Below, one piece after another: positions 1 through 34,724 of a stretch of 34,724 nt of DNA (position 1 is its first letter; every line of letters starts with the position of its first letter). The notes under the pieces are model-generated. The model did not search any database, was not told the origin of the DNA, and saw only the letters and a list, made by a program, of their open reading frames with translations. The position numbers were made by a program, and so were the translations under genes. The DNA is from Cercozoa sp. M6MM (Eukaryota; Protista; Endomyxa: Ascetosporea): the NCBI GenBank assembly GCA_040357565.1, contig JBDODJ010000119.1. One strand, written 5' to 3'.

Positions 1-126
1 ATATATATATATATATATATGTATATATGTCTATATATATATAATGTCTAGATGTATGTGTATATATATGTCTATATGTATATGTATATATATACATGTC
101 TACTGTATGTATGCGTGAATGGCAAC

Positions 127-764
127 AGGGCAAGCGTGTCAAGGACGTCACCGAAATCACCGAAACCATCATGCCAACGCTGCTGCGTCAGCTCAACGTA
201 CATGATACCTCTAGTTCTTTCCTCTGTTTACCCCTACCCCCTCCCTCCCTCCCTCCCGTACAGTTGGAAGAGACTGCACGTGCGAATTTGAGCGACGAGA
301 CTGACGCGGCCAACGTCGTCGCCTGCATCTCCGAAAAGGCCAAGTTCCGTGTGGTATACTGCCGTTATGTACTGCCTTCTCACTCACTCCCTTATCTCAA
401 TCTAGGCCGACACGGTGGCCGAGCTGGTCGGCATGCCCATCGCTGAGTGCAGAAAGGTACACACTACGTCGTGCTTCAGTCTCTCCCCCCTGGGCCCCCC
501 CCCCCCTCCGTAGATCCACTTGCAAGTGCACGAACTCGACGACGAATTCGCGCAGTTGCGGTAGGACTGTCCCACATGTCTCTCTGTCCCCTCACTACCT
601 CTACCCTTTGGTGTAGTCTGCCGCACTTCTTGTCGGTCGAGGGCAACATGCGACGTGCCTGCGAGGCGGCCAGTCAGTACACGCCGCTTAAGACCGAAGA
701 CGTCGAGAACACGCAGCCCTTCGTGCGACGAATGCTCGAGCGCAGCGGTTTCTCGCCGCAGTAA
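127..764 (+). CDS. 3' part of an unidentified multi-exon gene (5' end outside window)
   Basis: Five exons join through GT-AG introns into one open frame: GKRVKDVTEITETIMPTLLRQLN|LEETARANLSDE...KFRV|ADTVAELVGMPIAECRK|IHLQVHELDDEFAQLR|LPHFLSVEG...SGFSPQ*, with GC3-rich codons. Family not recognised. Confidence 0.7.
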
Positions 765-950
765 ATCGCACACACAGGGTATCGCACACACCCCGCCTAT
801 TTCAGACTACGCGTAGTTCAGTTTCGTTTGCAGCTTTCGTTTTTCAGCCCATAGTTGGACTCGTTTTTCAGTCCGTATATTGGACGCTTGGCCCAGAGTA
901 AGCGAAACGTTAGTTAGATAACCGAGGCTACCAACTCAACACTGCGCTGC

Positions 951-3488
951 TTAGAGGTCGAGGAAATCGTTGACGTCGTCTGCGCAGATTTGAAAATACA
1001 GCAACCTGCAGAAGAGCAAAAAAGCAAAATAACACACCGAGCTCTCGTTTGCGTGCCATGAGCGTAGCGTGCTGCCGCTCGAGCACCTTGAGGTCGCTCT
1101 CCCAGTGTGGGTGCTGTTCAGCGAGCGAGGACGGTTTGTGGCGTCAAAAAAAAAAAGAGGCTCGTACCAGGACCTGCCGTCCCGGACAGCGTCGACACTC
1201 GCGACCGAACGGCGGCTCCATGATTGTTTTGTCGAGACACTGATGGTGGTACCAGCAGCCGCACTAAGCACGCACACGTCGGAATGAACAGAAACGGGTG
1301 CTAGTCTTCTTTTCTGCATTAATTTCGTACCTGTGTTCGCTGTGGCAGAGTCTTCTTGGTCTTTTTCGACAGGCCCTGTGGTCAGTCAAGTTTAGAGCAC
1401 AGGTAGTCAGTCAAGTCAGAGCGCAGGTAGTGTTTAGAGAAACAGAGAGTACCAGACTCAAAAGCGACGTGAGTTTCTGCGGGTCACGGGGCCACACGCG
1501 TTTGTTGCAGTACACGCACAGTTGCACTGGCACGTGGTGCACCTGGGGACAGTGGGGTGAAGGGAGGCAGGGAGGCAGGGTCTAAGAGGGGTAAAGGAAA
1601 GAACTACCCAGTCACGTGCCACGTAGAGAGCCGTGTGCAGCAGCGACGGCAGCGGTGGTCGCTCTCGCTGACTGTCCAGTCAGGTCAGTCAATCACTTGG
1701 TCCGAATTGGTGCACATACCGGCGGAAGCGTTCCTCGGCGGCGCGGCGAATGCGTTGGGCCTCCTCGGCATCCGCGGCGGCAGCGCGGCCCTGCGCCACG
1801 ATCAAATAGACCAGGTACAAATGGACCAGGTACAAATGGACCAGGTACAATGGACCAGGTACAAATGGACCAGGTACAAATGGACCAGGTACAAACGTAC
1901 CAAGAAACGACGCAGGTGTCGTCGATCGCGCTTGCTTTCGACCTCGTCGCGTTTCTCGGCCACCTGCCGCAGGAACTGCACGTCCTCCTTCCTGCAATGT
2001 GCCCCTTAATAGTAGTACGAGGAGACACCCCCTTAAACAAGTATCAGAAACACCTTTAAATAGTATATCAAGGTACATCTGCAGGAAGCGTTCCTTGGAC
2101 AGCTCGAGTCGCTGCTGCTGCACCTGCTGCCGCAACGCGCTCTGCGACATCGACGCGTAGTTGGCCGACGCTGCAGGGAGGGGTAAACAGGGGGGTAAAT
2201 AGGGGGGTAAATAGGGGGGTAAAATAGGGGGGTAAAATAGGGGGGTAAACAGGGGGATAAACAGGGGGGTAAGCAGGGGGGTAAACAGGGGGGTAAACAG
2301 GCAGGCAAAAAGCTACACGAGGTGGATTCCGAAGGCATGTAACCCTCGGCCAGTTTGTTGGCCACGTGCGTCGCATGTCGCTGCATCACTTGTCTGTCAG
2401 TTATCGGGGGGGGGGTAAACAGGGGGGTAAACAGGGGGGTAAACAGGGGGGTAAACAGGGGGGTAAACAGGGGGGTAAACAGGGGGGTAACACTGTACAA
2501 GACATGCGACGGAAAGTTCGAGCGGCCAATAGTGACAACAACTGGATCCAGCGGGTAATCGCTCGGCACTTGCAGCGTACAATTGGCCTGTGTGTGGTAC
2601 AAATGTCCCGAGCATGTACCGTATATGTAGCCTTAACGAAAATAATTAAAGGTGCGGTACAAAGTAGCGTCCACGGTGTAGTTTGAGTTTCACACTGCCA
2701 CGTCGCTCGTTCACTTTTATTTGGGCAGAGAAACGGTCCGCCTCTGGTCCATCTGGACGCATATGAGCAGACTGGCTACAAAAAATAGTTTCCGTACACT
2801 TGTACCTTCAGTGGACATTTCAGTGAGATCGTGGCGCAGCTGCTGCAGCTCCTCCCAGGCGGCACTGAGTGGCTACACTCATATAAAAATAGTACATATA
2901 GATATTATATATATCTATATATATATATTTATATATATAAATGGATATATGACTGATAGCACATTCTTGCACACGAACGAGTGCAGCAACTGCGCGGCAG
3001 CAAAGGGTGTTTTGTTCACGCACTCTGCACACAGACACATGAGGTATGTCACTAGTCCAGTAGTCCTACCACAGGTTACCTGCCTGCAGTCGCTCCACCA
3101 GGGCAGTGCAGAACACATGCGACTGCACACACAGGTGGACTGTCCAGACAGACAGACACAGACACAGACAGACAGAGAGAGTACTGTGACATCGAATCGC
3201 AGGTGTGGAATCGTCGAAATGCCGAGCTGCAGCGATCGCGACGGTGTGGCACTCACGCGCACCTTCAGACTGAAGAAGCACATGCTCACATCAGTCAGGC
3301 TCAGCTTGGCGACTTACCTGTCGCTGTGCCGTGCGATCAGTGCATCATCGCCCAGTAGTTCACTGCGACAGCACAGGCACCTCATCTTCCACTACAACCA
3401 CGTGCGCATTCTGACAGGCCTACATGATCGCATCGAATTCCTCATTCAAATCTAACTTGGCTTCTGCCGCGTGCTCGTTACGCGACAT
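951..3488 (-). CDS. Conserved hypothetical protein with RWD-like region and C-terminal RING-like zinc finger (putative E3 ligase)
   Basis: Spliced model MSRNEHAAEAKLDLNEEFDAII...NPLSAAWEELQQLR...CTLQVPSDYPLDPVVVTI (RWD-type YP motif)...CVYCNKRVWP...CGCWYHHQCLDKTIMEPPFGRECRRC...RELDDVNDFLDL*. Some middle exon boundaries are uncertain. Confidence 0.7.
1805..1897. repeat. Intronic ~15-bp tandem repeat (ATGGACCAGGTACAA) x~6
   Basis: Directly visible; lies in an intron of the minus-strand RING-like gene. Confidence 0.9.
2179..2490. repeat. Two intronic arrays of a 12-bp minisatellite GGGGGGTAAACA (2179-2300 and 2406-2490)
   Basis: Directly visible; the reverse complement recurs at 34364-34475. 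Confidence 0.9.
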
Positions 3489-3640
3489 TCTCTGTGGGCA
3501 CCGCAGTGGGTTTCCTAATACACTGTAGTGCGCAGATTTTGCGGCTAAACTCTGGCTGCCAAATATTAAATAAACTACACGATCAGGCCGATACAGTATG
3601 CTTAATTGAGTAGCGCATGCGTGTGTGACTGCTATTTAGT

Positions 3641-4582
3641 ATGGAATTTGCGTGTCGTCTTGCTCTGTGCTGGTAGGTGTGCCAATCACGACGCGTATGT
3701 ATTCGTGCAGCACCAAAATACAAGAAATATCTAGGCTGTTGTGCGAGGCGCCAGAGCTGCGCGAGTTCGTTCTGAAGCGCGCTGCACTTGTCGACAAGTT
3801 TCGATGTACCCCCCCCCTAAAGTCCTGTTTACTGGGGTTGGAGGATTGCTCAATAACTTTTTGCAATCAGGTGCTGTGCCTTTCGTTGACCTGCTGAACG
3901 ATCTCGCGAGATGCAACGTCACAGTTGGTGCTTCATGTCGTTATTAGTGCTCACTTGTGTCGTTTTACTTGCTGCTTTCAGGCGAGCAGCATATCGCGAG
4001 TGTTCTCAAAGCCAACATGCTGTAAAGCCCAATCAGCCGCTATTGTGTGAGTTGAGAATGATGTGCGAGTTGTTTGTTCTGCCAGGGCAGTGAAGGAAGT
4101 GACGGAATTGTGCACACTTGCGAAAGGTAAGTTGGCCATAATTGCGCCTTTTTCTTCGGACAAAAGCGTTTGTTTTGCTTTCAGTTTTCGCGAGCAAGTC
4201 GGATCAACTCGAACTCGAACTCGACGAGGAGGATAACGCTGAGGATGACTTGGTGCGCATCTCGATCTACCAGTCACTTGTTTGCTCACCCGTTCACGTG
4301 TGTGTGCAGGGCAAGGCATTGTTGCAAGAGACAAGATTCACAGTGCTCGAAGCGAGTTTTGACGAACTGACAGCTCTGTGCGAGCAGTGCACGTGCTACT
4401 TTGGCAGTCACGCCGACGACTCGTGGCACAACAGGTACCGCACCCTGCGTGTGTTCAGTCAGGCAGCTTTGTAATTCACGATAAACTCAGTGCACTCACC
4501 GACGCGATTCGCGGCGGCAATTCTCTGTTTTTCACGCGTTTTGCCGATGTTTTGCGCTGCCACGAGTTGGCGCAAGAGGTAC

Positions 4583-4633
<51 letters not shown>

Positions 4634-6164
4634 CACACACTTGCACATACACACACACATGCACACACAAACATGCTGGTCTGCAGGTGGCCCCGCAGGT
4701 GCTGCAGTTGTGCCAACTGGCAGAGCAGACGAGTCGCGATGTCAGCACGCTGGCGGCGCTGCAGGTGCTGCGTGCCGAGGCCTGCGTTGCATTGAGGGAC
4801 CTCACTGGTGCCGAACGGAGTCTTCGACGTAAACTCGAATACGGAGAGGTCTTACTGAATATAAAATACTATGTATGCATATTATAGACATATAATAAGA
4901 TAGATTTAAGATATATGTATATATAATAATTTATATATATATGTATGTGTGTGTATTGTACGCAGGACGCCTGCGGTGACGTGTTGCGACTAGCGCGTCT
5001 GTTCTTTCGCTTCGGGTGCTATCGACTGGCTTTGCTAGTACCCTCCGACCTGCTGTGCAACTTGCTATGCCTGGGAGGGTCACGTTCTGTGTGTTGCACA
5101 CAGCACGCGAGTGAGGCGCAGTCTCTCGCTCAGCGCAGCGGCGACGACAACGGCACGCGACGAACGCTGCTGCTGCTGGCTGAGGTGTGTTGTTGTTTGT
5201 TGTTGTTGTTGTTGTTGTTGTTGCACAGTAGCCTTGCTTCTTCTGCTGTGTGGTCGGATTGGTTTCTTGTGTGCACAGCTGGCGGCAGAGACGAAGTTTC
5301 ACGACGAGGAACGGTAGCTTTTGCTCTCTCTCTCTCTCTATATATATATCTATATATATACAGATATATATATATATCTATATATATCTATATATGTATC
5401 TTTGTCTGTGTGTGTGTATGTGCTTGTGGTCGTTTAAGCAGACGGATACTGCTGCGTGCGGTGCGAACTCACGCCAAGCAGGACGAAGAATTGTGGGTGC
5501 GTGACCCCATCCTGGTTGAATCAAATCCAACGATGCTTTCTCTGAGCAGAGACTGACGGAACAGCACCTCCGTCGCAGTGCTGAACGTTGCGAATGCGAT
5601 GCTACTGTTCTCTTTCTCTCGTTTTTCCTTTTCTTTCTCTTTCATTCTTCTCTTTCATTCTCTTTCTTTTTTTTTTTGTTTTCGTTCTTCGCTTTCATTT
5701 TTCTCTTTCTTTTCTTGCCTTTATCTCTTTCATTCCTCTCTTTCATTCCTCTCTTTCATTCCTCTCTTTCTTTCCTTTCATTCTTCTTGCCTTTATCTCT
5801 TTTGTTCCTCTATATTGTTCCTCTCTTTTGTTCCTTTCTCTCCTCTCTCCTCTCTTCCCTTTCTTCCTCACGTCAAATCTTCTGTCTGATGGGTGCGCAG
5901 AAGGAAGCTCTGCTCGCCCGTGCCGACAAGGTGAAAGCACGCTTGCTCAGCTGGTATTACATTCTACCTCTCGCTCCTTCCTTTCGAGTCAAATGACTGT
6001 GCCCGTGCACAACTCAATGTTGCAGTCGGCGCGAAACGCCAGATTGGGCCAGTGACACTGCTCATGCACTCGTGTGTCGCTGGATACGCCAGGTGCACGC
6101 TCGCACTCAAGCCGAGCGCGCTCAGCAGCTCTGCGATACCTGGCACCGTGCTGACTTAGACTAA
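3641..6164 (+). CDS. Divergent anaphase-promoting complex subunit 5-like (TPR-like) protein
   Basis: About 14 exons splice in frame to TAA at 6162-6164. The segment LRLARLFFRFGCYRLALLHASEAQSLAQRSGDDNGTRRTLLLL resembles the Apc5 domain (LAxLHxxFGHxxxAxxALxEAIxxAQExxD). Start codon uncertain. Confidence 0.55.
5606..5880 (+). repeat. Polypyrimidine (CT/TTTC-rich) expansion in an intron of the APC5-like gene
   Basis: Nearly pure C/T tract between donor GTTCTC and acceptor GCGCAG. Confidence 0.85.
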
Positions 6165-6423
6165 GCGCCGCCCAGTTCCAACACGGGAGGGTTCCACCAA
6201 TTGTTTGGATTCATTTGCACTTCATCGAAGTTCAAAATCCTGCCATACTCTAACGATGCCACTCGCTAAGGCACGGCGGGACTTTACTGAAATTCTAAGG
6301 ACTTTGTTGGAAAAACAAGTCGGACGTCATCGATCCGTCGCGTTTCGCGTTTCTCGTCGGACTTTGAGCGGAGCTAAGGTCGGTTTTTGGAGGTTATCGC
6401 CAGTGTAGCGGTGCGATTGCGGC

Positions 6424-8046
6424 ATGGACAGTGCGGGACTTGCGTCGCTAACGCGGCTGGTACGGCCTAGTTCGGGTGATGCGTTTTTCGAGCGAGTCGA
6501 TAGAATCGTCATCGCCGAGGCGAAAAAAGACTGGCTGGAGTCGTTTTCGTACCTTGGATATACGAGTACACACAGTGCGGACTGTACACGTACCTCTTGT
6601 ACTGTAACGGTGCAGCAGAAGCGAGTTTCCACTCCCGCGATTACAGGATCTATACATCTTGGTGCCAGCGGCACTTTGCTGTTGGTCTCTTTTACGCGTG
6701 GTCAGCACACGCGCCTGGTCCAAGTGGGCAAGTTTGAGTCCTCGTGTTCCCATGTATAGTATCTTTTCTCTTTTGTGCAGTACCCGAAGCGACCGCCAAA
6801 AGGAGGGATATCGGTAAGTTACACATCAGACGAACACTGTCAGTTTTACAGAAAATCCATGTCTTTGATTTTATTTTGTTCAGGTGTTTCGCTGCCTGGC
6901 CTACGGATCCATGTGGCTGTGGAACCTGTCGCTTATCTCGCATGGTACCGGACTTGAATAGGTGCTTGCTATTTAAAAACAAAAGAGGCGGTGTAGACTT
7001 GTCGGGATGGGAAAGGAGCAAAGACATGTGGGAGCAGTGGCCACTGCACCCACTCCAAGTGTCGGCGCGCCTGTTCTTGTTAACACAGATCGCACTGAAT
7101 CTGCACCTGCTGACCTGCCACTTCTTTGTCGACGGTTGGTCTGTCCCTGCTGTTTGGTGTGTGTACCGATACCCTACCGGTAGTACCCTGTGTGTGGGGC
7201 AGAGCCAGCGAGCGATAGAATAGCAATGAGTCTGCACCACTTTGTGACGTGTGCGTTACTCATTGGTACTGTTTTTTGAACACAGAAACATTGTGTAAGT
7301 ACAACTTGTACGATGTAGGTGCCTTCGCGTGCAACCTGACGCGAGTGTCGATCCTCGTGCTGTTCTGCCACGACCTGTGCGACGTGTTTCTGTAAAAAAA
7401 AAACAAGAGCACCTCGCAGGGCACCTCACTTTGAGGCCTTTGTGCAACTAAGCCAAGCCCTTGATTGCTGCAGAGAGGCAGCAAAGACAGCGAGGTACGC
7501 AGGCAGACAGGCAGTGGCGAATGCTTTGTTTGTGACCTTTGCCGTGTCGTGGTTCCTGCTGCGTATCTTGTTCCTGCCCTACAAGGTAAAACACAGCGCA
7601 CTGCAGAGGCCAGTGTCTACGGCACTAACTTGTATCTGCACCTGTACGTGTACTACACAGGTGATTTACTCAACACTGTTCGAGTCGAGGGAGGTTGTTG
7701 ACGACGAAGCTGAGCACGGTGAGTACTGTTTGTGCACAGGTTGCTTGCAGGTGGTTTGATGCTCATTCACACATGACGCACAGAAGGACAGAGTTTGCAC
7801 ACACCGACCTGGATGGCATTCAACGCATGCTTGCTGACGCTGTACTCGCTGCACCTCTACTGGTTCTCGCTGGTACATCACCTATATACAGTACACACTC
7901 CCCCCTAAATTTCGGATGGTCAGCTTTCTTCGCTGTTTGGTCTGCAGATTGTACTTGCAGCGCTGCGTGCTAACGCCACCGGTGCCGTCGAGGACGTACG
8001 CGAGAGACTCCAAGACACTGACAGTCCGCCGAGAAAACTGGATTAG
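6424..8046 (+). CDS. LAG1: Ceramide synthase (LAG1/LASS, TLC domain)
   Basis: Spliced Lag1p motif SDRIAMSLHHFVTCALLIGAFACNLTRVSILVLFCHDLCDVFLEAAK, plus MWEQWP, LHLYWFSLIV and EDVRE near the C-terminus. Requires one GC-AG intron (6728-6780). Confidence 0.9.
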
Positions 8047-8077
8047 CTGTGCAACTTAACTATCATTTGAGTTTCAA

Positions 8078-8207
8078 CTAGCAAAGAAGATGCAGTCCCT
8101 CTAGAACGAGCTTAACAATGAACTGGATTAGCAAAGAAATAGAAAAACAACGAGCAGTCCCTAGCAATCCCTTTAGAAAAAGCAGTCCCTTAGAACGAGC
8201 AGTCCTT
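8078..8207. repeat. Degenerate tandem repeat (~TAGAACGAGCAGTCCCT) just downstream of the ceramide synthase stop
   Basis: GCAGTCC occurs four times; TAGAACGAGC occurs twice. Confidence 0.6.
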
Positions 8208-8736
8208 TAAGGTTCTGTGGGTAGTCCACAATACTGTTTTGTTCGGTTTGCCCGAAAAAAACATGCTTTCGAAAACTCATGATCCGCACTCGGCGATCGA
8301 CAATAGTGTGTCATTCTCCGGTTTCCCGCTTTTCCGCGTCTGTAGTCCACGCCACGAGTCCGTGTCTCAATCTAATCCTAGCGCTCTACAGCCGTTTTCC
8401 ACTAGTGATCGTTGATACGCCAGTAGTCGTTGGGCGCTTTGAGGCTTTAAAAGGTGCTAAATAGGCGCAGCCGTGTGCTGAGGCAAGTGTTACTAGTTGA
8501 AACAGGTAGGTGGCGTTTCTCGTGCGGCAGAATCTGATGTTGAATTTGTGTTGACGTGTGTTGTTCAGAGTGGTAGCAGCACCGATCCTGTCTCAAGTCG
8601 GAACCGAGAATGGCAGCAAGGCAGGTGGATTCGCACGCCTTGTGTGTTGACATTGAGAGTGCCGCGCAGTTGCAGGTATTCTTCCTGTGGGATGGGACAA
8701 ATACGAAAAAGCCAAATTAAGCCAAAAGCGGACACA

Positions 8737-9270
8737 ATGTTTCTGCAGGAACGCAATCCGAACGTGTTCTGCGTGATCTCGCGGTCCAAGAACGCGAATT
8801 TGGTGGTCTACGAGGCAAATATTGGACCGGACGGCGAGCTCGTACGTGATGAGCCGGTACTGGTGTACTGGCTCAAGATCGAGCCGTCCTACCGGCAGGC
8901 CAACCGGCGGAAAGGCAAGTCCGATGACCGGCAGGAGCTCAGTGTGCTGGAGTGGCGTATGGCCTACGGCATCAGTCACCAGTGGCACCACGACGCCTGC
9001 GAGATCTCCTTCGTCGCTCTGCCCGAACGAAAGTACGCTCTCACCTGGGGGTTGGTACAATGAGAGGCTAAAATCTGCAGGTGCATGCTGCGCATCGTGG
9101 AGGGCCGACCGCGTGCCGTGTCGCTCGCCGATGACACGGCCTTCATGACGCAGATCTACGTGCAGGCCAAGGAACGCATGTTCGGCCTGTTGCCCAAGGT
9201 CGAGTATGTCGACATCACCTGGACCTCGTCGCTTGACTCATCGCAGCGCCTCGAGCGACTCCAGAAGTGA
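8737..9270 (+). CDS. DUF4833 domain protein (one intron)
   Basis: FCVISRSKNANLVVYEAN...EPVLVYW...RQELSVLEWRMAYG...FVALPERK|CMLRIVEGRPRAV...QIYVQAKE...LPKVEYVDI matches my recollection of the DUF4833 consensus (RSKNxNxVxY, VYW, AYG, PKVEYV). Confidence 0.8.
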
Positions 9271-9536
9271 CATATCAATGAAACCAACTCGGACAGTTCC
9301 CGTGCACCAGTCTAGGACAACTGAAACCACTGTTCATTTTTATTTTATTTTCGTTTGGACCGACGCGAGCTCTAACCGGCAGATGCACAACGCAGAGCTA
9401 AGAAAAGTTATAGGGCAATCTCGTGGATTTAGAACATTCCTCAATATTGTGGAAGGAGTATTATAAATAACTGATCAAGTAGCCGTCCGAGTCGGTACGA
9501 TCAGGTCGGGGCTCACTTCGGGTAAGGGAGGCCACC

Positions 9537-10618
9537 TTAGCCACAGCACGACGTGTCCTCCGACCCAGAGGTTTTCTGATCGGCCAAATCATTCGCCGTG
9601 ATTCGACCGTCGCTCTTGTTGCTCTGGGCGGAGGGGGATCAGAAGGGTATAAGGGATAGGGTAAATGGGTAAAGAAGGTGAAGGGGGGCAAGAGGAGGGT
9701 AAAGAGTAGGCTAAAACTACCATCTCGGCAGCGCCGGCCGACTCGAGTCGATCGCGCTCTTCGGCGATTTTCGCGATGAGAAAGTGGAAGCACGCCTTGA
9801 CATTGTCGCCAGTCTTGGCCGACGTGGCGAACCTGTACAGTTCATATGTACGGTCCATATGTACGGTCCATATGTACCATCCATATAGGCACTGTCCATC
9901 TGTACCATCCAGCAAAGCCGTGCTCCTGGATGAAGGCGTCCAACTCGTCCTTGCCGGGCGCGTCCGTGATGTGTCCGTCCACCACGAGGTCGTATTTGTT
10001 GGCCACCAGCACCACCGGAATCGTCGTATTGTCTGCGTTTCTCACCTGAGGGGATAGGGGCGTCAAGGGAGTACAGGGGGAGAATAATAAAGAACACCTT
10101 CTCATCGACATCGCGCTTCCACATCACGGCAGACTCGAGTGATTTCTTCGATGACACTGTGTGCCCAGGGAGTCAAGGATGCTATAGAGGGCATTAAGGA
10201 GCGAAAGAGGAGTAAAGCTACCGTCAAAGCACACGATAGCGGCACACGCGTTCTGGTAGTAGGCACGCGCCATGGAGATGAACCTCTCCTGGCCGGCAAT
10301 GTCCCACAACTGTATGTGCATCGGCCGATTCTGCACCTTGACCTTCTTGAGCGAGTAGTCCACGCCCAGCGTTGTCTGATGCAGATCGCTGAAGCTCTTG
10401 TACACATAACGCCGGATCAGCGAGGTCTTGCCCGTGCACTGATCGCCTGCACACCAACACACAGTCACGCATAGCGTTTCTTCTGCACACACTGAAGCGT
10501 TTCTCCAGGTCAAACGCACCAATCACGAGCACCTGCACATACGTGTCGATATGACAAAGGATAACACGCTCACACACTCAATACACAAAGCTTGCACCAC
10601 CTTGGCAAATGTGGCCAT
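9537..10618 (-). CDS. RAB32: Rab GTPase, Rab32/38-like
   Basis: KVLVIGDQCTGKTS (P-loop), TTLGVDYSLK, WDIAGQERF (the WDIAGQE form is typical of Rab32/38/29), ANKYD, TSAKTG, C-terminal SCCG* prenylation motif. The N-terminus may extend further upstream. Confidence 0.85.
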
Positions 10619-11224
10619 GTTGTCCAAATCCAGGCCGCTCGCTGATGAGAAATATTCAGCACACACAGCTTGTCGATGGGTCACTATGTGCACTGGGTCT
10701 GCCTTTTGCGTCTGCAGGCTGTAGATGACACTAGATGCGCTCTGAGGCGCTCTTCGCTTTTCCTGTGGACCGGCTCAGTATTGAGCCGCAGCGCGCAGCT
10801 CTTTTCGCACTCTGCTTGCCCAAAACGGGGAAGAGTCTTTCGATCAGAAAATTCGCACCGATCACGGATCACTGCGTTTGTCGCCAGCGCGCCTGTAGTG
10901 CCAAATACTTGTATTAACTCGTGTATTATTGCGAACGAAAGCGGTACGTTCGTTCCCGGTGGTATCAGTACTTAGCACCTGCACATACTTTTTTACAATG
11001 TACTGTCGCTTGTAGTTCAGGAAATGTTGTCGCCCAGGTCGTCGGCCAACAAGGTACCATCGAGGTCCTGAACCCGGTGAAGGGACGAGCAGGAAGAGTG
11101 GCTGGAACTAAAACTAGACGATGGGTCGTTGCCAATAGCTGTCGATGATCTTCAATTTATGAAGACTTCGTTCCTGCACACTGGACGCAATAAGGCACTA
11201 AACTGGGTCAATTTTCGCTTCTAA

Positions 11225-12803
11225 ATGCGTGTGAGGTGCACTTGGAGGTCGCTCAACTCGAGGTGGTTTGCTGCGCAAACGCCGCTCCGGGTGCTCTTTT
11301 GCGGCACCGACAGTGCGTTGTTGCTGCTTGTGGCTGTTGGGGTTGTGTTCACAGACACTCCTTGGTTGTTCAGAGTTTAGCGAGCCGCATCTGCGTGCGC
11401 TCGTGCAGGCGCAACGCGACGGCAAGGTCGTGCGCTCGGTCGAGGTGCTGTGCCAGCAGCCGGCCAGCAAGAAGCACGAGCAGTCGGTTTGGCGACTTGC
11501 CAAAGAGTGTGCTTACGCTAGACACGATTGTGCTGCTTGGTGGTGTCACTGAATCATTGTAATTTGCGATGCGTTTTTTTTTTTCGGTTCAAAAGAGAAA
11601 AGCTGCCATTGCATGGCCTATCGCCAAAAACGCCGTTCCAGTTGCCGCACCAAGCGTTTCCCGACTTTGATATCGCCGTTGTCGCCAGTTTTGGGCACAA
11701 ACTCGGGTATATCCACAGAAAAGCTGATTTCGCCTGGTTTGTTAGTTTGATTAGTTTTGTTCATTGCTTGCAGCGACGAATTCATTCAGCAGTTTTCGCT
11801 CGGTGTGATTAACGCACATGGCAGCTTACTCCCGTCGCTGCGAGGTCCTTGATCTGTTGCTTAAGTTGAACGGACTGCCATTTGCGTTGCTTTTTTGTAT
11901 TTTCCTTGTTAATGAATGAAGCAGGTGCCGCACCAGTGCAACGCGCGATTCTCGCCGGAGCGAAGAGAACAGGCGTTACCTATATGGACATTCTGCCCAG
12001 TTCCGGTATCGACACTGGAGATGTGCTGAAACTCGTGCCAGTTGTACAGTTTTCTTTCTGTGATTCTTGCAACAGATTCTCTGCAACAGTTTGCAGTTTC
12101 ACCTTCAGTTCTGGCAGCGGATTGATTGATTTTCGTTGATACAGGAGATCCAGCCGACCGAGAAATCGTCGAATCTACGCGATCGCATGGCTCGATGCAG
12201 TGCCGATGCTCTCATCGATGTGCTCAGCGACATTGAGAACCTGCGAAACAAGGCGCTGCAGCAGAGTGACGTGGGTCCAAACGAAGTTGAGTTTGCGGAG
12301 CAGCTGTCACTGCCGAAACACGCCCGGCGAATCGTGCGAAGCGACGGCTTTCTCGACTTTGCCAATGTGCGTGCTTTCTCTAGCTGTTTGTTGCTTGAGA
12401 GTTTCTTGATGGACTTGGTGATGGTGCACAGGAGACAGCGGCGCAGTGCTTCAATCGCTTCCGAGCCGTGTGCGAGTGGACGCCAGTGGCCTGCTCGCTA
12501 CACGGCAAGAAAGTCGTCGTCCACGACATGTCTCTGTGGAGCAACACGGCACTCGACCAAGCCGAAGTGGACAGCGACTTTGCTGGCGAGAGTTTTGCTC
12601 CACTGGATGATGCGCCTGCTGGTACGTGCCGACTGCACCGCAAGCGACGCGCCCTCGTGGTCAAGTGCGCCGACGGCAAGTGCGTTGCGCTGACACAACT
12701 CGTTCTGCCGAGTCGGCAGCCACAACGCGCCGCTGCTTTCTGGGGCGGCGAAATCAAAGGTCCCGGCGTCTCTCCCGTCTTTTCACGTCTTACCGAGGAG
12801 TAG
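11225..12803 (+). CDS. MTFMT: Mitochondrial methionyl-tRNA formyltransferase
   Basis: Arg-rich presequence, then [50 protein letters not shown] and IDTGDV; 6 GT-AG introns. Confidence 0.9.
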
Positions 12804-13332
12804 TCGAGTGTGTTACAAACTGACTCAGATTATGCAGTCTCCGCGGGGATGAACCCAGACAGACCACGCCACTTGGTCTACCATCATTGAAGCAAAAAGA
12901 AAAGTTAAGAGTTTGTGGCTCTGCGGTACTACTGCCTATAGAGCTGTGACTGGACCTGTCTGAAAGCCTATCCTGTAGATTGAGCCTGCCAGCCGGCAAA
13001 GGGAAAACCTCATCTGCTTGGCATCTGCTGTTCAGTTGCTCCACAAGTAAGCATTGGTTGCTGGGAGGGGTTTTTTAATCTTCTCACGATTTTCCCTGTG
13101 ACGGAAGATTCAGTCTACAACTCCGTCTAGTTAGGGTAATTCTTCACCTCGCTTCCACAATCTGAATCATTGATGCCCTCGCTTCCGTCTAATTGACGTG
13201 ACGACTTACTTCGTTTACTTAGTTTTTCACTGACAACCGTCAGTAACAAGTGCGCACTAGCTAGCGTAGGTAAGTCAGCGGACAGAGAAAGCGTATAGTA
13301 ATGAATAAAGCAGGCGGGCGATTCGCGTCTGG

Positions 13333-14778
<1,446 letters not shown>

Positions 14779-16170
14779 ACTCTGAACCGAATGCGCGACT
14801 GTGGTGAGTAAATAAAGCACTCTGCGGGACTGTAGACCCAGAACGATGCGGAGCGCTGGTGACAATTTTATGATCGGGAAACCTTCGCTGAAACTGAAGG
14901 AAAACGCGCGTTTAGTAGAGGTTTACGGAACTGCAACGTGCCGAAACACTATATTTTGTTCGATTATGACCAAAGATTTAAGAAATAGCGATTCCAGGTG
15001 TATTTCAAATAGCGCAGCCTTAACAAATGTGATGGACGCTGCGCTCCTGGGGGGTGCGGCGAGTGTACCACACGGCGTATAGCGACGAGTAACCAGACGC
15101 TGGTAACCAGCGTGCGATCGTGCGATACGGACCAGGTAAAAGATCTTGGATGTGCTGTTGATTTGGTGAGCTGTGGCGTCTTGGGGGCCAGGAGATCCGA
15201 TCTTTTGTGCGCGTTGTCCTCGATTGGCTTGAGCAGCGTCTCTTGTCGACCGATCGCGGCCGATTGCTGTATTTTGTTTTTGTGGGACGTTTTTTGCCAT
15301 TGTGTTTGGCTTTTTTGGTCATTTCGGTCGCGCGATCGGGCGTGGTTGTGTTCGACGTTAGTATTTGTGGCATCAGATACAAGTTGGAGTAGCTGTTTTT
15401 CTGTGATGGTGCGAGAGTTTCTTTCGCATTCGGGCGTTTTTTGTATAATTTATCAATCGCGACTGTCATTCTCGCGCGCTGTGTCGTTGGTTCCCGATTG
15501 ACTGATTTCGCACGCTGCACAGGATTCCCTTTCGGAGAGTGGAATAAGTGCCGTGATCTGTGCGTGATCCGAGTGCTTTTCGAGTGGTACTGCTGCCTGA
15601 CTCACTTGGGTGTCTCTGCCCCCGAGCAGGGAGGTGTTTGAGGAGAAGCTTGTTTTCTGAGAGTGCACGTGTTGACACGTGTACTCTGAGTGAGCGCCGG
15701 GACACTGTCTGTGTTTGTGTGCCACTTGGGAGGACGCAGGTTATCGTGCCTTGATTGACACAGACTGCCAGTGGAGCGGCCAGCTCGATCGTCGTTGTCG
15801 CAATCGAAAGTCACCCCACTGCGAATCGTTGCCGCAGGTGTGTTTGGCTCAGAAAACAGAGAAACTTTGAGCCTCGGGTCTTGATTCTCCATTCTCCATT
15901 CTCCATTCTCCATTCTCCATTCTTCGCTCTCGATTCATTCTTCATTCTCCATTCGGTTGTGGTGTGTGACGCGATCGGCGCCGTTGCGCAGCTTTAGCGT
16001 TTATTTTTGGCTTTTGCTGGATGCGCGATTTCGGATTTTCATGTTTAAAGTGGTTTCAAACGCGCCTGAAGTGATTTTTCGACATTCCAGCGAATCTAAT
16101 TGTTTTATTTCCAAATAAAGGCGGAAGAAAAAAAAGCTGTGTGTTCGGTTTGGACAGCGTTGTTTTGCCG

Positions 16171-17243
16171 ATGTCGAGCAGCAACGATGAAAGCGCAGCC
16201 TTGCGGAGGCGAGTACCGGCGGGAGTGTCGGTGCCCGTAGGAGTGTCATCATCGCCGTCAGCATCAACGTCGGTATCGCTGTCGGTATCGAGGAGGAGCC
16301 GCAGCGCAGACGTCGACGGTGACACACTGAGCGATCGCACGCCGTCGCCGAGTCCGACGTTGGACCGCAGCGAGCACTCGACGGAAGCGAGTGACAAAGC
16401 GAGTGACAAAGCCCAGGAGTCGCTGAGCGAGAAAAGCCAGCAGACGCAAAAGGCGCAACCAACATCTACAAGGACGAAAGGCAAAACGAAGCGACCGCCA
16501 ACGATGGCGCCCCGACCGGTGGTGACAGCTGCACGACTTGGCGAGCAGACGCACGTGCGCGTGCACGGCATAGCACCGGTGACGGTAGAGCTTCCTTTTT
16601 CCCAATCAGTTTCGATCAATCAATTCAAAATTGACTGAATGTGCATAGGGCCTCTCGGGCAACTACCCGCTGAGCGACGAGTTCAAACGACTGGGCAGGA
16701 TCCTGTCCTCGATGCGGCACGTCAACACGGCGCGTATGGCCGCTCGCGACGAAACCAATGGTACGAGATGTTAATTTTATTTCCTTCACTCGAGGGCAGC
16801 GTTTCTCGTGTGTGATCCGGGAAAACGCTGCCCTGGGGGTGTGCGATGTGCCTGGATGCGCGCAACGAGTTCCCAGCTAGCAAACTAGCACTGCTAGGAA
16901 GCATAGTGCTGGAGAGATAGAGAGACAGAGAGTCATCCCACTCGTGAGTGTGCATGTTTGTGCTGTCGCCGCCGTTGCTGTTGGGTCCCAGCGAGGAGGT
17001 TGCCAGCGATTCCTCGGTGTCGCTGTCGTCGTGGCAGCAGCTGCACTCGCCCGTGTCACTGGGCGAGTCGACTGCACCGTCGCTTTGGACTGCCACGCAC
17101 GATGGTAGTGCTGCCTGTATCTGTCTGTTTGTGTCTGTTCTGTCTGTTCATCTCCCCGACCTGTTCGTCCTACCCTATCTGTATCTATATATATATATAT
17201 ATATATATTTGTCTATCTATCTCTATCTGTCTATCTATCCATC

Positions 17244-17290
<47 letters not shown>

Positions 17291-17300
17291 NNNNNNNNNN

Positions 17301-17347
<47 letters not shown>

Positions 17348-17348
17348 G

Positions 17349-17405
<57 letters not shown>

Positions 17406-20188
17406 ACTATCCTTCTACCCATGTGTCTATCTATATGCCCTCGTTCCTTTCAAAGCGATATGTGTGCTTGTGTCTAAGCAGAGGAGGCACTCTTCCTGGA
17501 GCGCTCAGACGGCGCGGCACAGTCGCTGGTGCTGGATGCTTCGGTGCTGCCGTCCGGCGAGAGCGCTCTGCTCGGACTGCCTGTACAGGCAGAGGCACAC
17601 GAGACACAGGCACAGGCACAGGCACTCGAGGGCAGCGTGCGACCGCACACGGCGCCGGTGCTGTCGGTGCCTGCTGTCGGTACTCGTGCACACTCGTTGC
17701 GTCCACACACTGCCTCCACTGGTAGCTTCATTAATATACTCTGGTTGAGTACTATATACTCTGGTCGAGTACTATATACTCTGGTCGAGTACTGCTCGGG
17801 AAGGCTACTTGTGAAGGCTAAACTTGTGTGTGTGCAGGAGGTGTCTGGGACTGGACTCGACACTCGCGCATCCAGGCATTGCGGCGACACGCCGTGCCGG
17901 GCTTGATATCTCTCATGTGTGCAGACACTCTCTCGTTGCCGCGTGCTGCTGTGGTACCCGCCTACCTCTCCCCCTTACCCCATACCCTGCAACCCCCATA
18001 CCCCATAACCCCCATACCCATTAACCCATTAACCCCCTACCCTGCATCCCCCATACCCTGTAACCCCCATACCCTGCAATCCCCATACCCTGTAACCGGG
18101 ATACCCTGCAGACGGAGGAAGCGCACGGACTGGCTGACAGCGACGCCGTCGACGAGGAGAACAAGGAGGACAGTGGCGACGAGAGTATGCGTATGGCCTC
18201 TCACCTGTAGACCCGTTACCCAATATGTGTACCCCTTCCCCTCCCCTGTGCACAGAGGAGATCAACGTGGTGGGCGAGAGCGGCGGCGTGGCGCGGAGTG
18301 AGCACCGGTGCCACTTTTGCGGCGTGACGCAGACGCCGCTGTGGCGCAAGGGCATGGACGGACAGCGGCTCTGCAACGCGTGCTCCATGTACGAGAAGCG
18401 ACACGGGTCGCTCAAGGGCCGCGACCCGCACTGGTACAAGAAACCGCAGGCGCGCCGGCGACTCGGCGGCCTCGGCAAGACGGCTGCCGCCAAGCGCGCC
18501 CGCGACGACACTGCCCTCTCGTCTGGGTATGCTTTATGTTGTTTATATGTATTTATCTATATCTATATGTATACTATCTGTATATCTGTATATCTATATA
18601 TATATATATTATATATATATGTATATCTGTATATCTATATATCTGTATATCTATATATATATATATATATATATATCAGTCTATCTATATTTGTATCTAT
18701 ATATCTGTATATCTATATATATATATATATGTATATCTATATTTGTATATATATATATATATATATGTATATCTGTATATGTGTATATCTGTATATCTAT
18801 ATATCTGTATATCTATATCTGTATATCTATATATGTATATATATATATATGTATATTTCCATACAAATATTTATCTATTTATTTGTTTGCTATCTATTCA
18901 TTTTGTTTGTTTATTTGTTCATTAATTAGTCAATTTATTGATTGATTTGTGAGTTTATATCTGTGTTAATGGGTATGCGTGCACAGGTCGACACAAGCGG
19001 CAGTGCCGGCGACGACGAGCGGTGCCACCCCGAGCAGCAGCGCGACAGGCGGCAGCACGGGCAGCGGCCGCAGTGGCGGCACAGCAGCGCGCGGCAGTGC
19101 CGAGGTACCGGCGCGACGGCCGGTGCGAGCGACACGTGCGCGACGCCGCGTCTGGCACGTGGACGAAGAGGAGGAAGCGCTGCCACCGGCGGTGCGACGA
19201 CCGCCGGCCGTGCAGGTCGTCCGCGTGGCCGGCACGCCGTCGACGTCACCGCTGCGCGCCGTATGTTTCTCAATATCAATGTATATTTGTATCGGATATA
19301 GGTGTGTTATACACATGTACGTATAATGTGTATATATATACATATATATATATATATGTATGTATATAGATATATGTGTGTGTGTGTGTGTAGATGCAGA
19401 GGAAACCGCGGCCGCCGCCGCCACCGCCGATGCTGATGGGCGTCAAGAAGCGCAAGGTCATGCCGCAGGTAGCGCACTCTAACACCTCTACCCTTCGCCG
19501 TGTATGTGTGTGTGTGCAGATGACAGTGCCGCAGTTGGCGGTGCTGCAGCAGCAGCAGCAGCAGTTCATTCGACAGTTGGATCAGGTAGGGCACGCTCAG
19601 TGTGTAGTATGTATACCCATGCACCCCTTGTGTTGTTGCTGTGGACAGAGACAGCAGCAGCTACAGCAGCTGCAACTCCTGGCGCGAATGCACGCCAGTG
19701 CGGCAGCTCAGCAGCAGCAGGTGGCACCGGCGCCTGTGCCTGCCCCTGCACGTGTGCCTGCACGTGTGCCCGCACGTGTGCCTGCACGTGTGCCCGCACG
19801 TGTGCCTGCACATGTACCACCGCCGCCGCCAAGTCGCGCGTCGACGCAGCTGCCGTCGATGCCGGTGCCGGTGCGGAGACACGTGTTGCCGGTGGTGCCC
19901 TCGGCCTCGGCCTCTTCTGCCTCGTCTGCCTCGTCTATCTCGGCCTCAGCGACACCGGCCTCAGCGACACCGGCGTCTTCCTCGTCGCCGGTCTCGTCGT
20001 CCACCACGCGGACCGAGGCTCCGTTTCCCTTTCTCTCTCTCTCTCTCTCTCAAGACACACTGTCAGTTCATGTGTGTAAATGCCTCTGCCTGCAGACGAG
20101 TCGATACAGCGCCTTCGTCCCGACCAACAAAACGGCTTCGTCCATCAACGTTGCGAGCGGCCACTCTGGCGGTCACGCTGCCGTCTAG
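16171..20188 (+). CDS. GATA zinc-finger transcription factor with long low-complexity regions
   Basis: [25 protein letters not shown] (CX2CX17CX2C) followed by a basic region at ~18309-18500; Ser/Pro/Gln-rich flanks. Exon structure outside the finger is approximate. Confidence 0.8.
17291..17300. other. Assembly gap (10 N) within a (CTAT)n microsatellite
   Basis: N run. Confidence 1.
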
Positions 20189-20471
20189 CCGGCGCCCCTT
20201 TCTCTCTCGAGTCGAGTTCGCCGCGCTGACGTCTTGGTTTGCTGCCGCGTTCTGCATATCGTACACAACAACGAAACGGACGCTCAGTGCATGCGAGTCG
20301 CCTCCAGCGTGGGTACACAGGAGTGTCGAATTCGTTTCACCGGTCAACGCACCTCGTGAGCCCGTTGATATCAATTTGACGTCATAGTTGTAATTATTTT
20401 GACTCAAATTAATGTCGATTCTCGATGGACTGAATCTGCTACTCTATCGTGTCAATTCTCGGTCAATCCAT

Positions 20472-20664
20472 GGTCAATTGGCCGGGTATGGCGGGGGTTT
20501 TTCGAGGCAAAACCGAACCACCTAAACATCTATCTCCTTAACCCTTACCCTTAAAACCCGTCTTCCCCTCTTTACCTCCTTTGCTCCTACCCCCTTACCC
20601 CCCCCCCCCCCCTATCCTCTATTCTGATTTTGCCTCAAAAAACCCCGCCATGTCCCAATTGGCC
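20472..20664. mobile_element. MITE-like element / long imperfect inverted repeat
   Basis: Left arm GGTCAATTGGCCGGGTATGGCGGGGGTTTTTCGAGGCAAAACCGAA versus reverse complement of the right arm GGCCAATTGGGACATGGCGGGGTTTTTTGAGGCAAAATCAGAA; non-coding C-rich interior. No clear TSD. Confidence 0.55.
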
Positions 20665-21307
20665 GATAATGACACATTGATGTTAAATTAATGTCGGTTT
20701 GATGTCAGAATAACTGAAAAATGACTTAATGACAGCACGAACCGCTGATGCGAAGTATAGCCGCAGACGTTGTCGTGGAATCCCTCGTCGTTAGTGCGGC
20801 GACTCGCTCTGCAACGCCATGAACGAACGTACACAAGCAGAGAACATCGAATAGAAACAAGTGCCTCGGAGGCATCGTGGTACCACAGCGCCTGCAGCAA
20901 ATCCCTAATCCAAAACAGTTCAATCACAATCTGTGTCATAGTTACGTCAAGTGGTATCAACAACGAACTCAGGGGCACAGGATTTGTACTTGATCGTATC
21001 GGTATACCGCACGACCGACCGTGCGCAGTCAATTTCAGAGCCGATCGGCGTACGCGCCTGGTGGAACTAGTCCCTACAGTTTTAAAGAAATTGCAGACAC
21101 GGGGGCCCTGCAAGCTGGATGGCTTTGCTCACTCGGTCAGTGGTCGAGGTCAAGCGAAATAATTAAAACCATCCGCGTGGATCGGTTTGTCAAAGCCGAG
21201 TCACTGTGGTCGAATTGTTTGCAAAAGTGCCCTGTACCTTCTTCGACAGCACAAAGACTACTCTGGTTCGCATTAAACGATACTCGACAGAAGGTTAGAG
21301 TGTTGCA

Positions 21308-23665
21308 ATGGCCGACAGCTTTGCCGGTGCTGGCGTGCAGCCTCTGGAATTGAACCCACGGATGACGCGATGGGATCGCTTCACAGCTTTAGGTTTAATG
21401 GGTCTCACCGGTCTCTGTGCCTACCAATGGTGGATCAAAGACACGCTCTTTCGATACCCTGTCATTCACTACCCAAAGTAAGCCACACCCACAACTTTCT
21501 CTTTCCGATTCCCTTTGCCTTCCCTTAATCGACTCGCAGCGGAATTGAGTTTGACTGGGAGGAGAAAGACCACTGGTATAAGTCGTTGATGAGCAAAAAT
21601 TTGACTCCAAAGCTGTACCGCCAACTGCGCTCGGTCGCCACCGAAGAAGCTGTCCCAACCATTTTCAATTTTCGTTCTGTATTTGAGTTTAATGTGCGCC
21701 TCAACCTGGAACAAACTCTGGTTTGTTGAGCAGGGAGTCTACGGCGGCTTTGTACACCGGCTCTATCGTCGAACTATTACATTTGATTGCAATTCATAGC
21801 TGTGCCGATGTTGTATATTTACTTATTCATACAGACGCTGGATAAAGCTATTCGGAGCGGCGTCGAGAACCCCGAAAGCAGCGTTGGAATCTATGCAGGA
21901 GATGAGGTACTGGCCACCGGGGTGTGAGTTAATCCTCGCTCGAGCACTCAGCTATTGAATCACAGGAGTCCTACGAAAGTTTTGCGCCTGTCTTTGACAA
22001 AATCATTGGTACACGTGGCAAAATTTTTCTTTCGCACCTAGGCATGCAACACCTGTAGAGGAATACCACAACGGTTACACGAAAGACCGCAAACACAAGA
22101 GCTCATTGAACCCTAAGGAAGTTGATCCCATCCCTGACCCAAAGAAGTTCGAACAATACATCGTAAGCACTCGAATGCGCGTCGCCCGCAACGTTCGAGG
22201 CCTCGCATTGTGTCCGGGTCAATCGCACCATCAGCGAAAGGAGCTCGAACACCTTGCATTCGACTGTTTTCAAGAACTGCCCAAAGAGTTAGCAGGACAC
22301 TACTGCAGCTTGGTACTTGAGTCTGACTTGCTCGAGATGAGTATAGCTGTCATCCAACAACGTTTTCAGGTGGACATTGATGACGCGACCCAACAGCGCC
22401 TCCTCAAAGAACACCTTCTGTTCAACAAGGACGACAAGTACTTACAGTCGGCAGGTACTTTTCACTTTACTCACTTTACCGCCTTTTTGATCGAATCCTG
22501 AAACTCTAAAACTAGGCGCGAATCGTGACTGGCCAAACGGAAGAGGCGTTTTCCACAACCACGACAAAAAGTTTTTGTGCTGGGTTGGAGAAGAGGTAAA
22601 TTATCATCCTCTCTGAAGCACTCAATTTACATGTCTCACGTATTTGAGGTATCGCAGGACCAACTTCGCATCATTTCAATGGAAAAGGGGTACTGTAGCT
22701 GTATGTATACAGTAACCTCCCTCGCCAATCGCCTAACATGTTCCTGAACCTCAGGGCCGACATTCATGGTGTTTTCTCGCGGCTGTGCAACGGCGTCCAG
22801 TCGATTGAAAACTCCGTCAAAAAGCGAGGCAAAGAGTTTATGTATGTCAAGTAAATTTATATGTGCAGGCAGCAATATCAAAATAAGCTCCTTTGTGTCT
22901 TTTAGGTACAACGACCATCTCGGCTACATCACCGGTAGTAGTCGTTTCCAATCTAACTTACAATTTACCTTGAGCAATTTCGGAATGTACCTGACGCAAC
23001 GCTAATATAGCTTGCCCAACCAACCTTGGAACCGGTACTTAAATACTAGTGCTAGCATTCGTTTTGGGTGAAGTGAAACCGTGAATTCGCAACCTTGTGT
23101 ATGCCTTATTTAGGTCTTCGTGCGAGCGGTGAGAGATTATGGAAGTGACCTTTCCATCGATTTACGAGTTCTTTTAAACGAACAGTGCTGATCAAGTTGC
23201 CAAAGCTGTCACGTCATGGTAATTTCAAGGAAGTTGTGGAAAAGCTCGGACTCCAGGCTCGTGGCCTGTACGGAGAGCACTCGGATCATGGCGAGGTGAT
23301 ACGTCAATCTTACCCTAACTGTTAGTAAAGTATAGCGTAAGACTTGCGATGATAGGGTGGTGTGTACGACATCTCAAATCGCTTCCGGCTTGGATACACT
23401 GAGACGGAACTCGTCAACCAACTCATTCGCGGCATCGACACACTGATTAAAATGGGTACTCCTCTTTAAACTACAGGGAGTGAGACTGATGGTTAGTACT
23501 CGCACGCCCACGCACATGCACTTCACAGAAGAGAGCGAGTCCACTCTCGCAGAAGAGCTGTATGAAATGGTAAGCCACAGTGCAGAATCACTCCATCAGG
23601 TACCGCAGATGCCTGTTCGAGAACTCTGCGAACTCGGGAGGCGGGGGGGGGGGGGGCTCACATGA
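21308..23665 (+). CDS. Phosphagen (ATP:guanido) kinase, arginine-kinase-like, with hydrophobic N-terminal extension
   Basis: KSLMSKNLT, SGVENPESSVGIYAGDEESY, STRMRVARN, DWPNGRGVFHN, WVGEEDQLRIISM, GYITACPTNLGTGLRASV, RGLYGEHS, YDISNRFRLG; 15 GT-AG introns. The last exon and stop are uncertain. Confidence 0.92.
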
Positions 23666-24367
23666 GAGGGGTCAGTACTCTGCAGATTCAATTTATGTAT
23701 GCACCATCAGGCGGTTTGATTCACGCAAACGATTTCGCCACGTGTTGCTGAATTCGCGTGACGCCCAAGCAATTGCTTGAAACAAGGAGAACGGTTTGTT
23801 CGCTGGGAACTTACGGTGCAATCTGTCATCCGACCTTAATGTCCCTCTAAAAGAAAAAATGTTGTTAGTTGAAACTGTTCACCAATAAGTTTAGATGCAC
23901 TGGCGGCAGGCCACAGGGCCCTGGAATCGGGTTGCATGCTTTGCGAAAGTGAGGCAACTTTTGTAGTTTAGATTCCTTTTTGCTCCATCCCACGCAAAGA
24001 AAGCGTTGGGGAGAGTACCAAGATGACGTGCAGAAGCGCAGGATTGACTAACGACGGATTTTTGAGATTGGCTAACTTACTGTCGCACCCACAAGTCGAT
24101 TTTACTGTCGTGCAGGCCTGTGACAGCCAACTCCTGCCACGGGCAGGCAGTGCAGACCGCCAACACCAATTGGGTACCGCCAGGCTTGGCGACAGGACGA
24201 ATGCACAGTGTCAGAGGAGTTTTCAATCCGATACTGAGCCATTACGGTGCGGTACAATGCCAGAGGATTTTCAGAAACAAAAAATCTGTCCGATCTTCTC
24301 TTTGCGTTGAACAAAACCAAAATTACACCATCGACGAGACTTGGCGTTTCGTACCAGTCCTGTTTAG

Positions 24368-25168
24368 CTACCGCTTGTTATCAATGTCGATATCGCCGTT
24401 CAGGTTCACGTTTTCCCACACACCTGTACAAAAGAACTGATACAAACATACTTTGATTTCAACAACAAGAACAACGGACGCATGTTGCGCTGGCCACCGA
24501 ACACCGAACTACAGGGAATACGCATGAACACAAAGTTGTCTGACGCAATCGAAACTTTAAAATGCGAAATACAGGTCCTCGTATTGAGCTTGCGGCTCAA
24601 AGCCGAAAACCTTCGACTGTGATTCGATGAAGTTACAGCACGGCATCGCCATCACAGCCACTGCGAGCACACTCACACATGCGATCAATTCCCCCCAAGA
24701 AGAAGAGTCAAGAAAAATCGAACCTGCGCGTTTCTCGAGCGGAATTTCCTCGCGCCAGCGCTGAAACCAAAAGATGGCACTCGACAAAATAGCTAACGGG
24801 GAAAGTGTCTGTACCACACGGTGCTTCAGCACTTCATCCAAATCTACGTGCGCATGGAGCCTGCACGCGACGTTCAGAATAACTTATTCATACATCAATA
24901 CAGTTCATATATAGTTGATACTGAAGGAGAGTTACGCGACGAAAACAACGGTGCCCTCGCAGTCCTCGACAACCATGTCTTCCATCTGCACAGTGTCACA
25001 CGTAAATGGGCCCATGTATTTCCTTTTTCGAAAGCACAGCATTATTCTACCTTGCACCTGCGCACTTCGAGTCGTCGCACTGCGCCGTTGCTCCAGCGCG
25101 GATCTTGGCGCATTTGACTGCAGCAGTCACAACAGCAAACATACGCCTCTCTCTCTCTCTCTCTCCCT

Positions 25169-25213
<45 letters not shown>

Positions 25214-26111
25214 CCCCGTGCAAAGTAATCAAGCGACATGAAGGCAGCTGTACGGGTCGACCGAAATGATGCGCCACTTGGTCCGGAAAGCGAAGAGCGC
25301 ACCCTGTCAGTATCAATGCAGTGTTCAATGCAGTGTTGAGATGCGTTGCAACGAATCAGTCTGGGGAAAGTACGCAGCGAGGAGTCGAACCGTCGCCGAC
25401 AACGACACACGTGACCTCTGCACATGCGCATGACTTGCACCCAGCACAAACGCACACAGATCCACAAGGCTCAGCGAGAGTACTCGGGTCGTTAAAGTTG
25501 ACAACTTTCTTTCGCAACTGAAAGCGCGCCGCCTTGAATGCAGCCACACTCTCACTGATCTGTGCACAGTGAGCTTTCGTCATTCACAAGAACACACAGA
25601 CACACAGACACACAGACACACAGACACACACACACAGACACACACACACACAGACACACAGAGTGTTGTAAGCAAGTACCTCCTTGGCGTCCGGGAACAC
25701 GCCGAGCAGCAGCAGATCCGGCGCGCACTTCATCTGCGACAAACGAAAAGTCACAAACACAAAAGGAACCCACTGTCGGTACCTGCACAAAGTCGTCGAG
25801 ATGGCGCACCTTCAGCTTGCGCGGTTCAGCCTCGTCGTTGCCCTGCTCAAAATGAAGTACAAGACTGCTTCGAAACAGCACACACACACACAAGTACCTG
25901 TCTGTCCGAAATGAAGGGCGGCATCAGCTGCTTCACATGGCCTCCTCCACGCGAACTGTCACGCAGGTACTAAGGACAGCTCATACCCAGTACCGTACTA
26001 TTCCATCAATCTTCGATACTGATGGTGATGTACCCATGCGATCAGTGCGCTAAAAACAGCACCGCCAGCGAAGCCAGCCGTCACAAGCAATGCGGTCGGT
26101 TGTTTAGACAT
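24368..26111 (-). CDS. Conserved hypothetical protein, SAM-methyltransferase-like fold, N-terminal hydrophobic anchor
   Basis: Spliced motifs LGVFPDAKEISES, VTCVVVGDGSTPRCGALFAFRTKWRIISVDP, VFVALHAHV, AVMAMPCC, YEDLSVFGGQRNMRVW. The beta-strand-VGDG, SVDP, LHA and MPCC pattern is reminiscent of class I methyltransferases. Confidence 0.7.
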
Positions 26112-26297
26112 GCTGACACACGTTAAATGCTGTTCAAAGCCTCTATTTTTCGATTCATACTTGATTGTAGCCAGCAGTCAAGAGAACTGCAGTGTTTTGA
26201 CTGTTTAGGCGGTGCTTACTAGTGTGCTGTATTGATCGGACAAGACCTGGTTGTTGGAGCGTCTGATTGTACTCGGAAAAGTGGAGAAAAAGAAGAA

Positions 26298-27256
26298 ATG
26301 TCAGAGAAACCGGAGCTGATCCTCGGCTCGAGCAGTATTTTTCGGCAGCGCTTCATGTACACCCCGAGTCTACCAAGGATGCAGTGACTTGGAGCAGTGT
26401 GAGAGATCAGTGCACACTGCAGGAAGGACTGGGGCCTGCCGCACACGATCGCAACGGCAGACATCGACGAGTATAGCATTGTGGGGTTTCTGTGCTTCTC
26501 GTAGGGGGGGGGGGGGGGGGGTAAGAGTCAAGTAAGTGATGGAGACTGAGCAGGTGCCGCACGGTGTGTCTCTGGAGAAACGTGCGCGATGTGACCCGCA
26601 CTCGTTGACGACGGCCATCGCATGCGCCAAGGCCGATGCCATTATGCAGAAGCTGTCCTCTGAGTAACTTATACTCGTATCCCTCTCCTTACCCCTTGTA
26701 CCCGCCTTTTACCCCGACCCTAGAGGCCAAGGCGTGCCGAGAAACGCGCTGCTGATCTGCTCGGACCAGGTGTCGGTGTACAAGGGCGAGATTCGCGAGA
26801 AGCCCTCCTCGGAACAGCAGTGTCGCCAGTAGCTTGTCTCACTGTGCATGTACCTATATGTCCAATGTGTGTGTGTTTGCAGGTGGCTACACGAGTACTC
26901 GGAAGCCCCAGTGTACGCCGTTACGGCCATTGTCGTCGTCGACCTGCGCACGGGCCAGCGATGTACCGTGTTGCCTCCTATCCTATGTTACCTTTGACCC
27001 CCCCCGGTTGACAGTTGTCGAGACTGGTGTGGGTGAGGAGTTGTTCCGGCCCTTCACGGAGCAGGCGCTGTCGCAACTGTTCGAACAGGGCGAGGTGCTG
27101 CTGTGCGCCGGCGGTTTCATCAACAACGAGATCTCGGCGCCCTTCGTCGAGCGACGCTTGCCCGAGCTGTCCTACCTGGTCGGCTTCCCGCGCGCCGTGC
27201 TCACCTCGCTGCTGACGCGCGCCGGCTACCAGACGCCGCAGTGCCAGGACAACTGA
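26298..27256 (+). CDS. Maf-family nucleotide pyrophosphatase (YceF-like)
   Basis: LILGSSSIFR, ADIDE, AKADAI, LLICSDQV, IREKP, CAGGF, LVGFP; 5 introns. Confidence 0.9.
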
Positions 27257-27457
27257 ACTGAAATGAGCTGCGTATGCCCCCGGTTGGCCCGACGTTTTTG
27301 AAACTGCCTGCCGTAATTATTTACCCTCGGGTTGTTTTTTAGTTGTGACGATCGGAATTAGCCCGTACAGAAAAAAAAGTACTGCGACTACACGTTGGCT
27401 TTTTTTCTTTTCTGCGGAAACCGAACGAAAAAGCAAAAACCAAAAACTCGTGTCGAC

Positions 27458-27462
27458 AAAAA
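27458..27462 (-). terminator. RNA polymerase III oligo-T terminator of the tRNA-like gene
   Basis: TTTTT on the minus strand immediately after ...CGACAACAC, with more T runs further downstream. Confidence 0.75.
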
Positions 27463-27463
27463 G

Positions 27464-27617
27464 TGTTGTCGCCCGGACTCGAACCGGGATCCACTCGCAC
27501 TACCCACGGGCTTAATGGCGGCTCTAGAACGAGCAGCCTCCAGTTTCGTAGAAGAAATTTGATGTTCGATGGAGCCCCGAAGGGCAGATGAGCGCTCTAC
27601 CATTGAGCTACGACAAC
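27464..27617 (-). ncRNA. tRNA-like Pol III RNA (154 nt) with an 82-nt structured expansion of the anticodon arm; isotype not assignable
   Basis: GTTGTCG/CGACAAC acceptor stem (7/7 Watson-Crick) plus A73; TA; D arm GCTC-AATGGTA-GAGC (A box); T arm CCCGG-TTCGAGT-CCGGG (B box); T5 terminator 1 nt downstream; 99 nt between D arm and variable loop instead of 17. Confidence 0.85.
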
Positions 27618-27893
27618 AATACATCTAGGTTGCGGGTGGTGTTGTTGCACCTGGAATGCAAAGTTTGCATTCTGGAGATATCATGGGTTAGGTCAGTTCC
27701 GCAGGTACTAGCCCATGCGAGCGGGAGGGGCATGTCGCTAGACAGTTTGCTGTCCAGTGCTATCTATGCTTGCACCAGTCTATGCTTAAGCATAGGGCAT
27801 CCAACTCCCTTTTCACAGGCAAGGTTGGTATATCGTATTACTTTCCATCGGTGTAGAATTAATTGGAGCTAGGCGCAAGCTTTCGCAAGGCAG

Positions 27894-29789
27894 TTAAAGC
27901 TCCCAGTTGCGGCGGCACTTGCGCGTCTTGTCGCTGCCGACGGCCGGCTCGATGGCGTCCAGCACTGCCTTAACTTCTGCAACAAGGGAGGCGGGTATAT
28001 GGATAGATAGATGGATAGATAGATAGATAGATATCGCTAGATAGGCGAGCAAGAGACAGAGGATGGACAGAAAGACAGATGGATAGACAGAAAGACAGAT
28101 AGAGAGAGGAGCACCCTGCAAGACAGGCTCGTCGAGACAGAGTCGCAGCATGCCAAAGTGCGTGAGACGCGAGATGTGCCACAGCAGGCCGAGACACTTG
28201 GCCGGTGCTTGCTCGGTCGGCACGAAGCTGTCGTTGTTGTGACTCTTGTCCGGGCCGAGGCACAGGAAGCCGTCGGTGTTGTCGAAGCGGCGGCGCAGGA
28301 GCGACACGAGGCGGCCGAGCTGCGCGGCGTCGAACCAGTGACTGGAGAGCCAGGCGGCCAGGCGGCGCGACGGCACGGCCAGCACCAGGCGCAGCAGCAC
28401 GCGCGCCGACCGCGACGCGAACACGCGCATCAGATCGAAACCACTGCGCACCTCCATCGGCTCCACCGCCTTCTCCGACTCTTCTGCAAAGCTTCCGCTC
28501 TTCTCCGACTCTTCTGCAAAACTTCCGCTCTTCTCCGACTCTTCTGCAACAGTGCCGCTCGCTTGCGTCACCACTGCGGCGATCTCGTCGCTTTCAGCCA
28601 CGGTTTCGCTGGTGCGATCGACGGCGTGATCAACCGTTTCGCTGATGTGATCGGATAGATCCACGGTGCGATCGGAGGAGGCCATCGCCGAGTCGATCAC
28701 GGTGATAGGAATCGCTCGGAAATCGTCGTCGGCCTCGTCCAGCACCTGCAGCGGCACGGCGCGCCACTCTGCTCGGACAGTTCGTGTGCGTATGCATGTG
28801 TGTGTGTGTAAGTGCAAGTATATAGACATGTAATTATATATCTACGAATGTGTGTGTGCATGTGTGCGTGCGTGTGTGTGCGTATGTATGTGTGTGTATG
28901 TGTGTGTGTATGTGTGTGTATATGTATATGTATATATCTACGAATGTGTGTGTGTGTATGCGTGTGTGCAAGTATATCAATATATATATATATCTATCTA
29001 TATATATGTATATGTATATATCCATGAATGTGTGTGTGTGCATGTATATTTATGTATACAATATATATTATATACATATATATATCCATGAATGTGTGTG
29101 TGTGTGTGTGTGTGTGCATGTATATTTATGTATATAATATATATTATATACATATATATATACATATATATATGTGTGTGTGCGTGTGTGTGTGCATGTA
29201 TATTTATGTATATAATAAATATTATATACATATATATATATATATATATGTGTGTGTGCGTGTGTGTGTGTGTGTGTACCGGAATGTTCGGTGCCAAAGT
29301 GTCGCCGCAACTTCTGTCGCACGCGGCTTCCGGCGGATTTCGCTTTCGCTTTTTTCGCCTTTTTCTGTGTTGTTTGCGTTTTCGCATCGTGCGGATTCTC
29401 ACATCGTTGGATGCCCTTCTGCAGGCAAGAAAACACACACACAAATACACACGGATAGTTCAGTCGAGTGAGTTGAGGAACAGTTGCACCAGTGCGAGTT
29501 GCGACAAGGAACTAGTGTCGCCAATCACTGTTTGCGAATGCAGTATCAGAAACAACATGAAAGAAAACACAAGTGCACACCTTTGCACAATCTAATCGCT
29601 TCCTTGAATGATGCAATGGCCTGTTTATGCTGCTTGCTGAAGAATACAAACGTAGACACAACAGTCATTGTTACAGCTATGCTTGTACAGTTTCTCAAAG
29701 GCAGTGCCACGTCGAAGGTTCACTTTAGCGTCCAGTCGCGTCACTGCGTGTGTGCTTGTGTGTGTGTGTTTTTGTGTGACTTGTACGTG

Positions 29790-29838
<49 letters not shown>

Positions 29839-29848
29839 NNNNNNNNNN

Positions 29849-29903
<55 letters not shown>

Positions 29904-30734
29904 ACCGGCAGAACAGTCGAGAGCGAGACACGCATCGCAGTCGGCGATCGCTTGCTGCAGCCGCTGGCGCTGAAAATGCGCCGCCGCACGATTCGAAAAC
30001 AGCGTTTTCAACAGCTGCGTCTGCGGAAGAAACCAATCGGAGAATCCAAGTCGCAAAAACTGTTAAAACTCACGTCGTGTGACTCGTCAGTCGAAGCAGT
30101 CGACAGGTTCAAAGCTGACGTGTATACCGAGACTGCTTCGTCGTACATTCTGCACAACGGTACAACGACAGCTGTAAAGACAACACAGGAGGGAGAAACG
30201 AACGAGTTAAAGCCTACTTCCGGCCGAACAGTGCGTTGCCTTGTTCCTTCAGTTGCTGCACCTCGTTCTTCCGCACCTGTTGAAACAACCGTCAGTTTCA
30301 CTGAACAAAACACTATTTTGGGAAGAAAGCACGTGTTGCGACAACTCAGGCGTGACGGCTTGCGCATCTTTTAGACCCGACGTGTCCACGATGCTGTCGC
30401 TTTTGGGAGCCTATAAATAAGCATGGACATTGAAACACCGAAGAAAGAAGAAGTGAAAGCTCGCGTTGCTTCAAACGAAAAGAATGAAACCTGCGATGTC
30501 AGCGTTATTTGCGCCGAGTTTCGAATCGGAAAGTCTTTGCTTTTCGTGCTCTGCGCTTTCTTCGCTTTGTTCCTCGCTGCAGCACATCAGCACTCACAGC
30601 AACACACACTCAGGGGAGTCTGAGGAGTCAAACTCACCTGCACTGTTGGAGAAGGAGTTTATGTCGTCACAAAAGCTACGCATGGCCGTTGCGTTCTCTC
30701 GCAACTGTCGTTGCAGCATCTGCATGCCCGACAT
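27894..30734 (-). CDS. RPAP3: RPAP3/SPAG1-like R2TP co-chaperone (TPR + RPAP3_C domain)
   Basis: N-terminal MQMLQRQLRENATAMRSFCDDINSF and FPIRN (RPAP3-like); carboxylate-clamp TPR LKEQGNALF...YDEAVSVYT...LFSNRAAAH...AIADC...KVNLRRGTA; C-terminal helical domain resembling RPAP3_C. Confidence 0.8.
29839..29848. other. Assembly gap (10 N) within an (AG)n microsatellite
   Basis: N run. Confidence 1.
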
Positions 30735-30971
30735 GGTGCCTGCCCCAAAGCAAACATCCACAAACACAAACACACGAAAGACAGATCGGCAACGCACAGA
30801 GCTTGCAAGTCTGGTCCGTGAGACCAAATAGCAATCACAGTCCGCTAAAGCGAGTCACGCCTCCTCTAAGAGTGCGGGGGACTTCAATTCTCTCGCCAAG
30901 TGGTCGGACGAATACCGAAAAACAATAAACCCAGATCTGTAGGGCACAACGCGTCACAGCTAATCTCAGCA

Positions 30972-32463
<1,492 letters not shown>

Positions 32464-32953
32464 AGACCTTGAGATTTAAACTATTCGCGCTCCTTTTCAT
32501 TCGCTTAACCCTCATTCCTAAACAATAAAACGGGAAACACCCTTATCCTGCTACAGAATGCGGGATGAATCCAGGCAGACCAGTTAGTCTTCTATCTTGG
32601 AAGCAAAGAGAAAGATTAAGAGTTTGACCCAGTTCATTGACGACTTGTTGTTCTTTTATTTCAAGTGTGCCAGATTGCAGTTTTTTCCACCGGCGACCGT
32701 CGAAACAATCCACTCCTCCGCTCCCTTAACGAGTCCTGCCAGAGCCAGCACTGTGCTCAGAATTCGCAGCGTAGCGCACCTCACCCGTCTGCACAGCGCG
32801 TGTAGCACCGTGATTAGTTGTGCTGTGGGCTGGAGACAACTATAAAGCGATCTGGTCAGTCGGGACGGCTGATCGGTCGACTCTCGTCAGTCACTCAAGG
32901 AAACCCCGAGGACAGGCTTGTGGGTGACCGTAGTGCTCGCTGCCTACATAGCC

Positions 32954-34724
32954 ATGTCTCCGCGCATGGAGACAGAGGAGGCACGGGAGTTACTTGTGGT
33001 ACGAAAATTGCTGCTTAGTGCTTGTATTTGTACCTTTCTTGTGGGCTCAATCGATACCAAATTCAAACGACTTTGTGTGAGTTTAGCTCATTTCTGGCTG
33101 GTTTCTATCAAGTGTGCTCGCTGCCTACACCGGCAAGACACTACTGCATCAGTTGACGAGTGCGGTGCAATTGTAACCCATCTTATCCTGCAGTTCAGTT
33201 GAGTTGTTCAGTTTAATTTATCGCTTCAACTTGATTCGGGCAGGAGTGTCATCCAGTCGCTGTTTTCTGCAGTCGTCGGTGTCTGTGTCATGCTTGCCTG
33301 GCAGAAACGAGTGTCTGTGCTGTCTCCCAGGGACATTGCGACAAAAATCGCTCCGCTCGCTCTCTTTCAGTCATCTTGTATTGAGATCAATCTTGTTTCT
33401 TTCTTGCTCAGTAAAATTTAGTCTTGGTTAACATGGGCAAGTGTGTGCACAGATTCGGTGAACTACAATGTCGCAATGCGTCACGTGCCAGTTTCATACT
33501 GTAGCGTTCTGTGTCAATTTTACTTTCAGTTTGGCGAGTTGATTTTGGCATTTGTCTCTGGCAGTGAACACTGTCAAGACGAGCATTCCGATCTACACGG
33601 TGCAGATGTGTCTACTAAAGAGTCCGTACGAGTGTCTGGGGTGTCTAAGGTCTGATGACTTGACGTTTGGCCGTTGTTTTGCTGCTGGGACAGTGCGTGT
33701 TGTGCCGGTTGTATTTTTCTCCTGATCGCAAGTTCTCCTTGCTGACGTGTATGTGCTTCTTTACGCTTTCGTATTTCCGTCTTGGCTTCCTGTCGCTCCT
33801 TTATATCCCTGTCACTTCTTTATCCCCCTGCTACCCGATTTCCCATGTTGACCTTTTGGTTCAGACGTGTCGCTCGCTGTCTTGTTGGGCGGAATCGTTA
33901 TGGCGTCGCTCTATGGTATAGTACTTATGAAGAGGTGTGCCTAGAGAGGACAGCAACACACACCCATTGGTTAACAGAGCCAAACTTTGCGTGGCTCGGT
34001 CTCTTTTTCGCCAGTTTCTCGGCCCTGTCGCAGTCGCTGTTTAACCTGTAACTTCATTGGTTAAACATGGCTCTATACCCCTTCCCTCTGAGCCATGTTT
34101 ACCCCTTACCTCCCTTAACCCCTCGTTACCTCCCTGTGATCATCGATGTCGAAACAGAGCAACGAAGAAACTAATGTCGCAAGCGAAACATGGCTATCAG
34201 TATCATGTTCTCGCTCGTGTGTGTGCGTGTTTCTTGGTATTTGTGTGCACGTCCGCGCTGACAGAAAGCTGACGCAGGTGTCGCTGAATGCAACGGAGGA
34301 ACTCGATCAGATTTCGCTCTTGTTTTACAATTCGTGCGTGTCGCTCGTCTTTATGGTTTCACCTCCTTGTTTACCCCCCTGTTTGCCCCCCTGTTTGCCC
34401 CCCTGTTTACCCCCCTGTTTGCCCCCCCTGTTTGCCCCCCTGTTTACCCCCCTGTTTACCCCCCTGTTTACCTCCTATATGCCTTGTATTAAACCCCCTG
34501 GTACAGGTGCCGCTGCTGGTGCTCGTGCCGTTGCCGTCGGCGGCGCCGTCGGTGTCGCTGCTGCTGCTGACGGGAGGAACTTACTACGCCGAGACTCTCT
34601 TCACCTACCTACTCTTGTAGAGAGCATTTTACCCCCTTTACCCCCCTTACCCCCTTACCCCCTTTACCCCTCCCACTTCCCAGCTTCACCGGCTCACCCT
34701 ACCCCTTTATCCCACTTTACCCCC
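32954..34724 (+). CDS. Triose-phosphate/nucleotide-sugar transporter family (SLC35E-like), 3' truncated by window
   Basis: Exon fragments SVNYNVAMRHVPVS, VNTVKTSIPIYT and VSLAVLLGGIVMASLY|EPNFAWLGLFFASFSALSQSLFNL|ATKKLM match TPT-family motifs (TIKAxEP; GGVALAS-ELNF-W-GF; N-SKKLM). Confidence 0.75.
34364..34724. repeat. Intronic C-rich arrays: (TTTACCCCCCTG)-type 12-mers at 34364-34475 and TTACCCC-type repeats at 34628-34724
   Basis: Directly visible. Confidence 0.85.

Follow-up and report, generated by a model that had tools for sequence, protein, structure and literature searches.

Results

The window, a stretch of 34,724 nucleotides from the protist Cercozoa sp. M6MM, carries on its minus strand a tRNA gene whose anticodon loop is interrupted by a long insert. 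The sequence that the initial annotation had quoted for this locus is present exactly at positions 27464-27617. The parts of the gene, and the RNA elements to which we refer below, are the following:

27464-27617, minus strand: whole tRNA gene, 154 nt, with the discriminator A at 27464; matched by Rfam RF00005 and by our own covariance model R1
27582-27617, minus strand: 5' exon (37/38 reading), with the 5' strand of the acceptor stem, the D arm with box A, CUCAU (positions 27-31) and the loop CU-GCC-C
27500-27581, minus strand: insert read as an intron, 82 nt; Rfam places the insertion in the anticodon loop
27464-27499, minus strand: 3' exon, with nucleotide 38, S2, the variable loop UGGAU, the T arm with box B, the 3' strand of the acceptor stem and A73
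27421-27462, minus strand: four T5 runs (27458-27462, 27441-27445, 27434-27438 and 27426-27430), read as RNA polymerase III terminators
27574-27585, minus strand: hairpin H1, GCC and C37 paired with GGGC over a UUCG loop; spans the exon/intron border
27539-27573, minus strand: hairpin H2, UCCA...UGGA closing an inner UUUC/GAAA stem, with a pyrimidine-rich middle; part of the minimum-energy fold
27517-27538, minus strand: hairpin H3, 8 bp with one U·C mismatch and a 6-nt loop; part of the minimum-energy and consensus folds
27503-27507, minus strand: S1, intron-borne GUGGG, the alternative perfect partner of stem strand 27-31
27494-27498, minus strand: S2, GCGAG, positions 39-43 of the presumed mature tRNA; the stem strand chosen by the Rfam model

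The Rfam tRNA model (RF00005) matches the window copy over its full length with 48.1 bits (model positions 1-71 of 71; gathering score 29; E-value 1.8e-07 for the window), and our own covariance model R1 scores it at 149.7 bits. In the RF00005 alignment, 87 nt fall into the anticodon loop, where the model expects five. The acceptor (7/7 pairs), D (4/4) and T (5/5) stems are fully paired, both elements of the internal promoter are intact (box A at 27600-27610, box B at 27475-27485), and the bases engaged in tertiary contacts are complete (U8-A14, A15-U48, G18G19, G45/G46, T loop UUCGAGU). A single C separates the 3' end of the gene from the first T5 run (27458-27462), behind which the three further T5 runs follow. 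The initial annotation had described the stems as perfect and the boxes and the terminator as intact, and it was right on each of these points. It had also proposed that the anticodon arm is replaced by a 99-nt domain, and this description has to be revised. Both strands of the anticodon stem, CUCAU (27-31) and GCGAG (39-43), are present, so that the extra RNA constitutes an 82-nt insertion within the anticodon loop and not a replacement of the arm.

The Rfam alignment positions the insertion at or next to position 37/38, the usual site of tRNA introns, and its removal joins 36 nt with 36 nt into a tRNA of 72 nt. In its default mode, ARAGORN calls no gene at the window copy; in its intron mode it reports a tRNA-Gly(gcc). 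The insert matches no other family: a permissive Rfam scan of the region returned the tRNA only, and no snoRNA, miRNA or other family of note for the insert. A tmRNA was rejected as a candidate, since ARAGORN detected none and the Rfam model tmRNA_permuted yielded 14.4 bits against a gathering score of 47.

In the 23.6-Mb eukaryotic assembly, the same six loci, and no others, were returned by a DNA search, a D-arm pattern, a T-arm pattern and a covariance model built from the family, all of which agree: the window copy, two copies on contig 35, and one copy each on contigs 55, 30 and 1 (referred to as C35, C55, C30 and C1 copies). Four of the paralogues score 45-52 bits with the Rfam tRNA model and display the same insertion in the anticodon loop. 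The triplet that follows C32-U33 is GCC in the window and C1 copies and GUC in the other four, and it is always succeeded by a C and by hairpin H1, which is capped by a YWCG loop. In an alignment of five paralogous sequences (A2), C32, U33, G34, C36 and C37 are invariant, as are the D and T arms, and the acceptor stem is paired at 100% with four of its pairs changed on both sides. In all six copies, the acceptor, D and T stems are perfect, both promoter boxes are present and T-run terminators follow the gene; in all five paralogues the T runs lie within about 15 nt of the gene end, and a poly-A tail is found in none of the six copies.

Since pairing has been maintained through changes on both sides, the tRNA body is under selection, and a tRNA shape kept by selection excludes a decaying pseudogene or a SINE. 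This is in line with the initial annotation, which had argued against both possibilities on the basis of the window copy; the intact boxes, the T-run terminators, the missing poly-A tails and the compensatory acceptor changes now extend its argument to six copies. Many decayed copies, as expected of a SINE, do not exist in this genome, as all six members have intact stems. For these reasons we also rejected a tRNA-derived SINE or a retroposed pseudogene as a candidate (six copies only, intact stems, T-run terminators, no poly-A tail). It is hardly credible, too, that the loci are non-functional relics, in the sense of tRNA pseudogenes that were duplicated and had their anticodon region broken up by an insertion. 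The poor anticodon loop that any simple splice would leave behind would fit such relics, as would the normal Gly and Asp genes that the genome has at other loci, but six dispersed copies with mostly unalignable flanks would then all have retained both promoter boxes and T-run terminators, and their acceptor, D and T stems would all have stayed perfect, with compensatory changes.

Exons and inserts differ in their degree of conservation. The exons are 69-100% identical across the family, those of the window copy being 78-85% identical to the others (81-85% to the four GUC copies). Between distinct loci, the inserts are 22-68% identical; the window insert shares 36-51% identity with those of its paralogues, which has to be seen against the 15-40% obtained in forced alignments of the flanks. 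Insert lengths over the six copies are 55, 80, 80, 82, 82 and 115 nt. Within the GUC group, the inserts are 65-68% and the flanks 24-50% identical. The flanks are mostly unalignable beyond chance; they can be aligned only for the C35 pair and for the C55 and C30 copies, and shared flanks occur only where a duplication at the DNA level is evident. These comparisons show that the insert evolves faster than the exons, as an intron does and unlike a functional domain put on display. The initial annotation had suggested a search for homologues with covariation in the insert. Six paralogues with one covarying H1 pair exist within the genome, but the middle of the insert is variable, and two metagenome pattern scans revealed no relatives: the first returned nothing and the second only an unrelated adjacent pair of short tRNA-like sequences.

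A block of about 30 nt (CAGCATTTGT.GATATGG.AG...) recurs about 15-45 nt upstream of the gene in the C55 and C30 copies, whose other flanks are unalignable; it may represent an upstream promoter element. The C1 copy (contig 1, 258950-259136, minus strand) is interlocked with a second, tRNA-like unit. Its insert consists, in this order, of a T arm, a 3' acceptor strand, a 2-nt linker, a 5' acceptor strand, a D arm and one half of an anticodon stem, and hence has the arrangement of a circularly permuted tRNA; the inner and the outer acceptor stems each pair with their own partner. Rfam scores the inner unit as YrlA-like with 45.2 bits, below the gathering score of 69, and it also matches the C1 copy as two tandem tRNAs with mismatched acceptors at 26-28 bits. 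[quoted passage not shown]

Contigs 314, 53 and 1320 carry very dense clusters in which nearly all other tRNA genes of this genome are found. The anticodon set of the clusters is of the eukaryote type and almost free of redundancy; it includes intronless Gly(GCC) and Asp(GUC) genes and an intron-bearing Tyr(GUA) gene; Gly-CCC and Arg-CCG are the only anticodons that we did not see in them. The bodies of the clustered Gly(GCC) and Asp(GUC) genes are unrelated to the six-copy family. The nearest bodies in the genome are those of the Ile(AAU), Lys(UUU), Tyr(GUA) and Phe(GAA) genes and not those of the clustered Gly, Asp and Val genes, so that the Val-like acceptor stem attributed to the window gene by the initial annotation is unsupported. 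Among the matches of a scan with box-B words, the real dispersed tRNA genes are Val(UAC), the six-copy family with its long inserts, and a Sec-like gene; the remaining dispersed matches are nearly all due to chance and have unpaired T stems. The tRNA-Tyr(GUA) gene (contig 314, about 9372-9462, plus strand), a single clustered gene, contains an intron of 18 nt. It is the sole other intron-containing tRNA gene seen in the genome and served us as an internal control for splice-site anatomy. Its precursor folds into a perfect succession of helix, 3-nt bulge, 4-bp helix, 3-nt bulge and helix (z = -2.82).

In terms of position, the clusters lie at about 8-15 kb on contig 314 and at about 66-69 kb on contig 53, with others on contigs 1320 and 1514, and few tRNA genes lie outside them; on contigs 53 and 1320, portions of the clusters recur in mirrored order. 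Near position 165101 of contig 8 (minus strand) lies a pseudogene resembling tRNA-Leu, in which most of the anticodon arm is missing and the T stem is imperfect. Near position 69981 of contig 26 (plus strand), a perfect T arm (CCCGG/CCGGG) is preceded by a UCA-containing segment, and this is probably a tRNA-Sec gene.

The insert had been described as structured, and the three hairpins that the initial annotation listed are present as written, the third with one U·C mismatch. H1 is paired at 100% in the five aligned sequences, and at one of its pairs both bases have changed, the U-A of the GUC copies corresponding to C-G in the window copy. H2 is absent from the consensus fold of the paralogues, in which only its short closing stem and its pyrimidine run recur. 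An equivalent of H3 with a different sequence is found in the C35 and C55 copies; the C30 copy lacks it, and in the C1 copy other RNA takes its place. In H1 and H3, pairing has thus been kept through sequence change across paralogues. The energetic side of the description did not hold up. Folded alone, the window insert is no better than its shuffled versions (z = -0.37), and the same applies to the paralogous inserts (z = -0.59, -1.26, +1.06 and -1.55); the inserts are not thermodynamically unusual. The whole 154-nt RNA reaches z = -2.26, a value for which the tRNA body alone would account. Inspection of the insert by eye revealed neither box C/D nor H/ACA elements.

Could the insert itself be the product on which selection acts? 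The gene would then be spliced, and the excised intron, linear or circular like the tRNA-intronic circular RNAs of animals, would be the functional RNA, with the tRNA body serving mainly as promoter and processing scaffold and a poor anticodon loop being tolerated. The survival of H1 and H3 pairing through sequence change, the higher identity of inserts (65-68%) than of flanks (24-50%) in the GUC group and a block of about 25 nt in the middle of the insert that is nearly identical between the C55 and C30 copies (by eye) are all consistent with this proposal, which would also account for C37 and the ill-fitting identity elements described below; a precedent exists in Drosophila tric31905, derived from a 113-nt intron with a conserved structure (PMC4536317). 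However, conservation of primary sequence across the family is confined to the ends of the intron, the C30 copy lacks and the C1 copy has replaced most of its middle, and no known RNA family is matched. We therefore judge this explanation to be distinctly unlikely.

Two further ideas about the insert were rejected. A cryptic anticodon arm with the triplet CUA (UUUC/UUCUACG/GAAA) has its loop and triplet conserved in no paralogue. As for a guide RNA, with the insert antisense to an intron motif, the window contains no excess of complementary words, and the only 12-mers are of the same sense and lie in the repeat at 8099-8202; recurrent donor-side words related to the insert were not found. This low-complexity repeat (8099-8202, minus strand; GGGACTGCTCGTTCTA-like units) has words of 12-13 nt in common with the loop side of H3, which we judged to be chance.

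Strand 27-31 of the anticodon stem has two potential partners. With S1, it is paired in 25 of 25 cells of alignment A2 and, by eye, fully in the C1 copy as well; the UA just after S1 is conserved in the five aligned copies, and both the RNAalifold consensus and ARAGORN select the S1 helix. With S2, pairing amounts to 80%, against 100% for S1: A30·C40 is mismatched in five of the six copies, and this pair never forms in A2. Judged by sequence, S1 and its tail look like a tandem duplicate of S2 and the variable loop. On the other hand, pair 28-42 has changed on both sides in S2 but not in S1, the sole compensatory change in the anticodon stem, and under an enforced cloverleaf all six copies favour the S2 over the S1 conformer, by 1.3-8.3 kcal/mol. 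In the S2 conformer, S1 pairs with the loop (a 6-bp helix in the window copy) or with the intron's own 5' part, and in one of the contig 35 copies (C35a) the 3' splice site then lies in a 3-nt single strand beside the stem. A class II tRNA or tRNA-Sec, which the ARAGORN model of an S1 stem with a 14-nt variable region brings to mind, was rejected, as these 14 nt form no stem and the anticodon calls of ARAGORN are inconsistent across the family (Gly, Gln, Asn, Gln and Leu).

The S1 helix is the basis for a reading in which the RNA is never spliced. S1 would close the 'anticodon' stem, the hairpins would form a long extra arm, S2 and UGGAU would be part of the variable region, and the ends of this tRNA-like RNA would be processed by RNase P, RNase Z and the CCA-adding enzyme for a role other than decoding. 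We consider this reading unlikely, despite the complete pairing of S1 in all cells and its choice by both programs. It gains from the contrast between the family, which is devoid of a bulge-helix-bulge, and the Tyr intron, which has one; from C37 and A30·C40, which would make a poor decoder; from the stem-like covariation of the anticodon-like triplet with its H1 partner; and from the separation of the family from the clustered, near-single-copy tRNA set. Set against this are the energetic preference for the S2 conformer in six of six copies and the pair that changes on both sides in S2 only, inserts that are not unusually stable and at the deeper split barely exceed forced flank alignments in identity, an H3 hairpin that is dispensable (C30 copy), a middle part that can be wholly replaced (C1 copy), and C32, U33 and G34, which are as invariant as in a real anticodon loop.

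The splice-site anatomy of the family does not conform to that of the Tyr gene. An exhaustive scan of the family for bulge-helix-bulge motifs gave many chance matches, none at a common position that would give a sensible tRNA. In the window copy, the 37/38 join creates the loop CU-GCC-C-U with a C at position 37, which in tRNAs is almost always a purine. With C37 and A30·C40, the window copy joined in this way would depart from a regular tRNA, with its purine at position 37 and its intact 5-bp stem, on both counts. A join at 36/37 would place a purine at position 37 throughout (G, A, A, G and G across the family; G37 in the window copy), with no structural motif in its support. Furthermore, the window copy has U2-A71 in its acceptor stem and U31·G39 in its anticodon stem, and the GUC copies have A73. 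As tRNA-Gly is identified by C2-G71 and Asp tRNAs by G73, the identity elements of the family fit neither Gly nor Asp. All of the oddities that the initial annotation had noted for a tRNA-Gly(GCC) spliced at 37/38 (A30·C40, U31·G39, C37 and the missing C2-G71) are correct.

A purine at position 37 would also result if the anticodon were drawn from the 3' side of the insert, where GUA and a purine directly precede nucleotide 38 in five copies and GCA is found in the C1 copy. This non-canonical register would yield a Tyr-like (in the C1 copy Cys-like) loop CU-GUA-RN, which in the C35 copies would equal the loop of the genome's own tRNA-Tyr; the Tyr gene is among those with the nearest bodies, and the middle bases of the 5' and 3' triplets agree in five of six copies. 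Still, we find such a register very improbable. The 3' cut would fall inside the S1 helix and no bulge-helix-bulge fits it, and the conservation of GUA is equally well accounted for by its pairing with U33-C37 in the 6-bp helix. Moreover, all copies have G1-C72, as opposed to the C1-G72 that is typical of eukaryotic tRNA-Tyr and present in the genome's own Tyr gene.

Discussion

The window gene is probably a nuclear RNA polymerase III tRNA gene with an unusually long intron in its anticodon loop, and one of six dispersed paralogues. This interpretation builds on the full-length Rfam tRNA match with an insertion inside the anticodon loop in the window copy and four paralogues, on the normal 72-nt tRNA that the joined exons would form, the selected body and the divergent, length-variable insert, and on the S2 (mature-type) stem that is more stable in all six copies. 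Under the best reading, the decoded triplet is most likely GCC in the window copy and GUC in four paralogues. For the window gene, we infer transcription, splicing, the splice register and any aminoacylation from its sequence.

These data lend themselves to the following model. The primary transcript would fold into a normal acceptor, D and T body, in which the anticodon triplet and C37 would be sequestered, together with the first bases of the intron, in the UUCG-capped hairpin H1. The 3' end of the intron, GUGGGUA (S1 and UA), would pair with the anticodon loop or fold back onto the 5' part of the intron, and would draw the ends of the intron together, leaving the 3' splice site in a short single strand beside the anticodon stem. 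The tRNA splicing endonuclease would then measure from the tRNA body instead of relying on a bulge-helix-bulge motif, and ligation would produce a 72-nt tRNA with the anticodon GCC (window copy) or GUC (four paralogues). Yeast and vertebrate splicing endonucleases are known to cut by distance from the tRNA body (PMC4090602).

A plain tRNA-Gly is nevertheless an uncomfortable reading of the window gene, given that there is no shared bulge-helix-bulge, that C37 and A30·C40 impair the anticodon arm, that S1 pairs perfectly and that the identity elements do not fit. Another point against an intron is that the genome has normal Gly(GCC) and Asp(GUC) genes, which are intronless. It is conceivable, although we doubt it, that the six genes do not encode decoding tRNAs and instead form a lineage-specific family of RNA polymerase III transcripts on a tRNA scaffold, which either keep a long arm closed by S1 or deliver an excised, possibly circular intron RNA with the tRNA as a by-product.

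The initial annotation had gone further and likened the gene to tmRNA, as a carrier that displays a functional RNA domain. This proposal is unsupported, because the insert lies at the site of introns, is low in identity, varies in length from 55 to 115 nt, has no special fold and matches no Rfam family, and because the canonical tRNA introns recorded for eukaryotes span 6-133 nt (PMC4090602). The likeness to tmRNA is limited to the idea of a tRNA-like module combined with extra RNA; a D arm or anticodon stem of this kind is missing from tmRNA, and a tag reading frame is part of it. We are probably dealing with a known kind of gene, i.e., one with a long tRNA intron, in a new variation: a paralogous family of long-intron genes whose splice-site anatomy is atypical. 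A new RNA class is not indicated.

Like substrates of the TSEN splicing endonuclease, the window gene has its insert in the anticodon loop just past the anticodon, with the anticodon paired to intron bases, and it combines an intact body, internal boxes A and B and a T-run terminator with an insert whose length lies in the 6-133-nt range (PMC4090602). Unlike these substrates, the family is devoid of a bulge-helix-bulge and of the pair between position 32 of the anticodon loop and the intron base three nucleotides before the 3' site; the product of the window gene would depart from TSEN-type tRNAs by C37 and A30·C40, and its intron, in contrast to usual tRNA introns, bears a second and better-matching copy of the 3' stem strand.

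In small green algae, long introns co-occur with permuted tRNA genes (PMC13578239; PMC3978253), as exemplified by O. tauri with introns of about 64 nt (PMC13578239). The genome studied here resembles those of the small green and red algae Ostreococcus, Micromonas and Cyanidioschyzon in this combination, with the permuted piece located inside the C1 copy; the algal genes, however, have been described with a bulge-helix-bulge at their junctions, and the window family has no shared one. Unusually long introns are also a feature of the Drosophila tRNA:Tyr gene CR31905, whose 113-nt intron has its structure kept by compensatory changes (PMC4536317), comparable to the H1 and H3 pairing kept across our paralogues. 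Yet CR31905, the source of tric31905, encodes a normal tRNA-Tyr with a standard splice motif, while in the window family the intron middle is poorly conserved and a circular product is hypothetical. The archaeal tRNA-Trp intron, with a median length of 65 nt, is host to a box C/D guide RNA (PMC4090602) and thereby offers a parallel, within the long-intron reading, for a long intron that houses a second functional RNA. The window insert differs from it in having no C/D boxes by eye and no snoRNA family match, and its gene is eukaryotic and nuclear.

If the family is spliced as proposed, the endonuclease of this organism handles introns of 55-115 nt without a bulge-helix-bulge. The same genome has a perfect motif in its tRNA-Tyr gene and a permuted tRNA-like piece, and it therefore bears on how recognition by ruler or by motif has evolved in eukaryotes with disrupted tRNA genes. 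The six genes also represent a natural case of an anticodon change (GUC/GCC) that is matched by a compensating change in the intron, and of an intron-borne duplicate of the 3' stem strand. The C1 copy, in which a long intron hosts another tRNA-like unit, is relevant to models for the origin of permuted tRNA genes. If the family is not spliced, it would represent a new tRNA-scaffold RNA.

The surroundings of the gene in the window include an open reading frame of 311 codons on the same strand (27894-28829, minus strand) without a Pfam match; about 277 nt separate its end from the tRNA gene downstream of it, and the frame contains a 30-nt tandem repeat (28466-28560, 3.2 copies, 92% match). Near both ends of the window lie arrays with a period of 12 nt (2180-2490 and 34356-34472), made up of GGGGTAAACAGG and its complement GTTTACCCCCCT, with 7-10 copies each and 90-100% match.
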